From SAR86 cluster bacterium SAR86B (lineage in GTDB: Bacteria > Pseudomonadota > Gammaproteobacteria > Magnimaribacterales > D2472): DNA of 64,000 nucleotides. The notes under the pieces are model-generated. The model had not been told where the DNA came from. It ran no database searches and worked only from the letters and a program-made list of their open reading frames with translations. Below, piece by piece: positions 1 to 64,000 of this stretch. The position numbers and the translations under genes are program-made. The DNA is taken from contig CAJJCW010000001.1 of NCBI GenBank assembly GCA_905182885.1, positions 439,256 to 503,255 of the forward strand, written 5' to 3'. Numbering within the stretch: position 1 is the first letter of the stretch; each line of letters starts with the position of its first letter.

Positions 1-196
1 CGCCTAAAACCTCTGCGTCTTCAGCCATATTTTTCGTTACCATTTCAATAGCTTCAGTCTTCCCTGTATATCCAGCCTCAACCCAAGCCATTGCAAGATC
101 TTCATTTGATTTATTAGAGTTGGTTGATGTTCCTTCTGAGCAGCCAGCTACAAAAATAAATGATGCTAATACAAAAGTTATTTTAAATTTATTCAT
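1..196 (-). CDS. Lipoprotein, N-terminal part only (gene runs off the left edge)
   Basis: A reverse-strand ATG at ~196 gives MNKFKITFVLASFIFVAGCSEG..., i.e. a signal peptide plus lipobox (VAG|C). The frame stays open to position 1. It is absent from the ORF track because there is no stop inside the window. Confidence 0.4.
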   Translation of the reverse strand, partial: MNKFKITFVLASFIFVAGCSEGTSTNSNKSNEDLAMAWVEAGYTGKTEAIEMVTKNMAEDAEVLG

Positions 197-295
197 AATT
201 TTCCCTATAAGTTATTACTATTAATAGTTTATAGAAAAATAGGAATTAATTAAATACCAATTAAAAACGGATATCTAATAAGCTAAAGATATTTT

Positions 296-2086
296 TTAAG
301 TACGAATTCTTCCAGTTTTTCTCATTCGAATTGACTCTGGAGTTACTTCAACAAGCTCATCATCTTCGATGAATTCTAAAGCTTGTTCCAAGGTATGAGT
401 TATAGGAGTAACAAGGATAAGATTCTCATCAGTTCCAGCGGCCCTAATATTATTTAATTGTTTCGCCTTAGTTGGGTTAACAGGAAGATCATTATCTCTT
501 GAATGGAGACCAACTATCTGACCAATATAAACCTCATTACCATGACCTAAAAATAACTTTCCTCTATTTTGAAGGTTGAAAAGGGCGTACGCCAAAGTTT
601 TTCCAGCAGTCATTGAATACATAACACCATTATTTCTTTTAGCTATTTCACCAGCTTTAACTGGGCCGTAATGATCAAAGACACTGGTCATAATCCCACT
701 GCCGCTTGTGATAGTTAGAAAATGTGATCTAAAGCCTATTATGCCTCTTGATGGGGCTATAAATTCTAGCTTAACTCTTCCTTTTCCATCAGAATCCATA
801 CTTTGAAGTTCTGCCTTTCTTGATCCTAGCTCCTCCATAACCGCACCTTGATGCATTTCTTCAACATCAATGACTATTTGCTCATAAGGTTCATGAATTT
901 TTCCATCAACTTCCTTCTGGACTACCTGAGGCTTAGAGATTCCTAGTTCATAGCCTTCTCTTCTCATGGTCTCAATAAGGACTGATAAATGAAGCTCGCC
1001 TCTTCCCGAGACAATAAATTTGTCAGGCGTTTCACCCGGGATAACTTTTAAGGCTACGTTTGATATTAACTCTTTATCTAATCTTTCTTTTATATTTCTA
1101 GAGGTAACATATTTACCTTCTTTACCAGCAAATGGCGAGTCATTAACCTGAAATTTCATGCTAACAGTAGGCTCATCAACTGAGAGAGCTGGAAGCGCCT
1201 CAACAGCTGCAGGTGCACATATGGTGTCTGAGATATTTAATTTATCTATACCAGTAATACAGACTATTGATCCAGCTTCTGCTTCCGGAACTTCTACCCT
1301 ATCTAATCCCTCATAGCCCATAACCTGGAGCACTTTACCTTTTCTAGTATTACCATCTCTATCAACAACAACTACCTGCTCGTTAGGCCTTACAACACCT
1401 CGTTTAATTCTTCCTATTCCTATAACCCCAACATAACTATTGCTATCTAGAGCACTAATCTGTAATTGCAGAGGCCCGTCAATATTAACTTCTGGAGCTG
1501 GAACTTTATCTAAAATCATTTGCAATAAAGGAGTCATATCATCACTCATGCTCTCAGGCTCAAGTCCTGCAATTCCTTCAATAGCTGATGCATATATAAC
1601 AGGGAAATCTAACTGCTCATCAGTTCCTCCAAGCCTATCAAATAGATCAAAAACTTGGTCTAAAACCCAATGAGGTCTTGCATCTGGTCTATCCACTTTA
1701 TTGATAACAACGATTGGTTTTAAGCCTTTCTCAAAAGCTTTTTGTGTTACAAATCTAGTTTGAGGCATCGGCCCATCCACAGCATCAACTAATAGCAATA
1801 CTGAATCAACCATAGAAAGAGCTCTTTCAACCTCTCCACCAAAGTCAGCATGACCGGGAGTATCTACAATATTAATAAGATGATCTTCCCAAATAATAGA
1901 GGTATTTTTTGCCGTTATCGTTATTCCTCTCTCTTTTTCTTGATCGTTAGAGTCCATTATTCTTTCAGAATCTACATTTTTTCTATCAAGCGTTCCCGAT
2001 TGTCCAAGAAGCTTGTCAACAAGGGTAGTTTTACCATGATCAACGTGAGCAATGATTGCTATATTTCGAAGGTTTTTTATGTCCAT
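296..2086 (-). CDS. typA: Translational GTPase TypA/BipA
   Basis: 596 aa. G1 motif AHVDHGKTT and G3 motif DTPGHADF are present. It has an EF-G-like domain order without domain IV and is full-length co-linear with BipA as I know it. Confidence 0.95.
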   Translation of the reverse strand: MDIKNLRNIAIIAHVDHGKTTLVDKLLGQSGTLDRKNVDSERIMDSNDQEKERGITITAKNTSIIWEDHLINIVDTPGHADFGGEVERALSMVDSVLLLVDAVDGPMPQTRFVTQKAFEKGLKPIVVINKVDRPDARPHWVLDQVFDLFDRLGGTDEQLDFPVIYASAIEGIAGLEPESMSDDMTPLLQMILDKVPAPEVNIDGPLQLQISALDSNSYVGVIGIGRIKRGVVRPNEQVVVVDRDGNTRKGKVLQVMGYEGLDRVEVPEAEAGSIVCITGIDKLNISDTICAPAAVEALPALSVDEPTVSMKFQVNDSPFAGKEGKYVTSRNIKERLDKELISNVALKVIPGETPDKFIVSGRGELHLSVLIETMRREGYELGISKPQVVQKEVDGKIHEPYEQIVIDVEEMHQGAVMEELGSRKAELQSMDSDGKGRVKLEFIAPSRGIIGFRSHFLTITSGSGIMTSVFDHYGPVKAGEIAKRNNGVMYSMTAGKTLAYALFNLQNRGKLFLGHGNEVYIGQIVGLHSRDNDLPVNPTKAKQLNNIRAAGTDENLILVTPITHTLEQALEFIEDDELVEVTPESIRMRKTGRIRT

Positions 2087-2126
2087 GTTATTAGTGTTTT
2101 AAAAAGGGGGGGATTATAATCTTAAA

Positions 2127-3407
2127 ATGAATAAATTAATGCTTTTCTTTGTCCTTATATTTTCAACCTACGGTTTCTCTGATCTAAAGCAAGATCTTGA
2201 TAGGCAGCTAGAGCCCCTAATGGAGAAGGTTATAAGCTGGCGCCATGATATTCATCAGAATCCAGAGCTTAGTAATAGAGAATATAGAACTGCAAAAAAA
2301 ATAGCAGTTCACCTTAAATCCTTAGGTATTAAAGTAGAAACAAAGATTGCTTACACTGGAGTGGTTGGCTTGATAGAAGGCGGACTTCCAGGACCTACCA
2401 TTGCCTTAAGAGCAGACATGGATGCTCTTCCTGTTATAGAAAAAACAGGATTGCCATTTGCATCTAAAGACAAAACGAAATACCTAGGCCAAACAGTCGG
2501 CATAATGCATGCATGCGGGCATGATGCGCATGTAGCAATTCTAATGGGTGTAGCTGAGTTTTTATCACAAAATAAAGATCAAATTAAAGGCAATATAGTT
2601 TTAATATTTCAACCTGCAGAAGAGGGTCCTCCTGAGGGAGAAAACGGCGGCGCAAAGATGATGCTTGAAGAGGGGTTGTTCGAAAAATATGATCCTGAAG
2701 TGATATTTGGTCTTCATGTTGGAAATGGTCCTCATGGATATGTCAGTGTTGTTTCTGGACCGGCCATGGCTGCTGCGTCTACCTATAGAATTAAAGTAAA
2801 AGGAGTCCAGGCTCATGGATCAAGGCCTTGGGATTCAATCGATCCTGTTATGGCAAGTGTCGAACTAATTCAAGGCCTAAATACAATTGTAAGTAGAAGA
2901 ATAAATATTATTAACAATCCAGCTGTAGTATCTGTAGGCATTATTAGATCGGGTACAAGAGGGAATATTATCCCAGAAGATGCAGAAATACAGGGAACCA
3001 TTAGAACTTTTGATCCTGAGCTTAGGGCTGAAATTTATGATGAAATAAGACAAATAGCATCAGGCGTAGCTTTGGGGACAGGCGCTCAAATAGATGTAGA
3101 GTTTGATGTTGGTGGTTTTTATCCCGTCACATATAACAATCCTGACCTAGTAGCTAAATTAATTCCGACGCTCAAAGAAGCTACTGATAATAAGTTTTTT
3201 CTTAGTAAGACTCCCTCAACTGGAGCTGAAGATTTTTCATTTTTTTCAGATAGAATTCCAGGAATGTATTTTTGGTTAGGCGTTAATGCACCTGGTGTTG
3301 AGAACGCTCCTGGGAACCATTCTCCATACTTTGTTGTCGATGATGGAGCTTTAGACGAAGGATTAAAATCTTTGATTTATTTAGTGTTAGAATATCCGGA
3401 AAAATAA
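2127..3407 (+). CDS. Secreted M20D-family amidohydrolase (aminoacylase / hippurate-hydrolase type)
   Basis: 426 aa with an N-terminal signal peptide. The metal-site motif HACGHDAH and an M20 dimerisation-domain layout are present. Confidence 0.85.
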   Translation: MNKLMLFFVLIFSTYGFSDLKQDLDRQLEPLMEKVISWRHDIHQNPELSNREYRTAKKIAVHLKSLGIKVETKIAYTGVVGLIEGGLPGPTIALRADMDALPVIEKTGLPFASKDKTKYLGQTVGIMHACGHDAHVAILMGVAEFLSQNKDQIKGNIVLIFQPAEEGPPEGENGGAKMMLEEGLFEKYDPEVIFGLHVGNGPHGYVSVVSGPAMAAASTYRIKVKGVQAHGSRPWDSIDPVMASVELIQGLNTIVSRRINIINNPAVVSVGIIRSGTRGNIIPEDAEIQGTIRTFDPELRAEIYDEIRQIASGVALGTGAQIDVEFDVGGFYPVTYNNPDLVAKLIPTLKEATDNKFFLSKTPSTGAEDFSFFSDRIPGMYFWLGVNAPGVENAPGNHSPYFVVDDGALDEGLKSLIYLVLEYPEK

Positions 3408-3478
3408 TATATATATTCGAATTAAATTATTCTAACCAATTGGATGGAGTAATATTCATTTAATAAAGGAGAATTAAA

Positions 3479-4445
3479 TTGCCAATCCCAAGTCACATAA
3501 AAGATCATTTATCTATCCCAGTTATAGGCTCACCACTTTTCTTGGTTTCAGGACCAGAGTTAGTAATAGCACAATGCAAAGCAGGAATTATTGGATCTTT
3601 TCCAGCTCTAAATGCAAGACCTCAACATGTTTTAGGTGAGTGGATTACTAGAATTAAAACAGAATTAGCTGAGTATCAAGAACAAAATCCTGATGCTAAA
3701 GGTCGCTCCATTTGCAGTCAATCAAATTTGCCATGCTTCAAATAACAGACTGATGGAAGATATGGCTACTTGTGTTGAACACGAAGTACCGATAATTATC
3801 ACATCCTTAAGACCACCTGCAGAATTAGTAGAAGCAGCCCATAGTTATGGTGGACTTGTATATCATGATGTTATTAATGTTAAACACGCTAAAAAAGCTG
3901 CAGAACAAGGCGTGGATGGTCTGATTTTAGTTTGTGCCGGTGCCGGAGGGCATGCAGGAGCTCTATCTCCTTTTGCTTTATTAAGAGAAGTAAAAGAATG
4001 GTTTGATGGAACAGTTATCTTATCTGGTTCAATTGGAGATGGTTATTCAGTTGCCTCAGCTTTAGCGCTTGGAGCAGATTTTGCCTATATGGGCACACGT
4101 TTTATAGCCACACAAGAAGCCAATGCAGATCAAGGCTACAAACAAATGCTAATTGAAAGCGCCGCAGATGACATAGTACTTTCAAGTCTATTTACTGGAA
4201 TAAGTGGTAACTACTTAAAGCCATCAATTGTAAAAGAAGGGATGGATGCAGATAATCTTCCCGAGGCAGACAAAAGCACTATGAACTTTGGTTCAGGTGG
4301 AAATACTGATGCAAAAGCATGGAAAGATATTTGGGGTTCTGGTCAAGGTATCGGCGGAATTAAAGATGATCCTAGTGTTGCAGACTTAGTAACTAGATTA
4401 AAAGCAGAGTTCATCGAAGCAAAAAATGAGTTTAATCAAAAGTAG
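3479..4445 (+). CDS. Nitronate monooxygenase (2-nitropropane dioxygenase / FabK-like) family, split by a frameshift in this assembly
   Basis: ORFs 3479-3745 and 3693-4445 are consecutive parts of one NMO protein (GSFPALNARP... then APFAVNQI..., CAGAGGHAG, YMGTRF). The frame changes at ~3698-3702 (AAAGG). Confidence 0.8.
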
Positions 4446-4459
4446 AGAGGTTTTATAAA

Positions 4460-4633
4460 ATGGAATGGATAATTTTCTTTTTTATCGGATTAGCATCAGG
4501 AGTATCAATTGTTACCCTGATGAATAATTCTAAGAAAAATAGATCAGGTGCTAAGGGCATTACTGGAGAATATACTTCAAAAAATGGCATCAAACATACT
4601 GCAAAAAAAGATAGAGAAAATCATATAGTATGA
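4460..4633 (+). CDS. Hypothetical small membrane protein (57 aa)
   Basis: ATG at 4460 with GAGAGG about 10 nt upstream. It has one hydrophobic N-terminal helix (MEWIIFFFIGLASGVSIVTLM) and a basic tail. Its stop overlaps the next start (ATGA at 4630-4633). It falls below the ORF-track length cutoff. Confidence 0.35.
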   Translation: MEWIIFFFIGLASGVSIVTLMNNSKKNRSGAKGITGEYTSKNGIKHTAKKDRENHIV

Positions 4634-4866
4634 CCTCTAACCTGCTTCTTTTCTTTACAGGTTCCATAACTTTTCTAGTCGTATTCAGTTGGTTTAAAGT
4701 TGCTGCAATTCACCTTTTTAAATTAGAAACAGCCTCTGAACCTGATCAAGGAAATGCAGCATGGAAAAAATTATTTCAAGTATTTGCTGTTGATTTACTT
4801 CTTTGCATAATAGGAGTCCTTGGAACAGGCATTATCTTTGTAGTTACTTTTAACTTATTTCATTAA
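4630..4866 (+). CDS. Hypothetical membrane protein (78 aa, two hydrophobic segments)
   Basis: ORF-track ORF that is start/stop coupled on both sides. I recognise no family. Confidence 0.45.
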   Translation: MTSNLLLFFTGSITFLVVFSWFKVAAIHLFKLETASEPDQGNAAWKKLFQVFAVDLLLCIIGVLGTGIIFVVTFNLFH

Positions 4867-5051
4867 TGAGTGATAGAGATTTAAGAAGATACTTTAAGGA
4901 TGGCTGGAATAAGCTATTTGGAAAGGAAGAGGATAAAACAAAACTAAGAACCCAAAGCCTCTTTAGAGCTAAAGAAGGGATTCTTAATGTCGGAACTCCT
5001 CACGACTGGGAAGATTACGAAAAATATAAAGAAGAACAAAAGGATGAATAA
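4866..5051 (+). CDS. Hypothetical small charged protein (61 aa)
   Basis: ORF-track ORF with a K/E/D-rich sequence. Its start overlaps the previous stop (TAATG). The next gene's ATG (5044) lies inside its last codons. Confidence 0.4.
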   Translation: MSDRDLRRYFKDGWNKLFGKEEDKTKLRTQSLFRAKEGILNVGTPHDWEDYEKYKEEQKDE

Positions 5052-5917
5052 AATTGGTTTTATAGGTCTTGGTGTCATGGGATATCCAATGGCAGGGCAC
5101 CTTTCAAATGAATTTACTGATATTTGCTATTTTTAATAGATCACAAGAAAAAGTAACAAAATGGCTTAATCAGTATTCTGGAAAAGCTTTTGATACACCA
5201 GAAGAATTATCATCTCAATGCAATGTAATTGCTCTTTGTGTTGGAAGAGATGAAGATGTTAGAGAGATGATGTCAGGTAAAAAAGGTATTTTAAATTCTG
5301 TAAATCCTGGAACTATTATTATTGATCACACAACAACCTCTGCAACTCTCTCTAAAGAGATGAATGAGCTTGCTCTCCAGAAAGGTGTTATTTTTTTAGA
5401 TGCTCCAATATCAGGCGGTCAAGCTGGAGCAGAATCTGGTCAGCTTTCTGTAATGGTTGGTGGGGACGAAGCTTCCTATAAATCTATCAAGCCTATCCTT
5501 GATACTTACTCTAAGTTTACAAAATATATGGGACCAAGCGGGTCAGGACAATTAACAAAAATGGTTAATCAAATTTGCATTGCTGGTTTGGTGCAGGCGC
5601 TTTCGGAGGGAGTCAATTTTTCTGAAAAAGTTGGCCTTAATACAAGTGATGTTATGGAGGTTATTACAAAAGGAGCAGCTCAATCCTGGCAAATGGAAAA
5701 CAGATGGGAAACTATGCTTAAGGATGAATACGATCATGGCTTTGCAGTTGATTGGATGCGAAAAGATTTAGATATAGTTTCTGAGCAAGCTGGTCAGGTT
5801 GGCGCAAATATAGAGATAACAGAAATGGTAAATAAGTTTTACAAAGACATTCAAGATTTAGATGGAGGACGCTGGGATACCTCAAGTCTTCTTAAAAGAA
5901 TAAAAGACTCTACTTAG
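5044..5917 (+). CDS. 3-hydroxyisobutyrate / beta-hydroxyacid dehydrogenase family, N-terminus split by a frameshift
   Basis: ATG at 5044 gives MNKIGFIGLGVMGYPMAGHL... (Rossmann GxGxxG), which stops at 5134. The rest (NRSQEKV..., DAPISGG, 6PGDH-type C-terminal domain) continues in ORF 5069-5917. The shift lies in a T5 run at 5130-5134. Confidence 0.8.
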
Positions 5918-6282
5918 AAAATTATCCTAGAAAATATTGTCAAGGCTGAGTATACGAACAGTACTCCTATATTTATTATTTCCATAAGACCATCATCTAG
6001 AGCAATAGATTCGTCTGCTATCTTGTAATAGCTACTTGGGCTCGTAACCAGCCATATAACACCAACCATATGAGCAATCATCAATATGGCAATAATCCAA
6101 TTAAGAGGTTGGTTTGTAAAAACGATAAAAGAAGTAAGAATTAAAAAAAAGATCTCGATGGATAAGTACTTGTTGATATTTTCTTTTTTATATAGATATT
6201 TAGCAAGGCTATAGCCATTTTTATAGGTATAAAAGAAAGCGACTGCATAAAGAAAATATAAAAAAGCCAGAAATACGATCAT
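5914..6282 (-). CDS. Hypothetical integral membrane protein (122 aa, about 4 hydrophobic helices)
   Basis: ORF-track ORF. I recognise no family. It lies in the same orientation as the MazG and glycosyltransferase genes upstream. Confidence 0.5.
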   Translation of the reverse strand: MIVFLAFLYFLYAVAFFYTYKNGYSLAKYLYKKENINKYLSIEIFFLILTSFIVFTNQPLNWIIAILMIAHMVGVIWLVTSPSSYYKIADESIALDDGLMEIINIGVLFVYSALTIFSRIIF

Positions 6283-6285
6283 GCT

Positions 6286-6435
6286 TTAGTGATGTGGAGG
6301 TTTCTCATAATCTACTGGAGGAAACTGAGACTTCTCTTTACTCTTTTTATATTTTTCGTACCTAGAAGTAACATCAGCACAGTCATCAGCTGCCGAGGGA
6401 AGTTCTTCTTTTGATTTATTGTCTTTTTCTTCCAT
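6286..6435 (-). CDS. Possible small acidic/basic protein (49 aa)
   Basis: Hand-translated as MEEKDNKSKEELPSAADDCADVTSRYEKYKKSKEKSQFPPVDYEKPPHH*. It fills the gap between the MazG-like gene and the membrane protein, ending 4 nt before the latter's ATG. There is no homology support. Confidence 0.25.
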   Translation of the reverse strand: MEEKDNKSKEELPSAADDCADVTSRYEKYKKSKEKSQFPPVDYEKPPHH

Positions 6436-6461
6436 TGTTTTATCTAAAGATAGTAATTGGC

Positions 6462-6878
6462 TTATAGATCGCCGTCTTTTCTGACTTCACTTCTATCAAC
6501 TTCAAATTTTTCTCCGTACCTGGCTTCTAATTTTTTTTGATTTTCGTTTATTACTTCATAAGGATCTAAACCTAATGATGCACATGCGGTAGTCCAGTAC
6601 CACATAATATCTCCAAGCTCTCTCTTCATATGAAAAATATTATCTTCAGAAGCTGGCTTTCCTTGAAGAACCATTTTCTTAACAATTTCAACAAATTCTC
6701 CAGTCTCGCTTCCAAGACCCAATGCAGCTGTTAATAGTCTTGGCATTTTTATAGAAGAAGATTCTTCAATATTATCAAAGCTCTTTTTAAGAGCATCAAG
6801 ATCAATACTAGGTTCGCTAGTTACCTTGGTAACAAAATCACTATAGGTTGAAAAAAAATCTTTTACTTCTTTACTCAT
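6462..6878 (-). CDS. MazG-like nucleoside-triphosphate pyrophosphohydrolase (single-domain)
   Basis: 138 aa with the all-alpha NTP-PPase signature region EFVEIVKK...ELGDIMWYW. Confidence 0.75.
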   Translation of the reverse strand: MSKEVKDFFSTYSDFVTKVTSEPSIDLDALKKSFDNIEESSSIKMPRLLTAALGLGSETGEFVEIVKKMVLQGKPASEDNIFHMKRELGDIMWYWTTACASLGLDPYEVINENQKKLEARYGEKFEVDRSEVRKDGDL

Positions 6879-6933
6879 CTCATCTCTCCTTAAATATGGT
6901 GTTTAAATAATATCATTCGCTAAATATTTTTCA

Positions 6934-7920
6934 TTAAAAAGGTGAGTTTTTCCATGACAGTGAAGACACAAAGTTAGCCGTTGTGGCCTTATCCTTGTTC
7001 ACTATTTCCCTTTCAACTAAGTTAATGCCTGATAAGAACTCATAATCTTTTAGTGTTCTTTTGTCACCTAAGCCATAAACACCCTCAATTTCACCATTAA
7101 TAACCATTGATAGCTTATTTAAACTTTTCTCTTCTCTTTCATGCCACTTAACTTGTCTATTTCCATCCTCTGTTTCATCCCAGTGAAGCTTTCTTTTTAA
7201 ATCAGAAGTATCAGTATAAAGATGAAATATAGGAACAGCTGGTATATGGAAAATACCAAATCCACGAGTAAAGGCCCTAATCATTAAAGATATTTCTTCA
7301 CCATAAAAGTAGAATTCAGGATCATAGGGAACTTCTTTTACAAAAGCTCCAGGAGCAAAAAGGCAGCCAGCTGCGAGCAGATAGCCATGAGTAATTTCAA
7401 CATCAGTTATTGCTCCTATCTGTCTAGAGAATGAATCTTTTAAGAAAATTGAATCTTCTCTGTAAGCAATAATATGTGTATTGGTATCAGCAGTATCAAG
7501 AGAGTAAGTTCCAGAATTAAAATCCACAATATCAAATGCTCTTGGATAACAGGTAATAATAGGCAGCTTGTGTGAATAAGAATCTACAGATTGAATCTTT
7601 TGCATATAAGACAGCAAATAGGTATCCCATCCTTTTTGAAATTGCATGTGAGAATCAATTTGAAGGTAATAATCTTCATCATTAAAAAATTTTTGAATTC
7701 TATGTCTTGCCCAGCATGGGCCCTCAGATATTTCTGGTTCAACATGGTCATATGAAATCTGATTAGAAAAAGAAAAGATCTCAAGATCTATGGCATGAGA
7801 AGACTGATCACATACCCCAAAGAATAAGTTATCTGGCTTATCTGCATTATCAAATGCCCCCCTGATAGTAGTTTCTAATAAAGGGTCTTGATAAGATGCT
7901 ATTGAAATAAAAATTTTCAT
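6934..7920 (-). CDS. Glycosyltransferase, GlcNAc-transferase-like (Pfam 'GlcNAc' PF11397 / GT60-like by recollection)
   Basis: The N-terminus KIFISIASYQDPLLETTIRGAFDNADKPDNLFFGVCDQ and the DxH-type motif YLQIDSHMQF match that family as I recall it. I prefer the ATG at 7920. The track's TTG at 7989 would overlap the divergent P4H gene. Confidence 0.6.
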   Translation of the reverse strand: MKIFISIASYQDPLLETTIRGAFDNADKPDNLFFGVCDQSSHAIDLEIFSFSNQISYDHVEPEISEGPCWARHRIQKFFNDEDYYLQIDSHMQFQKGWDTYLLSYMQKIQSVDSYSHKLPIITCYPRAFDIVDFNSGTYSLDTADTNTHIIAYREDSIFLKDSFSRQIGAITDVEITHGYLLAAGCLFAPGAFVKEVPYDPEFYFYGEEISLMIRAFTRGFGIFHIPAVPIFHLYTDTSDLKRKLHWDETEDGNRQVKWHEREEKSLNKLSMVINGEIEGVYGLGDKRTLKDYEFLSGINLVEREIVNKDKATTANFVSSLSWKNSPF

Positions 7921-7973
7921 GATTAGAAGATAACAATAGAGACAAATCAATAATTTGCAAATATAATTTTTAA

Positions 7974-8597
7974 ATGACCATGAAACCAAAACAAATTTCG
8001 GAAAACGTCACCTTATTTTCTATCGATCCTCTTGTTTATGTTGTATCAGATTTTTTATCCTCTGACGAGTGCGCATCCTTTATTAAGGTTGGGTCGGGTA
8101 AGATGGAAAGAGCTACAGTCATAACCGATTCAGAGCACCAGTTTCATGATAGTAGAACCAATAGCTATGCTTGGATACAGCATGATGCGAGCGATATAAT
8201 TCATGAGGTAAGTAAAAGATTCTCTATTCTAGTTAAAATGCCAATCAATAATGCAGAGCAGTTTCAGCTAGTTCATTATGGTCCAGGAACTGAGTACAAA
8301 CCTCATTTTGATGCTTTTGATAAAAGTACGGAAGAGGGAAGGAACAATTGGTTTCCCGGAGGTCAGAGAATGGTAACTGCCTTGGCTTATTTAAATGACG
8401 TCGAAGATGGAGGGGCAACAGATTTCCCAGATATTGGTGTTTCGATAAAACCCAACAAAGGCGATGTAGTCGTTTTCCATAATTGCAAAGATGGTAGTTC
8501 TGATATTAATCCTAATTCACTTCATGGCGGATCGCCTGTTATCTCGGGTGAAAAATGGGCTGTAAATCTATGGTTTAGACAAGAAGCCATTTATTAA
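7974..8597 (+). CDS. Prolyl 4-hydroxylase-type 2-oxoglutarate/Fe(II) dioxygenase (P4Hc domain)
   Basis: 207 aa. The HxD...H facial triad (KPHFDAF ... LHGGSPV) and the 2OG-binding Lys (GEKWAVNLWF) are present. Confidence 0.85.
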   Translation: MTMKPKQISENVTLFSIDPLVYVVSDFLSSDECASFIKVGSGKMERATVITDSEHQFHDSRTNSYAWIQHDASDIIHEVSKRFSILVKMPINNAEQFQLVHYGPGTEYKPHFDAFDKSTEEGRNNWFPGGQRMVTALAYLNDVEDGGATDFPDIGVSIKPNKGDVVVFHNCKDGSSDINPNSLHGGSPVISGEKWAVNLWFRQEAIY

Positions 8598-8649
8598 GAT
8601 AACTTTAATTTTTATCTAGATTTTTTCTAAATTTAATTATATTATTCAA

Positions 8650-8734
8650 ACAACTGCAAGGGGTGGTCAATTGACCTGAGATCTTCACGGAAACCCTTTG
8701 AACCTGATCCATACAATAATGGCGGAGGAATCGC
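8650..8734 (+). promoter_or_regulatory. TPP (THI-box) riboswitch
   Basis: The sequence reads ...caaGGGGTGgtcaattgaCCTGAGAtcttcacggaaACCCTTTGAACCTGATCcatacAATAATGgcGGAGGAAtcgcATG. It contains the conserved CUGAGA, ACCCUUUGAACCUGAUC and AUAAUG cores. The SD (GGAGGA) sits inside the 3' half, about 7 nt before the receptor ATG. Coordinates are +/-2 nt. Confidence 0.85.
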
Positions 8735-10848
8735 ATGAATATTATTAAAAATAGAATTGTTTTTTTATTATCTTTTTTATTATGTTTGGTTAGCCCATGG
8801 CTGGCCTCACAAACAGTTGAGGAAATCATTGTAAAAGGTGATTGGCGACAAATTTCAATTGAAAAGGAAGATTCAAGCATCATCGTTCTTGATGAAGAGC
8901 TAATCAAATCTCAACCAATTAAGCATTTTGAAATGCTGTCTTACCTAATACCTAATTTGAACTTTGCTGCTAGTGACTCAAGGGCTCGTTATTTTCAAAT
9001 TAGAGGGATTGGAGAAAGAGGTGGCTATGAGGGCACACCAAATTCATCAGTTGGTTTTTTGATCGATGATATTGATTATTCAGGGCAAGGTGGAATTGCT
9101 ACCACTTTTGATGTAGACCAAATTGAAGTTCACAGAGGCCCGCAGGGCTCAAGAATAGGAGCTAATGCTTTAGCTGGATTAATCTATATTAAAACAAAGG
9201 ATCCAACAGAAGAGTTTGAAGGTACAAGTGAAGTCACTATTGGTGATTATGGAGTATTGAATTCTGGAGTAGCATTTGGAGGCCCTTTGGACCAAAACAA
9301 GGATATAACCTATAGAATCGCATTGCGAAAAGATTATTCAAATGGTTTTAGAAAAAATGTATATCTAAATAAGTCTGACACCTCCAAGAAAGATGAAAGC
9401 ACTTTAAGATTAAAAGTTAATTGGAAGGCGAGTGATAAAACCTCTATTAAATTTCTAGTTACAGAAATTGATATGAATGACCCTGCTGATATCTGGACCA
9501 TAGATGATAGTCTTAATACTCTCTCAGATAGACCTGGAATGGATTCACAAAAAACAAATGCATACGGCTTAAAAATATTCCATAGATTTAATAAATTTGA
9601 GTTACAAAGTTTAACAAGCATCACTGATACCAATGTTATTTTTAGTTACGATGCTGATTGGGGTAACTCTGAATCTCATGCGCCATACACATATGATTAT
9701 TTTTCAGAAACCTTAAGAAATAGAGAATCATTTAGTCAAGAATTTAGGGTGGTTTCAAACCCTGCAGATCTTGCCTCAGACTTTCCTGCTGAATGGGTTG
9801 TGGGGGTCAGTTATTCTGATATCAATGAATCAAATTTAAAAAATGATGATGGTGTTTATGGTGATCCCTCTGATCCTTATGGGCCATATGCTAGTGAATC
9901 TTCTTCTTCAAGCAAATATAACTCAGAGAATCTATCAGTTTTCGGTAACCTAGATTACTTTATTAATGAGACGACAAAGATATCTATTGGAGCTAGATCT
10001 GAAGATTGGGATGCAAGTTATTCAGATTCTCTTGGAGAATCTTTTAATCCTTCTAAAAGAATGTCAGGTGGAAAAGTTTCATTAGTAAAAACCTTAATCA
10101 ATGACAGTACTATTTTTACAAGTATTGCTAAGGGTTACAAGCAAGGTGGATTCAATCTAGGCCTAGGTCTTGCTCCGATTCACAAAATAGAAATATCTAT
10201 TATGATCCTGAGTTCCTGACGAATTATGAGATGGGGATTAATACAAAACTATTAAACTCAAAATTAAATATAGGAGCTGTAATATTTTACTCAGACAGGG
10301 AAGATCAACAAGTTTCAATTTCAACTCAAGTTGACCCGAGTGACCCGAATACCTTTTCATATCTGACACAAAATGCTGCAGAGGGCATAAATAAAGGCCT
10401 AGAATTAAGCATGGATATGGAATTAACTGATTCCCTTAATGTTTTCGCTAATCTTGGAATACTAAAGACTGAGATAAAGAATTGGAAATCTAGACCGGAT
10501 CTTGAGGGAAGAGCTCAAGCACATGCACCTGAAAGAAGTTTTGCTTTAGGTTTTAGTTGGAAGCCAACCGAAAAGACTTACCTTTCTCTTGATGTAACCG
10601 GAAAAAGCAGTTTTTATTATTCAGATTCACATAATAATAAATCAGACTCATATGCCCTAACTAATATTAACTATGGCTACCAAAAAAATAATTGGAACTA
10701 TGAAATATGGGTTCGTAACATATTCGATACTTATTACTCTACAAGAGGTTTCTATTTCGGGAATGAGGCTCCAAATTTTGAAGACACTCTTTATAAAAGA
10801 CATGGAGACCCTAGACATTTAGGACTTTCTGTTCGATATGATTTTTGA
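8735..10848 (+). CDS. TonB-dependent outer-membrane receptor (thiamine-related by context), split by a frameshift
   Basis: It has a signal peptide, a plug domain (IEVHRGPQGSRIGANALAGLIYIKTKDP) and beta-barrel repeats. The terminal LSVRYDF ends in an aromatic residue. ORFs 8735-10219 and 10231-10848 join across ~10172-10182 (...GGFNLGLGLAP|DSQNRNIYYDPEFLTNYEMG). Confidence 0.85.
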
Positions 10849-11435
10849 CTTAATTGACCAATACTGGATGGAGTTTCTGGCAGTGGTATCAGCTATTGTC
10901 TATCTATTGCTTAGCTGTAAGACAAGATATAAGATGCTGGTTTGCAGCCATTCTCAGTTCTTTTCTATATTTTTTTATCATGTTTTCAGCTGGCCTATAC
11001 ATGGAAGCTGGATTACAAATATTTTATATACTTATGGCTGTTTATGGATGGTCTCAATGGAGAGAGGAGAGCACAGCAAATATAAAGCTCTCTGTTAAAA
11101 CCTGGAAGCCAATTAACCATCTCTTCTCAATCTCTTTAATATTACTTCTTGCTTACGCCTCTGGTCTCATCCTTGAAAAATTTACAAATGCAGTTTTCCC
11201 ATTTATCGATGCTTTAACTACATGGGGAGCAATAGTGGCTACTTATATGGTTGCAAAGAAATTGTTAGAGAATTGGATCTATTGGTTTGTGATTGATTCT
11301 ATTTCTATTTTCTTGTTTATGTCTAGAGGCCTTGTTCTAACATCTATTTTATTTTTTATATATCTCATTATTATATATTTTGGTTACAAGTCATGGGCTA
11401 GAATTAAAGACAATGGAAGCATTAAACCTATCTAA
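10838..11435 (+). CDS. PnuC-family inner-membrane transporter (PnuT-like), split by a frameshift
   Basis: ORF 10838-11098 supplies the N-terminus (DQYWMEFLAVVSAIVYLLLS). ORF 10854-11435 supplies the rest (RQDIRCWFAAILSSFLYF...LMAVYGWSQW, the PnuC hallmark). The shift lies at ~10900-10920. The gene overlaps the receptor stop by 11 nt. Confidence 0.75.
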
Positions 11436-12246
11436 AAGAATTGAATCTATTTCTTCTGAAATAGAAATCATAAAAAAACTTAAAACCGGCCCGGTATCTG
11501 AAATATATTTGTGTACGTTAAGAAATATCAAAGCAGTATTAAGAGTGGATTATTCATGGGCTTCTTTTTTACCCTTTGATAGAAATAGAGAAATAAGGAT
11601 TATTCATGGTGTTGAGCACTTAGAACTTGCGCCTAAAATTTTATATCATGATGCTTCTAACGGGGTTCTTATCTGGAGATATATTGAAGGAGTAGAGTTT
11701 AATTTTATATCTGGATCTCGAGCCGATCTAATCACAGGGCTTGGAATGAATTTAATAAAACTTCATCAGTCAAAGCTTCCTGATATAGATATCGCATCAT
11801 TTAAGACTTTTATTGCTGCATATGAAATTCTTCTTCAAGAAGAGTCAAAAGAGACGTTAATTAATAAAGGTTTCAAGCTTTACAATGATATATGCGAAGA
11901 CGGGACAGATTATGTTCTTTCCCATAATGATCTTAATAAATCAAACCTTCTAATAGGGGATAAATTTTATTTCTTAGATTGGGAGTATGCTGGGCTTAAC
12001 CATCCTTACTTTGATATAGCAACACTCTGCCACTCATTAAATCTATCAGATGAAAATACCCAGTTATTATGGAATGCTTATTCCAATGATGGCTCTTTAA
12101 TAGATGTAAAAAAATTAGATCAGTGGATTCTTTTTATTCAATATCTAGACCTTTTTTGGAGAAAATCGATAGAAAAATTAGCACCTATTTATAAAGATAA
12201 AATGGATATATCCGCTCTAGAAAAAAAACTGTCTTTATTAAGTTAA
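11413..12246 (+). CDS. ThiK-like kinase (choline-kinase/APH phosphotransferase fold)
   Basis: The catalytic loop LSHNDLNKSNLLI and the Mg-binding FLDWEYAG are present, and the length (~277 aa) is similar to thiamine kinase. Its operon position is after the riboswitch, receptor and PnuC-like gene. The start could also be the TTG at 11380. Confidence 0.65.
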   Translation: MEALNLSKRIESISSEIEIIKKLKTGPVSEIYLCTLRNIKAVLRVDYSWASFLPFDRNREIRIIHGVEHLELAPKILYHDASNGVLIWRYIEGVEFNFISGSRADLITGLGMNLIKLHQSKLPDIDIASFKTFIAAYEILLQEESKETLINKGFKLYNDICEDGTDYVLSHNDLNKSNLLIGDKFYFLDWEYAGLNHPYFDIATLCHSLNLSDENTQLLWNAYSNDGSLIDVKKLDQWILFIQYLDLFWRKSIEKLAPIYKDKMDISALEKKLSLLS

Positions 12247-12256
12247 CTGATTTAGT

Positions 12257-13054
12257 TTAATTTTTTTCATCGCCTTCCATCGGAGTTAGAAAATCTTCAT
12301 ATTGCTTTTGCAGTCTTTGCATTCCTCCAATCCATCTATCTCGATCGTTTGCTTTTCTTTGCATGTATTCTGTTACTTCTTGATGGGGGAGAACTAGAAA
12401 ACGCTCTTCCTTTATTGCGTCTAATACATCATTAGCCACAACATCCGCTTCAAGCATTCCATCTACTCCTGCAACACCAGGGCCTTGTTCGGTCATAGCT
12501 GTTCTAACTGCCTGAGGGCATAGACAAGAAACTCCTATTCCTTTGTTACCATATGTAATTTTAATCCACTCAGCAAAGCTTACAGCCGCTGCTTTTGTTA
12601 CAGCATAACCAGCAGCCCCTAATTGAGTTAAGAGCCCAGCAGCAGATGAGGTATTAACTAAATATCCCTCGCCCCTTTCTATCATCTGAGGCAAAACGTG
12701 CTTAGCCGCATGAATATGAGACTGAACATTTACACCCCAAATATGATTCCAATCAGCAGTATCGGCTTCAAAAAAACCGGGTTTGCCACCGATACCAGCA
12801 TTAGAACAAAATATATCAATACCACCTGAGAGTTCATTAGCCTCGCTAATAACATTAATAATATCCTGCTCGTTTGAAACATCAGCAGCAACTGCGAGAC
12901 CCCCAATAGTATCTGCAGTTTCCCTTGCTCCATCAATATTCATATCAACACATACTATTGATTTAGCCCCAGCCTCTTTAAATGCAATACATAGAGCCTT
13001 GCCGATTCCACTTGCAGCACCAGTTACAACAATTCTTTTATTTAAAATATCCAT
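12257..13054 (-). CDS. Short-chain dehydrogenase/reductase (classical SDR)
   Basis: 265 aa with TGAASGIGKA (TGxxxGxG), NAG and YAVTKAA (YxxxK). Confidence 0.85.
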   Translation of the reverse strand: MDILNKRIVVTGAASGIGKALCIAFKEAGAKSIVCVDMNIDGARETADTIGGLAVAADVSNEQDIINVISEANELSGGIDIFCSNAGIGGKPGFFEADTADWNHIWGVNVQSHIHAAKHVLPQMIERGEGYLVNTSSAAGLLTQLGAAGYAVTKAAAVSFAEWIKITYGNKGIGVSCLCPQAVRTAMTEQGPGVAGVDGMLEADVVANDVLDAIKEERFLVLPHQEVTEYMQRKANDRDRWIGGMQRLQKQYEDFLTPMEGDEKN

Positions 13055-13130
13055 AATTTTATTTTATCTCATAATTGATAAATATATAGTCTCATAAATG
13101 CACAGCCCTCAATAAAATATATAATAATTT

Positions 13131-13846
13131 ATGCAAAAAAAAATCGTTATTATTGGAGCAAGCGGGGCAATAGGCAAAGCTTTTGTAGATTTGTATTCAA
13201 AAATTGATACCGTTGAGCATGTATTCTCTTTTTCTAAAACACAAATAGACTTTAGCTCAAGCAAGGTAAAAAGCTTTTCCATAGATATAGAGGATGAGAT
13301 TAGCGTAAAGAATGCAGCAGAGGTAATCGGCACCCAAAAAATTGACATAGTTATAGTCGCAACTGGAATTCTTCATAATAAAGATTTTGGTCCTGAAAAA
13401 AGTATTAAAGATTTAGATCCAGATAATTTTCTCAAAGTATTAAAAATTAATACCATTGGCCCAGCAATTATAGGAAAACATTTCCTCCCATTACTTACTA
13501 AAGATCAAAAAAGTGTTTTTGCTTTCTTGAGTGCAAGGGTCGGTAGCATCTCAGAGAATAAGCTAGGAGGCTGGTATTCTTATAGGGCTAGTAAAACAGC
13601 ACTTAATCAGGTTGTTAAAAACTTTAGCATAGAGGTTTGTAGAACAAATCCAAATGCAGTTATTCTAGGCCTTCAGCCTGGGACAGTGGAAAGTAATTTA
13701 AGTGAGCCTTTTAAAAAAAATGTCGCTAGAGAAAATTATTCACACCAGAATATAGCGCTGAAATGCTTGCTAAGGTAATTCTTAATTCCACTCAGAAAAA
13801 CTCCGGAGACTTGTTGAGTTGGGACGGTGAGATTATTAATCCTTAA
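13131..13846 (+). CDS. Short-chain dehydrogenase/reductase (C-factor/CsgA-like SDR), C-terminus split by a frameshift
   Basis: IIGASGAIGKA and YRASKTA (YxxxK) are present. After ...PFKKNVARE the natural continuation KLFTPEYSAEMLAKVILNSTQKNSGDLLSWDGEIINP* lies in the -1 frame. The shift is in an A4 run at 13732-13735, and the track ORF stops early at 13778. Confidence 0.8.
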
Positions 13847-13859
13847 GAATTTTAAGCAT

Positions 13860-13890
13860 AAAAAAACCCGGTATAAAACCGGGTTTTTAT
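13860..13890. terminator. Bidirectional rho-independent terminator shared by the SDR (+) and proteorhodopsin (-)
   Basis: The sequence is AAAAAA-ACCCGGT-ataaa-ACCGGGT-TTTTT. It has a perfect 7-bp GC-rich stem and a 5-nt loop, with an A-run upstream and a T-run downstream, so it reads as a terminator on both strands. Confidence 0.8.
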
Positions 13891-13910
13891 TTAACTATTA
13901 AAGTTACTAA

Positions 13911-14660
13911 TTATGCATTAGATTCTTTAACTGCAACATGCCAGATAACTAAACCAAATAGAATCTTGTTAACAAAGTCAGCAAGGTTATATACGATGTT
14001 TAAGTTAGAAGCATATACGCCTTCGCCACCCATTAGGTAACCGGCAGCATATCCAGCTGGGTATATAGCCCAACCAACTACTATAATTAACATCATAGTA
14101 TTGTATGCAGACATAACAGCAGGACTTGCAGTACTTACAGCAGCTTTTCCTTCACCCAAGTATAGAGTGTGGATCATGTATAACCATGCAGCCATTGCAA
14201 CAACAAATGCAGGTAATGCTCCCATAATTCCAGCTTCACCCATGTATCCAAATAAAAGCATTACTAGCGAACCGCCAAGCAATTTCTTGAATAATGAACC
14301 TGCAACATTAGTACATGCAGCAAGAATTAAGTAGAACTCAACCATCAGTAATGGAACAGTTAATAACCAATCAATATATCTAAATACTGTTGGCGTTTCA
14401 CCAGTCTCGATCCAAACACCTCTCATATAGAGATAATGCCAGAATGCTATACCAGTCACTAAACCAGAAACTGTAAGCGATGTTTTCCACTTAGCACTAA
14501 CTTGGTCTCTTTCAACAAAGAAGAAAACAGTAGCAGCAAGAAGAGCAGCAGTCACAAGCCAAAACGAAACACCTGTTAAGTCACTAGCCTGAAGGTCGCC
14601 ACCACTAGCAGCAAATGAAGGAAGTGCAATAACACTACCTAGGATTAATAATAATTTCAT
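13911..14660 (-). CDS. Proteorhodopsin, green-tuned proton-pump type
   Basis: 249 aa with a signal peptide and 7 TM helices. RYIDWLLTVPLLMVEF carries D97/T101/E108 (DTE) and Leu105 (green tuning). H75 lies in FWHY. The Schiff-base Lys lies in DFVNKILFG (K232 of this ORF). It is very close to SAR86-type PR as I recall it. Confidence 0.97.
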   Translation of the reverse strand: MKLLLILGSVIALPSFAASGGDLQASDLTGVSFWLVTAALLAATVFFFVERDQVSAKWKTSLTVSGLVTGIAFWHYLYMRGVWIETGETPTVFRYIDWLLTVPLLMVEFYLILAACTNVAGSLFKKLLGGSLVMLLFGYMGEAGIMGALPAFVVAMAAWLYMIHTLYLGEGKAAVSTASPAVMSAYNTMMLIIVVGWAIYPAGYAAGYLMGGEGVYASNLNIVYNLADFVNKILFGLVIWHVAVKESNA

Positions 14661-14721
14661 ACGTAACTCCTGTAACAGAAAAAGAAGCTAAATTGCCTCC
14701 CCCTTTTTTATATGAACCATT

Positions 14722-14750
14722 ATATTACCCAATATTCATATATGTTTCAA
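14722..14750 (-). promoter_or_regulatory. Candidate sigma70 promoter of the proteorhodopsin gene
   Basis: The minus-strand reading is TTGAAA (14750-14745), a 17-nt spacer, then TAATAT (14727-14722). That leaves a ~60-nt leader and AGGAG 7 nt before the ATG. Confidence 0.5.
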
Positions 14751-14793
14751 ACTTTTAATGAGAATGATTCTCGTCTTGAAAATATAGATTTTT

Positions 14794-17093
14794 TTAAAAT
14801 CTTGCGCTTAAAGAGACTCCAAGCATTAAAGGAGGTCCCGCTACATAAGTTGGTAATCCAAGAACATCTCCACCAACGTTACCACCATCAATTAAAAACT
14901 CTTCATCCATTATATTTTTAAAGTAGATTGAGGTACTTACGTTCTCTGAAATGGCTACATTTACATTTAGGTTTAGTAAGCCATAACCTTCTTGATAGGT
15001 ATCTAGATCATTACTTTCTTCAAAATAAACATCATCTTGGTAGGTATAAGCAAGAATATAGTTAGCCATGCCTCTATCTAATGAGATCCCAATAGAGTAG
15101 TTAGATTCAGGAGCAAGTCTCCAAGTATTTCCAGCATAGTCAAAATCCTTATCATCAATTGTATTTTGTCCAAGCTTCGCATTTTGATAGCCGTAAGAAC
15201 CGAATATTTTGACTGAATCAAAAATTACATAATTCCCATAAAACTCATAACCATCTATTGTTGCTGTTTCCATTACTGAGTATGAAGTAAACCCAGTATT
15301 ATAGTTAAGCTGCGCAACAGTATAATTTGAAAAGTCGTAGCTAAATATAGCTCCAGATAGGAATAACTTACTATCAACATAGTTAAAACCAAGATCCTGA
15401 GATTCTATTGTTTCAGCAGGGGTAACTCCTGTATAACTTACATAAGGACTTATCCTTCCTTCTGAAGAGGTGATATAAAAAGATAAGCTATCTGAATAGT
15501 TGTAAACACTTGATAGTTTTAACAAAGGCTCACCTTCATCTTTATGTGAATTTTTTTGCTGAAGAACGGCATCCTGACATGTGCCTGTTACTAGAGGCCT
15601 ATTACATTCTTTTGCATCAAAAACAACAGCTGTATCATTTGAAGAGTCTCTATAACCAACAGTAAAGCTAAGGTCATCAGTTAAGTGGTATGTAGCATCT
15701 ACATAAAAAGATGATGAATCTTGTGATTCAGTTTGAACTTTAGGTTGAATATAGGGACTAACGTCAACTGGAAGGTTGTAAATTGATCCATCTGGAAGAG
15801 GTACTGGAATTGTATTGAAGGGATTATTCTGCAATGTAGAGGCAAAGAGAGATCTTAATTGTTGAATTGGGAAGTTATCTCCATAAACATTGCTAGAAGA
15901 AAATGCACCTCTTCCACTTTGCAAAATCGACAGCAATCCATTGGCTGCTGCAAATTGCCCATCAAATGTTAGAAAAGCTAACAGATAGGGCTCAGCAAAT
16001 TCAATGCCTAGGTAATCATACGTTTCTTTATCTGTCTTAGTGTAACCAACCATTAGATCTAACTTATCATTGCTAAATTGGTATTGGGCTTCAAAGCCAG
16101 AAAGGTCGGCATTATTAGTTTTACCCGCTTCCATAATATTTAAATAAGAGCCGTCAGTATCAATAAAGCTAAAGGTATTTGACTGAGTATCAAAGAAACT
16201 CAACGAAGCAGAAGAGTTTTTATTAATAGAGTAATTCAAAAAATATTGCTGAGTTAGCATTTCTCTATCAGTTTTAGAGTCTTGAGTATTTCTAAAATCA
16301 ACTTCGCCATATGGTGATCTATCCTGATTTTCTGAGAAAATGTAAGCACTCTTATATCCAACACCTGGCAGTTTGTTATTTTCTTGGTTGATAACTACGT
16401 CTAAAATGTCAAATTATCAGTAATTTCATTTGTGTAGCTTAATCTTAATGCTGAGACATTACCTCTACCATTTACATTATCACCATCACCTATATTTTTT
16501 GTATATCCTTTTATATCACTATTAAAAGTAGATATTCTCAATGAAGATGAGTCAGTTAAGGAGATATTATTAACACTTTGCAGATCTCTACTATTGAAAT
16601 TACCGAAGCCCATCGAAAGAGAGCCATAAGTAGAGCCTAGTTCAGCCTTATTTGTAACAACATTGAATGCTCCAGCCGCAGAATCAACTCCGAATGTAGA
16701 TGGTTGTGGTCCTTTTAAGATTTCCACTCTAGTTAAGTCATACAAAGCAAAAGAGGACATAGTGGTTGATGACATTGTTAAACCATTCATAAATCTACCA
16801 ATTCTACTAACTAAGAAACCTGAATCAGCACCAACTCCTCTTATTGAAAGACTTGGATTAATAACATCCTCTTCTTGAACGGTAAAATTTGGAACATAAT
16901 AACTAAGCTGACCTAGCTCAGTAATTTTTTGGTCCTCCATGAAGTCTTCGTTATAAAGATTCATAGTAGTCCCAATATCAAGGATATTTTTCTCTGTCTT
17001 TTCTGCAGTTACTATTACTTCCTCAACATTCTGTTGAGCTGAAAGCACTATAGACATTGAAATACATACTGCTAGTAGATAATTAGTTTTCAT
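14794..17093 (-). CDS. TonB-dependent outer-membrane receptor, split by a frameshift
   Basis: ATG at 17093 (MKTNYLLAVCISMSIVLSAQQ signal). The plug contains VEILKGPQPSTFGVDSAAGAFNVV. The C-terminal ...LGVSLSARF ends in an aromatic residue. The frame of ORF 14794-16260 stays open upstream to ~16400 and joins ORF 16401-17165 with one base change at ~16405-16415 (...ITDN|FDILDVVINQ...). Confidence 0.85.
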
Positions 17094-17207
17094 AAAATAG
17101 TTATTAGTTAGAATCGGGAAATTATAGTCCCTATTAAAAGCATATAAAATTGTTTTTTTTAGCACATAAAGTTTTGCTTAATAATCAATGTTGAGTATGA
17201 TTTAGAT

Positions 17208-17690
17208 ATGAGAGTAGGAATATACCCGGGATCTTTTGATCCTATTACATTTGGCCACATGGATATCATTGATCGTGGCTGTGGTTTGTTCGATAAAGTT
17301 ATTGTTGCAATAGCTAAAAGTGAATCTAAAAATCCTTTATTCTCAGTTGAGGACAGGATCAACTTAGCTCAATCGATATATGCTGATAATGATAAAGTTG
17401 AAGTTTTAGGATTCCCAAGAAAGCTGACAGTCGATCTAGCAAGAGATCATAATGCTTGCGCCATCATAAGAGGTCTTAGAGCTGTTTCTGATTTTGAGTA
17501 TGAATTTCAACTTGCAACCATGAACAGGTCTCTTGCTCCTGATATAGAGAGCATCTTTCTAACACCCAAAGAAAGTTTAATATATGTATCTTCTAGTCTA
17601 ATAAAGGAGATATCTGGACTCAATGGAGATATTTCTAAATTTGTTCATCCGATAGTTGAACAAGCCCTTAAGGCCAAGCAAAGCGTTTAG
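17208..17690 (+). CDS. coaD: Phosphopantetheine adenylyltransferase
   Basis: 160 aa with the N-terminal YPGSFDPITFGHMDII (T/HxGH nucleotidyltransferase motif). It is co-linear with CoaD. Confidence 0.95.
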   Translation: MRVGIYPGSFDPITFGHMDIIDRGCGLFDKVIVAIAKSESKNPLFSVEDRINLAQSIYADNDKVEVLGFPRKLTVDLARDHNACAIIRGLRAVSDFEYEFQLATMNRSLAPDIESIFLTPKESLIYVSSSLIKEISGLNGDISKFVHPIVEQALKAKQSV

Positions 17691-18497
17691 CTCTGACAGC
17701 TATCCACAAAAAAAAGTTGCTCTTGTATTGATTACCACCTTTGTGATTAATGTTTTACATTTTTTGCATTCAAGTCCTTCTCTCCCATATGCATTAAGCT
17801 CGAATTTAAAATAACCAGGACTTCCGTCTGCAGAATAAAAATCTTTTAGAGTTGTGCCTCCAACCTTAATTGCAGCATTTAAAATTTTCTTTGCAGAGTT
17901 AGTAATTTTTTTACAATCCTCAATACTTAAATCAGATGCAATTCTATTAGGATTAATTTGAGCAAGATATAAACTTTCAGATGCATATATATTTCCAATT
18001 CCAACGACATTTTTTTGGTTCATTAATAAGCTTTTAATATTTATTTTAGATTTAGCAGTTATTTTATGAAGATCTATAGGGTTAAAATCTTTAGATAGCG
18101 GCTCCGGACCAAGGTTTTTTATTAGCCTATGCTCATCTAGTTTGTCTGCTAGATGAATCGACCCAAACCTTCTAGGGTCGTTATAGACAATCTTTTCTTC
18201 ATCAAAAATAAATTCAGCATGATCATGCTTTAAAAAAAAATTGTCATTATTTTTAGAAATCCTGAAGCTTCCAGACATTCCAAGATGAAGAATAATATTA
18301 ATATTATCTAAATGAAATATGATGTATTTAGCTCTTCTGCTAATCTTATTAACGGGTTGATTTTTTGTTAATAATTCAAAGTTCTCAACGACTTTCCAGC
18401 GTAGATTTCTATTATGAATTTTTGTACTTTTTAAAGTGGACTGACTGAATTTATTAATAGCCCTGACGGTCGTTTCAACCTCTGGCAATTCGGGCAT
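17687..18497 (-). CDS. mutM: Formamidopyrimidine-DNA glycosylase, probable frameshift in the last few codons
   Basis: The N-terminal PELPEVE and an H2TH region are present. The zinc finger starts CKKCK...RATFFCG* and lacks its second CxxC. One base removed near 17700-17706 restores ...FFC-x2-CQS* ending at 17687. The track ORF ends at 17700. Confidence 0.85.
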
Positions 18498-18500
18498 ATG

Positions 18501-19835
18501 TTAGTTTAGTAAGCTATTTATACTAATAATTTCGCTTGGACTTATAGTTCCGGATGCTAACAAAAGCCTAAGATTTGAAAGTATGTAATCGTACTTTGCA
18601 TTAGAAAGATTTTTTTCTGCACTATAAAGGTTCTTTTCAGCTTGAAGAAGATCAACTACATTTCTAGTTCCAACTTTATATCCAACTTGAGTTGCTTCCA
18701 ATGCGCTAGTTGCTGACTTAACAGCTTGTGTCTGAGCGGTAACATTCGCTACTAAAGTTAAGACATTTGAGTACTGAGATCTAACTTCTTGAATAACTTT
18801 TCTTTCTGCAAACAATGTATTTTCAGTTGCTTGATCATATTTTAAATATGCCTGCTTTCTTTTTGAGCTAACAGCGCCACCTTGAAATAACGGCATACTA
18901 AATTGGATTCCAAAATTTCTTCTGCCAGTTATTGCTGGAACAGGAATTCCTTGACCGTTAAAATTTAAACCTTCGTAATTAAATTGATTTGTCTCAGATT
19001 CAGACTCTGTTCCAACTATGTCAATTTTAGGTAAATGATTAGAAGCAGCACTTCTTGCACTATTTTTTGCTGCCTTTTTTCTTAAATAAGATGCTTTAAG
19101 TTGAAAATTATTTGTTAAAGCAAGTTCTACCCATTTCTCTTTGGAGACAGGAGATGGATTGGAGACTACAAGAGTATCTCCAAGTTCACTGAGGCTAAAA
19201 ATCTCCCTTCCAATAAGGGCATTAAGCGCTTCCCTTGAGGAGAATAGCTTTCCTTCAATATTTATTCTTGACGCCTTACTAAGATCGAAAGCGAGTTGAG
19301 CTTCTTGCACTCCAGTAATGGCAGATAAGCCAACTTCAAATCTTTGTTGTGCCTGATCTAACTGCTTTTTAATTGCTTTTTCTTCAGAAATAGCCGCATT
19401 TAAATTATCTACTGCTCTTAAGACTCCAAAGTATAAATCCGCAGTTCTAACTAAAAGATTTTGTTGCTCATAAGCAAAATCTGCTTCAGCCGCGTCAGTA
19501 AGGGATCGAGCCTGTCTAAATTGAAACCATGTATCAAGCCTGAATAATGGCTGTGTAATTCTAGCCGAGGATGAAAATGAGTTGTATTGCTGTTGAAGCT
19601 GCTTGTCTTGGTAATATTCATTCCAATTGGTAGAGCCACTAAGAGTCAAGCTAGGCAATAAAGCTGCTCTTCCTTGAACTACAATTTCTTTATCGGCTAA
19701 ATAAGAATATTCAGCTGCTCTATAAGTAGGATCATTCTGGAGAGCCTCATTATAAATATCTAATAAATTTTCAGATGAAACTGGTGTGATAAATAGAATA
19801 GAAAGTAGTATTTTTAAGTTAGTAGCTTTAGTCAT
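18501..19835 (-). CDS. tolC: TolC-family outer-membrane efflux channel
   Basis: 444 aa with a signal peptide and two tandem OEP repeats. It has typical TolC N-terminal sequence (LLDIYNEALQNDPTYRAAEY...). Confidence 0.85.
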   Translation of the reverse strand: MTKATNLKILLSILFITPVSSENLLDIYNEALQNDPTYRAAEYSYLADKEIVVQGRAALLPSLTLSGSTNWNEYYQDKQLQQQYNSFSSSARITQPLFRLDTWFQFRQARSLTDAAEADFAYEQQNLLVRTADLYFGVLRAVDNLNAAISEEKAIKKQLDQAQQRFEVGLSAITGVQEAQLAFDLSKASRINIEGKLFSSREALNALIGREIFSLSELGDTLVVSNPSPVSKEKWVELALTNNFQLKASYLRKKAAKNSARSAASNHLPKIDIVGTESESETNQFNYEGLNFNGQGIPVPAITGRRNFGIQFSMPLFQGGAVSSKRKQAYLKYDQATENTLFAERKVIQEVRSQYSNVLTLVANVTAQTQAVKSATSALEATQVGYKVGTRNVVDLLQAEKNLYSAEKNLSNAKYDYILSNLRLLLASGTISPSEIISINSLLN

Positions 19836-19861
19836 AATTATATTTTAACCTATTTGTTGCA

Positions 19862-19880
19862 ATGTTTGCAGTGTAAACAT
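19862..19880. promoter_or_regulatory. Candidate TetR-type operator upstream of tolC
   Basis: ATGTTTGCAGTGTAAACAT lies 27 nt upstream of the tolC ATG. It is the exact reverse complement of 53835-53853 in the TetR/RND intergenic region (20 nt identical including one flanking A). It is near-palindromic (ATGTTTnCAnTGnAAACAT). Confidence 0.6.
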
Positions 19881-20028
19881 TAAATTACTTCGATATATAA
19901 TGCGTTTGTATATTTTTTTATATATTTCTTAGAGTAGAATAAGGCTTAAAAGTTCAAAGGGTAATTATTAATGAAAAAAGCTATAGAGTCTATTTCTAAA
20001 AGCTTTAATATATTTAAGGCAGGATAGA

Positions 20029-21921
20029 TTGGCTAATAATTCATATGATTCTAATGCTATTGAGGTCTTATCTGGCTTAGATCCTGTCAAAAAAAGACCC
20101 GGGATGTATACCGATACGTCAAATCCCAATCATTTAATTCAAGAAGTTTTAGATAATTCAGTAGACGAGGCCTTGTCCGGGCATTGTACAAATATCAAAA
20201 TATCCCTTTTAAGAGATGGCTTTATTCAAGTATCAGATGACGGCAGGGGAATGCCGGTAGATGAACATCCTGAGCACAAAGTCTCTGGTGTAGAGCTCAT
20301 ACTTTGTAAACTTCATGCAGGTGCTAAATTTTCCGGTGATGACTATAGCTTTTCAGGAGGCCTTCATGGAGTAGGCGTCTCTGTTGTTAATGCCTTATCA
20401 GATGAGCTAGAGGTCAGAGTTAAAAGAGATTCAAAAGAACATCTGATTACTTTTAATAATGGAGACAAGGCTAGTGAGTTAGCTGAGGTTGGAGAGGTGG
20501 GCTTAAGAAATTCAGGAACCACGATCAAATTTAAACCCAACCCAAAATACTTTGAAACCAATGAAGTTCAGGTTAAGCAACTAAAACATCTATTAAAAGC
20601 TAAAGCAGTTTTGTGCCCAGGGCTAACGATTGATTTCCATGATGAGAAGAAGTCTGAAAAAGTTAAATGGTTTTTTGAGGATGGTTTAAAGAGTTATTTA
20701 GAAGAGTCTGCTGATGGCGTAGAGCTCGTTCTTGCAGATTCAATTGTTTGCTCTAAAAAAGCAGATATTCAAGAGCTAGAGTTCGTTATTAATTGGTCTC
20801 TTAGACTTCCTAAGGATAAATTAAATGAAACCTATGTTAATTTAATACCAACATTGCAAGGTGGCTCGCATCTCAACGGATTTAAATCGGGTCTCTTGGA
20901 TGCATTAAAAGAATTTTGTGAATATAGAAACCTGCTACCAAAGGGTTTAAAAATAAATGCCGAAGACGTTCTAAGTAACGCAATTTTTATTGTCTCTTCA
21001 AAATTACAAAATCCTCAATTTGCCGGTCAAACAAAAGAGAGGCTTGATTCAAAAGATCATATGTCTTTTGTCTCTAATTCAACTAAAGATATTTTAAGCA
21101 TATGGCTCAATACGCATACTGAAGAGGGCGAGAGAATTGCCGAACTAGCAATTATGTCCGCTCAGACGCGTGCAAAGGTTTCTAATATAGTCGAAAGAAA
21201 GAAAAGTTTTAGAGGGCCAGCACTTCCTGGAAAGTTATCTGATTGTAATAGCCAGGATCTTAATGAAACAGAGTTATTTTTAGTAGAGGGAGATTCGGCT
21301 GGAGGCTCAGCAAAGCAAGCTAGGGAGAGATCCTTTCAGGCAATCATGCCCCTAAGAGGAAAAATATTAAATACATGGGATTTAGAAAGTGCTGAGATAA
21401 TTAAATCTCAAGAAATAAAAAATCTTTCTACTGCAATTGGCGTTCTACCTGGAAATAATGACCTATCTTCATTAAGGTATGGAAAAATTTGTATTCTTGC
21501 TGATGCAGATTCAGATGGGTTGCATATAGCAACTTTGCTATGTGCTTTATTTTTAAGGCACTACAGGTCACTTGTTCAAGAGGGACGAATATATATTTCT
21601 ATGCCTCCTTTATATAGGATCGATTGCGGTAAGGATGTTTTGTACGCGCTTGATAATACTCAAAGAGATCAGATAGTTGAAGAGTTCAAAAATAAAAAAG
21701 GAAAACCTAAAATAAATATTCAGAGGTTTAAAGGTCTTGGAGAAATGAATCCGCCGCAGCTAAGGGAAACTGTTATGGATCCAGATACTAGGCAACTAGT
21801 TCAATTATCAATCAGCCCCACTGATAATGCCAACTCAATGATGGATTTATTACTATCTAAAAAGAATGCACCCGCAAGAAAGGAGTGGCTTGAGAGAAAG
21901 GGAGCGCTAGCAAAAATATAA
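20029..21921 (+). CDS. parE: DNA topoisomerase IV subunit B
   Basis: 630 aa with a TTG start. It is co-linear with E. coli ParE from memory ([44 protein letters not shown]). It lacks the GyrB insertion and is followed directly by parC. Confidence 0.9.
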
Positions 21922-21923
21922 TT

Positions 21924-24188
21924 ATGAAAGATCAAGAGCAAATAACTTCTATAAGCCTTAAGCAGTATGCTGAAGAGTCATATCTCAATTATGCAATGTA
22001 CGTTATTTTGGATAGAGCCCTTCCTAATATTGGTGATGGCTTAAAGCCTGTTCAAAGAAGAATTTTATATGCAATGTCAGAGCTTGGACTCGATGCTGGA
22101 TCAAAGTACAAAAAATCAGCAAGAACTGTTGGAGATGTTATTGGTAAATTCCATCCCCACGGAGATGGTGCTGCATATGAAGCAATGGTTCTTATGGCAC
22201 AAAATTTTTCTTTCAAATATCCTTTTGTAGATGGTCAGGGAAATTGGGGCTCACAAGATGACCCAAAATCTTTTGCTGCCATGAGATATACAGAATCCAA
22301 ACTTACAAAATTTGCAGACCTTTTAATCTCAGAGTTAAAGTCTGGAACAGTTGATTGGCAGCCTAATTTTGATGGCTCTCTTTTAGAGCCAATTATTTTC
22401 CCAGCTAAACTACCTTCTATATTATTAAACGGTACGTCAGGTATTGCAGTTGGTATGGCAACAGATATCCCATCTCATAATATTAACGAAGTTATTGATT
22501 CGACCATTTATATACTTGAAAACCCTAAGGCTGAATTAGAAGATATTCTAAAAATTATCAAAGGACCTGATTTTTCAAATAATTCGCCGATTATAGCCAG
22601 CAAGGAAGACTTAAAAGAGATATATTCAACTGGAAAAGGCGGTTTTAAGATTCAAGCCCAGTGGGCGCAAGAAAAAAATCAAATCGTTATAAACGCTTTG
22701 CCTTATCAAGCCTCTGGCTCAAAAATAATCGAGCAAATTGCTGACCAGATGATGAAAAAGAAAATTCCAATGGTTGTGGATCTCGTTGACGAGGGTGACC
22801 ATAAAGAGCCTATAAGATTAGTTATTACTCTTAAATCTAATAGGGTGAATGCTGAGGATGTAATGAATCATCTTTTTGCGTCCACAGACCTTCAGAAAAG
22901 TTATAGAACTAATATGAACTTAATTTCATTAAAAGGTGGGCCTCGAGTCTTCCCGTTAGTTGATCTTTTAAAGGAGTGGCTAGTTTTCAGAAAAGATACA
23001 GTCACTAGGAAATTAGAACATAGGTTAGACCAGGTTAACGATAGGCTGCATATCTTAGAAGGACTTCTGATTGTTTATTTAGATTTAGATAAGGTTATCA
23101 AAATTATAAGAGAATCAGATGAGCCTAAAAAAGATATTATTAAGGCATTTGCGCTATCAGAGATTCAAGCTAATTCCATTCTTGAAATCAAATTAAGGCA
23201 ACTAGCTAAGCTAGAACAGGCAAGGTTAGAAAAGGAAAGAGATACTTTAGTAGCAGAGCAAGATGAGATAGAAAAAATTCTAAACTCAAAAACAATGTTA
23301 AAAACATTAATTAAGAAGGAATTAACGGAAATAAAAGAGAATTTTGGCGATGAAAGAAAATCTCCTATTATCGAAAACTCGGATGCAAAAGTCTTTTCAG
23401 AAGAAGAGACATTGGTTACAGAACCAATAACTATTGTTTTATCTGGAGCTGGATGGATTAGAAGTGCAAAAGGTCATGAGATTGATCCAGTATCTTTATC
23501 TTACAGAGGTGATGATATTCTTCAGGATTTTTCTAGAGGCAAAAGCAATCAGATGTGCGTCTTTTTAGACTCAAACGGCAAGGCTTATTCGCTGCCAAGT
23601 CATTCACTTCCATCAGCAAGAGGAATGGGCGATCCAATTACAGGAAGAGTTTCTGCAGATTCCGGAGTTAAATTTGTATCATCTTTGATTGGAAATGATG
23701 ATGATAAATATATGATTATGAATACGGCTGGGTACGGTTACATTTCTGAATTTAAGAATATGGTTTCCAATAAGAAGTCAGGAAGGGCATTCATGAAGAT
23801 TCCTAATAATGCAGATCTTCTTAAGGCTATAAGAGTTAGAGATGATCATGTCTATATAGCTGCTATATCAAATATTGGGAGACTGCTTATATTTAAGATA
23901 GATGAATTACCAATGCTGGCCAAGGGAAAGGGAAATAAAATTATTAATATTCCTACGGCAAAATTTGTAGCAAAAGAAGAGTTCATGGCCCATGCACAAT
24001 TAATCTCATTATCTAGTTCATTAAGGATAGATAGGGTTGGTAAAGGCTCTCTAACTCTTAAACTAAAAGATCTTGAGAACTATATTTCTTCAAGAGCTAA
24101 AAGAGGAAACATGCTTCCCCAGGGTTACAGAAAAGTTATTGGAATGGCTGAAGAGGTTGAAAGTACTTCTACTGAAGCTGAAGAATAG
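21924..24188 (+). CDS. parC: DNA topoisomerase IV subunit A
   Basis: 754 aa with the N-terminal [29 protein letters not shown] and the catalytic-Tyr region [10 protein letters not shown]. It is paired with parE. Confidence 0.9.
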
Positions 24189-25356
24189 ATTTCTCAAAGA
24201 TCTCTAATCCATTATCTATTAATGAATCTTCAATTATCAAGCTAGGTGAAAACCTTATTGTAGTAGCATTTGCTTTGAGAACCATAAGGCCATTTTTATG
24301 TGATAGCTTGATCAGATCATCTACATCTATACTTGCCAGCTCAACACTAATCCATAAACCAGCAGAGCTTATTTCATTAAAGCATTGATAACTTAAATTA
24401 ATTTCATTCAATTTTTTTATCAGCCTTTTTTCTTTACTTAGCACTTTAGTAAGAAAAGCTTTTTTAGAAATAATATCAACCACTCTAGAGCCAATTGCAC
24501 AGGCGATAGGGCCTCCTCCAAAAGTAGTGCCGTGAGATCCTACAGTCATTGAATCAGAAATTTTGTTCGAAGTGAGAATCCCACCAATAGGAAATCCATT
24601 TGCCATACCTTTCGCAAAACATAAAATATCTGGAGTGATATTAAATTGCTCATAAGCAAAAAAAGTTCCTGTTCTACCAACCCCAGACTGAACCTCATCT
24701 ATTATTACCAAGGCGTTATATTTTTTGCTTAGTTGCTTAACTTTAGCAATAAATTTTTTGTTAGCTTTAGTAATTCCTGACTGCCATTGAACTAATTCGA
24801 GAATAACCGCTGCTGTTTTTTCTGAGAAAGCATCCTCTAGTTTATCAATATCATTATATGTATGATTTGTAATTCCTTTGGGGAGCGGAGCAAAGCCATC
24901 AGTTAGGTGCTTTGCTTTTGCAAGAGCTATTCCTAATAATGTCCTTCCATGAAAAGAGCTAGTAAAGGAAAGGATTTCATTTTTGTTCTTATTTACATTC
25001 GTCGCACAATATTTTCTGGCAATCTTGATAGAGGCCTCAATAGATTCAGCACCTGAGTTGCAAAAGAATACCTTGTCAGCAAAAGTTTTTTTACAGAGTT
25101 TTTTTGCAAGCTCAATAGATGGACTATTCATATATAGATTAGATAGATGCCATAAATTTTTAGATTGCTGATTCATTATTTTTATAAGCTCATTATGAGA
25201 ATGGCCTAAATTCGTAACTGCAATCCCGCCAGTAAAATCTATATATTTTTTATTATTAGCATCCCAAACCAAAGACCCTTTAGCTTTTTTAACAATAAAA
25301 TCTTCAGGAGCATAGAAAGGCACCATATAATTAGTGTAGTCATTAGCATTTACCAT
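24169..25356 (-). CDS. argD: Acetylornithine/succinylornithine aminotransferase (class III PLP aminotransferase)
   Basis: 395 aa, co-linear with ArgD ([48 protein letters not shown]). Its 3' end overlaps the parC 3' end by 20 nt. Confidence 0.8.
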
Positions 25357-25371
25357 AATAATTATTATATC

Positions 25372-25872
25372 GTGATTTCAATTCAAAAAATTAATGAAGA
25401 AGAGTTCATAGTTTCCGTTAAACCGAATAGCTCATTGGTTGGTAAAAATAGAATATTATTTTTATTTAGTATTTCTTTTGTATGTATTGGAATTGCTTCA
25501 ATATTTTTCTTTTTTGGAGCATTATTAATTCTTCCTTTTGCTGGATTGGAAATAGGAGTTTTATTTCTCGCATTTTACTTAAACTTCAAATGGAGTGCTA
25601 AAAGAGAAAAGATTTATATATCTCAAGAATTAGTTACAGTTCAGAAGGGTCGGGACAAGATAGATTATGAATGGAAAGAGTTCAGGACTTTCACATCTTT
25701 TTTAGTAAATAAAGATATAAATCAAATATTACAATTAAGCTTTAGATCAAAGGGGCAGGATATCCAAGTGGGAGCATTTCTTAATGAAGAAGATAAGCAT
25801 CTACTCAAGGACGAGATATCAGAAATAATAGAAGACCTTAATTTATTAAAGAAATCAGCGCCATTTGGCTAA
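25372..25872 (+). CDS. Hypothetical membrane protein (DUF2244-like)
   Basis: 166 aa with a GTG start. It has two adjacent TM helices followed by a soluble domain, a layout resembling DUF2244 as I recall it. Confidence 0.5.
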   Translation: MISIQKINEEEFIVSVKPNSSLVGKNRILFLFSISFVCIGIASIFFFFGALLILPFAGLEIGVLFLAFYLNFKWSAKREKIYISQELVTVQKGRDKIDYEWKEFRTFTSFLVNKDINQILQLSFRSKGQDIQVGAFLNEEDKHLLKDEISEIIEDLNLLKKSAPFG

Positions 25873-27108
25873 TTTTTTCTTCACTTCTATTAGTTTTAAT
25901 TTTTCTATTTTAGGTATGCCGTTTTTAAATGGAGGAAATGCTTCCCCCTCTATCAATGGGGCCAGATAGTTAATTGCCTTTGCAGTTACGTCCATTCCAT
26001 TCTTAGTAATAAATGACTTGGGTAATTTTTTTTCAACATTAGCAATTTTTGAAAGAGGCGCAGGCTCAATTTTCCATGTATATTTCTTACCTTTCCCTCT
26101 AACAATTATTGGCATTACTCCGTTCATTCCTTTGACTGCATATTTGATTGCATGAACGCCTACAGCTTCTGCTTGAAGAAGATCTGTTTTAGATGAAATA
26201 TGCCTAGCACTTCTCTGTAAATAATCTGAAACAGCCCAATGAATTTTCAATTTTAGTTTTTCTGATATCAAGCCAGCTAGATATGGAGCAACGCCTCCAA
26301 GTTGAGCATGACCAAATGCATCTTTTGTATCAGATTCAGCTAAAAACTTACCTTTACTATTTTTAATTCCTTCAGAAGCAACGACAACACAAAAACCATT
26401 TTCTTTTACACATTGCTTAACAGATGACAGGAAAACTTTCTGATTAAAATCTACCTCAGGCATAAGAATTATATGAGGAGGATCTTCTTTTTCTATTCTT
26501 GCCAAGGCTGATGAGGCTGCCATCCAGCCCGCATGCCTTCCCATGACTTCTAAAATAAATACCTTTGTAGAACTTTCACACATAGATTTAGTATCCAAAG
26601 AAGCCTCTAGTGTAGACGTCGCTATGTATTTTGCAGCAGAACCAAATCCAGGACAGCTATCAGTTAGAGCTAGGTCGTTATCTACTGTTTTTGGAATGGC
26701 AATACACTTTATAGGGTAATTTAACTGTTCACTTATTTGGGAGACTTTGTATGCAGTATCTGCAGAGTCATTTCCGCCATTATAAAAAAAATAGCCAATA
26801 TTATGTGCCTTAAAGACTTCTATTAATCGTTCGTATTCTTTTCTATCCGTATCTAAACCTTTTAATTTAAATCTACATGAGCCAAAAGCTCCACCAGGTC
26901 TATTTTTAAGAGATTCTATTGCAGATCTTGATTCCTTTGATGTATCAATAAGCTCTTCTCTAAGAGCTCCCAAGATTCCATTTTTACCTGCATAAACTTT
27001 GCCAATAAGCTCTTTATGCTTCTTAGCCTCCAAAATAAGAGCTCCCGCTGACGCATTAATTACTGATGTAACGCCACCTGATTGGGCATAAAATGCATTT
27101 TTTTTCAT
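25855..27108 (-). CDS. 6-phosphofructokinase family protein (~420-aa clade that includes PPi-dependent enzymes)
   Basis: 417 aa with SGGVTSVINAS, GGNDS and PKTVDNDL motifs of the PfkA family. The phosphoryl donor cannot be decided by eye. Confidence 0.8.
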   Translation of the reverse strand: MKKNAFYAQSGGVTSVINASAGALILEAKKHKELIGKVYAGKNGILGALREELIDTSKESRSAIESLKNRPGGAFGSCRFKLKGLDTDRKEYERLIEVFKAHNIGYFFYNGGNDSADTAYKVSQISEQLNYPIKCIAIPKTVDNDLALTDSCPGFGSAAKYIATSTLEASLDTKSMCESSTKVFILEVMGRHAGWMAASSALARIEKEDPPHIILMPEVDFNQKVFLSSVKQCVKENGFCVVVASEGIKNSKGKFLAESDTKDAFGHAQLGGVAPYLAGLISEKLKLKIHWAVSDYLQRSARHISSKTDLLQAEAVGVHAIKYAVKGMNGVMPIIVRGKGKKYTWKIEPAPLSKIANVEKKLPKSFITKNGMDVTAKAINYLAPLIEGEAFPPFKNGIPKIEKLKLIEVKKKLAKWR

Positions 27109-27161
27109 TTTTCCTCTCTATAAAGTTTTGAAATAAAAATAGGTAACGTATTATAACTAAT

Positions 27162-28469
27162 ATGAGAATACATATCCTAGGCATTTGTGGAACATTCATG
27201 GGCGGGCTCGCTCAAATACTAAAAGAGTCAGGCCATTCTATTTCTGGATCAGACAATCAATTCTATCCCCCAATGTCCGGTCATCTAGAAAATCTTGATG
27301 TTGAGATGATAAAAGGCTATTCAAGCAAGTCTATGCCAGACGCAGATTTATATATTATTGGCAATGCCCTATCTAGAGGAAATGAGTGTGTTGAATATAT
27401 ATTAGACAATCAACTCCCTTTTAGATCAGGCCCTGAGATGCTTGGAGAAATTCTTAAAAATAGAAAAGTTCTAGCAATTTCAGGAACTCATGGCAAAACA
27501 ACTACCTCATACATGCTTGCTCATATTTTTTTAAATCAAGGAAGAGATATTGGGTTTCTTGTTGGAGGAGTTTCTGACGACATCAAAGGGTCTGCATCAT
27601 TAGGTACGGACAATATTTTTGTTATTGAAGCTGACGAATATGACTCAGCCTTTTTTGATAAAAGATCAAAATTTATACATTACTCACCGTCTACATTAGT
27701 AATTAATAATATAGAGTTTGATCATGCAGATATATTCGATCATCTGGATGATATTAAAAGACAGTTCCATCACTTAATTAAAATTATTCCCTCATCTGGA
27801 GAGGTAATTTACTTTAGTGATGATAAGAATTCCGAAGATGTAATATCTAAAGGTCTTTGGTGCAAATCTACGGTAATTAACGACAACGAGATTAAAATAA
27901 GCTTCGAAGAGCAAGAGCTTGAATATAAAGGTATCGCTTATTCGCTAGCAGGTTTACCATTAATTGGCCTGCATAATTTTAAGAATTATATTGCGGCGAT
28001 TCTTGCAGCAAAGACAGATGATATTGCTATTAATGATTCTATAGAATCTCTCAAAAGCTTTAATGGAGTCAAAAGAAGATTGGAATATAAAGGTAAATTT
28101 TCTAACATTCATTTATATGATGATTTTGCTCATCACCCAACAGCAATAATGTTTTCATCTCAGGCAATAAGGATGAAATACCCAGAAAAAAAAATACTTG
28201 GTCTTATTGAGCTAGGGTCAAACACAATGTCAGGAGGCTCTCATGGCTTAGAGCTTCTTGATACCGTGGCTTGTTTGGATAATGCGGTATGGCTAGATCA
28301 TAAAAATGTTCTAAGTGATGGAAATAATATAACCTCCTCAGATAATATTGAAGATTTCATTAATCAGACAAAATTGATCTTATCCGAATATGATATTATT
28401 CTTTTAATGACCAACAAAGATAGTCACAAAATCCTTAAACCATTAATTAGTTACCTTGAAAAAAAATAA
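27162..28469 (+). CDS. mpl: UDP-N-acetylmuramate:L-alanyl-gamma-D-glutamyl-meso-diaminopimelate ligase
   Basis: 435 aa. The N-terminal MRIHILGICGTFMGGLA and the P-loop GTHGKTTT are present, in a Mur-ligase layout typical of Mpl. Confidence 0.85.
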   Translation: MRIHILGICGTFMGGLAQILKESGHSISGSDNQFYPPMSGHLENLDVEMIKGYSSKSMPDADLYIIGNALSRGNECVEYILDNQLPFRSGPEMLGEILKNRKVLAISGTHGKTTTSYMLAHIFLNQGRDIGFLVGGVSDDIKGSASLGTDNIFVIEADEYDSAFFDKRSKFIHYSPSTLVINNIEFDHADIFDHLDDIKRQFHHLIKIIPSSGEVIYFSDDKNSEDVISKGLWCKSTVINDNEIKISFEEQELEYKGIAYSLAGLPLIGLHNFKNYIAAILAAKTDDIAINDSIESLKSFNGVKRRLEYKGKFSNIHLYDDFAHHPTAIMFSSQAIRMKYPEKKILGLIELGSNTMSGGSHGLELLDTVACLDNAVWLDHKNVLSDGNNITSSDNIEDFINQTKLILSEYDIILLMTNKDSHKILKPLISYLEKK

Positions 28470-29046
28470 TATTCCTGTCTTTCCTCTTGGCCTCGTTGCT
28501 CTTCCAGGAAGCATTCAATCCTTGCAGATATTCGAACCAAGATATGTAGATATGATTAAAACATGTATGTCGGAGCAGCATGGTTTTGTCATTGTTTTAC
28601 AGACTAAGTCAGAAACAAGTTCTGACTTCGGTATGCATAAAAAAGGGAGCTATGTTCAAATAATTGATTTCAATAACCTTCCAAATGGTCTTCTAGGGAT
28701 AACAGTTAAATCAGAGAACAAGGTATCAATTAGCAATATTCATCAACTAGAGGACGGACTGCATGTAGCAGATGCCAAATCTGAATTTGATCCTGAAGTT
28801 GACGACCAAGCGGTTTTGGCTGAATATCCAGATATTTTAAATATACTATCCCAGTTAATGAAACACCCTAGGGTTAGTGACTTGCCTATAAATGTAGACT
28901 TTAACTCTGCGGATTCCGTTGCATATCACCTTGCAGGATTGATACCGCTTACTTCTTCTGAAAAACAAAATCTATTGGAAGCTTTTGACGCCCCTCATAG
29001 GATGACAATTCTCTCTAAATACATAGAAAAATTATCAGCTAATTAA
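28456..29046 (+). CDS. LON N-terminal (substrate-binding, PUA-like) domain protein
   Basis: 196 aa. IPVFPLGLVALPGSIQSLQIFEPRYVDMI matches the Lon N-domain signature. There are no AAA+ or protease domains. Confidence 0.75.
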   Translation: MKKNNIPVFPLGLVALPGSIQSLQIFEPRYVDMIKTCMSEQHGFVIVLQTKSETSSDFGMHKKGSYVQIIDFNNLPNGLLGITVKSENKVSISNIHQLEDGLHVADAKSEFDPEVDDQAVLAEYPDILNILSQLMKHPRVSDLPINVDFNSADSVAYHLAGLIPLTSSEKQNLLEAFDAPHRMTILSKYIEKLSAN

Positions 29047-29477
29047 TTACTGTTAATTAATAAGGGTGGTTTGTCTGATTTACTTCTCAGCCAATTTATT
29101 GATTTAAGTATCGCGGGAGTTGAGATAAATCTTTTCTCAAGAGCATATTTCCCTGGGTAATTACTCAACATTAGACCAATTATTATGGTGAATAGGCCTT
29201 GTCCTGGAAGAATTAACATCATGATTCCTCCTATAATAAGCGAGTAACCAATCAAATTTTTAAAGATTACTATCAAGAGCCATAAATATGGATTAGATGA
29301 CTTTATCTTAGAATCTTTCTTTATTAAAAAATAGTCACTTGGAATTAGTGCTATTAGCCACTTTATTCCAATTAGACTAAATAGGAAAATAAACAAAGAT
29401 AGAGAGCCAAGCCAGATAATAATATTTTTATATCCAAGTATAAAATCTAGAAAAGAATTTAAATTGGTTATTTCCAT
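29043..29477 (-). CDS. Hypothetical integral membrane protein
   Basis: 144 aa with 3-4 hydrophobic helices. A LPGQGLF segment faintly resembles the PGPGW family. The assignment is weak. Confidence 0.5.
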   Translation of the reverse strand: MEITNLNSFLDFILGYKNIIIWLGSLSLFIFLFSLIGIKWLIALIPSDYFLIKKDSKIKSSNPYLWLLIVIFKNLIGYSLIIGGIMMLILPGQGLFTIIIGLMLSNYPGKYALEKRFISTPAILKSINWLRSKSDKPPLLINSN

Positions 29478-29572
29478 AATTACTTACCCTTTTTCTAAAT
29501 AATGATTTAGTATAGCAAAGACTAAAAAGCTAATTTTTTTAGTTGTTAAAAATCTATATTATATAAATAATT

Positions 29573-29917
29573 TTGCCTAAGAAAACCATTAAAGACATAT
29601 GCGAAATCGCCCTTGGTGACAACAAGGCTGTGAATATTTTATCTCTTGATATTAAAGGTATTTCATCTTTTGCCGATGTAATTATTATTGCAACTGCCTC
29701 TTCAAATAGGCATGCAAAATCTCTTTCAGAAAAGGTAGTTGAGGCAGTTAAAAAAAATAAAATGACCGTACTTGGTGTTGAAGGAAAAGCAGAATCTGGT
29801 TGGATATTAGTAGACTGTGGCGAAGTGGTTATAAACGTAATGAAGGGTGATATAAGAGAGTTTTATGATCTAGAAGGTCTATGGGGAGAGAACACACTCT
29901 TAAACGCTCCTGGTTAG
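29573..29917 (+). CDS. rsfS: Ribosome silencing factor RsfS (YbeB)
   Basis: 114 aa with a TTG start. It has the conserved rsfS-rlmH-mrdA-rodA synteny and an IIATASSNRHAKS motif. Confidence 0.85.
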   Translation: MPKKTIKDICEIALGDNKAVNILSLDIKGISSFADVIIIATASSNRHAKSLSEKVVEAVKKNKMTVLGVEGKAESGWILVDCGEVVINVMKGDIREFYDLEGLWGENTLLNAPG

Positions 29918-30382
29918 ATGGTCGTTAATATAATTAGCGTTGGCAACAAGCTAACCCCATGGGAATCTCAAGGTATTGAGTATTATCAAAAACAGCTTCC
30001 CAAAAATATTTCTTTAAGCTTCATCGAGATTAAGGGTCAGCAGCATCCTAAAAGATCAATTGATGAGGTAAAGAAATTAGAATCCGAATTAATACTTAAT
30101 AAAATCTCAGATGGCGACTATGTAGTTTCTTGGGATTCGAGAGGTAAGAAAATTGATAGCAAGGAGTTTAGTAAATTCTTTGAAGAATCCATGCTAACAA
30201 ACCTAAAGCTTAATTTTATCATTGGAGGTTCATTTGGACTCCCTGAAAAGATTATTGAAATATCAGATAAAGTTCTCTCAGCCTCTAGTTTTACTTTTCC
30301 TCACAGACTTTTTAGAATAATATTAGTTGAGCAGATTTATAGATCTTTTTCTATAATCAACAAGGCGCCTTATCATAAATGA
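29918..30382 (+). CDS. rlmH: 23S rRNA (pseudouridine1915-N3)-methyltransferase RlmH
   Basis: 154 aa of SPOUT fold with the C-terminal FPHRLFRIILVEQIYRS...PYHK. Synteny supports the call. Confidence 0.9.
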   Translation: MVVNIISVGNKLTPWESQGIEYYQKQLPKNISLSFIEIKGQQHPKRSIDEVKKLESELILNKISDGDYVVSWDSRGKKIDSKEFSKFFEESMLTNLKLNFIIGGSFGLPEKIIEISDKVLSASSFTFPHRLFRIILVEQIYRSFSIINKAPYHK

Positions 30383-32213
30383 TTGAACTTGAAGAGCGAA
30401 ATCTTGAAAAGAAAAGTTTCTTTAATAGACTAGTTTTAATTTATTTCTTCTTTGGAATTTTATTTTCTTTTTTCATCTATCAAACTTATTCCTTGCAAGT
30501 ATCTAGTTTCTCAGAATATACATCAGCCTCTCTAAAAAATAAGACAAGGGATATGTTAGTTCAACCTGCGAGAGGAATTATTTATGACAGAAGCGGGAAT
30601 ATTCTTGTTAATAATGTTCCAAGTTATAGCTTAATAATAAAGCCTTGGAAGATAGAAAGCCTAGATAGCTTTATCTCAAGCATTGGAAAGATTATTTCAC
30701 TTAATGAAAAAGAGATGAACTATGTCAATGAAAATTTTAAAAAGAAAGCGGCCTACAATAGAGAACTCACTGTTAAGAGCAACCTAACATCCGAAGAGAT
30801 TGCCAAATTTGAGGTTAGGAGTTACAAATATCCTAATGCCTTTATTGATGTTAGATATAGCAGGCAAAGCAAATACCCAGATCTATTTTCACATGCCATA
30901 GGTTATGTTGGCGGTGTCAGTAATGATCAGCTTTCAGAGATATTCTCTGAACAAAAATTAAAGCAAATTGAAACTTTATATAAATATTCAAATGGTTATT
31001 TGATTGGTAAAACGGGTATCGAATATACCTATGACAATTTACTAAGAGGTTCCTTTGGAAAGAAAACATATGAGGTTGATGCTGCTGGAAGGTTTTTAAG
31101 AGAGCTTGAATACAACCTCCTGTAGTTGGAGGTAATTTATTTACTACTTTAGATCTTGAGGCTCAGAAAACAGCATTAGAGCAAATGAATAAGAGAAGAG
31201 GGGCTGTGGTTGCTGTTGAAATAGAAACAGGGTCTATTGTTACTTATTTAAGCTCACCATCTTTCTCAGTTAATGATATTGCTGGTGGTATGTCTACTAT
31301 AGATTTTAATGCCTTATCAAAAGATACTGATAAACCTTTTTTTGATAGAGCCGGACAGGGAAGATATTCCCCAGCTTCAACAATAAAGCCATTAATAGGA
31401 TTATTCGGCCTTCAAGAAAAAATTATTAATTGGGATTTTACGATTGATGACCCAGGATTTTTTATTCTCCCAGAAGATCAAAGAGTTTATCGGGGATGGA
31501 AGAAAGGAGGACATGGAACAATCACTTTAAATGATGCGCTAATTCAGAGCTCTAATACATTCTTCTTTTCTTTAGCTTATGAATCAAATATTGATAAATT
31601 AATTAACTATCTCTCAGAATTCGGGTTCGGAAAGAATCCGTGCCTTGATTGTTTCAATTCTGATAAGGGTCTGCTTCCAAGCCCAGAGTGGAAGATGAAT
31701 AATTTAAATTTTGGTTGGTTTAAAGGCGACACTGTAAACTTAGGAGTCGGACAGGGTTATTTAAGTGCTACCCCACTTCAACTCTCATATTACTCTGCTT
31801 TTCTTGCAAACAAAGGAAGTCTAAAAAAACTCTCGTTTATAAAGGGTGACAATTCAGAATCTTTAGGCTTGAATAATTCTGCAATTACAGACTCAGATTG
31901 GGATAAGATCCACGAAAGTATGATTGGAGTAATTGAAAACCCAAAAGGAACTGCCAGAAGGTTAAAATCTTTAAAATCTTACATTATTGCCGCTAAATCT
32001 GGAACAGTTGAGCTTGTAAGTACTGATACTAAGGAAGACTATCAAATTGTAAGAGAGAATAAGGGTAATCGAGATCATGCAATTATTATTGCTTTTGGCC
32101 CTATGCCAAATCCTAAGTATGCTGTTAGTGTGGTAATTGAAAATGGAGAAAGCGGAGGCTCAGTTGCCGGACCAGTGGCTATAGAAGTTTTAAACAGCTT
32201 ATTAAATAAATGA
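30379..32213 (+). CDS. mrdA: Peptidoglycan D,D-transpeptidase PBP2, split by a frameshift
   Basis: ORF 30379-31125 is the N-terminal/pedestal part. ORF 31185-32213 is the transpeptidase (STIKP = SxxK, SSN = SxN, KSGT = KSG). The downstream frame is open from 31110 (..QPPVVGGNLFTTLDLEAQ..), so the shift lies within 31110-31122. Confidence 0.9.
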
Positions 32214-33310
32214 AAAAGAAATTAAATTTTACAAAATTTAGCATTTACTTTGATCCATATTTATTTATTGCAATTACGTTGCTTTCTGTAATGGGCTTGG
32301 TATTTCTATATAGCGCATCCCAAGGTGATATCAATACCATTGTTAAGCAATCAGTCTTTGTTGGTTTTGGTTTAATTTTAATGTTTATGATGAGCCAGCC
32401 AGACCCAGACTTTTATAATACATTTTCGGGTGTATTTTTAATTTTTTCGTTAATTCTCATATTTGCCACCATGATCTTTGGCAAAGAGATCAATGGGGCT
32501 AAAAGATGGTTAGACCTAGGTATTTTTACACTTCAATCATCTGAGATTATAAAGATATCTTTACCAATTTTTCTATCCTCTTATTTATATAACAAGCCTT
32601 TACCAATCAATCTTAGACATACATTTATAACTTTAAGCTTAATTGGTTTTACTTTTTTATTGATAGCTAGGCAGCCAGATCTCGGAACAGGATTGGTTGT
32701 TCTTATGGCGGGAGCCTATATTTTATTTTTAGCAGGCTTAAGCTGGAGATTTATAGGAACCTCTTTTGGAATATTTCTCTTGTCATTACCATTCTTGTGG
32801 AATAACTTTTTAGAGCCCTTTCAAAGGCAGAGAATCCAAACACTTTTTAATCCAAATGCAGATCCTTTTGGAACTGGATGGAACATCACCCAATCCAAAA
32901 TTGCCATCGGCTCTGGAGGCATTAATGGAAAAGGTTTTCAAGAGGGCTCTCAGGCACATTTAGATTTTCTACCAGAAGCAGAAACAGATTTCATTTTTGC
33001 AGTGGTTGCAGAAGAGTTCGGTTTTATAGGAGTTTGCATTCTTCTAAGTATCTTTTTCTTTATTTTATTGCGATGTTTATATCTTGCCTTCAACGCAAGA
33101 GATAGGTTTTGCAGATTGACTATAGGAGGACTAAGTTTAGTTTTCGCATCAACTTTATTTATAAATCTCTCTATGGTTGCTGGAATTATTCCAGTTGTGG
33201 GTATGCCACTTCCATTTATAAGCAAAGGAGGTTCATCTTTGCTATCATTCTATTTAGCTTTTGGAATAATAATATCAATGGCAACGCATAAAAAATTAAT
33301 GCAGCACTGA
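32210..33310 (+). CDS. rodA: SEDS-family peptidoglycan polymerase RodA
   Basis: 366 aa and polytopic. Conserved QPDLGT, GWNITQSKIAIGSGG and TDFIFAV motifs are present. It overlaps mrdA by 4 nt. Confidence 0.9.
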   Translation: MKKKLNFTKFSIYFDPYLFIAITLLSVMGLVFLYSASQGDINTIVKQSVFVGFGLILMFMMSQPDPDFYNTFSGVFLIFSLILIFATMIFGKEINGAKRWLDLGIFTLQSSEIIKISLPIFLSSYLYNKPLPINLRHTFITLSLIGFTFLLIARQPDLGTGLVVLMAGAYILFLAGLSWRFIGTSFGIFLLSLPFLWNNFLEPFQRQRIQTLFNPNADPFGTGWNITQSKIAIGSGGINGKGFQEGSQAHLDFLPEAETDFIFAVVAEEFGFIGVCILLSIFFFILLRCLYLAFNARDRFCRLTIGGLSLVFASTLFINLSMVAGIIPVVGMPLPFISKGGSSLLSFYLAFGIIISMATHKKLMQH

Positions 33311-33342
33311 AACCTTTATAAGTATTTAATGTCTAAAATTAT

Positions 33343-34374
33343 ATGAAAAAATACATTTTAACTCTTTTAATTTCCTTCCCTCTACTTGCAGATTATTCAT
33401 CTCATCTAGAGGCGGAATCTGTAATCAAAGAATTAACTGAAGAACATGGTTTTGATAAATCTTATGTTTTAAAAATATTATCAAATGCAAAGAAACAACA
33501 AAAAATAATTGATTCTATTTCAACACCAGCAGAATTTACATGGACATGGGATAGATATAAAAAATTATTTATTGAAGAGAAAAGAATCTCAAATGGTAAA
33601 AAGTTTATCCAGGATAATATCCAAACCTTCTCAAGGGTGGAGGATGAGTTTGGAGTGCCCAAAGAAGTAATAACTGCGATTATTGGCGTTGAGACCAGAT
33701 ACGGAAGAATACAAGGGAGTTACAGAGTTATCGATAGTCTTACAACCCTGGGTTTTGATTACCCAAGAAGAGCTAAATTTTTTAGAAGTGAGTTAATAAA
33801 ATTTTTTCTTTTAACCAGAGAAAACGATTTAGATATTCTTGAAGTGAAGGGCTCTTATGCTGGAGCTATGGGTTATGGGCAGTTTATTTCTTCAAGCTAT
33901 AGAGCATACGCTATTGATTACGATGGAGATGGGTATGCAGATCTTTTTAACTCAGTTGAGGATGCTATTGGCAGCGTGGCTAACTATCTAAAGGTTCATG
34001 GCTGGAAGCGAAACGGTGATATTGTTCAAAAAATCAATCTAAACAATGTAAGAAAGCCTTATAGAAACAATGAAGAATCAAATAAATTTATACCTTTAAT
34101 GTTTAGTGAAGGAACTAATGAGACTTATGAAGTAAAAGAAGGTGATTCATTGTTAGAAATAGCTATAACTAATAATATTAAGCTCAAAGAATTAATGCTG
34201 CTAAATAATATCTCCAATCAAAATTTTATTAAAACGGGTCAAAAGCTAGTTCTAAATTCAAAAAAAGATGTTTATTTTATAGGTGACGATAATTTTATTG
34301 CCATTACCAAATATAATATTAGTCATTTTTACGCAATGGCAGTCTATTATTTATCAAAAGAGTTAAAAATATGA
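33343..34374 (+). CDS. mltB: Lytic murein transglycosylase B family with an embedded LysM domain
   Basis: 343 aa with a signal peptide. IGVETRYG (catalytic Glu region) and GAMGYGQF are present. A LysM-like stretch YEVKEGDSLLEIAITNNIKLKELMLLNNI...GQKLVL (~34125-34256) precedes the C-terminal NFIAITKYNISHFYAMAV. Confidence 0.8.
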   Translation: MKKYILTLLISFPLLADYSSHLEAESVIKELTEEHGFDKSYVLKILSNAKKQQKIIDSISTPAEFTWTWDRYKKLFIEEKRISNGKKFIQDNIQTFSRVEDEFGVPKEVITAIIGVETRYGRIQGSYRVIDSLTTLGFDYPRRAKFFRSELIKFFLLTRENDLDILEVKGSYAGAMGYGQFISSSYRAYAIDYDGDGYADLFNSVEDAIGSVANYLKVHGWKRNGDIVQKINLNNVRKPYRNNEESNKFIPLMFSEGTNETYEVKEGDSLLEIAITNNIKLKELMLLNNISNQNFIKTGQKLVLNSKKDVYFIGDDNFIAITKYNISHFYAMAVYYLSKELKI

Positions 34375-35525
34375 AAAAATTACTATTACTAGCACTCAGC
34401 ATTCCCTTCTTTTTAGATGCTCAAAGTTTTATTCCAGATGCGCCCGATCTGGATTTAAAAAGTTATATTTTAATTGAGCCTAATACAAATACAGTAATAG
34501 CTGAATTTAATTCAGATTTTGAGATAGTCCCAGCAAGTATGACTAAGATTATGACTACTTATATAGCTGCTGAGTATTTGGCTGATGGGGCAATATCCTT
34601 AGAAGAAGAGGTCTTAATCAGCACAAAGGCATGGAAGATGAAGGGTTCCAGGATGTTTATTGAGCAAGGCAAGAAAGTAACAATGTCAGACCTTCTTAGA
34701 GGGATGATGATTCAGTCTGGAAACGACGCATCTGTGGCGATAGCTGAATTCTTGGGAGGAAATGAAGAAGGCTTTGTGGATCTAATGAATGCTTATGCGG
34801 CTGATCTTGGAATGGTCAATACTAATTTTTTTGATGCATCTGGACTTTCAGATTTAAATACCACTACAGCAGAGGATCTAGCAATTCTCTCATCAAATTT
34901 TATAAATAAATTTCCAGAAACTTACGCACTTTATAAGGAGAAAAGTTTTACTTATAACAACATTAAGCAAATGAATAGAAATAAATTACTCTGGAGAGAT
35001 TCAACTTCTGATGGAATGAAGACTGGCTGGACGGAATCAGCTGGCTATTGTTTGGTCGGCTCCTCAAAAAGAGGCAATATGCGACTCATCACAGTGGTAG
35101 CTGGAAGCAGAACAGAAAATGACAGATTTTTGGCGTCACAAAGATTATTGGAGTATGGGTTTAAATGGTATGTAACTCAGAAAGTAATAGATGCCAATAA
35201 AGAATATCAGAATATTAAAATATGGGGTGGTCAAGAAGACACACTTAGCTTGGGTTTTGCAAATGATATTTCTATCACCTTGCCTAGGAAAGATTTTAAA
35301 GATCTAAAAATTAATTACAAATATCAGAATAATATTCAAGCGCCAATTAGCCTTGGTGAAAAAATTGGAATACTTGAAATTAGAAGCAATGATGAGATTA
35401 TTCTAGTATCTGATCTTGTCGCCTTACAGGACATTGAAGCAAAAGGCTTCTTTGGAAGATTGTGGTCTAAATTTGTTTTATGGATCTTTGGGTTATTCGG
35501 AATGGCAGACAATGGATCAGATTGA
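34371..35525 (+). CDS. D-alanyl-D-alanine carboxypeptidase (PBP5/6 class)
   Basis: 384 aa with a signal peptide. SMTK (SxxK), SGN (SxN) and KTG motifs are present, plus a C-terminal amphipathic anchor. Confidence 0.85.
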   Translation: MKKLLLLALSIPFFLDAQSFIPDAPDLDLKSYILIEPNTNTVIAEFNSDFEIVPASMTKIMTTYIAAEYLADGAISLEEEVLISTKAWKMKGSRMFIEQGKKVTMSDLLRGMMIQSGNDASVAIAEFLGGNEEGFVDLMNAYAADLGMVNTNFFDASGLSDLNTTTAEDLAILSSNFINKFPETYALYKEKSFTYNNIKQMNRNKLLWRDSTSDGMKTGWTESAGYCLVGSSKRGNMRLITVVAGSRTENDRFLASQRLLEYGFKWYVTQKVIDANKEYQNIKIWGGQEDTLSLGFANDISITLPRKDFKDLKINYKYQNNIQAPISLGEKIGILEIRSNDEIILVSDLVALQDIEAKGFFGRLWSKFVLWIFGLFGMADNGSD

Positions 35526-36339
35526 AGGAGTATTCAATGGGAGTTTTGAACTAGTAGAGAATATTAAAATATCTCCTTTTAGCAGAGCTTACACATTCTC
35601 TGATAGTATCTATGAAGTTGTTCCTTTCTATAATTCTAAAGCTATAGCTTTTGATATGCATATTAAGAGGCTATTAAGGAGCTCTAATGAACTCTCAATA
35701 GCATTGGATATAGAGCAAGCAAGCAAAGAGATAACACAACTTATATCAAGCTGCTCATCAGAAAATGGTTATGTCTATTATCAAGTAACTCGTGGTCAGG
35801 ATATTATCCGTGCTCACATGTATAGCAAATTAATGGATATTGAGACTTTTGGATATGTCCTTCCTTTTTCCTTTAAAACAAAAACTTTAAAAGTAATGAT
35901 CTGTGAGGATATTAGATGGGGTAGGTGTGATATCAAATCTACATCTCTTCTTGGTAATGTTATGCAGATGAACTCTGCTCAAACACAAGATTGTGATGAG
36001 GTTATTATGCATAAAGAAAATATTTTGACAGAGGCAGGGGCTTCGAATCTATTCTTTGTTAAAAATGGAACTGTTTGCACTCCAGGCCTATCTAACAATA
36101 TATTGCCAGGCATCACACGAGCCTTATTAATAAAAGAAATAAAGAAAATAAATATCCCATTAATTGAAGGTAATTTTGATCTTACAGACCTCTCAAATGC
36201 TTCTTCCGCATGGCTCTCTAGTTCAACAAAAGGTCTTGCTCCAATAACTGATATTGTGAATCTAGAAAATACACTAGACACTCAAGATCCCATCTATCTT
36301 AAATGTAAAGAAGCCTTCGATTATAAATTTTTTAGCTAG
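35512..36339 (+). CDS. Class IV (fold-type IV) aminotransferase, D-amino-acid aminotransferase/PabC-like
   Basis: The N-terminal FSRAYTFSDSIYEVVPFYNSKAIAFDMHIKRLLRSS is typical of fold-type IV. I prefer the ATG at 35512, which overlaps the preceding gene by 14 nt. The track's longer N-terminus lies inside the dac gene. Confidence 0.7.
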   Translation: MDQIEGVFNGSFELVENIKISPFSRAYTFSDSIYEVVPFYNSKAIAFDMHIKRLLRSSNELSIALDIEQASKEITQLISSCSSENGYVYYQVTRGQDIIRAHMYSKLMDIETFGYVLPFSFKTKTLKVMICEDIRWGRCDIKSTSLLGNVMQMNSAQTQDCDEVIMHKENILTEAGASNLFFVKNGTVCTPGLSNNILPGITRALLIKEIKKINIPLIEGNFDLTDLSNASSAWLSSSTKGLAPITDIVNLENTLDTQDPIYLKCKEAFDYKFFS

Positions 36340-37312
36340 CGGTTAGCTTTATTATTAGAGTGTCTAACTCATCCCAAAAATTTTTCTTAATAAGTCCCTT
36401 GTTTGCTAAATCAAGTTCAAAAACATTTCTTTGAAGCCCAATGAGATCTTTTAACGAATGTTTTTTTATAAAACTCATATAACCACTTATTTTATCCCCC
36501 CAAACACCAGATTTTTGAAGACTTGCTTGAGGACTTCTATTCTGAAGTGCGCTGGTTGAGCTATTAACAATCTTCCCAACAATCCAAACCAGTAATGGAG
36601 CATAGTGCCCCTCAGAGCTTTTAATGGAGCTTACTATTCTTAATGCATTTTTGGTATCTCTAGAAATTATCATATCCTCTAGTTCAAAAGGTAAAAATTC
36701 AGAGGAATCTATAACCGATCCTTGAGCCATATTCATTCCATCTTTATAAACTAATTTAAGAATTTTAATTTCGTTTTGCTGAGCAACTAAATTACCAGAA
36801 TTCATTTCATATATACTTTGAACAAGACCATTTCTATCTTGATCTGAGGTGAAGCTGAGCTCATTCTTTAACCAAATTTTTTCTTCAAATGACTTTAATT
36901 TTTTACACTCAACTATTAAAGCAGAGAGATCCATTTGCTTAACCCATTTAGTAGAGGAATTTAATTTCTCATTATGTGAGTTAATTATTATGGCAATATT
37001 TTCCATATTACCAATATTTGGAATTTCAAATATTTTTATTATTTGATCGGGGATCTTTCCTTGATCATGATTGATCTCAATTATCGTTTTTGAACCAAAT
37101 AGAGAACCTCCTGCATTTTCTATAATGGCTTGTTCTATATCTTTAAACCCGTCTTTATTTATAAACTTCCTTTCAGTAAAACCCTTTGCTTTTAAATGAT
37201 TCTTTAAGATATCTTTTGAGTTATTTTTTAAGATAACCTCTGATCCAAATATAAAAAAAATATTAGGAGATTTATCTAAATATTTCTTGATTGATAAGGC
37301 CTCACATTTCAA
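36332..37312 (-). CDS. holA: DNA polymerase III delta subunit
   Basis: 326 aa with the N-terminal ...NIFFIFGSEVILKN...SLFGSKTIIEI pattern. It has the conserved leuS-lptE-holA synteny. Confidence 0.7.
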   Translation of the reverse strand: MKCEALSIKKYLDKSPNIFFIFGSEVILKNNSKDILKNHLKAKGFTERKFINKDGFKDIEQAIIENAGGSLFGSKTIIEINHDQGKIPDQIIKIFEIPNIGNMENIAIIINSHNEKLNSSTKWVKQMDLSALIVECKKLKSFEEKIWLKNELSFTSDQDRNGLVQSIYEMNSGNLVAQQNEIKILKLVYKDGMNMAQGSVIDSSEFLPFELEDMIISRDTKNALRIVSSIKSSEGHYAPLLVWIVGKIVNSSTSALQNRSPQASLQKSGVWGDKISGYMSFIKKHSLKDLIGLQRNVFELDLANKGLIKKNFWDELDTLIIKLTAS

Positions 37313-37772
37313 GAGTACTTACCTCTATAATAATTTGCTGAATAATTTCTTTTTGCATACTTTCTTTTAATAATTTAATCATTTGATTTTGAGCCAATGG
37401 ATTTAACTCATTAGATTTATATCTTTTTGTTGAGCTGAAAGATTTCCTCACAAATGAATCATTTAACCTTAACTCAACTTGAAGCATTAAAGTTATCTCA
37501 CCCTCTAGAGCTCTTAGCGCATTTCCTGCGTAGATATTATATTCTTTAGCTGAATAGCTTGTTATATCTAGGCGGTTATTTACTTGGGATGAATCAGATG
37601 AACCTGTATTAAAAAAATAAGATACTTGATCTTTAAAATTTTGTGGCACAGTCTCATCAAACTTGATGCTATTAAAATCTAAGCCCCCACCTCTCAAAAC
37701 AACTTGGTTGTAGCCGCACGAGCTAACAAAAAAAGCTATAAAGAAGATTGCACTAAGGGAGTATTTAGTCAT
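37302..37772 (-). CDS. lptE: LPS-assembly lipoprotein LptE
   Basis: 156 aa with a lipobox VSSCGY. Its position between leuS and holA is as in other gammaproteobacteria. Confidence 0.65.
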   Translation of the reverse strand: MTKYSLSAIFFIAFFVSSCGYNQVVLRGGGLDFNSIKFDETVPQNFKDQVSYFFNTGSSDSSQVNNRLDITSYSAKEYNIYAGNALRALEGEITLMLQVELRLNDSFVRKSFSSTKRYKSNELNPLAQNQMIKLLKESMQKEIIQQIIIEVSTLEM

Positions 37773-37829
37773 TAAATTATATTAACTACCTATGCAGGAT
37801 ATATCAAAGAATAATTGTCTTATATATTT

Positions 37830-40242
37830 TTAAAAAACAAAATTTATAATTTTTTCTTTTATATAGATAGTTTTCTTAATATCAGCACCTTTAAGATTTG
37901 CTGAAACATTATCAATACTTTTTGCCAAGACCTCTATTTCTTGTTGCGTCAGACCTTTATCAATAGTAATTTTTCCTCTTACCTTTCCGTTAACCTGAAC
38001 AACAAGATCAAATTCAGATACCTCAAGCAGATCCTCTCGAACCTCAGGCCATGAAGACTCTATATTGTCATTAGAGAAATCCCCATAGAAATCATTCCAA
38101 AGATATTCTGATATATGAGGAGCTATTGGATTTAGAGTTTTAAGTAAAATTATTATCGCCTCATTTAGACAGTACTTACTAGACTCATCTGCATCTTCAC
38201 CTTTAAAGCTATCAGGTATAAAGTTTAGTAACTCCATCATTGCAGCTATGGCTGTATTGAATGAATGTCTTGTTTCAAAGTCATTAGTAATTTTGACAAG
38301 AGTAGTATGTGACTTTCTTCTTAAGGCTGTCTCTTCTTTGGTAAAAATAGAAGGCTCTTTTATATCTAAATACTTTCTTTCATTAACAAGATTCCATACT
38401 TTTTTTATAAACCTTGATGCTCCCTCCACGGAGGACTCCGACCACTCTAGACTTTGCTCTGGAGGCGCGGTAAACATCATGTAAAGCCTAACAGTATCAG
38501 CTCCATATTTTTCAATATATGACTGAGGGTCAACAGTATTACCTTTAGATTTTGACATTTTGGCCCCATCTTTTAGAACCATGCCTTGTGTTAAAAGTTT
38601 TTTAAATGGCTCATTGCCTTCAACCATTCCCATATCTCTAAGCGCTTTATGAAAAAATCTTGAATATAATAAATGTAATATGGCATGCTCTATACCTCCT
38701 ATATAAAGATCAACCGGAAGCCAATATTTAGAATTTTCATCAAAAATTTCATTTTTATTATTTGATGAAGTAAATCTGGCGTAGTACCAAGATGAATCCA
38801 TAAAAGTATCAAAAGTATCAGTTTCTCTTTTCAAGTTTTCTGAGATGATTAATAAAATCTTTGTTTTGACTTAGGGGTATGGGTGCTGAGTTAGCTGGGA
38901 GTTCAGGAAGAGTAACTGGCATCTCACTTTCATCCAAAACTCTTGGCTCCCCATTCTCATAAACAACTGGAATAGGGCATCCCCAATATCTCTGCCTGCT
39001 TACTCCCCAATCTCTTAATCTAAATTGAACAAGCTCTTCGCCAAGATCCTTATCTTTTAATTCAGCAACTATTTTTTCAGAAGCATTTTCTGAAGTCATT
39101 CCATTAAAATTACCTGAGTTAATGAGGCTTCCTTTTTGTAATACTGGGAGGCCTTCTTCATCTGTTGATATAACTTGTAATATTTCCATTTGGTACTTAG
39201 ATGCAAACTCAAAATCTCTTTGGTCATGCCCTGGAACACCCATAACAACTCCAGTTCCATAGTCTAGCAAGACAAAATTACCTATCCATACTGGTATTTT
39301 TTTACCAGTCAGGGGGTGAATTGCACTAATGCCAGTATCAATGCCAAGTTTTTCTGCCTTTGCCATATCTGCTTCCGCAGCTTTTGTTTCTTTGCACCTA
39401 TCTAAAAACTTGTTGATAGAGCTATCAGTTTCTGCCAGTTTCAAAGAGATCGAATGATTAGGTGATATTGCTAAGAATGAAACGCCAAAAATCGTGTCCG
39501 GTCTTGTAGAAAATACTGTTAAGTACTCATCAGATTCCTCGATCAAGTATTTAATTTCAGCTCCATTAGATTTCCCAATCCAATTTCTTTGCATCACTTT
39601 TACATTTTCAGGCCAATCAACCTCATCCAAAGATTCCAAAAGCTCATCAGCATAATCTGTTATTTTAATAAACCATTGATCTATTTCTTTAATTTCAATT
39701 TGAGCACCAGATCTCCAACCTTTGCCATCGATTACTTGCTCATTGGCAAGAACTGTTTCATCAATAGGATCCCAATTAACAAATGATTTTTTTCTATAAA
39801 CGAGGCCTTGATCATGAAATCTTTTAAAGATGACTTGTTCCCATTTATAATACTCAGGCTCACAAGTCCTCAATTCTTTTGACCAGTCGTAGCTTAAACC
39901 CAGCGATGCTAATTGCTTCTTCATGTACTCAATATTTTCATTAGTCCAGTCCTTAGGACTAACTTTGTTGGCAATAGCAGCATTCTCAGCAGGAAGACCA
40001 AATGCATCCCATCCCATTGGTTGAAAAACATTAAAATTTCTCATTCTTTTGTATCTAGAAATTACATCGCCTATTGTGTAATTCCTTACATGCCCCATAT
40101 GAAGCTTTCCAGAAGGATAAGGAAACATAGATAGGCAATAGAATTTTTCTCTATTATCTGGAGTGGCTTTAAACTTATCTTCTTTTAGCCATTCTTCTTG
40201 AACGGCTTTCTCGATTTCTTTAGGATTGTATTCAGCTTTCAT
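37830..40242 (-). CDS. leuS: Leucyl-tRNA synthetase, split by a frameshift
   Basis: ORF 38818-40242 has the HMGH (HIGH) motif and the CP1 editing domain. ORF 37830-38834 starts [17 protein letters not shown] and has KMSKSKGN. The two overlap by 17 nt, so the shift lies near 38820-38835 (A-run). Confidence 0.95.
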
Positions 40243-41584
40243 GTTTTTTTAAGAACTCATTTTCTAAGTAATTTATAGTGTGTTTATTATTAATAAAAAC
40301 CTCATCACGTAAAAGCTTTTGATGAAGAGAGTGATTTGTTTTTATGCCTTCAATAAAAAACTCATCTAATGCACTAAGCATTCTTTTTATTGCTGACTCT
40401 CTGGAATTTGCTTGCGTAATTATTTTAGCTAACAAAGAATCATAGTAAGGTGGAACTATATAACCACCATATATGTGAGAGTCATACCTTACTCCAAACC
40501 CACCAGGAGTATGCATTTTTGTAATAGTTCCAGGTGATGGTTGAAATGTCTCTGGATCTTCTGCATTAATTCTGCATTCTAAAGCATGGCCTTTAAAATT
40601 TATTCTGCTCTGATCAATTTCAAATTTCATGCCCAACGCAATTCTCATTTGAGCTTTGACTATGTCAAATCCAGTAATCATTTCTGTTACAGGATGCTCA
40701 ACCTGAATTCTTGTATTCATTTCAATAAAATAAAAATTATCATTCTCATATAAAAATTCTAATGTCCCGGCACCTTCATAATTGATACTTTCACAAAGCT
40801 TTATACATGCAGAAAATATCTTTTCTAAAGCAACTTCATTTAAATTTAATGCCGGAGCCTCTTCTATAATTTTTTGATGCCTTCTTTGCATGCTGCAATC
40901 TCTAGTTCCAAGATGAATTGCTTTTCCTTTTCCATCTCCCACTACCTGCACTTCAACATGTCTAGGATTGGCAATAAATTTCTCTAAATATATTGTTTCA
41001 TTGCCAAATGCATTTTTAGCTTCTTGCATTGTAATTTGGGCTAGGGTTATTAAGTCCTCTTCTTTTTCGACAACCCTCATTCCTCTTCCACCGCCACCAG
41101 CTGTAGCTTTTATCATTATTGGATAGCCCACATCCCTAGCAACTGCTTTAAATTTTTCTGGATCCTCTGGTATTTCATCTTTATATCCAGGGACTGTCTG
41201 AATACCTGCTTTCTCCGCTAATGTTTTAGCAGTAATCTTATCTCCCATTTTTCTAATTGTTTTGGCATCCGGCCCTATAAATTTAAAACCACTCTTCTGG
41301 CACATCTCAGCAAAATCTGGATCTTCAGCAAGGAAACCATAGCCTGGGTATATTGCATCTACCTGGGTTAGCTCTGCTGCAGAGAGGATTGAAGGGATAT
41401 TAAGATAGCTTTCTAGAGGAGATGTTGGGCCAATGCAAACTGTTTCATCAGAGAACCTAAGATGTTTTAAGTCTTTATCACCCTCTGAATATACTGAAAC
41501 TGTAGATATTCCTAGCTCTTTGCACGCTCTTATGGCGCGTAGGGCAATTTCTCCTCTGTTAGCAATAAGAACTTTAAATGACAT
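40232..41584 (-). CDS. accC: Acetyl-CoA carboxylase, biotin carboxylase subunit
   Basis: 450 aa. The N-terminal [23 protein letters not shown], an ATP-grasp fold and [14 protein letters not shown] are present. Confidence 0.95.
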
Positions 41585-41585
41585 T

Positions 41586-42026
41586 TTAATTTATGGTAAT
41601 AATTCTTTGACCAAACTCAACTGGCTCACCATCTTCAACATCAATCGACAATATCTTTCCACTAATGTCTGATTTAATCTCGTTCATCATTTTCATTGCT
41701 TCGATGATACATAGAACATCTCCCACTTCTATTGAATCACCAACTTTTATAAATGGGTCTTTATCTGGGCTTGGCTTTCTGTAAAATGTTCCAACAATAG
41801 GCGATTTAATTGCTGAGCCTACTTCTAATTTTTTTTCTTCAACCTTGTCGATTAAAACATCAGCAGGCTGAACTAATTGTGTTTGCATGCCTGAGCTAAC
41901 AGGATTATTTTCATTATGTCCGCCTCTGAGAATTCTTACCGATTCATCACCCTGACTTACTTCAATTTCTTTTAGATCAGATTCTTGAAGCATTTCAATT
42001 AATTTTTTAATTTTTCTTATGTCCAC
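41586..42026 (-). CDS. accB: Acetyl-CoA carboxylase, biotin carboxyl carrier protein
   Basis: 146 aa with the biotinylation motif IIEAMKMMNEI. Confidence 0.9.
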   Translation of the reverse strand: MDIRKIKKLIEMLQESDLKEIEVSQGDESVRILRGGHNENNPVSSGMQTQLVQPADVLIDKVEEKKLEVGSAIKSPIVGTFYRKPSPDKDPFIKVGDSIEVGDVLCIIEAMKMMNEIKSDISGKILSIDVEDGEPVEFGQRIITIN

Positions 42027-42467
42027 TTAAACTCCTTTAAATTTTAAAATTGCTTCATTAAGCGCTTGCTCATAACCCTTAATACCTAAGCCACAATAAA
42101 CTTTTTCTGCCACATCAGATAGGTACGAGAAATGCCTAAACTCTTCCCTGGAGTAAATATCCGAGATATGTACCTCGTAAAAGGGAATGGCAACTCCAAG
42201 CAGGGCATCCCTAATTGCAATACTTGTATGGGTAAAAGCAGCAGGATTTATAATAATAGCATCAACCTCATTGTCTTGAGCTTGATGTATTGCATTAACT
42301 AATTCATGTTCAGCATTTGTCTGTAGATGGCTTAATTGGCAGTTCTGACTCGCAGCAATCTCTTTAAGATTTAATTCAATTTCGGAAAGGGAAGTGCTGC
42401 CGTAAAGTTCTGGCTCTCTCTTTCCTAAGAGGTTTAAATTTGGTCCATTGAGTAATAATATATTCAT
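42027..42467 (-). CDS. aroQ: 3-dehydroquinate dehydratase, type II
   Basis: 146 aa with [37 protein letters not shown] and [12 protein letters not shown]. Confidence 0.9.
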
Positions 42468-42499
42468 ATTTAAGTGATTTTAACAGAAATTTATAGAAT

Positions 42500-42928
42500 T
42501 TAGAGGATTTTATTGATTATTATTTCTTTTTGTACTGGGTAGCAAAACCCATCTTCTGAGCATCCTTGGTAGTATATCAACAACTCAGAAGAATTAGATA
42601 TATCGGACTTATTTATAATTAAGGTAAGTTTTTTCTTTAAAATTTCAGTTTTTCCAAAGAATTCATCTTCAAATAATGATTGATGAGATTCAACGATTTC
42701 AAAAGGAATATTATTGGTAATATCTTTCAGCTTAATACTATCAAGATACATGTAGTAACCATCTTTAATGTTCCAGGATATGTAAATGCCTTTAGATGCC
42801 TGCCCCTTACTTATAACAAAAACATCTTTTGCTAAAGGGACGCTTTCTTGCTCATCGAAAAGGACTGAAGCATGAGATGGCATAATTAAACTGTATGATG
42901 TTAGGATTATTGATAAAATTTTCTTCAT
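42500..42928 (-). CDS. Stand-alone DsbD N-terminal (alpha) domain-like periplasmic protein
   Basis: 142 aa with a signal peptide. The C-terminal YYQGCSEDGFCYPV matches the nDsbD redox Cys pair context. Its position upstream of aroQ-accBC is where full-length dsbD sits in many gammaproteobacteria. No TM or thioredoxin-like domains follow. Confidence 0.6.
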   Translation of the reverse strand: MKKILSIILTSYSLIMPSHASVLFDEQESVPLAKDVFVISKGQASKGIYISWNIKDGYYMYLDSIKLKDITNNIPFEIVESHQSLFEDEFFGKTEILKKKLTLIINKSDISNSSELLIYYQGCSEDGFCYPVQKEIIINKIL

Positions 42929-42994
42929 TGCCTGTAGAGAATAGTCTTGGAGGCTGCTAAAGGGAAGAATTTTTTTAATAACAGATTAAAGTGA

Positions 42995-44011
42995 GTGCAA
43001 ATGTTTCGAATACTTTTATTAAATATATTTTTCTCTATGCCTGTATGGCTTCTGAAATTAATCTATTTAAAAAGAAGAACCCCGATTAGAGGCCGCCTTG
43101 TTGATTTTCAATCCTCGGTAATTTTAGATTTAATGCCAAAGGCAGAATTACATAAAGTTTCTGACGGCTCAATTCAAAGTGTTAGAGATTCAATCGCCAA
43201 GCAAAGATTAAAATATAGGCTTTCCCTAAAACCAAAGAATAAGGTTATAAAAAAAGATCACTTTATTACAGATAGAGAAAACCTTCTCCTAAGAGAATAC
43301 ATTCCTAAAAATATTGAGAAAAATAAGGTTGTATTATTTTTTCATGGTGGCGGGTATGTTCTTTCATCAGTCCAAACTCATGATGAAATGGTTTCTTTTA
43401 TCTCAGATAATTTGGGAGCTAAGGTTTTCTCCTTAGATTACAGTCTCGCACCAGAAAATAAATACCCATCTGCATTGAATGAGGCGCTATTTGCCTATGA
43501 GTGGCTTATTTCAAATGGGTATGACTCTGAAGAAATTAGTTTATGTGGAGATAGCGCGGGAGCTCATCTTGCAGCCTCATTAACACATTACTTGATAGCA
43601 AATAACCACTCTAAACCACAAAGTCAGCTACTAATTTATCCCATGTGTGATCCATCATGCTCCTCTGAGTCACATACTCTATTTGAAGAAAATTATCTTT
43701 TAACCAAAAAGGCAATGATCTGGTTTTGGGATAAATTAATTAATTCAAAAGATAATATAGATGATGGGTATTTAAATTTAATGAAAGTTAATTTAGAAAA
43801 TAAGCTTCCAAAAACTATAATTGTTACAGCAGGGTTTGATCCCCTGAGTGACGAAGCCGAAAAATATGCATATTTATTGCATGAAAAAGGCAACAATGTG
43901 AAACAATTACATTATCCATCTATGTTCCATGGCTTTGCCTCAATGACTAGATTAAACTCAGCAAAAATAGCTGTGGTAGATTTTTTAACAGAATATAAAA
44001 AAATATTATGA
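42995..44011 (+). CDS. Alpha/beta-hydrolase esterase/lipase, HSL family (family IV)
   Basis: 338 aa with the oxyanion-hole HGGG (FFHGGGYV) and nucleophile elbow GDSAG. It has an N-terminal hydrophobic anchor or signal. Confidence 0.8.
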   Translation: MQMFRILLLNIFFSMPVWLLKLIYLKRRTPIRGRLVDFQSSVILDLMPKAELHKVSDGSIQSVRDSIAKQRLKYRLSLKPKNKVIKKDHFITDRENLLLREYIPKNIEKNKVVLFFHGGGYVLSSVQTHDEMVSFISDNLGAKVFSLDYSLAPENKYPSALNEALFAYEWLISNGYDSEEISLCGDSAGAHLAASLTHYLIANNHSKPQSQLLIYPMCDPSCSSESHTLFEENYLLTKKAMIWFWDKLINSKDNIDDGYLNLMKVNLENKLPKTIIVTAGFDPLSDEAEKYAYLLHEKGNNVKQLHYPSMFHGFASMTRLNSAKIAVVDFLTEYKKIL

Positions 44012-45607
44012 GTAAGATTTTAGAAATAAATAATTTAAGCATTAATTTTGCAACTAGAGATGGCTCTTTTACAGCTGTAAATAATATTAGTTTTGACATT
44101 GAGAAGAACCAAACAATGGCATTAGTCGGCGAGTCTGGTTCTGGTAAGTCAGTAACGGCTATGTCCATACTTCAACTTCTTCCTAAACCTCAGGCGACCT
44201 ATTCACAAGAGTCCTCTATAAAATTTAATAATAAAGAAATAATTGATGCTGCAAAAGAAGATCTTCTTTCTATAAGAGGCAATATTGTTTCTATGATTTT
44301 TCAAGAACCAATGACCTCTTTAAACCCCTATCACCGAGTTGGTAATCAGATAACTGAATCAATTTTACTTCACTCCAATGTTTCAAAAAAAGAAGCTATA
44401 AAAGAAGCTATGGACCTTATGAGTCTTGTTGAGATAGATGATGTTAGCAGAAGGTTTTATTCTTACCCACATGAACTTTCAGGCGGACAAAGACAAAGAA
44501 TAATGATAGCTATGGCGCTGGTCAATAAGCCAGAACTGTTAATCGCAGATGAGCCTACAACAGCTCTAGATGTAACAATACAGGCACAAATACTTGACCT
44601 AATGGGCAAGCTTAAGACAGAGCTCGGCATGTCAATTTTATTTATTACTCATGATTTAGGTCTGGTCCAAGAATTTTCAGATCAAGTCTGTGTTATGAAA
44701 AATGGTGAAATTGTAGAGCAGGGTGACACGAATGAAGTTTTTACAAACCCCTCCCATGCTTATACTAAAAAACTTCTTGATGCAGAGCCTCAACCAAAAC
44801 CAATTGAGGATTTAAGATAGCAATCCAGTTATTGAAATTAATAACCTTAATGTTTTTTACAACACACCTTCAGCCAATCCCTTTAAAAAAGAAAGGTTTC
44901 ATGCTGTTAAAGATATTTCTTTAAATATATATAAAAATACTACAATAGGATTGGTAGGCGAATCTGGTTCTGGAAAATCTACCCTTGGTAGGGCCATTGC
45001 TAGTTTGATACCTTACGAGGGAGATATATCTTATGAAGGTAAGAATCTTAAATCGAACTCCTCTAAAGAAGCAAAAGATCTAAAAAAGCACGTTCAGATT
45101 GTGTTTCAAGACCCTTACGGATCGCTATCTCCTAGGATGACTATTGGTGAAATAGTTGGTGAAGGACTGGGTGTACATTTTAAGCTTACAAGCAATGAAA
45201 GAGACCAGAGAATAGATAAAGTATTATCTGATGTCGGGATTGAGTCATCAGCAAAAAATAAATATCCACATGAGTTCTCGGGTGGGCAGAGGCAGAGGGT
45301 GGCTATTGCCAGATCTCTGATAATGAATCCAGCATTTATGATCCTTGATGAACCAACATCTGCCCTTGATAGGTCTATACAAATACAGGTTATAGACCTT
45401 CTTAAAGATATCCAAAATGAATACGGGCTTACCTATTTATTTATAAGTCATGATTTAAAAGTTATTAGATCAATGTCAGACTTTATATTCGTTATGAAGG
45501 ATGGGATGATTGTCGAATCTGGCTTATCTCATCAGGTATTTGATAATCCAAAAGAAGAATATACTAAAAAATTACTTTCCGCTGCGTTAAGATACGCATC
45601 CAATTAA
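44008..45607 (+). CDS. Duplicated-ATPase ABC protein (YejF / oligopeptide-type DppD-DppF fusion), split by a frameshift
   Basis: There are two Walker A motifs (both GESGSGKS) and two signatures (LSGGQRQR, FSGGQRQR). The second-domain frame is open from 44816 (DSNPVIEINNLNVFY...), so the shift lies at ~44811-44818. The track shows 44008-44820 and 44951-45607. Confidence 0.8.
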
Positions 45608-45622
45608 TATTACGATAACCAT

Positions 45623-47284
45623 ATGACTTCAAGAAAATATTCAAAAGAGTTAGTAGATGGGCCCAATCAAGCAGCTTCCAGATCTATGCTAAGGGGCGTT
45701 GGTTTCACATCTGAGGATTTTACTAAACCATTTGTTGGTATAGCATCAACCGGAGCAAAAGTTACGCCATGTAATATGCATATTAATCAGCTTGCAGAGG
45801 TGGTTGAAAAGTCAGTGGACACATCTGGGGGTAAGGGCGTTCTATTTAATACCATTACTGTATCAGACGGCATATCAATGGGTACCCAGGGTATGAAATA
45901 TTCACTTGTATCTAGAGAGGTTATTGCAGATTCTATAGAGACAGTTGTAGGCTGTTTAGGATATGACGGCCTTATTGCAATTGGCGGATGTGATAAAAAC
46001 ATGCCAGGTTGTGTAATTGGTATGGCAAGACTTAATAGGCCTTCCATATTTATATATGGCGGATCAATCAGGCCAAGCGAAGAAAATACAGATTACGTAA
46101 CAGTCTGTGAAAAAACAGGTGAATTTTCTAAAGGCGATTTACCAGAAGCAGAGTTAATACATGTTGAAAAGATTTCAGTTAAAGGTCCAGGATCATGCGG
46201 TGGGATGTATACAGCCAATACAATGGCTTCAGCTATTGAAGCACTAGGAATGAGTTTACCGGGAAGCAGTAGTCAGGATGCCGTTTCAGATGATAAACAG
46301 AATGACTGTAAAGAAGCGGGCCTTGCGATAATAAATCTCTTAGATAAGGATATTAAACCTTCAGACATTATGACTAAAAAGGCATTTGAAAATGCTATTA
46401 CGGTTGTTATTTCTCTTGGCGGATCAACTAATGCAGTTCTTCATATGCTCGCAATGGCTTATGCCATAGGAGTAGATCTTCACCTTGATGATTTTACAAG
46501 GATTGGAAAGAAAACACCGGTTATGGCTGATCTCAAACCATTTGGATCTCATTACATGTCAGAACTAAATGCTAATGGAGGCATCCAACCCCTAATGAAA
46601 ATGTTGCTTAAAAAAGGCCTTCTCCATGGAGATTGCTTAACGGTAACAGGAAAAACACTTGCTGAAAATCTTGAAAGCGTTCAGCCTTATAACGATAAAC
46701 AACAGATTATTAAAAGCTTTGAAAACCCCATTAAAGAGAATAGCCATTTAAGAATTCTTTATGGAAATTTAGCCAAAGAAGGGGCTGTAGCAAAAATTAC
46801 AGGCAAGGAAGGAACATCCTTTGAGGGAATAGCTAGAGTATTTAATTCAGAAGAGGATGGAGTGGAAGCCATATTGGCTAAATCTATAAAACCAGGAGAT
46901 GTTGTTGTTATTAGATACGAAGGGCCAAAGGGCGGTCCTGGTATGAGAGAAATGCTAAAGCCAACATCAGCAATTATGGGACAAGGTTTGGGAAACAGTG
47001 TTGCATTTATAACCGATGGAAGGTTCTCTGGAGGAACTCATGGTTTTGTTGTTGGACACATAACCCCAGAGGCTGCAGATGGTGGTTTGATAGCAATAGT
47101 CGAAGATGGAGATACTATTTTAATAGATGCTGAAAATGATCAATTACTTTTAAAAGTCTCAGAAGATGAAATTGCGCATAGAATATCAAAATGGGTAAAC
47201 CTTACGAAAACCCCAGAGAAAGGTGTTTTATCAAAATTTGCTAAAAGTGTAAAATCCGCTAGCCTTGGAGCAGTAACAGACTAA
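45623..47284 (+). CDS. ilvD: Dihydroxy-acid dehydratase
   Basis: 553 aa with CNMHI, CDKNMPG and GGSTN motifs. It is co-linear with the short-form IlvD. Confidence 0.95.
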
Positions 47285-47288
47285 ACCT

Positions 47289-48287
47289 ATGTTTATAAAT
47301 AGAAAATTTCCAAATACCAGACTTAGAAGACTTAGGTCTAGTTCTAATATATTAGATCTAGTTTCTGAGAAAAGATTGTCATCGGATGACTTAATCCAAC
47401 CAGTATTTATTAAAGAGGACATTGATGGGACGGAAGAGATTGAATCCATGCCAGGAATATTAAGGTACGGAAAGAGTTCAATCTTAAGAGAAGTAGAAAG
47501 CATTGTGAGATCTGGAGTTAAAACTATAGCTCTATTTCCGGTTGTTAATAGTTCAAAAAAGGATTCAAAAGGTAGCGAAGCTACTAATAAAAATAATTTA
47601 ATGTGCGAGTCAGTAAGGCTTATAAAAGAGAACTTTCCGGAAGTAATTATAATAGCTGATGTGGCTCTTGATCCTTATACAGATCATGGGCACGATGGCA
47701 TTATCAAAAATAATTATGTTGATAATGACCTAACGCTAGACATTTTAAGATCTCAATCTTTAGTTCTAGCTGAAGCTGGCGCAGATATCATAGCTCCCTC
47801 CGACATGATGGATGGAAGAATTGGTGCAATTAGAGAGGCCTTGGAGGATTCAGATTATAAAAATACTATTTTACTTTCCTATGCTGCTAAATATAATTCA
47901 AAATTCTATGGACCTTTTAGAGATGCAGTAAATTCTGCCTCTAATTTAGGAACTTCGTCTAAATCTTCCTATCAAATGTCTCCTTACAATAGCGATGAAG
48001 CACTTCATGAAGTTGCGATGGATATAAATGAAGGAGCAGACATAGTAATGGTAAAACCAGGTATGCCTTATTTAGATATAGTTTCTTTAATTAAAAGTAC
48101 CTTCAAGATTCCTACTTTTGCCTATCAGGTTAGCGGTGAATATAGCATGCTAAAACTAGCCATTGCCAAGGGGTGGCTTGATAATGAGGTTATGCTAGAA
48201 TCGCTAATAAGTTTTAAAAGAGCTGGAGCAGATGCAATTCTGACTTACTCAGCAAAAGAAATTTCCATGGAGATAAATAAAAAATGA
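47289..48287 (+). CDS. hemB: Porphobilinogen synthase (delta-aminolevulinate dehydratase)
   Basis: 332 aa. The N-terminal RLRRLR, the aspartate-rich metal site DVALDPYTDHGHDG (Mg type) and the active-site Lys region VKPG are present. Confidence 0.95.
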   Translation: MFINRKFPNTRLRRLRSSSNILDLVSEKRLSSDDLIQPVFIKEDIDGTEEIESMPGILRYGKSSILREVESIVRSGVKTIALFPVVNSSKKDSKGSEATNKNNLMCESVRLIKENFPEVIIIADVALDPYTDHGHDGIIKNNYVDNDLTLDILRSQSLVLAEAGADIIAPSDMMDGRIGAIREALEDSDYKNTILLSYAAKYNSKFYGPFRDAVNSASNLGTSSKSSYQMSPYNSDEALHEVAMDINEGADIVMVKPGMPYLDIVSLIKSTFKIPTFAYQVSGEYSMLKLAIAKGWLDNEVMLESLISFKRAGADAILTYSAKEISMEINKK

Positions 48288-48610
48288 GCAATGTAATTGA
48301 AATACATGATGAAGAAAATTTTACCAATAATGTTCTAAATTCTGAAACACCGGTTTTAGTAGATTTTTGGGCTGAGTGGTGTGGACCATGTAAGCAATTA
48401 ACACCAACTGTAGAGGAAGTTGCTGCTGAAAACGAAGGTAAAATAAAAGTATTTAAAATGGATGTTGATGCTAATAGAGAAACAGCTGCAAGATATGGAG
48501 TTAGATCTATACCAACTTTAATAATATTTAAAAATGGAGAGCCAGTAGGCACCGAAATAGGAGCTCTTAGCAAACAACAGCTCGAGGATTTTATTAATAC
48601 AGCTATATAA
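48284..48610 (+). CDS. trxA: Thioredoxin
   Basis: 108 aa with the WCGPC active site. Confidence 0.95.
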   Translation: MSNVIEIHDEENFTNNVLNSETPVLVDFWAEWCGPCKQLTPTVEEVAAENEGKIKVFKMDVDANRETAARYGVRSIPTLIIFKNGEPVGTEIGALSKQQLEDFINTAI

Positions 48611-48728
48611 ATTTGCCCACAAACTTTGCATCTTTAGCTAAAAAGGAATATCATTTTTACATCTAGGCCCTGCGGCCACCATCTAACCACTCTTTTTCTC
48701 ATAAAAAAATAGCACTGGAACTACCTAC

Positions 48729-50006
48729 ATGAATCTCACTGAAATTAAAATCAAGCCAATAAGCGAACTTGTTGAAATAGCAACTGAATTGGGGCTAGAA
48801 GATGTTGGCAGACTTAAAAAACAAGAAATAATATTTAAAATTTTTAAACATAAAGCATCTGAAGGTGTTGAGATATTTGGTGGCGGAGTATTAGAGATTT
48901 TGAATGATGGTTTTGGTTTCTTACGTTCACCAGAAGGTTCTTACTGTGCCGGAGAAGATGATATTTACGTATCACCAAATCAGATAAGAAAATTTAGTTT
49001 AAGAAAAGGTGACACTGTTGCCGGTAAAATTAGAACACCTAAAGAAAAAGAAAGGTATTTTGCTTTAATCCAGGTTGATACCATTAATGGCGAAGATCCA
49101 TCTAAAACAAAAAATAAGATTCTTTTTGAAAACTTAACTCCATTATTTCCTAATGAAAGATTAATACTTGAACAAGGTTCAGGTTCTAAAGAAGACCTTT
49201 CTTCAAGAATAATTGATTTAATAGCTCCAATTGGAAAAGGCCAGCGTGGCTTAATAGTATCTCCACCTAAAGCAGGTAAGACACTCATGCTTCAAAGTAT
49301 TGCTCACTCAATAAAAAGCAACAATCCTGAGGTAGAGCTAATTGTTTTACTAATCGATGAAAGGCCTGAAGAAGTTACAGAGATGTCTAGAACAGTTAAG
49401 GGAGAAGTTGTAGCTAGTACCTTCGATGAGCCGCCTACTAGGCATGTCCAAGTAGCTAATATGGTTATTGAAAAAGCAAAAAGGCTCGTGGAGCATAAGA
49501 AAGATGTAGTAATTTTATTAGATTCAATTACTCGTTTAGGAAGAGCTTACAACTCAGTCCAACCATCATCAGGGAAGATATTAAGTGGTGGAGTTGACTC
49601 AAATGCTCTTGAAAGACCTAAAAGATTCTTTGGTGCTGCTAGAAACCTGGAAGAAGGTGGAAGTTTAACAATTATAGCTACTGCTCTTGTAGATACCGGT
49701 TCTAAGATGGACGAGGTTATTTATGAAGAATTTAAAGGCACGGGAAACATGGAAATTCATCTTGAAAGAAAGATAGCTGAAAAAAGAATCTATCCAGCCA
49801 TCAATATAAGAAGGTCTGGAACTCGAAGAGAGGACTTGCTAACAGCCGAAGATGAGCTTCAAAGAATGTGGGTTCTTAGAAAAATTCTTGATGATATGGA
49901 AGATGCGCAATCAATACAGTTCTTGATTGACAGACTAAAGTCATTTAAAACAAATGATGAGTTCTTTACTTCAATGAAAGGTGGAGCTTCTAAGAAGACT
50001 AAATAA
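48729..50006 (+). CDS. rho: Transcription termination factor Rho
   Basis: 425 aa. It has the N-terminal Rho_N domain, a CSD-like RNA-binding domain (FGFLR) and a RecA-type ATPase (PPKAGKT). Confidence 0.97.
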
Positions 50007-50722
50007 ATTCTTTAGCTTTCTTTAGCATTGATTCGTCGGAAGGGCTCTCAGCTACATCGATATTCATATCTAAAACTTCATTACCAAAATTTTTTCTTAT
50101 CTTGTCTTTAATTCTTTGAGAGGAAACAATAAATATTTTTTCTAAAAGAGTTTTGCGGTCAATAGCTTTGTGTATAAAAGAGAAGGTTAAGTAGTTATAT
50201 ATCAAAACTATTTTTGGCCCCTGATTTACACTAGCAACCTCAAAATCTGAATAAATCAGATCATAGCAAGCAATCTCATCAATATTATTTTTAAGGATTT
50301 TCTGTAAAGTTCTATTTGAGTTGGTGCCGCAGAATAATAAATTTCTACCTGGATATTCTTTCAAGTATTAGTTCCGCTAGAAACTCAGATGATGGCTGAT
50401 TGGGTAATATAGAACTCATTCCCTTGTCTTCAATAATTTTTTTTGTTGCTAGGCCAATAGAAAATATATTTGATTGTATTTTTTTAAGATCAATTTTAGT
50501 TTTTAAAATCTCTAGACCATAAGAAGCGGATGCCTGGCTCGTAAAAATAATATTGCTATATGATTGAAGGGATTCTAGCTTTGTTCTCCAGCTCTCAATA
50601 ACTTCTTTGCTTGATACAGGCGTAATTTTTGATAGATGAAGATTGGTTAAATCTATTTTTTCCTTGGCACAAAGAGCATTTATATTTTGTGATAGATTTT
50701 TTGGCCTAGTATTAATTATCAC
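49999..50722 (-). CDS. hemD: Uroporphyrinogen-III synthase, split by a frameshift
   Basis: ORFs 50345-50722 and 49999-50364 are the N- and C-halves of a HemD-like protein downstream of hemC (..[11 protein letters not shown]|..[17 protein letters not shown]..). The shift lies at ~50350-50362. Sequence conservation is low, as usual for HemD. Confidence 0.7.
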
Positions 50723-51627
50723 TATTCTAATATTATTAAATGAGCATCATTTGAAATGAAATCATCTGCTAGTGAATGAATATCTTTTGTTAAATTCTCA
50801 TGACTAGATTTGATCTCTCTGTAAATTTCTTTTTGACCATTTTGTGAAAGCACTTTTGCCGATATATTAATCCAATGAGCTTCTTCCTTGCAAATAATAG
50901 CAATCGGAGAAAGGCAAGAGCCATTCAAAGAAGCTACAAATTCCCTTTCTGCATTAGCCAAAGCCATCTCTGAAGAATTATTTATGCTATTCATAATAGA
51001 GATAATTTTCTTATTTGATTTGAGACATTCAACCCCAATAAATCCTTGTGATGCTGCTGGAAGCATCTCTTGCATTGAAAATTCATAAGCATTGGTTAAT
51101 TCAATATTTAGTCGATTAAGCGCAGCCTTTGCAACTATCAGGCCATCAAAATGCCCTTCGTGTAATTTTCTAATCCTTGTAGCTATATTGCCTCTTACAG
51201 GGATTATATTAAGGTCCGTTCTCGCTCTAAGAATTTGAGCTTTTCTTCTTGGACTTGAAGTTCCGATTGAAGCGTTGCTGGAAAAATCTGTAAGACTAGA
51301 TCCATTTCTTGATAGTAGTACATCCGAAGGGTCCTCCCTTTCAAAAATAGCTGCTATGGAATACTTCATATCTATTTTTGCTGGCACATCCTTAAGGCTG
51401 TGCACTGCTATGTCGGCTTCACCGGTCTCTAATGCGGATTCTAGTTTTGTCACAAACAAACCTTTGCCGCCAATTTCATGGAGAGGCTTTTCTGTTTGAT
51501 CTCCTTCAGAAGTCATAGGAACTAACTCTACCTCAACCTCAGCATGCTGTATTTGAATTTTATTCATTACATAATTGGCTTGAAAGAGCGCAAGTTCAGA
51601 TTGTCTGGTAGCTAGTTTAATTTTCAT
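50722..51627 (-). CDS. hemC: Hydroxymethylbilane synthase (porphobilinogen deaminase)
   Basis: 301 aa with the N-terminal IKLATRQSELALFQA, HSLKDVP, and a cofactor-binding Cys in LNGSCLSPIA. Confidence 0.93.
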   Translation of the reverse strand: MKIKLATRQSELALFQANYVMNKIQIQHAEVEVELVPMTSEGDQTEKPLHEIGGKGLFVTKLESALETGEADIAVHSLKDVPAKIDMKYSIAAIFEREDPSDVLLSRNGSSLTDFSSNASIGTSSPRRKAQILRARTDLNIIPVRGNIATRIRKLHEGHFDGLIVAKAALNRLNIELTNAYEFSMQEMLPAASQGFIGVECLKSNKKIISIMNSINNSSEMALANAEREFVASLNGSCLSPIAIICKEEAHWINISAKVLSQNGQKEIYREIKSSHENLTKDIHSLADDFISNDAHLIILE

Positions 51628-52177
51628 TTATCTTAAGTAATAGAGCTTTAACATCTCCAACAGATTTTTCCTTGAGTACCTCTAAAGATGTAGGTATTTC
51701 TATATCAGTATATTTGCTGTATTCAAGATAAATTTTACATGAAGGCTTTAAGTTACCTTTTTTAATTAGAAGATTAAGCATCTTTAATTCATATTCTTTA
51801 TTAAAAGGAGGATCAAGAAAGATAAAATCAAACTCTGAAAGATCTCCCTGTCTTATCCATGTAAAAGCATCCTTAAAGAGAACTTTAGCCGAAGCTTTGA
51901 GATCAAGTGATTTAATATTTGCAGCTATTAAGGTGTAATTGGTTTTATTTAGTTCGACAAATATAACTTTCTTTGCATCTCTAGACAGAGCCTCAATTCC
52001 AAGAGACCCAGTTCCAGCAAAGAGATCTAAGCAATTAGAATTAGATATCTCAAACTGCAACCAGTTAAAGAGTATTTCTTTCAATTTATTTGATGTAGGT
52101 CTAAGAGTATCTTTATATTCAAAAGGAATCTTTTTTCCTCTTAAATTTCCGCCTGAGATTCGTATGTTATTTTTCAT
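51617..52177 (-). CDS. rsmD: 16S rRNA (guanine966-N2)-methyltransferase RsmD
   Basis: 186 aa with IRISGGNLRGKKI, DLFAGTGSLGIEALSR and FLDPPF. Confidence 0.85.
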   Translation of the reverse strand: MKNNIRISGGNLRGKKIPFEYKDTLRPTSNKLKEILFNWLQFEISNSNCLDLFAGTGSLGIEALSRDAKKVIFVELNKTNYTLIAANIKSLDLKASAKVLFKDAFTWIRQGDLSEFDFIFLDPPFNKEYELKMLNLLIKKGNLKPSCKIYLEYSKYTDIEIPTSLEVLKEKSVGDVKALLLKINEN

Positions 52178-52234
52178 CTGTATCTATATATTTTGGCAGT
52201 ACTATTTATATTTCCTTTCAGTATAATTCATTAC

Positions 52235-52699
52235 ATGACAATACAAGATAACTTTAGAACAGCTATGAGAAATTACATCTACTCAGTAAGTGTAATGTCA
52301 ATGATGGATACTGATGGAACTCCTTATGCAATAACAGTTTCTTCAGTAACATCAATATCCATGGAGCCACCAAGCTTGCTAGTCTGTATTAATAAAAGCG
52401 CAAGAGTGCATGATTCAATAAAAGAAGGATCTGATTTATGTATTAACCTACTAACAAAAGATCAAGAAGAAATTTCAAACACTTGCTCAAGCGAATCTCA
52501 ATTTGATAAAAGATTTGATGATAAAAACTGGAATATGCAAAATATTCCCTATTTAGAGAATGCTCAAGCGAATATTTTCTGTAAAGTGGACAAGCTAATT
52601 TCTTATCACACTCATTCTATAGTGATAGCCCATGTATTAGATGCTAGTAGTAAAGAAAGCATGAATACATTAGTCTATGCTAATGGTAAATATGCATAA
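52235..52699 (+). CDS. Flavin reductase-like (FMN-binding split-barrel) protein
   Basis: The pattern FRTAMRNYIYSVSVMS...AITVSSVTSISMEPPSLLVCINK is typical of the flavin reductase domain. I prefer the ATG at 52235 over the track start at 52193. Confidence 0.7.
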   Translation: MTIQDNFRTAMRNYIYSVSVMSMMDTDGTPYAITVSSVTSISMEPPSLLVCINKSARVHDSIKEGSDLCINLLTKDQEEISNTCSSESQFDKRFDDKNWNMQNIPYLENAQANIFCKVDKLISYHTHSIVIAHVLDASSKESMNTLVYANGKYA

Positions 52700-53159
52700 A
52701 TCTTTATTAATTCTTTTGACCTCCATAATAAGCTCAGCTATTTATAGTTCTGATCATGCACATTCAGAATCTAATAAAGTACAGTGCGCTAATAATTCAG
52801 AGGTTTTTCTTGTATCGCCAAAAAATGGTTTTAAAACAACTTTGTCAGAAGTCAAAGTTATTTTTGGATCTCGTAATGTTGACATTACTCCAGCTGGAAA
52901 AATAGTAGAGTCCTCAGATTGCTCCATAACTTCGGGGCATCACCATTTAATCATTGATAGCGCTTTACCAAACCTTAAAAGACCAATTCCATCTTCAAAA
53001 AGCTACATTCATTTTGGTGGCGGACAGACTGAAGCAATAATCTCCTTAGACCCAGGCAAGTATTCTCTTCAACTGTTATTAGGTGATTATGCTCATGTTC
53101 CTCATGAGAAACCAGTTTTCTCGGAGATAATAGAAATAGAAGTTCTTAGCTCTCAATAA
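52692..53159 (+). CDS. Secreted DUF4399-like protein
   Basis: It has a signal peptide, and the GHHHLIID motif resembles DUF4399 as I recall it. The ATG at 52692 overlaps the previous stop (ATGCATAA). Confidence 0.5.
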   Translation: MHKSLLILLTSIISSAIYSSDHAHSESNKVQCANNSEVFLVSPKNGFKTTLSEVKVIFGSRNVDITPAGKIVESSDCSITSGHHHLIIDSALPNLKRPIPSSKSYIHFGGGQTEAIISLDPGKYSLQLLLGDYAHVPHEKPVFSEIIEIEVLSSQ

Positions 53160-53201
53160 TTCCAGTAAGTACTCTTTCTAGATAGGCTGGTAGATCGGAG
53201 C

Positions 53202-53762
53202 TTATTCTTCTTGTAGTGCCCATAGGACCAAATTCTTTAGCGTAAACGTCACCTCAGTTATCGATTGTTTTCTAAGGATGCCAACCATCCCATGAAGCAA
53301 AGCCCATACAGTTATGGATTTCCCAGCAAGAATATCTTCATCTTTATCTTTTAGGAATGAAGAAAGGTTGAGCACTAAACTTTCAAAGGTCTTGTTTGCG
53401 GTCTCTACTAATTCAGGATGCTGTGAAAAATCACCAACAGCCGTTCCAAACATCAAATCATAGGTATTTGCATTTTGTAAACCAAAATCAATATAGTTTT
53501 TAGAAGACTGAATAAAATCTTTAAGAGTTAATTTATCTGATTCGACAAATACAGCTTTATAAAGTTTGTTAAAGCCCTCTGCAGCAACTGCCGCATAAAC
53601 CTCTTCTTTTGTTTTAAAATGTCTATAAGGAGCTGTTTGAGAAACATTACTTTCTTTTGCTAGAGATCGAATGCTTAACTTGGTATATCCATCTCTTTCA
53701 CATATAGTGCAAGCATACTTTATAAGCTCTTCTTTTAAATTCCCGTGATGATATGATTTCAT
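53202..53762 (-). CDS. TetR/AcrR-family transcriptional repressor (C-terminus possibly frameshifted)
   Basis: 186 aa with the N-terminal HTH SIRSLAKESNVSQTAPYRHFKTKEEV. It is divergent from the RND pump genes. An alternative open frame (..AKEFGPMGTTRRISSDLPAYLERVLTGIIES*) continues to ~53146. Confidence 0.85.
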   Translation of the reverse strand: MKSYHHGNLKEELIKYACTICERDGYTKLSIRSLAKESNVSQTAPYRHFKTKEEVYAAVAAEGFNKLYKAVFVESDKLTLKDFIQSSKNYIDFGLQNANTYDLMFGTAVGDFSQHPELVETANKTFESLVLNLSSFLKDKDEDILAGKSITVWALLHGMVGILRKQSITEVTFTLKNLVLWALQEE

Positions 53763-53805
53763 TTATACCTTTTACTTTAAACAATAATAACATTTATAGT
53801 TAATA

Positions 53806-53853
53806 ATGTTGACACTGCATACATTTTAGTTAAGATGTTTACACTGCAAACAT
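53806..53853. promoter_or_regulatory. Two tandem 19-bp operator-like repeats overlapping a candidate pump promoter
   Basis: The repeats are ATGTTGACACTGCATACAT (53806-53824) and ATGTTTACACTGCAAACAT (53835-53853), with starts 29 bp apart. TTGACA (53809-53814), a 16-nt spacer and TAAGAT (53831-53836) look like a sigma70 promoter reading toward the MFP gene. Confidence 0.6.
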
Positions 53854-53888
53854 TAATTTCTTTGAGGATTAAAGTCAACAAAAATAAA

Positions 53889-54869
53889 ATGAATATAAAT
53901 CTTTCAAAATATATAAATCTAATTTTTATTAGCATCTCTTTTAGCTCTTCAGTTTCTGCTTTAGAGGTTTTAGAAGTCAAAATGCTTAATGAGTACTCTG
54001 TAACTAGAGAGTTTCCTGGTAAATTACTTCCAATAGAGCAATCTAAATTAGCTTTTGAAATCCCAGGCAAGATTAGATCCATAAATGTCGATATTGGCGA
54101 TTCGGTTATTAAAGGGCAAGTTCTTGCCAGCCTAGATAGCAGAGAAGCTCAGGCTCAATTAAATCAAGCTAAAGCTAGATATGATTTGTCTGCCCAGGTA
54201 TTAAATAGATATAAAGACTTAAGGTCACAGGGGCATATATCCTCTCAAGATTTAGATAAGGCTAGTTCTGAAGAGTTAGTTTCTAAATCTCAATATGATT
54301 TTTACAAAGTAAAGCTTGAGCAAACCCAATTGCTGGCACCTTTCAATGGAATTATCCAGGATAGATATTTAGATACAGGATCGGTAATAAATGGAGGAGT
54401 TCCAATTTTAGAGGTTCTAGACTCTAGATATATAGAAGCTCACGTATCCATACCTACTGACTATATATCAAAGATTAATGTTGGAGAGAGTTACGATTTT
54501 AAAGTTGAAGATAGTCTAGTCAAAGCAAAACTTCAAAGGTTAGCTCCAATGTCTCCTGGAGGCTCGAGTAATAGATTAGCAATTTTCAGATTTAATACCT
54601 TTTTTAGCCCAGGCTCTATAGTCACATTAAAAATGAGCATAAAAGAGAGCCAAAGAGGTACTTGGGTTCCAATCAAATCGTTATCACAATCAGAGCAAGG
54701 CATTTGGGCTATTTATACTATTAATGAAAAAAGAATAGTTACTAGAGATTTGGTCAATATTATTTACTATGAAGATGAATATGCATTTGTTAACGGCACT
54801 TTAAATAATGGTGATTTGGTTGTTCTAGGTGGAGCTAAAAAAACCATTGAAGGTAAGTTCATAGATTAA
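53889..54869 (+). CDS. RND efflux pump periplasmic adaptor (membrane fusion protein)
   Basis: ATG at 53889 (MNINLSKYINLIFISISFSSSVSA signal/anchor). It has lipoyl-like and coiled-coil hairpin regions (EAQAQLNQAKARYDL...) and a beta-barrel domain. It is followed by the RND gene 2 nt later. Confidence 0.85.
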   Translation: MNINLSKYINLIFISISFSSSVSALEVLEVKMLNEYSVTREFPGKLLPIEQSKLAFEIPGKIRSINVDIGDSVIKGQVLASLDSREAQAQLNQAKARYDLSAQVLNRYKDLRSQGHISSQDLDKASSEELVSKSQYDFYKVKLEQTQLLAPFNGIIQDRYLDTGSVINGGVPILEVLDSRYIEAHVSIPTDYISKINVGESYDFKVEDSLVKAKLQRLAPMSPGGSSNRLAIFRFNTFFSPGSIVTLKMSIKESQRGTWVPIKSLSQSEQGIWAIYTINEKRIVTRDLVNIIYYEDEYAFVNGTLNNGDLVVLGGAKKTIEGKFID

Positions 54870-54871
54870 TA

Positions 54872-57800
54872 ATGAAATTTATAACTCTTTTCATAGAAAG
54901 ACCTAGAATATTATTTCTAACTCTCTCTTTTATTCTTCTAGCGGGAATTTCTTCAGTTTTATCTGTGCCTATTCAAGAAAATCCAGAGTTAGCTCAAAGA
55001 TGGGGAGGCGTTCGAGTTTTTTATCCAGGCGCATCACCTGAAAGAATTGAGACCCAAGTAATAAATGACCTAGAAGTAAAGTTAAGGGAAGTTGAAGAAA
55101 TTTTAGAGCTAGAATCGATCATCTCCCAAGGTTTCGCAACTGTTGTTGTTGAGTTTGAGCAAAGTGTAGATCCAGAGCTTATAGAGCAAACATGGTCGAA
55201 AGTTCAAGATAAGCTAGATCAAATTAGAGCTCCCCCTGGAGCAACCATACTTCTTGACAGAAGCAGCGGACCCCCTATAACGGTTCAATATGCTATATCT
55301 TGGAATGGTGAAGGTGAGATACCTTTAATCATGATGTCCAGACTAGCAGATCAATTAAAGAGAAAGTTAAGTTCAATAGGACAGTCTCATGGAACGGCTA
55401 TTTTTGGAGCTGCAGAGGAAGAAGTACTAATCGAAGTAAATTCAGCAAAGATGTCATCTTTAGGACTCACCTATCAAGATATTTCAAGAGCAATACAATC
55501 CTTGGATAGCAAAAAACCTGTTGGAGTTTCATCAGACGTAAACTCAGAATTCTTAATTAGGCTAAAAGATAATATTCAAAGTATTCAAAAGATTTCAGAA
55601 ATACCAATAAAGGTTATTAATGAGGCAGAAATAATCCAGTTAAAAGATATTGCAGAGATATCAAAAAAACCAGTTTCTCCAATCGAAGACATTTTTTTAT
55701 ATAACGGGCGAGTTGTTGTATCGGTAGCTGCAACAGGGGCAATGTCTCAAAGGGTGCAAGACTTTGTTAGCAGAGCGACATTGGTTGTTGATGAAATGAG
55801 ATCAACCATTCCCGAAGAGATTTCAATAGATCTGATTTACGATGAGTCTGCATATACTTCGAAAAAGTTTAATGAGCTTATTAAAAGTTTTTCATTGGCT
55901 ATATTCTTCGTCTTAGGATTGAGTTTATTTTTCTTAGGGCCAAGGTCTGCATTAATTGTAACGTTAATTCTTCCTTTTTCTATTTGCCTGGTGTTAGTGG
56001 GATGTAAATTTATTGGCTTGCCTTTGCACCAGACGTCAATTACAGGAATTATTATTGCTTTAGGTTTATTGATTGATAACGGCATTATTGTTGTAGAGGA
56101 TTACAAGTATAGAAGGTCATTAGGCCTGCCTATAAATGATGCAATTTCTGAGACTTTAAAACATCTCATAACGCCATTGGCAGCAGCTACCGGCACTACC
56201 GTATTTTCATTCCTTCCTATTGTGACAGGAGAGGGCTCAAGTATTGAGTTCGTTGGCGGTCTTGCTATTACTGTAATTTTGTCAATTATATCTTCCCTGG
56301 TTTTAGCACTCTTGATGGTTCCTGTGCTGATGAGTTATATGGAAAAAATACCCTACTTTCAGAATGTTGATATCGCCAAAGAAGGCTATAGAAATGAGAA
56401 GATTCTTAATAAATACAGAAAATTCCTAACTTGGGCTTTCGCAATACCCAGAAGAGCAATTCTTATTTCAATAACATTCCCAGTTTTAGGATTTATGCTT
56501 TTTAGCACACTGCCCAAAGATTTTTTCCCTTCACAAGATAGAGACATGTTCAGGGTAAATATAGAATTGCCGTCAAATGCCTCTTCCTCACAAACCTTAG
56601 AAAAGTCAAAGTTGATAAGACAGCAATTAATAGACAGCAATCTAATAGAGATAGAAAAGGACTATTGGTTTATTGGCAGAAGAATGCCTAGGGTATTGAT
56701 GAATGTAGTGGGTGGTGAAGAAAAACAAGGTTCCAATAATGTTGCCCAATCCGTTTTTTATGCTAAAGATTTTAATCAAATGGTCAAAAATCTACCTGAA
56801 CTTTCGAGGAAGCTAGTTTCAAAAAATCCAGATACTATAATTATTGTTGATAGTTTCACTTCAGGGCCACCTGTATTCTCTGACATTAGCTATAAAATTT
56901 TTGGTGATGACCCTGATGTATTACTGCAGTTAGGTGAGGAGCTTGAGCTTATTATCAATAACGCTCCTGGAATCAGCACAACAATATCAGACTCCTCGCA
57001 ATCAAATACAAATATTGAGTTTGAGCTAGATAGTTCTAGTATTTCTCTATCAGGAAGAGATGCCAGTGCTTTGGTGGGAGAGTTATACGCAGCTAATAAT
57101 GGGATAATAGTAGGAACAATGCTGGATTCTAATAAAGAGATTCCAATTAGGCTCAAGGGGATCACTAACTCTAAAAATATAACTGGTAATACTGGGTTTT
57201 TAACCATCCCTTCAAGCGGAGGGATAGAATATCTAGATAGCTTTGGAAAAACTTCATTGGTTAATAAAATCTCAACTATCACAAGGCTAGACGGCAAAAG
57301 GGTAAATAATATTGAGGGATGGGTTTGGACTGGATCGCTTACTACGTCTACAGAGAACTTTGTTAAAGATAGAATTAAAGAATTCGAATCAAACTTGCCT
57401 ATTGGGTTTACTCTAAAACAAGCTGGTGAAGCAGAATCTAGGAATGAATCTCAAGCTTCTTTACTTTCCTCTACTTTTGTATTTTTGATATTAATAATTG
57501 TTGGTCTAGTCTTTGCATTAAATTCATTTAGAGAAACCGGGCTTATTTTATCTGTTGCCATCCTGTCAATGGGGCTATCTTTCTTGGGATTATTCGTTGG
57601 CCAGCAAAATTTTGGTTTTATAGCAGCAGTTGGAGCTGTAGGGTTAATTGGCTTATCAATTAATGACTCTATTATCGTGCTGTCTCATATAAAAGAAGAG
57701 GTAGAAAAAAAATCAACCTCAAAGGCTGAAATAGTAGAGATTGTTATCAGGTCAACTAGACATATTATAACTACCTCACTTACAACGCTTGGAGGCTTCG

Positions 57801-57934
57801 TTCCCTTAATGTTTACTAGTGTTTTCTTTAGGCCTCTCGCCTGGGGAATGAGTATTGGAGTTCTAGGTGCAACTATGACAGCTTTGCTTTATATACCAGC
57901 TATGTATATGGTCATGAAGAGAATTAAATACTAG
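54872..57934 (+). CDS. RND-family inner-membrane efflux transporter (AcrB/AcrD/AcrF family)
   Basis: 1020 aa with a 12-TM pseudo-duplicated architecture and two large periplasmic loops. Conserved TM4-region sequence GLLIDNGIIVVE is present. Confidence 0.9.
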   Translation: MKFITLFIERPRILFLTLSFILLAGISSVLSVPIQENPELAQRWGGVRVFYPGASPERIETQVINDLEVKLREVEEILELESIISQGFATVVVEFEQSVDPELIEQTWSKVQDKLDQIRAPPGATILLDRSSGPPITVQYAISWNGEGEIPLIMMSRLADQLKRKLSSIGQSHGTAIFGAAEEEVLIEVNSAKMSSLGLTYQDISRAIQSLDSKKPVGVSSDVNSEFLIRLKDNIQSIQKISEIPIKVINEAEIIQLKDIAEISKKPVSPIEDIFLYNGRVVVSVAATGAMSQRVQDFVSRATLVVDEMRSTIPEEISIDLIYDESAYTSKKFNELIKSFSLAIFFVLGLSLFFLGPRSALIVTLILPFSICLVLVGCKFIGLPLHQTSITGIIIALGLLIDNGIIVVEDYKYRRSLGLPINDAISETLKHLITPLAAATGTTVFSFLPIVTGEGSSIEFVGGLAITVILSIISSLVLALLMVPVLMSYMEKIPYFQNVDIAKEGYRNEKILNKYRKFLTWAFAIPRRAILISITFPVLGFMLFSTLPKDFFPSQDRDMFRVNIELPSNASSSQTLEKSKLIRQQLIDSNLIEIEKDYWFIGRRMPRVLMNVVGGEEKQGSNNVAQSVFYAKDFNQMVKNLPELSRKLVSKNPDTIIIVDSFTSGPPVFSDISYKIFGDDPDVLLQLGEELELIINNAPGISTTISDSSQSNTNIEFELDSSSISLSGRDASALVGELYAANNGIIVGTMLDSNKEIPIRLKGITNSKNITGNTGFLTIPSSGGIEYLDSFGKTSLVNKISTITRLDGKRVNNIEGWVWTGSLTTSTENFVKDRIKEFESNLPIGFTLKQAGEAESRNESQASLLSSTFVFLILIIVGLVFALNSFRETGLILSVAILSMGLSFLGLFVGQQNFGFIAAVGAVGLIGLSINDSIIVLSHIKEEVEKKSTSKAEIVEIVIRSTRHIITTSLTTLGGFVPLMFTSVFFRPLAWGMSIGVLGATMTALLYIPAMYMVMKRIKY

Positions 57935-58139
57935 AGCAATTTTTAGAACAGTAACTTGCACCATATTTCTTTACGACAAGAGATTCATGCACCTGAGTTC
58001 CGCATTCAGAGCAAGCAATCATTTGATCAAGCTTTTTCTCTTTAGGAGATATCAGTGATCGCATATAAGACCTAGCAACAGCTACCAATATAAAAATTAT
58101 AAGAATAATAAATAAAGGAAATAACTTTAAAAAAAGCAT
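57924..58139 (-). CDS. Small membrane-anchored zinc-ribbon protein (PP0621-like)
   Basis: 71 aa with an N-terminal TM helix, then CSECG...YCSKNC (a CxxC...CxxxC pair). It lies downstream of bamD, and its 3' end overlaps the RND 3' end by 11 nt. Confidence 0.45.
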   Translation of the reverse strand: MLFLKLFPLFIILIIFILVAVARSYMRSLISPKEKKLDQMIACSECGTQVHESLVVKKYGASYCSKNCSSI

Positions 58140-58143
58140 TTAT

Positions 58144-58974
58144 TTAGTCACTTGGGATTGGCTTTGTATCTTTTAAGAAATTCCAAGACCAATTACTGGT
58201 TTCATTTATGCTTTGGGATTCTTGATCAGAGTAATTAAGAGATATGACCTTAACCACGCCATCAAGAAGTTCTGAATACCCAAGAGCCTGATAGGATGCT
58301 TCTAATATTTTTAGCGCTCTAAAGTTTTCACTTGAATTAGGGATATTTTCAATAACATAATTAGCTCTTCGGATTGCCGCAACATAAGCATTAACGGTAA
58401 CGTAGTAATCGGCAGCAGCTAGCTCATTCCTGGCAATCATATTTCTTAAGTAAACATTTCTTTGTTTTGCGTAAGGTGCATATTGGCTATCAGGAAATCT
58501 AGTTAAGAACTCTGAAAATTCAGAAAAAGATTCCTTTGCCCCAGAAATATCCCTATTTGATAGATCGGTGTCCGTTAGTCTGGAAATAAAACTACTATCT
58601 CTGGTATAACTTGAAAGACCTTTCATGAAATAAGCATAGTCAATATTCGGATGTCTAGGATGAAGCCTAATAAATTTTTCTGCTGCCGAATGAGTAGCTT
58701 CAGTTTCTGAATTCATGAAGTGAGCATATATAAGTTCAACTTGGGCCTGCTCGGCATATTTTCCAAAAGGGTATCTTGATTCAATTGCCTCCAAGGCTTC
58801 TATTGCACCAAAGAAATTGCTAGATAACATTCTTCTTTGGGCTCGATCGTAATATATTTTTTCAGGCTCTTCTATTTCAGGACCATCAGAATTACAACCT
58901 ATCAATAAAGTAGCTACAATAGGCACTACTAATAATAATTTTAAAATTTGTTTACTATGTTTCATTATTTGCAT
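58144..58974 (-). CDS. bamD: Outer-membrane protein assembly factor BamD
   Basis: 276 aa with a lipobox LLIGCNS and TPR-like repeats. It has the conserved divergent bamD/rluD arrangement. Confidence 0.85.
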   Translation of the reverse strand: MQIMKHSKQILKLLLVVPIVATLLIGCNSDGPEIEEPEKIYYDRAQRRMLSSNFFGAIEALEAIESRYPFGKYAEQAQVELIYAHFMNSETEATHSAAEKFIRLHPRHPNIDYAYFMKGLSSYTRDSSFISRLTDTDLSNRDISGAKESFSEFSEFLTRFPDSQYAPYAKQRNVYLRNMIARNELAAADYYVTVNAYVAAIRRANYVIENIPNSSENFRALKILEASYQALGYSELLDGVVKVISLNYSDQESQSINETSNWSWNFLKDTKPIPSD

Positions 58975-59045
58975 ATTTTACCTTCATTATTCTAACTTAA
59001 CCTTTAAAACATCTATTTAGATTATTTTTTTTTAAAAAAGTTCAT

Positions 59046-59981
59046 ATGACAACAACAAAAAAAGTTCCAATTGAATTATCAGGCCAAAGACTCGACAAGG
59101 CATCGGCTGAATTATTCTCAGATTTTTCTAGAACTCAAATTAAAAAATGGATTGTTGATGGAAGAATATTAGTAAATGGCGATCTAGGACAACCTAAAGA
59201 ATCTGTGCAAGAAGATGATGAAATTGAAATAAACCCCATAGAAGAAAGAAAGGTGTCATGGGATGCTCAAGATATACCATTTGGTATTTTTCATGAAACA
59301 GAAGACTTTATTATCATTGACAAACCAGCTGGCCTTGTAATGCATCCAGGTTCTGGATGTTTTGATGGAACCTTGGCAAATGGACTCATCAATAAATTTC
59401 CTGAATTAGCTAATTTACCAAGGAGTGGAATAGTTCATAGGCTTGATAAAGGTACTTCAGGAATTTTACTGGTTGCAAGAAATGACCAGTTCCGCAACTA
59501 TTTTATCAATGAAATGCACGAAAGAAGAATTACTAAAAAATATACTGCCATCGTCTCAGGTTCCACTATAGGGAGCTTCCCAATTGATGCAGCAATAGGG
59601 AGAGATAAGAATAATAGAACTAAAATGTGTATCAGGCTTGATGGTAAAGAGGCTATTACATTTGTTAAGTTAAAAGAGAGAATAGGGAATTATTCTGTTC
59701 TTGATGTCACCATTGAGACAGGCAGAACCCATCAAATTAGAGTACATTTGGCATCAAAGAAATTACCAATTATCGGTGATCGAACATACGATGCTGGCAA
59801 AACGATTGCTAAAGGGAGTTCGAAGGAGCTTATAGCTGTTATAAGAGGCTTTTCAAGAACTGCTCTTCACGCAAGACTTCTATCTTTTGTCTGCAATAAA
59901 TCTGGTGAGGAGCTTTCATTTGAAATTCCAACACCTAGCGATATGCAGAATCTAGTAGTTGATATTAAAAACTATACATAA
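59046..59981 (+). CDS. rluD: 23S rRNA pseudouridine synthase RluD
   Basis: 311 aa with an S4 domain and then an RluA-family core containing HRLDKGTSGILL (catalytic Asp). Confidence 0.9.
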   Translation: MTTTKKVPIELSGQRLDKASAELFSDFSRTQIKKWIVDGRILVNGDLGQPKESVQEDDEIEINPIEERKVSWDAQDIPFGIFHETEDFIIIDKPAGLVMHPGSGCFDGTLANGLINKFPELANLPRSGIVHRLDKGTSGILLVARNDQFRNYFINEMHERRITKKYTAIVSGSTIGSFPIDAAIGRDKNNRTKMCIRLDGKEAITFVKLKERIGNYSVLDVTIETGRTHQIRVHLASKKLPIIGDRTYDAGKTIAKGSSKELIAVIRGFSRTALHARLLSFVCNKSGEELSFEIPTPSDMQNLVVDIKNYT

Positions 59982-60066
59982 CCTGGCTATAAAAAAACCA
60001 ATAAAAACTTGTTTTTTGACCTATAAAATAATATAAACCTTATTCCTATACGTTTTTGGTAAAAAA

Positions 60067-61800
60067 TTGAAATTATCTGGTGCTGACATGCTTATGCACG
60101 CTCTTCATGATGAAGGCGTTGAGTTAATCTATGGCTATCCGGGTGGAACAGCCCTCCATGTGTATGATGCTATTTTTAGACAAGATAAAATTGAACATAT
60201 TCTTGTGAGGCACGAGCAAGGCGCTACTCATGCAGCTGACGGTTATGCAAGAGCGACGGGCAAGCCAGGAGTGGTTCTGGTAACCTCTGGACCTGGGGCA
60301 ACAAACACCATTACTGGAATCGCAACAGCCTTCATGGACTCTATTCCAATGGTTGTTCTATCTTGTCAGGTCGCAAGTCATTTAATTGGAACAGATGCTT
60401 TTCAAGAAACCGATATGATTGGGGTGTCAAGGCCAATTGTTAAACATAGCTATACTGTTTTTGATGCCAAAGACATTCCAAAAACAATTAAAGAAGCATT
60501 TTATGTTGCTACATCGGGAAGACCAGGGCCCGTTGTAATTGATATACCAAAGGACATGACAGCCCCTGAAAATTTATTTGATTATCAATATCCTAATGAG
60601 GTAAATATCAGATCTTACAACCCGCCCATTAATCCTGATCAAAGTCAGGTTGAAAGAGCGGTAGATGCAATAATTAAATCAAGTCGACCTGTTATTTATG
60701 CAGGCGGAGGCGCTATCGCAAGTGATGCAGAAGAGATCCTTTATGAACTAAATGAGATTATGGATGCCCCTGTTACTAATACTCTAATGGGCCTTGGTAT
60801 TTATCCAGCAACCCATCATCGTTTCTTGGGTATGCTCGGAATGCATGGCACTTATCAAGCTAATATGGCAATGCATAACGCAGATTTAATAATCGCAGTT
60901 GGTGCAAGATTTGACGATAGAATTACTAATTCACCCTCTAAGTTTGCTCCCAAGGCCAAAGTTATACATTTAGATGTAGATCATTCTTCTGTATCAAAAA
61001 TTATTGAAGCTAATGTTGCAGTGTTTGGTCAAGTAAAAAATTCATTACAAGCAATAAAAGAAACTTTAAAAGAAAGAATACAAGACTATGACAAAGGAGT
61101 ATTAGAGCCTTGGCATGGAGAGATTAAAGAATGGAAATCTATGCATGGACTAAATTATGAGCTTTATAAAGATGAATCAGATAGTCATCAAATTCTACCT
61201 CAAGCAGTTGTTCAGCATGTTTATCAGATAACCAATGGAGATGCATACGTTACGTCTGATGTAGGACAGCATCAGATGTTTGCTGCTCAGTATTATCACT
61301 TTGACAAGCCTAGAAGATGGATAAACTCTGGTGGGTTAGGGACAATGGGCTTTGGATTGCCATCTGCAATGGGAGTAAAGCTAGCTTTTCCTGATGAAGA
61401 GGTTCTTTGTATTACTGGAGAGGGAAGTATCCAAATGTGTATACAAGAGCTCTCTACCTGCCTGCAATACAACCTACCTATAAAAATTATAAATATTAAT
61501 AATGAAGCCCTTGGAATGGTCAAGCAGTGGCAAGATATGAATTATGGAGGAAGACACTCAGAAAGCACATACAAAAACTCTCTGCCTGACTTCGTAAAAC
61601 TAGCAGAATCTTATGGTCATGTGGGTATAAAAATTGAAAAGAATTCTGAATTAAAGTCCGGTCTTGAAAAAGCTTTTGCTATGAAAGATAAATTAGTTTT
61701 TGTTGATATTTATGTTGACCCATCTGAACACGTTTACCCAATGCTTGTGGCGAACAATAGCTTAGAAGATATGTGGTTATCAAAGGATAAAAAAACATGA
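60067..61800 (+). CDS. ilvI: Acetolactate synthase (acetohydroxyacid synthase) large subunit
   Basis: 577 aa with a TTG start. YGYPGG and the TPP-binding GGLGTMGFGLPSAMG...NN motif are present. Confidence 0.93.
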   Translation: MKLSGADMLMHALHDEGVELIYGYPGGTALHVYDAIFRQDKIEHILVRHEQGATHAADGYARATGKPGVVLVTSGPGATNTITGIATAFMDSIPMVVLSCQVASHLIGTDAFQETDMIGVSRPIVKHSYTVFDAKDIPKTIKEAFYVATSGRPGPVVIDIPKDMTAPENLFDYQYPNEVNIRSYNPPINPDQSQVERAVDAIIKSSRPVIYAGGGAIASDAEEILYELNEIMDAPVTNTLMGLGIYPATHHRFLGMLGMHGTYQANMAMHNADLIIAVGARFDDRITNSPSKFAPKAKVIHLDVDHSSVSKIIEANVAVFGQVKNSLQAIKETLKERIQDYDKGVLEPWHGEIKEWKSMHGLNYELYKDESDSHQILPQAVVQHVYQITNGDAYVTSDVGQHQMFAAQYYHFDKPRRWINSGGLGTMGFGLPSAMGVKLAFPDEEVLCITGEGSIQMCIQELSTCLQYNLPIKIININNEALGMVKQWQDMNYGGRHSESTYKNSLPDFVKLAESYGHVGIKIEKNSELKSGLEKAFAMKDKLVFVDIYVDPSEHVYPMLVANNSLEDMWLSKDKKT

Positions 61801-62126
61801 TCAAAAGAAAGTTGATATTGATTATGGAAAATAAACCTGGCGCCTTGGTAAGGGTCATTGGCTTATTTCATCAAAGAGGGTATAACATCGAAAATCTCCA
61901 CGTGGATGTTGTTGAAGATTTTGCACCATATAAAAGTATCGAAGATAAGTTAAATACTAAATTTGAACCAAATCAAATTTCGAGACTTACCATTCAAACA
62001 ACCGTCTCAGACATACTAATGAGACAAATACTAAGACAGCTAAATAGACTTATTGATGTTATAGCTGTCAGCAACGAAGAAGCAACATACTTTAAAGGAG
62101 TTCTGTTAGATGAAAATTTATTATGA
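61797..62126 (+). CDS. ilvH: Acetolactate synthase small (regulatory) subunit, ACT-domain-only short form
   Basis: 109 aa. [29 protein letters not shown] is the IlvH/IlvN ACT signature. There is an ~18-aa insertion, and no ALS_ss_C domain follows. Confidence 0.75.
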
Positions 62127-63153
62127 AGATGACGCAAGCCTAGAGATAATACAAGGCATGAATGTAACTATTGTAGGTTACGGTTCCCAAGGGCATGCAC
62201 ATGCTAACAACCTTCATGAATCAGGAGTAAATGTTACTGTTGGATTAAGGGAAGGTTCATCTTCCAGAAACAAAGCAGAAGAAGCCGGATTAAAAGTTGA
62301 TACTGTTTCTAATGCTGTAAAGAATGCAGACCTTGTAATGATATTAGCTCCAGATGAATTCCAGCAAGATATTTACGATACCGATATCAAACCAAATTTG
62401 AAAAGTGATGCTATCTTAGCCTTCGCTCATGGCTTTAACGTTCATTTTAAAAAGATTATTCCAGACGCTAGTAATAGCGTAATTATGATCGCACCGAAAG
62501 GCCCAGGGCATACTGTAAGAAGTACATATGCGCAAGGCGGTGGAGTGCCATCATTAATAGCGATTTTTAAAGATGCTATAACAGACAAAGAATTTACAGC
62601 AAAAGATGTAGCGCTGTCTTATGCAAAAGCAAATGGTGGAACAAGAGCCGGTGTATTAGAGACTTCATTTAAAGAGGAAACTGAAACAGACTTATTTGGA
62701 GAACAGGCAGTTCTATGCGGAGGTATTACCGCACTTATCAAAGCTGGGTATGAGACTTTAGTTGAAGCTGGCTATAGTCCTGAGATGGCATACTTTGAGT
62801 GCCTACATGAAACAAAACTTATTACTGATCTTATTCAAGAAGGCGGAATAGCAAATATGCATTATTCCATATCTAATACTGCAGAGTATGGTGATTACTT
62901 AAGTGGACCCAAGGTCATTACAAGCGATACTAAGCTAGCAATGAAGGGCATCTTAGAAAATATCCAATCAGGTAATTTTGCTGATCAATTCTTAAATGAT
63001 TGTAGGCAAAGTAATGATGGATCAGGCGGTCCTTTCATGAAAAACAATCGTGAAGCAACCAAAGCACACCCTATCGAAACAGTTGGAAAAGAGCTCAGAT
63101 CTAAGATGAAATTCCTAAATTCTCAAAAATTAGTAGATAAAGAAAAAAACTAA
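62110..63153 (+). CDS. ilvC: Ketol-acid reductoisomerase (class I)
   Basis: 347 aa with [16 protein letters not shown] and CGG motifs. Confidence 0.95.
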
Positions 63154-63215
63154 TAAAAAAAGGTATCTATCTGAAAATAACTTAGGTAGAATACGCGTCC
63201 GTCCTCAGAGGCGGT

Positions 63216-63228
63216 TGTTCTTTAAAAA
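63216..63228 (+). promoter_or_regulatory. rRNA leader BoxA-like antitermination element
   Basis: TGTTCTTTAAAAA against the consensus TGCTCTTTAACAA matches at 11 of 13 positions. It is preceded by a small hairpin (CCGtCC-tcaga-GGCGG, ~63198-63214) in the boxB position, about 80 nt upstream of mature 16S. Confidence 0.55.
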
Positions 63229-63308
63229 TATTTGGTTACTCGTGTGGGTGTTCATAAACGAGAAAAAATAATTTAGATTTTTTATAAAAATCAACAAAAC
63301 ATGATATT

Positions 63309-64000
<692 letters not shown>

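Follow-up and report, generated by a model that had tools for sequence, protein, structure and literature searches.

The locus consists of two divergently oriented genes, encoding a prolyl 4-hydroxylase (P4H) and a glycosyltransferase (GT), with three smaller genes following the GT on its strand (Table 1). It lies within a window of 64,000 nucleotides from a SAR86 genome, by which we mean the whole stretch of DNA that was analysed. The two divergent open reading frames, first picked out in a sequence-only reading of this DNA, were confirmed with their positions and lengths. The longest open reading frame of the GT reaches a TTG codon at 7989; since its homologues all begin MKIFISIAS, we place the start at the ATG at 7920.

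Table 1. Features of the P4H/GT locus, in window coordinates
Feature	Position	Strand	Description	Basis
P4H	7974..8597	+	207 aa, collagen-type prolyl 4-hydroxylase (2OG/Fe(II) dioxygenase)	PF13640 and PDB matches
GT	6934..7920	-	328 aa, PF11397 ('GlcNAc', GT60-type) GT-A glycosyltransferase, predicted cytoplasmic	PF11397, AF2 model
Intergenic region	7921..7973	.	53 bp between P4H and GT start codons, divergent	Sequence
MazG-family NTP pyrophosphohydrolase	6462..6878	-	138 aa, 55 bp downstream of GT, same strand	PF03819
49-aa hydrophilic protein, lineage-restricted accessory gene	6286..6435	-		dN/dS, orthologues
122-aa membrane protein, ~4 TM segments, lineage-restricted accessory gene	5914..6282	-		Hydropathy

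The spacer equivalent to that between the P4H and GT genes measures 36-61 bp in 50 of the 52 loci holding both genes. It had been described as a divergent promoter region, and while the spacer and the divergence stand, the promoter is suggested by geometry only: one sigma-70-like match lies within the region (7939-7967, plus strand), but a promoter and terminator scan gave matches no commoner than expected from shuffled sequence. The proposal that the GT, MazG, 49-aa and 122-aa genes form a single operon likewise stands in part. In SAR86, MazG is a member of the conserved unit and would be co-transcribed with the GT, whereas the 49-aa and 122-aa genes occur in some lineages only.

The gene after the GT was correctly recognized as MazG-like (PF03819, E=2.4e-8, with a score of 34.6 bits where the cut-off is 22), and its product is the third member of a conserved P4H-GT-MazG trio. 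The predicted metal-binding motifs E58xxE61xxE64 and E86xxD89 are invariant in 50 sequences and, at 71-100% identity across all trio loci, MazG is the most conserved of the three proteins; it has no sequence match in the PDB. The 49-aa open reading frame, at first only a possible gene, proves to be a real one (dN/dS 0.06-0.25 against orthologues). It encodes a hydrophilic protein with the invariant C-terminus FPPxxYE(K/R)PPHH, which in the window reads KSQFPPVDYEKPPHH. Orthologues are present in loci L001-L009, L012, L023-L026 and L044, and the gene is missing from many trio loci; the protein has only 9 relatives among 5.8 billion proteins. On these grounds we rejected it as a universal substrate of the pair. 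This PP-rich peptide and MazG are the only locus-encoded substrate candidates, and a search for a proline-rich substrate gene within the window returned just spurious antisense open reading frames. The 122-aa product was rightly taken for a membrane protein, with about four hydrophobic segments by hydropathy; its gene has orthologues in ~25 trio loci, and the protein has no Pfam, NCBIfam or PADLOC match. No NCBIfam model matched any of the five locus proteins, and neither this locus nor its orthologues contain further glycosyltransferases. An assignment as an anti-phage defence system was discarded, PADLOC yielding a generic 2OG match only.

Family and active-site assignments

The P4H matches the Pfam profile PF13640 (E=1.1e-16) and, as had been recognized from its HxD...H triad and 2OG-binding lysine, is a P4Hc-type 2OG/Fe(II) dioxygenase. 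Its catalytic centre is intact (H111-x-D113, H184 and K194), with each residue aligned to its counterpart in the Chlamydomonas enzyme Cr-P4H and the B. anthracis enzyme BaP4H; the lysine equivalent to K194 in collagen-type P4Hs is the ligand of the 2OG C5-carboxylate. The best PDB matches by sequence are Cr-P4H (1.2e-31), BaP4H (3e-30) and human C-P4H alpha-2 (5e-28). In a profile search the matches, with E-values from 1e-40 to 4e-20, are confined to the collagen-type enzymes Cr-P4H, BaP4H, C-P4H, PBCV-1 P4H and P4H-TM, and there was no match to PHD, PHD2, PhyA or OGFOD1 in the PDB up to E=1. By sequence and by profile, the PDB matches are thus peptidyl-prolyl hydroxylases alone, and the P4H does not cluster with enzymes acting on non-protein substrates. 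The closest resemblance is to the monomeric collagen-type enzymes (Cr-P4H-1, BaP4H and PBCV-1 P4H; 1e-40 to 4e-26), which share its size and its HxD...H...K centre.

Residues 13-203 of the P4H align with 2jig, 3gze and 3itq, so that the similarity extends over the full length and takes in the N-terminal part. The residues E95, Y108, H111, D113, R132, H184, K194 and W200 are kept in about 50 of 54 SAR86 orthologues, and R61-T62 are also conserved. Of these positions, we take R61-T62, E95, Y108, R132 and W200 to be peptide-contacting, by comparison with the Cr-P4H-(Ser-Pro)5 structure. Hydropathy analysis detected no signal peptide, transmembrane or other hydrophobic segment in the protein.

The GT belongs, as proposed, to PF11397 (E=1.8e-45, 156.4 bits against a curated gathering cut-off of 21), the 'GlcNAc' family that is the Pfam equivalent of CAZy GT60, and not to an unrelated family. 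The DxH motif (IDSH) noted earlier is confirmed as D89-S-H91, invariant in 50 homologues together with IFISIASYQD, and H225 and H233 are also invariant. A predicted DxH rather than DxD metal site plus a downstream histidine is the GT27/GT60 pattern. Although the protein has no PDB match by sequence, its AF2 model (pLDDT 93.5) has a GT-A fold for which the best PDB folds found by Foldseek are GT27 polypeptide GalNAc-transferases (E ~1e-9). Among solved structures those of the GT27 enzymes come closest, and the Golgi pp-alpha-GlcNAcTs belong to the same Pfam family (PMC8724618). Both share with the SAR86 GT the GT-A fold and the DxH metal site, and their acceptor is a polypeptide. They differ in acting on Ser/Thr acceptors in the secretory pathway and in carrying signal anchors or lectin domains, whereas the SAR86 GT, in which hydropathy reveals no hydrophobic segment, is a bare soluble catalytic domain.

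These assignments bear on a reading in which the trio would act on a nucleotide or a nucleic-acid base, much as in base J formation by JBP/JGT or the glucosylation of phage hmC, with MazG sanitizing the modified NTP pool. An NTP pyrophosphohydrolase does accompany the pair, namely MazG in SAR86 and, in the cyanobacterial locus L072, a Maf protein whose gene overlaps the P4H gene; a decayed MazG gene also adjoins the GT in the Porticoccaceae locus L057. However, peptidyl-prolyl hydroxylases are the sole matches of the dioxygenase (1e-40), which also keeps the presumed peptide-contacting residues of Cr-P4H, while the GT fold is nearest to the polypeptide GalNAc-transferases and TET/JBP features are absent. 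We therefore rejected nucleotide or DNA modification as the main reading and regard it as very improbable.

Linkage of the hydroxylase and transferase genes

The P4H and GT are co-conserved and co-oriented in related genomes: about 50 species-level SAR86 genomes retain the trio, with GT identities as low as 44%. Wherever a SAR86 locus has a GT with 49% or more identity to that of the window, the trio is present, and SAR86E has it too, at 44%; a search seeded with the P4H retrieves the same SAR86 trio. The downstream flank switches among four gene families with the trio intact. Of 44 SAR86 loci, 39 also share the upstream flank beyond the P4H (RpiR/SIS and UvrD). Part of the trio conservation is therefore plain synteny and, since SAR86 synteny is broadly conserved, the conservation of the trio in SAR86 is by itself weak evidence of coupling. 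Eight loci of a second SAR86 GT clade have the GT between AlgH-like and GGT genes, with no linked P4H. In three lineages a degenerate P4H lies beside an intact GT and MazG: the P4H of L056 has the substitution H111R, that of L023 has H111R, H184R and K194R with the RTN motif deleted, and that of L039 is frameshifted.

The P4H and GT might accordingly be unrelated, their adjacency being synteny inherited in a streamlined genome with no functional coupling, as the conserved flank, the second GT clade and the general scarcity of hydroxylases next to GT60 genes would allow. A hydroxylase is absent from ~180 other bacterial and phage GT60 loci, and linkage to a P4H was absent from 22 other genomes, from 78 of 80 metagenome loci and from all 80 viral GT loci. 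The 42 recurrent neighbour families of non-SAR86 GT60 genes, when profiled against Pfam, included no 2OG oxygenase, and in jumbo Xanthomonas and Stenotrophomonas phages the GT60 gene adjoins a carbamoyltransferase gene and no hydroxylase gene.

The evidence for coupling is nonetheless stronger outside SAR86 than that from SAR86 conservation, because the two families are joined there as pairs, tandems or fusions. In the cyanobacterial metagenome-assembled genome (MAG) carrying L072, the P4H and GT genes are divergent and 32 bp apart; this GT belongs to a cyanobacterial clade, and its closest relatives lack a separate P4H gene. In a giant-virus MAG (L251), the gene for a P4H 41% identical to that of the window lies 12 nt ahead of one for a PF11397 GT. 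Fusions include a single 619-aa protein (P0328) with a P4H domain and a GT 38% identical to the window GT, a fusion of GT and 2OG oxygenase (L091), and single open reading frames in L087 and P0250 with four GT domains, a peroxiredoxin-like domain and two 2OG-oxygenase domains. PF13640/PF13661 domains are present in 18 of 81 long PF11397 representatives and are the commonest non-GT fusion partner, the fused oxygenase domains being mostly of subfamilies other than that of the SAR86 P4H. PF13640 genes are rare in prokaryote genomes, so that chance adjacency in several lineages is unlikely. Independent recurrence across a cyanobacterium, a giant virus and numerous metagenomic proteins argues against inherited synteny alone, an explanation that we consider unlikely.

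A polypeptide acceptor is also indicated by the wider contexts of PF11397, in which the GT can be fused to PqqD/RRE and HprK-like domains and phage-like GT60 loci encode PT-rich and collagen-like proteins. Such an acceptor need not involve a Hyp-O-glycoside: the P4H could hydroxylate proline while the GT places HexNAc on Ser/Thr of the same proline-rich protein. Golgi GT60 pp-alpha-GlcNAc transferases attach their sugar to Ser/Thr in this manner, and enzymes directed at Thr/Ser are thus found within GT60 (PMC8724618). In structure the SAR86 GT itself best matches Ser/Thr-directed GalNAc-transferases, many hydroxylase-free GT60 loci adjoin PT-rich or Ser/Gly-rich structural proteins, and the GT persists beside a dead P4H in L023 and L056. 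By itself, however, this arrangement would explain neither the prominence of hydroxylase domains among PF11397 fusion partners nor the union of GT and P4H in a single polypeptide, and we judge it quite unlikely.

Viral contigs commonly carry a GT60 gene or a P4H gene, and one of 80 viral P4H loci also has a GT. A phage auxiliary-gene origin of the pair was discarded, because a single locus among the 160 viral ones links the two genes, and that locus lacks MazG.

A candidate hydroxylation-glycosylation module

On computational grounds the SAR86 pair is a well-supported candidate bacterial hydroxylation-glycosylation module, for which the analysis establishes the family assignments, the intact catalytic residues, the lack of export signals, the tight divergence and the recurrent linkage or fusion elsewhere. 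We consider that the pair probably forms a two-enzyme cytoplasmic module that modifies a protein or peptide by hydroxylation and then glycosylation. In the first step the P4H, with 2OG, Fe(II) and O2, would convert one or more peptidyl prolines to 4-hydroxyproline. In the second the GT, using its DxH/Mn2+ site and a UDP-HexNAc, would glycosylate the hydroxylated site itself or the substrate that carries it. The donor sugar, most likely UDP-GlcNAc, the Hyp-O linkage and the target are the parts of this scheme that we infer.

In the protist Skp1 pathway, the prolyl 4-hydroxylase PhyA acts with Gnt1, a GT60 alpha-GlcNAc transferase, and the two are fused in Pythium (PMC8724618). The SAR86 pair likewise consists of a cytoplasmic, 2OG/Fe(II)-dependent prolyl hydroxylase and a soluble transferase of PF11397/GT60, and linkage and fusion recur among its relatives. 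It differs from the Skp1 pathway in that its hydroxylase is of the collagen/plant type, with a lysine 2OG ligand, rather than of the PHD2/PhyA type, in that the locus lacks the follow-on transferases (GT2/GT74, GT77 or GT32/GT8), and in that a MazG gene lies within the unit. The sequence-only reading had drawn on this pathway to propose a coupled Pro->Hyp->Hyp-O-GlcNAc modification. The family pairing and its recurrent linkage support that proposal in part, but the analogy is looser than envisaged, given the type of the hydroxylase, the Thr/Ser-directed members of GT60, the ~180 hydroxylase-free loci and the degenerate P4Hs. The modified protein would also be another one, as to our knowledge bacteria have no Skp1.

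The literature searched contains no hydroxyproline glycosylation outside eukaryotes, where it is known from protist Skp1 and from plant and algal HRGPs; in plants and algae, GT families unrelated to GT60 glycosylate Hyp within the secretory pathway. More tentatively, it is possible that SAR86, along with certain other bacteria and giant viruses, modifies one specific protein in the cytoplasm by the route Pro->Hyp->Hyp-O-HexNAc, perhaps MazG or the PP-rich peptide of 49 aa. Since O2, 2OG and Fe are all required by the hydroxylase, such a modification would serve to sense oxygen or nutrients, and might provide a streamlined oligotroph with a protein switch responsive to all three. It would be the first glycosylation of hydroxyproline in bacteria and a prokaryotic or viral counterpart, even the source, of the Skp1 pathway. 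The presence of a conserved hydroxylase-GT60 unit in SAR86, a group that ranks among the most abundant uncultured marine bacteria, together with the prokaryotic fusions and the giant-virus tandem, makes both the existence of bacterial Hyp-linked glycans and the origin of the eukaryotic cytoplasmic Hyp-glycosylation machinery directly testable. The pair also offers a possible physiological setting for the collagen-type P4Hs of bacteria, for which few substrates are known to us; for BaP4H we know of no established physiological substrate or partner GT.

The order of events proposed for the SAR86 pair has a precedent in collagen LH3/PLOD3 and mimivirus L230, in which 2OG-dependent hydroxylation makes the acceptor for a GT encoded in the same unit. 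These enzymes follow the same hydroxylate-then-glycosylate logic, although the residue hydroxylated is lysine and the GT families are different. One of the PF11397 fusions bears a PLOD GT domain.

Layout of the locus and type of each enzyme

The window is a fragment of a SAR86 (Gammaproteobacteria) genome, and the same locus is present at 96% identity in a SAR86-type MAG (L007). The sequence-only reading described a prolyl 4-hydroxylase gene (P4H) divergent from a glycosyltransferase gene (GT), and its gene-by-gene account of the locus was borne out in every particular: the ORFs, the PF11397 and PF13640 families, the 53-bp spacer, MazG, the 49-aa ORF and the 122-aa membrane protein. The longest GT reading frame in the ORF map reaches a TTG at 7989; since every homologue has the N-terminus MKIFISIAS, we place the start at the internal ATG instead, and this defines the divergent spacer. 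Hydropathy analysis revealed no hydrophobic segments in P4H, GT, MazG or the 49-aa protein, so all four are predicted to be cytoplasmic.

P4H, GT and MazG are intact in the window, unlike the genes for nitronate monooxygenase (3479-4445), a 3-hydroxyisobutyrate-type dehydrogenase (4987-5917) and a TonB-dependent receptor (8735-10848), each of which a frameshift has broken into two ORFs. These three genes are unbroken in L007 (321, 309 and 704 aa), and their disruption in the window reflects either assembly indels or recent pseudogene formation. The ORF map also contains a putative proteorhodopsin-like ORF of 249 aa with seven helices (13911-14660, minus strand), a prediction that fits a SAR86 photoheterotroph.

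Coordinates of genes at the window locus and at loci compared with it
Feature	Locus	Position	Strand	Properties
122-aa ORF	window	5914-6282	-	about 4 hydrophobic segments; unassigned to any family by family searches
49-aa ORF	window	6286-6435	-	unassigned to any family by family searches
MazG	window	6462-6878	-	GT strand, next after GT; Pfam MazG E=2.4e-8
GT	window	6934-7920	-	from ATG at 7920; PF11397 'GlcNAc' E=1.8e-45, 156 bits against a cut-off of 21 (Pfam)
Divergent P4H/GT spacer	window	7921-7973		53 bp
P4H	window	7974-8597	+	207 aa; PF13640 E=1.1e-16 (Pfam)
Degenerate P4H	L056	5320-5943	-	H111R
Degenerate P4H	L023	68-664	-	H111R, H184R, K194R; RTN motif deleted
Degenerate P4H	L039			frameshifted
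Second, PHD-like 2OG-oxygenase-like ORF	L251	618-1664	-
P4H	L251	1607-2308	+
GT60 gene	L251	2321-3262	+
Proline-rich protein	L251	4673-5575	-	300 aa; C-terminal TIPTVP and TPTVPAVP repeats; 1.4 kb away

Among solved structures, the P4H sequence matches Cr-P4H-1 of Chlamydomonas (1.2e-31), the Bacillus anthracis P4H (3e-30) and human C-P4H alpha-2 (5e-28), as well as PBCV-1 P4H and P4H-TM. A profile of eight orthologues retrieved collagen-type P4Hs at 1e-40 to 4e-20 and, up to E=1, no solved structure of any other type, whether PHD2/EGLN, PhyA or OGFOD1/Tpa1. In alignment, H111-x-D113 and H184 occupy the iron triad positions and K194 that of the 2OG-binding lysine, and R61-T62, E95, Y108, R132 and W200 correspond to residues reported to contact the (Ser-Pro)5 peptide in Cr-P4H-1. 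All of these residues are kept in about 50 of the 54 SAR86 orthologues. On the basis of the structure matches and the conserved residues, P4H is predicted to be a peptidyl P4H of the collagen/plant/viral type, and not of the Skp1-hydroxylating PhyA type. Degenerate P4H genes lie beside an intact GT and MazG in three lineages and may be pseudo-enzymes or genes in decay.

A PDB sequence search with GT found no relative. The closest folds to its AlphaFold model (pLDDT 93.5) are the GT27 polypeptide GalNAc-transferases (E about 1e-9), and D89-x-H91, H225 and H233 are invariant among its homologues; we assign D89-x-H91 plus His as the predicted DxH+His metal site of GT27/GT60. GT60, the CAZy counterpart of PF11397, holds both Gnt1, the Skp1 Hyp-GlcNAc transferase, and Golgi pp-alpha-GlcNAc transferases directed at Thr/Ser (PMC8724618). 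Family membership thus indicates a probable polypeptide acceptor and is silent on Hyp.

Conservation of the trio within SAR86

Scanning a single genome for each GTDB species yielded 78 GT loci, which were examined by tblastn and jackhmmer. The trio P4H <-> GT -> MazG is present in every SAR86 locus with a GT at least 49% identical to that of the window and also in SAR86E (L056, GT 44% identical), making about 50 trio loci in all. The same trio was reached by a search seeded with a 61%-identical P4H, and likewise in 64%-identical metagenome contigs. In 50 of 52 loci, P4H and GT are separated by 36-61 bp. MazG, the most conserved trio gene (71-100% identity), runs in the same direction as GT and 16-55 bp downstream of it in all trio loci, with invariant catalytic ExxE/ExxD motifs. 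The downstream flank of the trio alternates among four gene families. The flank past P4H (RpiR/SIS regulator and UvrD) is kept in 39 of 44 SAR86 loci, and so the conservation of the trio within SAR86 could be largely inherited synteny.

In most SAR86 loci the regulator gene, of the sugar-phosphate-sensing type, is convergent with the P4H gene (e.g. L001 4472-5314; L167 5627-6472), from whose end it is separated by 1 bp or with which it shares 4 nt; the window lineage has a TonB-dependent receptor in its place. A second SAR86 GT clade (L049-L055 and L078, 42-48% identity) lies between AlgH-like and gamma-glutamyltranspeptidase genes; within 6 kb there is neither P4H nor MazG.

The 49-aa and 122-aa genes occur in only part of the SAR86 trio loci. 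The dN/dS of the 49-aa ORF (0.06-0.25, with synonymous sites saturated), together with an invariant DCADV core and the C-terminus FPPxxYE(K/R)PPHH, leads us to regard it as a real gene. Its distribution is too patchy for a general substrate, a role we therefore rejected, and the 64-kb window contains no proline-rich candidate.

Hydroxylase-transferase linkage outside SAR86

In L072, a picocyanobacterial MAG, a 296-aa P4H and a GT (34% and 33% identity, respectively) are divergent and 32 bp apart in another gene context. This GT groups with cyanobacterial and freshwater GTs (46-48% identity), and its relatives in that clade have no separate P4H gene. In L251, the marine giant-virus MAG GVMAG-M-3300009529-2, a P4H with an intact triad (41% identical to that of the window) is followed after 12 nt by a PF11397 GT. 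The proline-rich protein of this four-gene cluster (618-5575) is a possible substrate of the L251 enzymes.

The two families are also fused. P0328 is a single protein of 619 aa: its residues 1-304 share 38% identity with the window GT, and the window P4H is matched over its whole length by residues 417-607 (E=2e-14). Pfam assigns PF11397 and PF13640 to it. L091 encodes a 698-aa fusion of GT and 2OG-oxygenase. A stop-free ORF of 2008 aa in L087 (2982-9008, plus strand) combines four GT60 domains with an AhpC/TSA peroxiredoxin-like domain and two 2OG-Fe(II) oxygenase domains that differ from each other; its contig is intron-less, and the flanking genes encode photolyase and lysyl-tRNA synthetase. 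Giant ORFs of this architecture (2008-2461 aa; also P0250, P0252 and others), whose GT-peroxiredoxin-oxygenase core is common to about 10 representatives, appear to be uncharacterised 'assembly-line' hydroxylase/glycosyltransferases. A PF11397-family profile search of 1.84 billion representatives gave 4816 members. Among the best 150 of these, 81 are long (over about 420 aa), and 18 of the 81 contain PF13640 or PF13661 domains. No other non-GT domain is fused as often; peroxiredoxin-like domains (8) rank next, then methyltransferases. In eukaryotes, PhyA and Gnt1 show the same linkage pattern, fusion proteins included (PMC8724618). Because the fusions occur in several architectures and involve at least three oxygenase subfamilies, GT60-type transferases would seem to work repeatedly with 2OG hydroxylases; such 'Rosetta-stone' fusions are otherwise hard to explain. 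The pair, tandem and fusions outside SAR86 shift the reading from neighbours to module.

The best-supported reading, a genomic hypothesis to which we give slightly better than even chances, is a cytoplasmic two-step modification by P4H and then GT. P4H, dependent on O2, 2OG and Fe, would generate peptidyl 4-Hyp, and the GT60 enzyme would then add HexNAc to Hyp or to the same substrate. This logic would resemble that of the Skp1 PhyA/Gnt1 pair (hydroxylase, then GT60 transferase) and of the collagen LH3 and mimivirus L230 enzymes, but the SAR86 pair falls outside the Skp1 pathway because hydroxylase type, substrate and follow-on GTs all fail to correspond. The earlier proposal of a hydroxylation-glycosylation module modelled on Skp1 is upheld in that the families are linked and fused outside SAR86, whereas P4H is not of the PhyA type and most GT60 loci are without a hydroxylase. 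No publication describing a P4H-GT60 system in bacteria turned up in the searched literature, and the candidate module is relevant to glycobiologists and marine microbiologists.

A nucleotide-modification role of the trio was rejected as the main reading on the P4H structure matches (peptidyl P4Hs only) and the GT27 fold match of GT. The protein-modification model does not account for the recurrent NTP-pyrophosphatase link, unless that enzyme were itself the target. The L072 P4H gene shares a 14-nt overlap with a gene for Maf, an NTP-pyrophosphatase family different from and unrelated to MazG, here adjoining a P4H/GT60 pair (86-685 and 672-1562, both minus strand). A decayed MazG with in-frame stops (L057 5687-5950, Porticoccaceae bacterium nBUS_09) lies directly upstream of a GT closest to the SAR86E type, in a locus with no P4H.

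GT60 genes without a hydroxylase

No hydroxylase was found near the GT60 gene in 22 other bacterial genomes, in 78 of 80 metagenome loci or in any of 80 viral GT loci; conversely, among 80 viral P4H loci a single one includes a GT. GTs at hydroxylase-free loci either neighbour further GTs, DUF285 proteins, proteins of PT-rich or collagen-like type and phage genes, or are fused to PqqD/RRE, HprK-like, NTP_transf_5 and methyltransferase domains. These contexts are compatible with protein or peptide glycosylation in which Hyp would not be required.

Fusions of the PF11397 GT to the RiPP recognition element PqqD together with an HprK-like domain, to NTP_transf_5 or to SAM methyltransferases (L097 4911-7190 and L098 4995-6959, both plus strand; L092; L095) suggest that other bacterial GT60 members serve in RiPP-like tailoring of peptides. 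At the freshwater metagenome loci L102-L166, GT60 genes lie beside 900-aa DUF285 proteins, multi-GT proteins (GT25, GT34, GT2, GT7, HtrL), 1183-aa proteins with PTPTKT linkers, and collagen-like or Ser-Gly repeat proteins. Phage genes (tape measure, RecA, UDG) are found nearby, and these loci probably represent phages that glycosylate their own structural proteins.

Follow-up and report, generated by a model that had tools for sequence, protein, structure and literature searches.

The closest characterised system to the locus described here is the OMthi-pnuT-tnr3 operon of the Bacteroidetes, known from BT2390 and BT2396-97 of B. thetaiotaomicron (Costliow and Degnan 2017, PMC5613172; bioRxiv 10.1101/867226). 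In most genomes these genes form a single operon. Where a TPP riboswitch of B. thetaiotaomicron immediately precedes the start codon of a transporter gene, it controls translation (bioRxiv 10.1101/867226). Thiamine passes through the PnuT channel by facilitated diffusion, and TMP and TPP are not accepted; in the Shewanella woodyi protein thiamine binding needs the Asp of the WxxW(x)3D motif and is lost on the D166A replacement (PMC5749112). Rodionov et al. 2002, as cited in PMC2771747 and PMC5749112, predicted THI regulation of omr1 and pnuT, and PMC2771747 and PMC10881298 define the omr1/OMthi group of receptors by its context, namely a TPP riboswitch upstream and a co-localised pnuT.

SAR86 bacteria, which rank with the most abundant heterotrophs in surface waters of the ocean, have been reported as B1 auxotrophs (PMC3358033, PMC10881298). 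The 2012 SAR86 genome paper could not identify vitamin transporters, and later work lists for the group only the putative receptor omr1, with unclear specificity. Bittner et al. 2024 (PMC10881298) report that omr1 lies close to a TPP riboswitch in MAGs of SAR86. We analysed a 64-kb stretch of SAR86 cluster bacterium SAR86B (the window, to which all positions refer), in which a receptor gene has its start codon at the end of a TPP aptamer and is followed by overlapping permease and kinase genes. This arrangement is kept in about 50 species-level genomes. The omr1 and riboswitch of the SAR86 MAGs and the locus in the window are very probably the same feature. We consider it likely that the locus is a thiamine scavenging operon that TPP would turn off via a minimal riboswitch, and that both frameshifts it contains are errors of the record. 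An earlier sequence-only reading had proposed such an uptake operon, and the checks that were run favoured it.

Riboswitch and gene order

The gene order 3' of the aptamer is TonB-dependent receptor, Pnu-family permease and choline-kinase/APH-fold kinase (Table 1). All three Pfam families expected from the initial assignment of these genes were matched. The receptor and permease genes overlap by 11 nt (10838-10848) and the permease and kinase genes by 23 nt (11413-11435), the sizes that had been read from the sequence. The promoter scan of the + strand returned no sigma-70-like promoter from the upstream gene to the aptamer (8598-8650), and no terminator was found after the kinase; promoter and terminator counts were not above those of shuffled sequence.

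Table 1. Features of the locus, in window positions
Feature	Position	Strand	Remarks
TPP (THI-box) riboswitch aptamer	8649..8748	+	RF00059; without separate expression platform
GGAGGA Shine-Dalgarno-like hexamer	8724..8729	+	5 nt before ATG
TonB-dependent outer-membrane receptor	8735..10848	+	omr1/OMthi-type context; 704 aa once repaired
1-nt deletion, receptor frameshift	10174..10175	+	window gct-ccg; L001 gctCccg, L002 gctGccg
PnuT-type Pnu-family permease	10838..11435	+	198 aa after removal of extra T at 10911
1-nt insertion (extra T), permease frameshift	10911	+	window tgcTtagc; tgc-tagc or tac-tcgc in L001, L002
Choline-kinase/APH-fold small-molecule kinase	11413..12246	+	277 aa; predicted thiamine-trapping

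The Rfam model RF00059 matches the aptamer interval over model positions 1-105 of 105 with 58.9 bits (E 5.3e-9), above the gathering score of 54.3. The conserved cores that had been picked out by eye all lie where they had been put: GGGGTG at 8660-8665, CTGAGA at 8676-8681, ACCCTTTGAACCTGATC at 8693-8709 and GGAGGAA at 8724-8730, ahead of the ATG at 8735. The helical core runs from the 5' strand of P1 (U8655-C8657) through its 3' strand (G8733-A8735). RNAalifold applied to 13 SAR86 copies recovers P1, P2, P3, P3a, P4 and P5; a few pairs of P3 vary compensatorily and the remaining pairs are invariant. Folded singly, the window aptamer has an unremarkable z-score (-0.72). The cores CUGAGA and ACCCUUUGAACCUGAUC and helices P1-P5 are kept in homologues, and of the 50 homologous loci whose upstream region is intact, 49 have an RF00059 match above the gathering score in the corresponding position, the fiftieth scoring 51.7 bits. 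By these measures the element is a genuine TPP riboswitch aptamer, for which TPP binding and a change in expression are predicted.

The aptamer contains the putative ribosome site. In the consensus fold, the A of the receptor ATG lies in P1, and the AGG of GGAGG (A8726, G8727 and G8728 in the pair list) is part of the 3' strand of P4. The spacer between GGAGGA and the ATG is shorter than the roughly 7 nt originally counted (Table 1). All aptamer copies that abut the start codon have GCGGAGGAA, and the canonical GCGTAGG(G/A)A is retained by those that lie 55-100 nt away; the abutting copies thus have G, giving GGAGG, where the distant copies have the consensus U. This link between variant and position comes from essentially two clades, not from many independent events. 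The embedded GGAGG and start codon fit direct translational shut-off by TPP. In the proposed mechanism, abundant TPP would lock the aptamer, and the ribosome landing site would be hidden because P4 holds the AGG of GGAGG and P1 the A of the AUG; translation of the receptor would then stop, and that of both downstream genes with it through translational coupling. The earlier proposal of translational shut-off thus stands as to the placement of GGAGG and start codon inside P4 and P1; the Shine-Dalgarno-specific part we can only infer, because most genes in the window have no Shine-Dalgarno sequence (an SD-like motif stands before 7 of 42). Given that proportion, the GGAGG may weigh less than occlusion of the start codon.

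Nearest-neighbour folding with and without P1 revealed no alternative ON structure or anti-sequestor, so thermodynamic folding cannot tell an ON from an OFF state. In the unconstrained ensemble the AGG is already paired (unpaired probability 0.06-0.08), and an extended P1-like helix joins 8643-8648 with 8736-8741. Since P4 and the P1-like helix are predicted even without ligand, the switch would have to rely on ligand-dependent tertiary stabilisation.

The riboswitch and gene order recur in about 50 species-level genomes of SAR86 and other marine Gammaproteobacteria, and the kinase gene is syntenic behind the receptor and PnuT genes in about 55 loci. Every gammaproteobacterial locus long enough to show it has the order receptor-PnuT-kinase, the single exception being one from a Cellvibrionaceae MAG (L062), which has only a distant relative of the kinase. 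The order is still kept where kinase identity is as low as 24-30%, and an arrangement kept at such divergence argues that the module is real and linked to thiamine. As to the question raised with the first reading, whether the kinase would fall outside any thiamine context, its clade is in a thiamine context at every gammaproteobacterial locus with enough flank. In some relatives a YkoF-type thiamine-binding protein is encoded within or beside the operon, and in Pseudomaricurvus the kinase gene is directly followed by another TPP riboswitch together with thiC and thiG.

Frameshifts in the receptor and permease genes

The receptor and permease genes had each been noted as frameshifted in this assembly. 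Alignment to two related contigs, L001 (97.5% identical) and L002 (91%), bears this out and locates one missing base after 10174 and one surplus T at 10911; both contigs read through both sites. As assembled, the receptor falls into two ORFs, 8735-10219 and 10231-10848. It matches PF07715 (Plug) with 44.3 bits, and PF00593 (TonB_dep_Rec_b-barrel) with 57.4 bits in the C-terminal fragment and 25.1 bits in the N-terminal one. The true start of the permease, ATG 10838, is in another frame than the ORF at 10854-11435 that carries PF04973 (NMN_transporter; 145.4 bits, gathering score 27.3). Once repaired, the receptor aligns end to end with TIGR01783 (135.7 bits, under the subfamily cutoff of 223.5) and shares 97% identity with the L002 receptor, which is intact at 704 aa; the repaired permease is 96% identical to its intact L002 counterpart. 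Across the repaired receptor, permease and kinase genes, dN/dS is 0.04, 0.075 and 0.22, respectively.

Two adjacent genes of one operon are interrupted, which could mean that the frameshifts are real and that the receptor and permease are pseudogenes of an uptake system decaying in this strain. We regard this as very unlikely. Six indels occur in the window alone within 12.8 kb, some of them in unrelated genes: indels of the same kind, one or two bases long, fall in the genes for an SDR (13735) and for a second TonB receptor (16407-8) and adjoin two more genes. Housekeeping genes are affected as well, with hemD and ilvH, like an NMO gene and the second receptor gene, split or truncated in the window. 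The contig that is 97.5% identical is intact at both sites, and the frames are otherwise perfectly kept, with dN/dS of 0.04-0.08. Because similar indels break unrelated neighbours, the relatives are intact and dN/dS is low, both frameshifts are almost certainly sequencing or assembly errors of the window record. We rejected programmed frameshifting and pseudogenisation as their source once indels of this type had turned up in neighbours unrelated to the operon.

The kinase and the imported substrate

The kinase has the Pfam matches (PF01633, 40.3 bits against a gathering score of 29; PF01636, 37.1 against 23.2), the catalytic motifs and the bilobal fold of the choline kinase/APH phosphotransferase superfamily. 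An alternative start, TTG 11380, is not conserved. The motifs HNDLNKSN and DWEYAG, named at the outset, are both present; HxDxxxxN and DWEY do not vary within the family, and neither do H171, D173, N178, D189, W190 and Y192. For the AF2 model (pLDDT 90.7), the best solved match in Foldseek is LicA (4r7b; TM 0.76, probability 1.00, 20% identity). The description of the enzyme as ThiK-like holds at the level of fold and superfamily and fails at that of the ThiK equivalog: TIGR02721 gives 57.9 bits against a cutoff of 299.45, and the nearest solved structure is a choline kinase. NCBIfam GntI scores 81 bits, likewise far under its cutoff. All 40 of the family members tested match the ThiK model only below its cutoff, and an hhalign comparison of the family with E. 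coli ThiK returns a probability of 48% (E 2e-4). No TPK family (tnr3/ThiN/TPK) turned up among the Pfam and NCBIfam hits of the three proteins. A thiamine role for the kinase is predicted from genomic context.

Taken at face value, several matches would assign the locus otherwise: the permease passes the NCBIfam PnuC equivalog (TIGR01528; 83.7 bits, cutoff 42.45), the top Pfam match of the kinase is Choline_kinase and its best solved structure LicA, and more distant relatives of the kinase in Firmicutes and Mollicutes lie outside a thiamine context. The permease would then be an ordinary PnuC for nicotinamide riboside and the kinase one for choline, ethanolamine or another alcohol, leaving the receptor alone under the riboswitch. 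We judge this extremely improbable. The three overlapping genes stay behind a TPP riboswitch across deep divergence, and neither an NAD-related gene nor an NAD-related riboswitch was found nearby. In the repaired permease the WxxW(x)3D motif (as defined in PMC5749112) reads WIYWFVID, with Asp at the D/N position as in S. woodyi PnuT, where N. mucosa PnuC has Asn. From this Asp and the TPP-riboswitch context, the permease is predicted to be PnuT-type and thiamine-specific. The receptor, with a TPP riboswitch upstream and pnuT co-localised, has the thiamine-type (omr1/OMthi) context.

Within a thiamine assignment, the cargo might be a related vitamer or precursor in place of intact thiamine, such as hydroxyethylthiazole (HET) or cHET, HMP or AmMP, or a degradation product. 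TPP riboswitches also control precursor transporters such as thiV, thiXYZ and cytX (PMC10881298), and in recent work on marine bacteria the specificity of omr1 is given as unclear (PMC12442306). A large distance separates the kinase from ThiK; enzymes of the choline-kinase type act on a hydroxyethyl group, and HET has one as well; and the YkoF-type partner of the relatives comes from a family with members that bind HMP as well as thiamine (PMC3020362). Against this, thiamine is what the PnuT proteins examined to date transport (PMC5749112; PMC5613172), the genes for thiamine biosynthesis, those for precursor assembly included, are reported to be missing from SAR86 genomes (PMC3358033), and no thiE, thiD-like or thiM-like gene lies near the operon in SAR86 loci, where the search covered thiE, thiC, thiG and thiL. 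A precursor as the substrate is, on this balance, unlikely.

With intact thiamine as the cargo, the receptor would spend TonB energy to bring the scarce vitamin across the outer membrane, and PnuT would provide a diffusion route through the inner membrane. The kinase would phosphorylate the hydroxyethyl group to give thiamine monophosphate, and the vitamin would be trapped in the cytoplasm because PnuT does not accept TMP. ThiL, encoded elsewhere, would finish TPP; a kinase that should make TMP needs this enzyme. E. coli ThiL, ThiC, ThiE, ThiF, ThiG and ThiH had no tblastn match within the 64-kb window, a search that says little about the whole genome, and thiL, thiN and thiK entries are absent from the supplements of the SAR86 isolate paper.

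The chances are about even, in our estimate, that the kinase founds a thiamine kinase family apart from ThiK and TPK, an obligatory trap for the B1 that enters through PnuT, both in SAR86 and in several other abundant marine Gammaproteobacteria, paired with a minimal TPP riboswitch whose P4 and P1 double as the ribosome-binding site. The other lineages concerned are Porticoccaceae/SAR92, Cellvibrionales and MAGs labelled 'Woeseia'. Should the genomes of all these groups be without ThiL, the second phosphate would also have to come from the kinase or from some further partner.

Comparison with known systems

The kinase shares with E. coli ThiK (YcfN) the superfamily, the HxDxxxxN and DWEYAG motifs and the predicted reaction, thiamine + ATP -> TMP, but the two are only 18-22% identical (BLASTP E 0.002), and E. 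coli thiK has no linked riboswitch, receptor or pnuT. Streptococcus pneumoniae LicA (PDB 4R77/4R7B) is similar in structure and is found by phmmer with E 3e-7; its substrate, too, bears a hydroxyethyl group at a cationic nitrogen. LicA, however, serves the phosphocholine decoration of teichoic acids and has no thiamine context. The permease resembles S. woodyi PnuT (Jaehme et al. 2018, PMC5749112) in family, in its seven core transmembrane helices and in the Asp of the motif. S. woodyi PnuT depends on a cytoplasmic kinase for trapping; transport by the SAR86 permease is predicted.

Bittner et al. 2024 describe the same lineage and the same association of receptor and riboswitch. In the available parts of the omr1 reports (PMC10881298, PMC2771747, PMC5749112) we found receptor and riboswitch, and not the PnuT and kinase partners, the aptamer-embedded Shine-Dalgarno sequence or the breadth of synteny. 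Together with some 50 homologues, the locus lays out a complete candidate route for B1 from outer membrane to cytoplasm, with the kinase as a predicted component. B1 genotype calls in marine metagenomics would benefit; they now score thiK, thiN and omr1 models, which the kinase does not pass. The ribosome site embedded in the aptamer would be a compact riboswitch economy in a streamlined genome. Current understanding is not overturned by the locus.

The likeness to the Bacteroidetes operon is one of gene content: a TPP riboswitch, a TonB receptor, a PnuT channel and a cytoplasmic enzyme predicted here to phosphorylate thiamine. In both, riboswitches of transporter genes sit directly at the start codon, where those of the Bacteroidetes act on translation. 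The SAR86 host, in contrast, is a gammaproteobacterium, and whereas tnr3/TPK makes TPP in one step, the SAR86 enzyme is an unrelated choline-kinase/APH-fold kinase.

Operon layout and reading frames

A full-length match to RF00059, the TPP riboswitch family, precedes three genes on the same strand (58.9 bits, gathering score 54.3; E = 5.3e-9, computed over the whole 64-kb window), and the conserved aptamer cores are all present at the positions quoted in an earlier, sequence-only reading. The three proteins match the Pfam families expected of them (table below). Their order and overlapping junctions are likewise as claimed; the receptor and permease genes share 11 nt at their stop/start junction, and the permease and kinase genes share 23 nt at theirs. 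GGAGGA is separated from the ATG by 5 nt, not by the ~7 nt given earlier.

Features of the operon and its surroundings, in window positions
Feature	Position	Strand	Basis or remark
TPP riboswitch	8649-8748	+	RF00059, full length
TonB-dependent receptor	start ATG 8735; ORFs 8735-10219 and 10231-10848	+	Plug domain and beta-barrel
Pnu-family permease	end 11435	+	PF04973, 145 bits
Kinase, 277 aa	11413-12246	+	above Pfam Choline_kinase and APH thresholds
SDR gene	13131-13778		truncated by 1-nt deletion at 13735
Proteorhodopsin gene, 249 aa	13911-14660	-	synteny; Bac_rhodopsin in the corresponding L001 and L002 genes
Second TonB receptor	14794-16260 plus 16401-17165		split by 2-nt insertion at 16407-8
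Private indels outside the operon	6879, 13735, 16407-16408, 17704		alignment to two close relatives

The receptor and the permease had each been noted as frameshifted in this assembly, and alignment to two related metagenomic contigs found via the kinase (L001 and L002, with 97.5% and 91% DNA identity to the window) bears this out. The receptor lacks one base after 10174, where the window reads cc and the relatives ccc or gcc, and the permease has one surplus T at 10911. Both sites are read through in L001 and L002, and in L002 the receptor (704 aa) and the permease (198 aa) are intact. The stretch that the window shares with the two contigs spans 12.8 kb and contains six indels private to the window, each of 1-2 nt, or about one per 2 kb; two of them break the unrelated SDR gene and the second TonB receptor. 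Other parts of the window are affected too: hemD is split, and both ilvH and an NMO gene are cut short (3693-4445, 49999-50722, 61797-62126). Comparing the repaired window genes with those of L002 gives dN/dS values of 0.04 (receptor), 0.075 (permease), and 0.22 (kinase). Taken together, the intact relatives, the private indels in unrelated genes, and the low dN/dS mark the frameshifts as assembly noise rather than a property of the organism; any gene call in this record requires frame repair.

Conservation of the module

Scanning one genome per GTDB species with a kinase-family alignment returned 69 loci. SAR86 MAGs and single-cell genomes account for about 45 of them, and the remainder comprise "Woeseia"-labelled MAGs, Porticoccaceae/HTCC2207, Pseudomaricurvus, and other Gammaproteobacteria, with a distant tail of Firmicutes and Mollicutes relatives. 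By tblastn, the receptor, permease, and kinase occur in that order at every sufficiently flanked gammaproteobacterial locus but one, and the order is maintained even at 24-30% kinase identity. The exception is a Cellvibrionaceae MAG (L062) whose kinase is no more than a distant relative. Receptor and permease partners are absent beside the Firmicutes kinase relatives. Of the 50 loci with the upstream region present, 49 have an RF00059 match above the gathering score directly before the receptor, the sole exception being SAR86E at 51.7 bits. This synteny behind RF00059 supports the original interpretation of a thiamine uptake operon.

The window has a G+C content of 35%, and its nearest relatives carry the SAR86 label. 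The proteorhodopsin gene follows the operon at a distance of 1.7 kb and adjoins the second TonB-dependent receptor, a pairing typical of SAR86; judged from sequence, the window is a SAR86-type genome. Short contigs with SAR86-type receptor-PnuT-kinase genes also turned up under a Pelagibacterales MAG label (L016) and a Methanobacteriota archaeon MAG label (L053), placements that are probably binning contamination of public MAGs.

Relatives offer further ties to thiamine. Their module has a fourth member, an 82-85 aa gene of the YkoF-related, thiamine-binding-protein family (PF07615, 27 bits, gathering score 21). It sits between the receptor and PnuT in non-SAR86 loci (L054, 4007-4264; L055, L063, L064, L067-L070, L072); in several SAR86 clades it is divergently oriented and immediately precedes the riboswitch (L003, 2934-3182, minus strand; L019, L027, L030, L038, L047); none was found in the window, L001, or L002. 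In Pseudomaricurvus hydrocarbonicus (L054), a second TPP riboswitch (5926-6038) follows the kinase and is itself followed by thiC and thiG (6210-10433). Because the module here adjoins de novo synthesis genes, it is not confined to auxotrophs.

An aptamer that reaches the start codon

The helices given by the Rfam alignment agree with those of an RNAalifold consensus built on 13 SAR86 copies. P4 has A8726-G8727-G8728, within GGAGGA 8724-8729, as its 3' strand, and P1 has G8733-C8734-A8735, whose last base is the A of the ATG; no space is available between aptamer and start codon for a separate expression platform. Bound TPP would directly conceal both the Shine-Dalgarno (SD) sequence and the AUG, and the overlapping junctions would relay repression to the permease and kinase. 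Such action would match that of the B. thetaiotaomicron transporter riboswitches, which lie directly at start codons and were experimentally shown to act on translation only (bioRxiv 10.1101/867226). The SD sequestration proposed earlier is supported by the consensus, which places the AGG of the SD in P4, with the caveat that folding forms the same helices without ligand and predicts no alternative ON fold. A candidate six-pair P1 extension (8643-8648 with 8736-8741, UAUUCA/UGAAUA), seen in this clade only and outside the SAR86-wide consensus, would cover the start-codon UG and the next codon.

Two designs are distinguished across loci by the aptamer-to-start distance. Start-abutting aptamers (SAR86 and the "Woeseia"-labelled group) read GCGGAGGAA, with the ATG 4 nt on in most copies, and start-distant ones (55-100 nt; Porticoccaceae, Pseudomaricurvus, others) retain the canonical GCGUAGG(G/A)A, a correlation of G/U with aptamer position that is essentially a contrast of two clades. 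The U-to-G change costs one P4 pair, non-canonical in the Rfam alignment, yet creates GGAGG, which suggests that an aptamer strand was recruited as ribosome-binding site. An SD-like motif (GGAG, GAGG, or AGGA) occurs within 20 nt upstream of the start in 7 of 42 window genes, most leaders being merely AT-rich, and the organism seems to depend little on SD pairing. In two SAR86 genomes (L050 and L051), a tRNA gene (2144-2217) lies ~45 nt upstream of the riboswitch, leaving scant space for a dedicated promoter.

Permease, kinase, and known systems

The repaired permease carries the Pnu motif WxxW(x)3D as WIYWFVID. It shares the motif Asp with S. woodyi PnuT, in which mutating this residue abolishes thiamine binding (PMC5749112), whereas N. 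mucosa PnuC has Asn there. PnuT is a facilitated-diffusion channel that refuses TMP and TPP and needs a cytoplasmic kinase as trap (PMC5749112).

The kinase retains the catalytic HxDxxxxN and DWEY motifs, and its structure model is confident (pLDDT 90.7); among solved structures, LicA, a choline kinase of the pneumococcus, comes closest (TM 0.76, 20% identity). The sequence-only reading had called it ThiK-like, which holds for superfamily and motifs but not for the enzyme itself: the ThiK model TIGR02721 gives 58 bits (cutoff 299), identity to E. coli ThiK is 18-22%, and hhalign assigns a probability of 48%, so that annotation as ThiK is unwarranted. The kinase forms a separate clade within ThiK's superfamily, and we infer its thiamine role from genomic context. 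Thiamine phosphorylation is chemically plausible, since thiamine and choline share a hydroxyethyl group on a cationic center. The predicted TMP product would call for ThiL, which tblastn did not find within the 64-kb window. We also note that the kinase diverges far faster than its operon partners (8735-11435), with 80% amino acid identity to L002 versus 96-97% and dN/dS above their 0.04-0.075.

In the literature searched, which does not include Rodionov et al. 2002 itself, we found no account of the kinase, the YkoF-like gene, or the SD lodged within the aptamer. A riboswitch adjoining omr1 was already noted in two SAR86 MAG clusters (PMC10881298), and PMC2771747 traces THI-regulated receptors colocalized with pnuT back to Rodionov et al. 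2002. The system is real, conserved, and of a kind mostly understood already, and the kinase is the single component meriting experiment. Among characterized systems, the nearest is the TPP-riboswitch-controlled OMthi-pnuT-tnr3 operon of Bacteroidetes (PMC5613172), from which the SAR86 module differs in the class of its trapping enzyme and in its host lineage.

What the first reader, a model, noticed from the sequence alone, without database searches (positions are those of the whole stretch)
19862..19880. Exact remote copy of the RND operator upstream of tolC links the outer-membrane channel to the TetR regulon
Seen: ATGTTTGCAGTGTAAACAT lies 27 nt upstream of the tolC start codon. It is the exact reverse complement of operator copy 2 at 53835-53853, with 20 nt identical when one flanking base is counted, so read in the tolC direction it is the same word. 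It sits just downstream of a weak TACAAA-17-TAATTT promoter candidate. A chance exact 19-mer match between two specific intergenic regions in 64 kb is extremely unlikely. Inference: a single TetR-family repressor at 53202-53762 co-regulates the adaptor/RND genes and the unlinked TolC channel 34 kb away. That would define a complete tripartite efflux regulon from sequence alone.
Basis: partly seen in the sequence, partly recalled or inferred. Interest (0 to 1): 0.55.

Follow-up and report, generated by a model that had tools for sequence, protein, structure and literature searches.

The report
TetR operator upstream of SAR86 tolC
A 19-base near-palindrome just upstream of the outer-membrane channel gene tolC is a conserved binding site of the repressor type that controls a drug-efflux pump 34 kb away; this is a well-known kind of circuit, here in the abundant marine SAR86 bacteria, where the same site also precedes several non-efflux genes.

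Summary
19862-19880 is the exact reverse complement of 53835-53853, and 20 nt match when one flanking base is included. A weight-matrix scan finds only three strong sites in the 64 kb window: this one and the two operators between tetR and the adaptor/RND genes.

The site is functional-looking, not chance. In 77 tolC loci chosen by TolC protein similarity alone, 73 carry the site (3 mismatches or fewer) 5-36 nt upstream of tolC. Shuffled upstream regions gave 2 of 3600. In several SAR86 lineages it abuts a clear TTGACA-N18-TNNAAT promoter, so it covers the -10/start region.

tolC and tetR-RND sites co-occur in the same genomes. The same motif lies next to TetR genes with the same DNA-binding signature in other phyla.

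Three amendments:
- The regulon is wider than efflux. In SAR86 the site also precedes a diiron (AurF-like) oxygenase gene and small exported PAN-like protein genes.
- tetR in this window carries a 1-nt deletion that removes the last helix. fpg and a TonB-dependent receptor gene are also frameshifted, so assembly error is plausible.

Verdict: a new member of a known kind; moderate interest.

The parts
19862..19880 (.). O(tolC): a single 19-bp near-palindromic TetR-type operator. It reads ATGTTTACACTGCAAACAT in the tolC direction.
   Evidence: Exact match to the operator at 53835-53853. It scores 31.9 of a possible 32.7 bits on the weight matrix. It is conserved upstream of tolC in 73 of 77 protein-selected loci.
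19879..19884 (-). Candidate -10 hexamer (TTTAAT) of the tolC promoter. Its last two bases are the first two bases of the operator.
   Evidence: The same register occurs at both promoters of the tetR/RND intergenic region (TAAGAT|G and TAAAAT|G). It also occurs in SAR86 lineages with a clear TTGACA-N18-TNNAAT|G upstream of tolC (L083, L084, L086, L092, L108). For this window it is an inference, because the -35 is weak.
18501..19835 (-). tolC, the outer-membrane channel gene (444 aa).
   Evidence: Pfam OEP x2, E = 3e-59. TIGR01844 at 320 bits, above the cutoff of 225. An identical protein is found on 32 public contigs.
17700..18497 (-). fpg (mutM), 3 nt downstream of tolC on the same strand and probably co-transcribed. 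It carries a 1-nt insertion at about 17702 that truncates the C-terminal zinc finger.
   Evidence: ORF layout. tolC-fpg adjacency is conserved in all relatives. The indel is seen against three relatives.
19921..19940 (+). Second conserved block of the tolC-parE intergenic region (TATATTTCTTAGAGTAGAAT). It contains TAGAAT (19935-19940), the probable -10 of the parE promoter.
   Evidence: It is conserved across SAR86 lineages while the surrounding sequence diverges. Its role as the parE -10 is an inference.
20029..21921 (+). parE (topoisomerase IV subunit B), divergent from tolC.
   Evidence: Pfam HATPase_c, DNA_gyraseB, Toprim and DNA_gyraseB_C.
53806..53824 (.). O1 of the tetR/RND intergenic region (ATGTTGACACTGCATACAT). 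It covers the -35 of the adaptor/RND promoter and the -10/start region of the tetR promoter.
   Evidence: The two-operator layout is conserved in relatives with 83%, 72% and 63% TetR identity.
53835..53853 (.). O2 of the tetR/RND intergenic region (ATGTTTACACTGCAAACAT). It covers the -10/start region of the adaptor/RND promoter and the -35 of the tetR promoter.
53809..53836 (+). Promoter-like site for the adaptor/RND operon: TTGACA-16-TAAGAT.
   Evidence: 10 of 12 consensus match.
53823..53850 (-). Promoter-like site for tetR: TTTGCA-16-TAAAAT.
   Evidence: 9 of 12 consensus match.
53146..53762 (-). tetR (TetR_N plus TetR_C_33/WHG type). As assembled, the ORF is 53202-53762 (186 aa), because a 1-nt deletion between 53252 and 53253 shifts the frame. 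The ancestral C-terminus is still readable in another frame, to the stop ending at 53146.
   Evidence: The AlphaFold model of the intact orthologue (pLDDT 88) places the lost residues in the last helix, residues 180-204.
53889..54869 (+). RND periplasmic adaptor (membrane fusion protein, 326 aa).
   Evidence: Pfam HlyD_3 and HlyD_D23. TIGR01730 above cutoff. The ATG at 53835 listed by the ORF finder lies inside O2 and is not the start used in relatives.
54872..57934 (+). RND inner-membrane permease (1020 aa).
   Evidence: Pfam ACR_tran, E = 1.9e-113, full length.

Best explanation
19862-19880 is a real operator for the WHG-type (TetR_C_33) TetR-family repressor encoded at the adaptor/RND locus 34 kb away. 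The organism is a SAR86 gammaproteobacterium.

Proposed mechanism. A repressor dimer binds the 19-bp near-palindrome, which overlaps the end of the -10 element and the transcription start of the tolC promoter, and so blocks RNA polymerase. The same protein binds two copies of the site between its own gene and the adaptor/RND operon. There each operator covers the -35 of one divergent promoter and the -10/start of the other. When an unknown, probably hydrophobic, ligand binds the C-terminal domain, the repressor leaves all sites. The inner-membrane pump, its adaptor, the outer-membrane channel and the repressor itself are then induced together. fpg, 3 nt downstream of tolC, is probably co-transcribed. 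tolC has only one operator, so its repression may be leakier than that of the pump operon.

Wider regulon. In SAR86 genomes the same operator also precedes an AurF-like diiron oxygenase gene and two kinds of small exported PAN-like protein genes. The circuit is therefore a small multi-promoter regulon rather than a pure efflux regulon.

What is shown and what is inferred. Shown from sequence: the identity of the sites, their conservation, their position, their co-occurrence, and the link between motif and TetR subfamily. Inferred: binding, repression, ligand response, and the exact promoter in this window.
For: 1. Exact 19/20-nt identity with O2, and only three strong sites in 64 kb.
2. Unbiased conservation. 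In 77 metagenomic tolC loci picked by TolC protein similarity alone (76-95% identity, 58 distinct upstream sequences), 73 have a site with 3 or fewer mismatches, 5-36 nt upstream of the start codon. Controls gave 2 of 3600 shuffled upstream regions, and 0 of 1022 other 265-nt windows of the same loci with fewer than 5 mismatches. In 95-97% relatives, substitutions fall in the flanks and none in the 19-mer.
3. A collection-wide pattern scan of species-representative genomes found the motif in the tolC-parE spacer of 17 SAR86-type genomes (TolC identity down to 63%) and at tetR-adaptor-RND loci of 19.
4. Both sites occur in the same genome, and in two cases on the same contig about 30 kb apart: CAJXAZ01 (L026+L039), AG-422-O05 (L027+L095) and AG-404-N17 (L119+L093).
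5. Promoter geometry. TTGACA-N18-TNNAAT, with the final AT being operator positions 1-2, lies upstream of tolC in L083, L084, L086, L092 and L108. The same register holds at both promoters of the window's tetR/RND spacer.
6. Link between motif and regulator. Outside SAR86, 24 of 40 pattern hits lie within 270 nt of a TetR gene. These genes are only about 26-39% identical overall but share the N-terminal signature YHHG[ND]L...SLR..A..VS[HQ][TA]APY[RK]HF. The recognition-helix region is invariant across SAR86 TetRs from 43% to 97% identity.
7. Position is tightly constrained relative to tolC (5-36 nt) but not relative to parE (90-173 nt).
8. Precedent. V. cholerae AtrR, a TetR-family repressor, represses vexRAB and the unlinked tolC (PMC10805010).
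Against: - There is no experimental binding or expression evidence.
- In this window the -35 upstream of the proposed -10 is poor, so the exact promoter is uncertain.
- tetR as assembled here is frameshifted and lacks the last helix. If that is real, the operator would be unoccupied in this strain.
- I could not take a census of all TetR paralogues in a complete SAR86 genome, so a second repressor with the same specificity is not excluded.
- One lineage (L201, TolC 77%) lacks the site, and I could not check whether it also lacks tetR.
Confidence: 0.82

Rival explanations
1. The operator is real, but in this particular genome it is unoccupied. The 1-nt deletion in tetR removes the last helix, which is part of the dimer interface in TetR-family proteins. 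tolC, the pump and the other targets would then be constitutively expressed: a natural derepressed variant.
For: There is a 1-nt deletion between 53252 and 53253 relative to three relatives, and the old C-terminus is still readable out of frame. The model of the intact orthologue shows that residues 180-204 form the last helix pair, and all of it is lost. No database protein has this 186-aa sequence.
Against: The same window has other single-base frameshifts in conserved genes: fpg at about 17702 and a split TonB-dependent receptor at about 16260-16400. That pattern points to assembly or sequencing indel errors. The downstream tetR sequence shows no further decay.
Confidence: 0.25
2. The site is bound by a different transcription factor, for example another TetR paralogue elsewhere in the genome, rather than by the TetR encoded beside the RND genes.
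For: Most SAR86 sites found (AurF-like, PAN-like and tolC genes) are not next to any TetR gene. No whole-genome census of regulators was possible.
Against: The only regulator gene consistently adjacent to the motif in SAR86 is this TetR, with two autoregulatory-looking copies in its own promoter region. In other phyla the motif again sits beside TetR genes with the same HTH signature. The window encodes no second protein with that signature.
Confidence: 0.07
3. The site controls the divergent parE-parC (topoisomerase IV) genes instead of, or as well as, tolC.
For: The site lies in the shared tolC-parE spacer. A consensus scan finds TAAACA-16-TATAAT on the parE strand, with its -35 inside the site.
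Against: Distance to parE varies from 90 to 173 nt, whereas distance to tolC is 5-36 nt. A separate, deeply conserved block containing TAGAAT lies closer to parE, about 75 nt from the operator centre. At all other targets the site lies 15-50 nt upstream of the regulated start codon. Promoter-like matches in this AT-rich spacer are no more frequent than in shuffles (4 found against 2.8 expected).
Confidence: 0.06
4. The site is a chance match, a generic dispersed repeat (REP/MITE-like), or an RNA hairpin in the tolC leader.
For: The sequence is palindromic and AT-rich, and the genome has 35% G+C.
Against: - Chance expectation is 0.03.
- There are only three copies in 64 kb, and identity ends at 20 nt.
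- Of the 79 SAR86-type occurrences found in genomes, 78 lie just upstream of one of five gene families; the remaining one precedes another adaptor/RND pair.
- The predicted RNA fold is no better than shuffles (z = -0.44).
- There is no Rfam match.
- The site occurs in both orientations relative to tolC in different lineages, which fits a DNA palindrome and not a transcript element.
Confidence: 0.02

Closest known systems
Local TetR-family efflux repressors with palindromic operators in a divergent promoter region (AcrR/acrAB, TtgR/ttgABC, SmeT/smeDEF, QacR/qacA)
   Same: The regulator gene is divergent from the adaptor/RND operon. It has TetR_N and a ligand-binding domain. Palindromic operators overlap the -35 and -10 elements of both divergent promoters, which implies autoregulation.
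   Different: Here the outer-membrane channel is unlinked (34 kb away) and carries its own copy of the operator. The operator is a compact 19-bp site (9-1-9), unlike the long-spaced TtgR/PmeR-type operator (AcrR and SmeT from my own knowledge). The protein belongs to the uncharacterised TetR_C_33/WHG subfamily; its closest solved structures are structural-genomics entries without known function (3on2, 3cjd, 1zk8).
Vibrio cholerae AtrR (VCA0767), a TetR-family repressor of vexRAB and the unlinked tolC (PMC10805010)
   Same: A TetR-family repressor whose loss raises expression of both an RND operon and the unlinked common outer-membrane channel tolC.
   Different: AtrR is not encoded next to the pump and acts above the local regulator VexR. 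The evidence for it is transcriptomic, with no operator defined in that paper. Here the local regulator itself appears to have the remote site. Homology between the two proteins was not tested.
mar/sox/rob control of tolC in Escherichia coli (my own knowledge of the family; review listed, PMC3617542, not read)
   Same: acrAB and the unlinked tolC are co-induced, so that all three pump components rise together.
   Different: That system uses AraC-family activators binding marboxes. It does not use a shared repressor operator.

Membership tests
TetR/AcrR-family repressor-operator system | N-terminal TetR-type helix-turn-helix domain | tested here: met
   PF00440 TetR_N, E = 3.8e-08, 33.4 bits against a cutoff of 24. 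The fold search returns TetR-family structures only.
TetR/AcrR-family repressor-operator system | All-helical C-terminal ligand-binding and dimerisation domain | tested here: inconclusive
   PF13305 TetR_C_33 is present. The intact orthologue models as nine to ten helices, depending on whether the terminal pair (180-189, 191-204) is counted as one, with pLDDT 88. However, the window copy loses the last helix through a 1-nt deletion, which may be an assembly error.
TetR/AcrR-family repressor-operator system | Palindromic operator(s) overlapping the promoters of the regulator and its divergent target | tested here: met
   Two 19-bp near-palindromes overlap the predicted -35 and -10 elements of both divergent promoters. 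The layout is conserved in orthologous loci down to 43-63% TetR identity.
TetR/AcrR-family repressor-operator system | The protein binds the operator and is released by a ligand | not testable with these tools
   This needs EMSA or footprinting and ligand screening.
Remote operator belonging to the same regulon (the claim for 19862-19880) | The site matches the regulator's own operators and is conserved at the orthologous position in relatives | tested here: met
   It is an exact match to O2. 73 of 77 protein-selected tolC loci keep it, against 2 of 3600 shuffles.
Remote operator belonging to the same regulon (the claim for 19862-19880) | The remote site co-occurs with the regulator gene in the same genomes | tested here: met
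   Three species genomes besides the window have both. Absences cannot be scored because the scan was truncated.
TolC-family outer-membrane channel | Two OEP repeats and a family-level score | tested here: met
   PF02321 in two stretches. TIGR01844 at 320 bits against a cutoff of 225.
Tripartite RND efflux pump | Adjacent adaptor gene and 12-TM RND permease gene, with an outer-membrane factor available | tested here: met
   TIGR01730 is above cutoff and ACR_tran covers the full length. TolC is unlinked. The substrate class is unresolved, because no NCBIfam subfamily or equivalog cutoff for the permease was reached.
Generic dispersed repeat (REP/MITE-like) | Many copies, without a fixed position relative to particular genes, and with similarity extending beyond a short core | tested here: not met
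   There are three copies in 64 kb and identity ends at 20 nt. Genome-wide occurrences in SAR86 are confined to promoter-proximal positions of five gene families.

The most novel reading that the evidence does not exclude
One WHG-type TetR repressor controls a SAR86-wide regulon of at least five promoters. The regulon couples a tripartite RND-TolC exporter to an AurF-like diiron oxygenase (followed by a beta-helix protein gene) and to two families of small signal-peptide-bearing PAN-like proteins. That would make it a dedicated sense-modify-export module for an unknown compound in one of the most abundant marine bacterial groups, which have very few regulators. In addition, the pairing of the YHHGNL...APYRHF DNA-binding signature with the ATGTTKACAsTGTAAACAT operator is conserved across phyla. 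It would give a ready recognition code for an uncharacterised TetR subfamily.
Probability: 0.5. Interest if true: 0.55.

Novelty: new member of a known kind. Interest (0 to 1): 0.4.

Why it matters
SAR86 is uncultured, very abundant in the surface ocean, and has streamlined genomes with few regulators.

- A sequence-defined regulon shows which genes respond together. Here these are the pump, its channel, a diiron oxygenase and small exported proteins.
- It gives a concrete handle for metatranscriptomic tests and for heterologous ligand screening with the repressor and operator.
- It shows how a cell with an unlinked, shared TolC keeps channel supply matched to pump induction using a repressor, not an activator.
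- It assigns an operator to an uncharacterised TetR subfamily (TetR_C_33/WHG) that is found in many phyla.

The regulatory principle itself is not new.

Tried and rejected
It is present, but the -35 reads TACTAA in two of the three 95-97% relatives examined, L143 and L144. I prefer the -10 that overlaps the operator.
- **Plus-strand promoter-like site TAAACA-16-TATAAT, as evidence for parE control.** Promoter-like hits in this spacer are no more frequent than in shuffles, and parE has its own conserved block.
- **RNA-level explanations.** The fold is not better than shuffles and there is no Rfam hit.
- **Generic repeat.** Rejected by the weight-matrix scan and the repeat search.
- **Literature search for the motif.** Searching TGTAAACA/TGTTTACA together with TetR returned only unrelated hits and the long-spaced PmeR operator. 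Searching TetR_C_33/WHG returned one unrelated paper. The SAR86 + TetR/efflux search returned no paper containing SAR86 among the ten listed.
- **PDB searches for a characterised close relative of the repressor.** The sequence search and the fold search found only structural-genomics entries.
- **Look-up of the window's exact 186-aa TetR product.** It is not on record, so the frameshift could not be confirmed independently.
- **Worry about the abundant TolC-83% lineage.** No TetR of 68% identity or more sits on its megabase contigs. This is explained by TetR evolving faster than TolC: in AG-404-N17, TolC is 80% identical and TetR 62%.
- **Co-absence test.** I could not test lineages that lack both tetR and the tolC site. 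The single genome-collection scan was truncated, and the loci cover only 8 kb.

Full report
**Observation.** The 19-mer ATGTTTGCAGTGTAAACAT is at 19862-19880. Its exact reverse complement is at 53835-53853. With one flanking base the identity is 20 nt, 19861-19880 against 53835-53854. This is the only perfectly complementary pair among the 25 longest inverted pairs that the repeat finder listed. Similarity ends there, so this is a shared short word and not a duplicated segment. A third, diverged copy lies at 53806-53824. Dinucleotide shuffles give a mean of 0.03 matches at up to 3 mismatches, against six strand-hits observed. A weight matrix trained on independent sites scores the three window sites at 31.9, 31.9 and 21.3 bits; the next best score is 8.9.

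**Genes and organism.**
- 18501-19835 (-) is a TolC-family channel.
- It is followed 3 nt later by fpg, and it diverges from parE-parC.
- 53202-53762 (-) is a TetR_N + TetR_C_33 regulator. It diverges from an RND adaptor (53889-54869) and an RND permease (54872-57934).
- Source names of near-identical proteins, and the titles of related genome records, place the window in the SAR86 cluster. G+C content is 35%.

**The tetR/RND spacer.** Two operators lie in the same orientation, 29 bp apart start to start. The consensus scan finds TTGACA-16-TAAGAT reading towards the pump and TTTGCA-16-TAAAAT reading towards tetR. Each operator covers the -35 of one promoter and the -10/start region of the other. 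In both promoters the last two bases of the -10 hexamer are the first two bases (AT) of an operator. The two-operator layout is kept in protein-selected orthologous loci with 83%, 72% and 63% TetR identity. It is also kept in motif-selected loci down to 43% identity.

**Is the tolC site conserved?**
- *First look.* Two lineages, chosen only through their TolC proteins (82-83% identity), both carry the site while the flanks differ.
- *Unbiased test.* A metagenome scan with a TolC protein alignment returned 80 loci. Of these, 77 had enough upstream sequence, giving 58 distinct upstream sequences. 73 of the 77 have a site with 3 or fewer mismatches to ATGTTTACACTGTAAACAT, 5-36 nt upstream of the start codon. 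Three have a recognisable 5-mismatch version, and one (L201) has none.
- *Controls.* Shuffled upstream regions gave 2 of 3600. Among 1022 other 265-nt windows of the same loci, none had fewer than 5 mismatches.
- *Close relatives.* In the 95-97% relatives the substitutions lie in the flanks and none in the 19-mer.

**Genome-wide census.** I scanned the species-representative genome collection for ATGTTKACASTGYAWACATT. My own estimate is about 17 chance hits in 596 Gb at uniform base composition. I classified them by tblastn and Pfam.
- 79 hits are in SAR86-type genomes:
  - 17 in the tolC-parE spacer (TolC identity 63-97%);
  - 19 at tetR-adaptor-RND loci;
  - 29 lying 15-32 nt upstream of a 367-373-aa AurF-like diiron protein gene;
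  - 6 upstream of 94-96-aa PAN-domain protein genes;
  - 7 between a 90-aa PAN-like protein gene and a rhodanese gene;
  - 1 upstream of another adaptor/RND pair.
- Both small protein families have signal peptides. The oxygenase has two DEARH iron-binding motifs. In a complete SAR86 chromosome it is followed by a beta-helix protein gene.
- The site is therefore not a generic repeat. It marks a small set of promoters, and that set is wider than efflux.

**Co-occurrence.** tolC and tetR-RND sites are found together in three genomes:
- CAJXAZ01 (L026+L039);
- AG-422-O05 (L027+L095, on one contig);
- AG-404-N17 (L119+L093, on one contig, about 30 kb apart).

Many other genomes pair a tolC or RND site with an oxygenase or PAN site. 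Because the scan was truncated and required an exact pattern, absences mean nothing.

**Which protein binds?** In SAR86 the only regulator gene next to the motif is this TetR, and the sites there have an autoregulatory layout. Outside SAR86, 24 of the 40 remaining hits lie within 270 nt of a TetR gene. These come from Bacillota, Spirochaetota, Actinomycetota, Chloroflexota and several proteobacterial groups. The other 16 hits are about what chance predicts. These TetRs are only 26-39% identical overall to the window protein, yet they share the N-terminal signature YHHG[ND]L...SLR..A..VS[HQ][TA]APY[RK]HF. Within SAR86 this region is invariant from 43% to 97% overall identity. A conserved DNA-binding signature travelling with a conserved operator is the strongest available sequence evidence that this subfamily reads this motif. 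The closest solved structures are uncharacterised structural-genomics TetRs, and I found no paper on the motif.

**Mechanism at tolC.** In lineages with less AT-rich spacers (L083, L084, L086 = SAR86E, L092, L108) the tolC upstream region reads TTGACA-N18-TNNAAT, with the final AT being operator positions 1-2. This is the same register as at the two window promoters of the tetR/RND spacer. The operator therefore spans the end of the -10 and the start site, the classic position for repression by occlusion. In the window the equivalent -10 is TTTAAT (19879-19884, minus strand), but the -35 is weak. For this window the promoter assignment is an inference.

The site occurs in either orientation relative to tolC in different lineages, as expected for a DNA palindrome. 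Its distance to tolC is tightly constrained, while its distance to parE varies from 90 to 173 nt. A separate, deeply conserved block at 19921-19940 contains TAGAAT and is the likelier parE -10. The operator centre lies about 75 nt upstream of the transcription start that this -10 would imply. RNA-level readings are not supported.

**Caveat for this genome.** Orthologues of the repressor are 204-207 aa, whereas the window ORF is 186 aa with a different C-terminus. A DNA alignment shows a 1-nt deletion between 53252 and 53253. The ancestral C-terminus is still readable in another frame. An AlphaFold model of the intact orthologue (pLDDT 88) places the lost residues in the last helix, residues 180-204. 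From general knowledge of the TetR family, that helix belongs to the dimer interface.

The exact truncated product is not in the protein collection. The window also has a 1-nt insertion that truncates fpg and a frameshift that splits a TonB-dependent receptor gene. Indel errors in the assembly are therefore a plausible explanation. If the deletion is real, this strain would express the regulon constitutively.

**Comparison with known systems.** The circuit works like the local TetR-family efflux repressors (AcrR, TtgR, SmeT, QacR). What it adds is a remote operator at the unlinked channel gene. A TetR-family repressor that controls both an RND operon and the unlinked tolC has been reported in Vibrio cholerae (AtrR, PMC10805010), there by transcriptomics and without a defined operator. 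E. coli achieves the same coordination with AraC-type activators (my own knowledge). The finding is thus a new member of a known kind. What is new is the organism, the subfamily and its operator, and the wider regulon.

**Verdict.** My confidence that 19862-19880 is a functional operator of this TetR type acting on tolC is 0.82. Interest is 0.4.

Noticed in passing
window 53252-53253 (tetR, minus strand): A 1-nt deletion relative to three relatives shifts the frame. The ORF ends at 53202 (186 aa) instead of 53146 (205 aa) and loses the last helix. The exact truncated product is not in the public protein collection.
   Followed up: yes
window ~17702 (fpg) and ~16260-16400 (TonB-dependent receptor, ORFs 14794-16260 and 16401-17165): There are two further frameshifts in conserved genes. 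A 1-nt insertion truncates the Fpg zinc finger, and a frame change splits a TonB-dependent receptor into 254-aa and 488-aa ORFs. Together with tetR this suggests indel errors in the assembly, or ongoing gene decay.
   Followed up: partly
related SAR86 genomes, e.g. L135:4659-5800, L045:4861-6003, L029:4207-5369: The same operator lies 15-32 nt upstream of a 367-373-aa AurF-like diiron oxygenase gene in 29 SAR86-type genomes. In a complete chromosome this gene follows cobS/cobT-like genes and is itself followed by a beta-helix (NosD-like) protein gene.
   Followed up: partly
related SAR86 genomes, e.g. L065:3436-3819 (two sites), L031:1360-1700, L040:5736: The operator also precedes two families of small (90-96 aa) signal-peptide-bearing PAN-like protein genes. 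One of these families diverges from a rhodanese gene.
   Followed up: partly
L022, L041, L042, L044, L049, L059, L073, L076, L089, L107, L112, L125-L127, L131 and others: In distant phyla the same motif sits beside TetR genes that share the signature YHHG[ND]L...VS[HQ][TA]APY[RK]HF, although overall identity is only about 30%. This gives a candidate family-wide operator for TetR_C_33/WHG-type regulators.
   Followed up: partly
window 19921-19940: The block TATATTTCTTAGAGTAGAAT is conserved across SAR86 lineages in the tolC-parE spacer, more deeply than its surroundings. It contains TAGAAT and may be the parE -10 or another control element.
   Followed up: partly
L201 (metagenome contig MDTC01255065.1), upstream of tolC: This is the one SAR86 lineage (TolC 77%) that lacks a recognisable site upstream of tolC. 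Whether it also lacks the tetR-RND locus could not be checked.
   Followed up: no
window 52193-53159 and orthologous loci L001-L006, L024, L033: A flavin reductase gene and a DUF4399 gene are conserved next to tetR (order: flavin reductase, DUF4399, tetR, adaptor, RND) across SAR86, from 43% to 97% TetR identity. A functional link to the regulon is possible but untested.
   Followed up: no
L036:842 and L094:7277: In two gammaproteobacterial MAGs the site lies about 150 nt upstream of tolC rather than 5-36 nt, with an intervening stretch that may encode a small ORF or an N-terminal extension.
   Followed up: no
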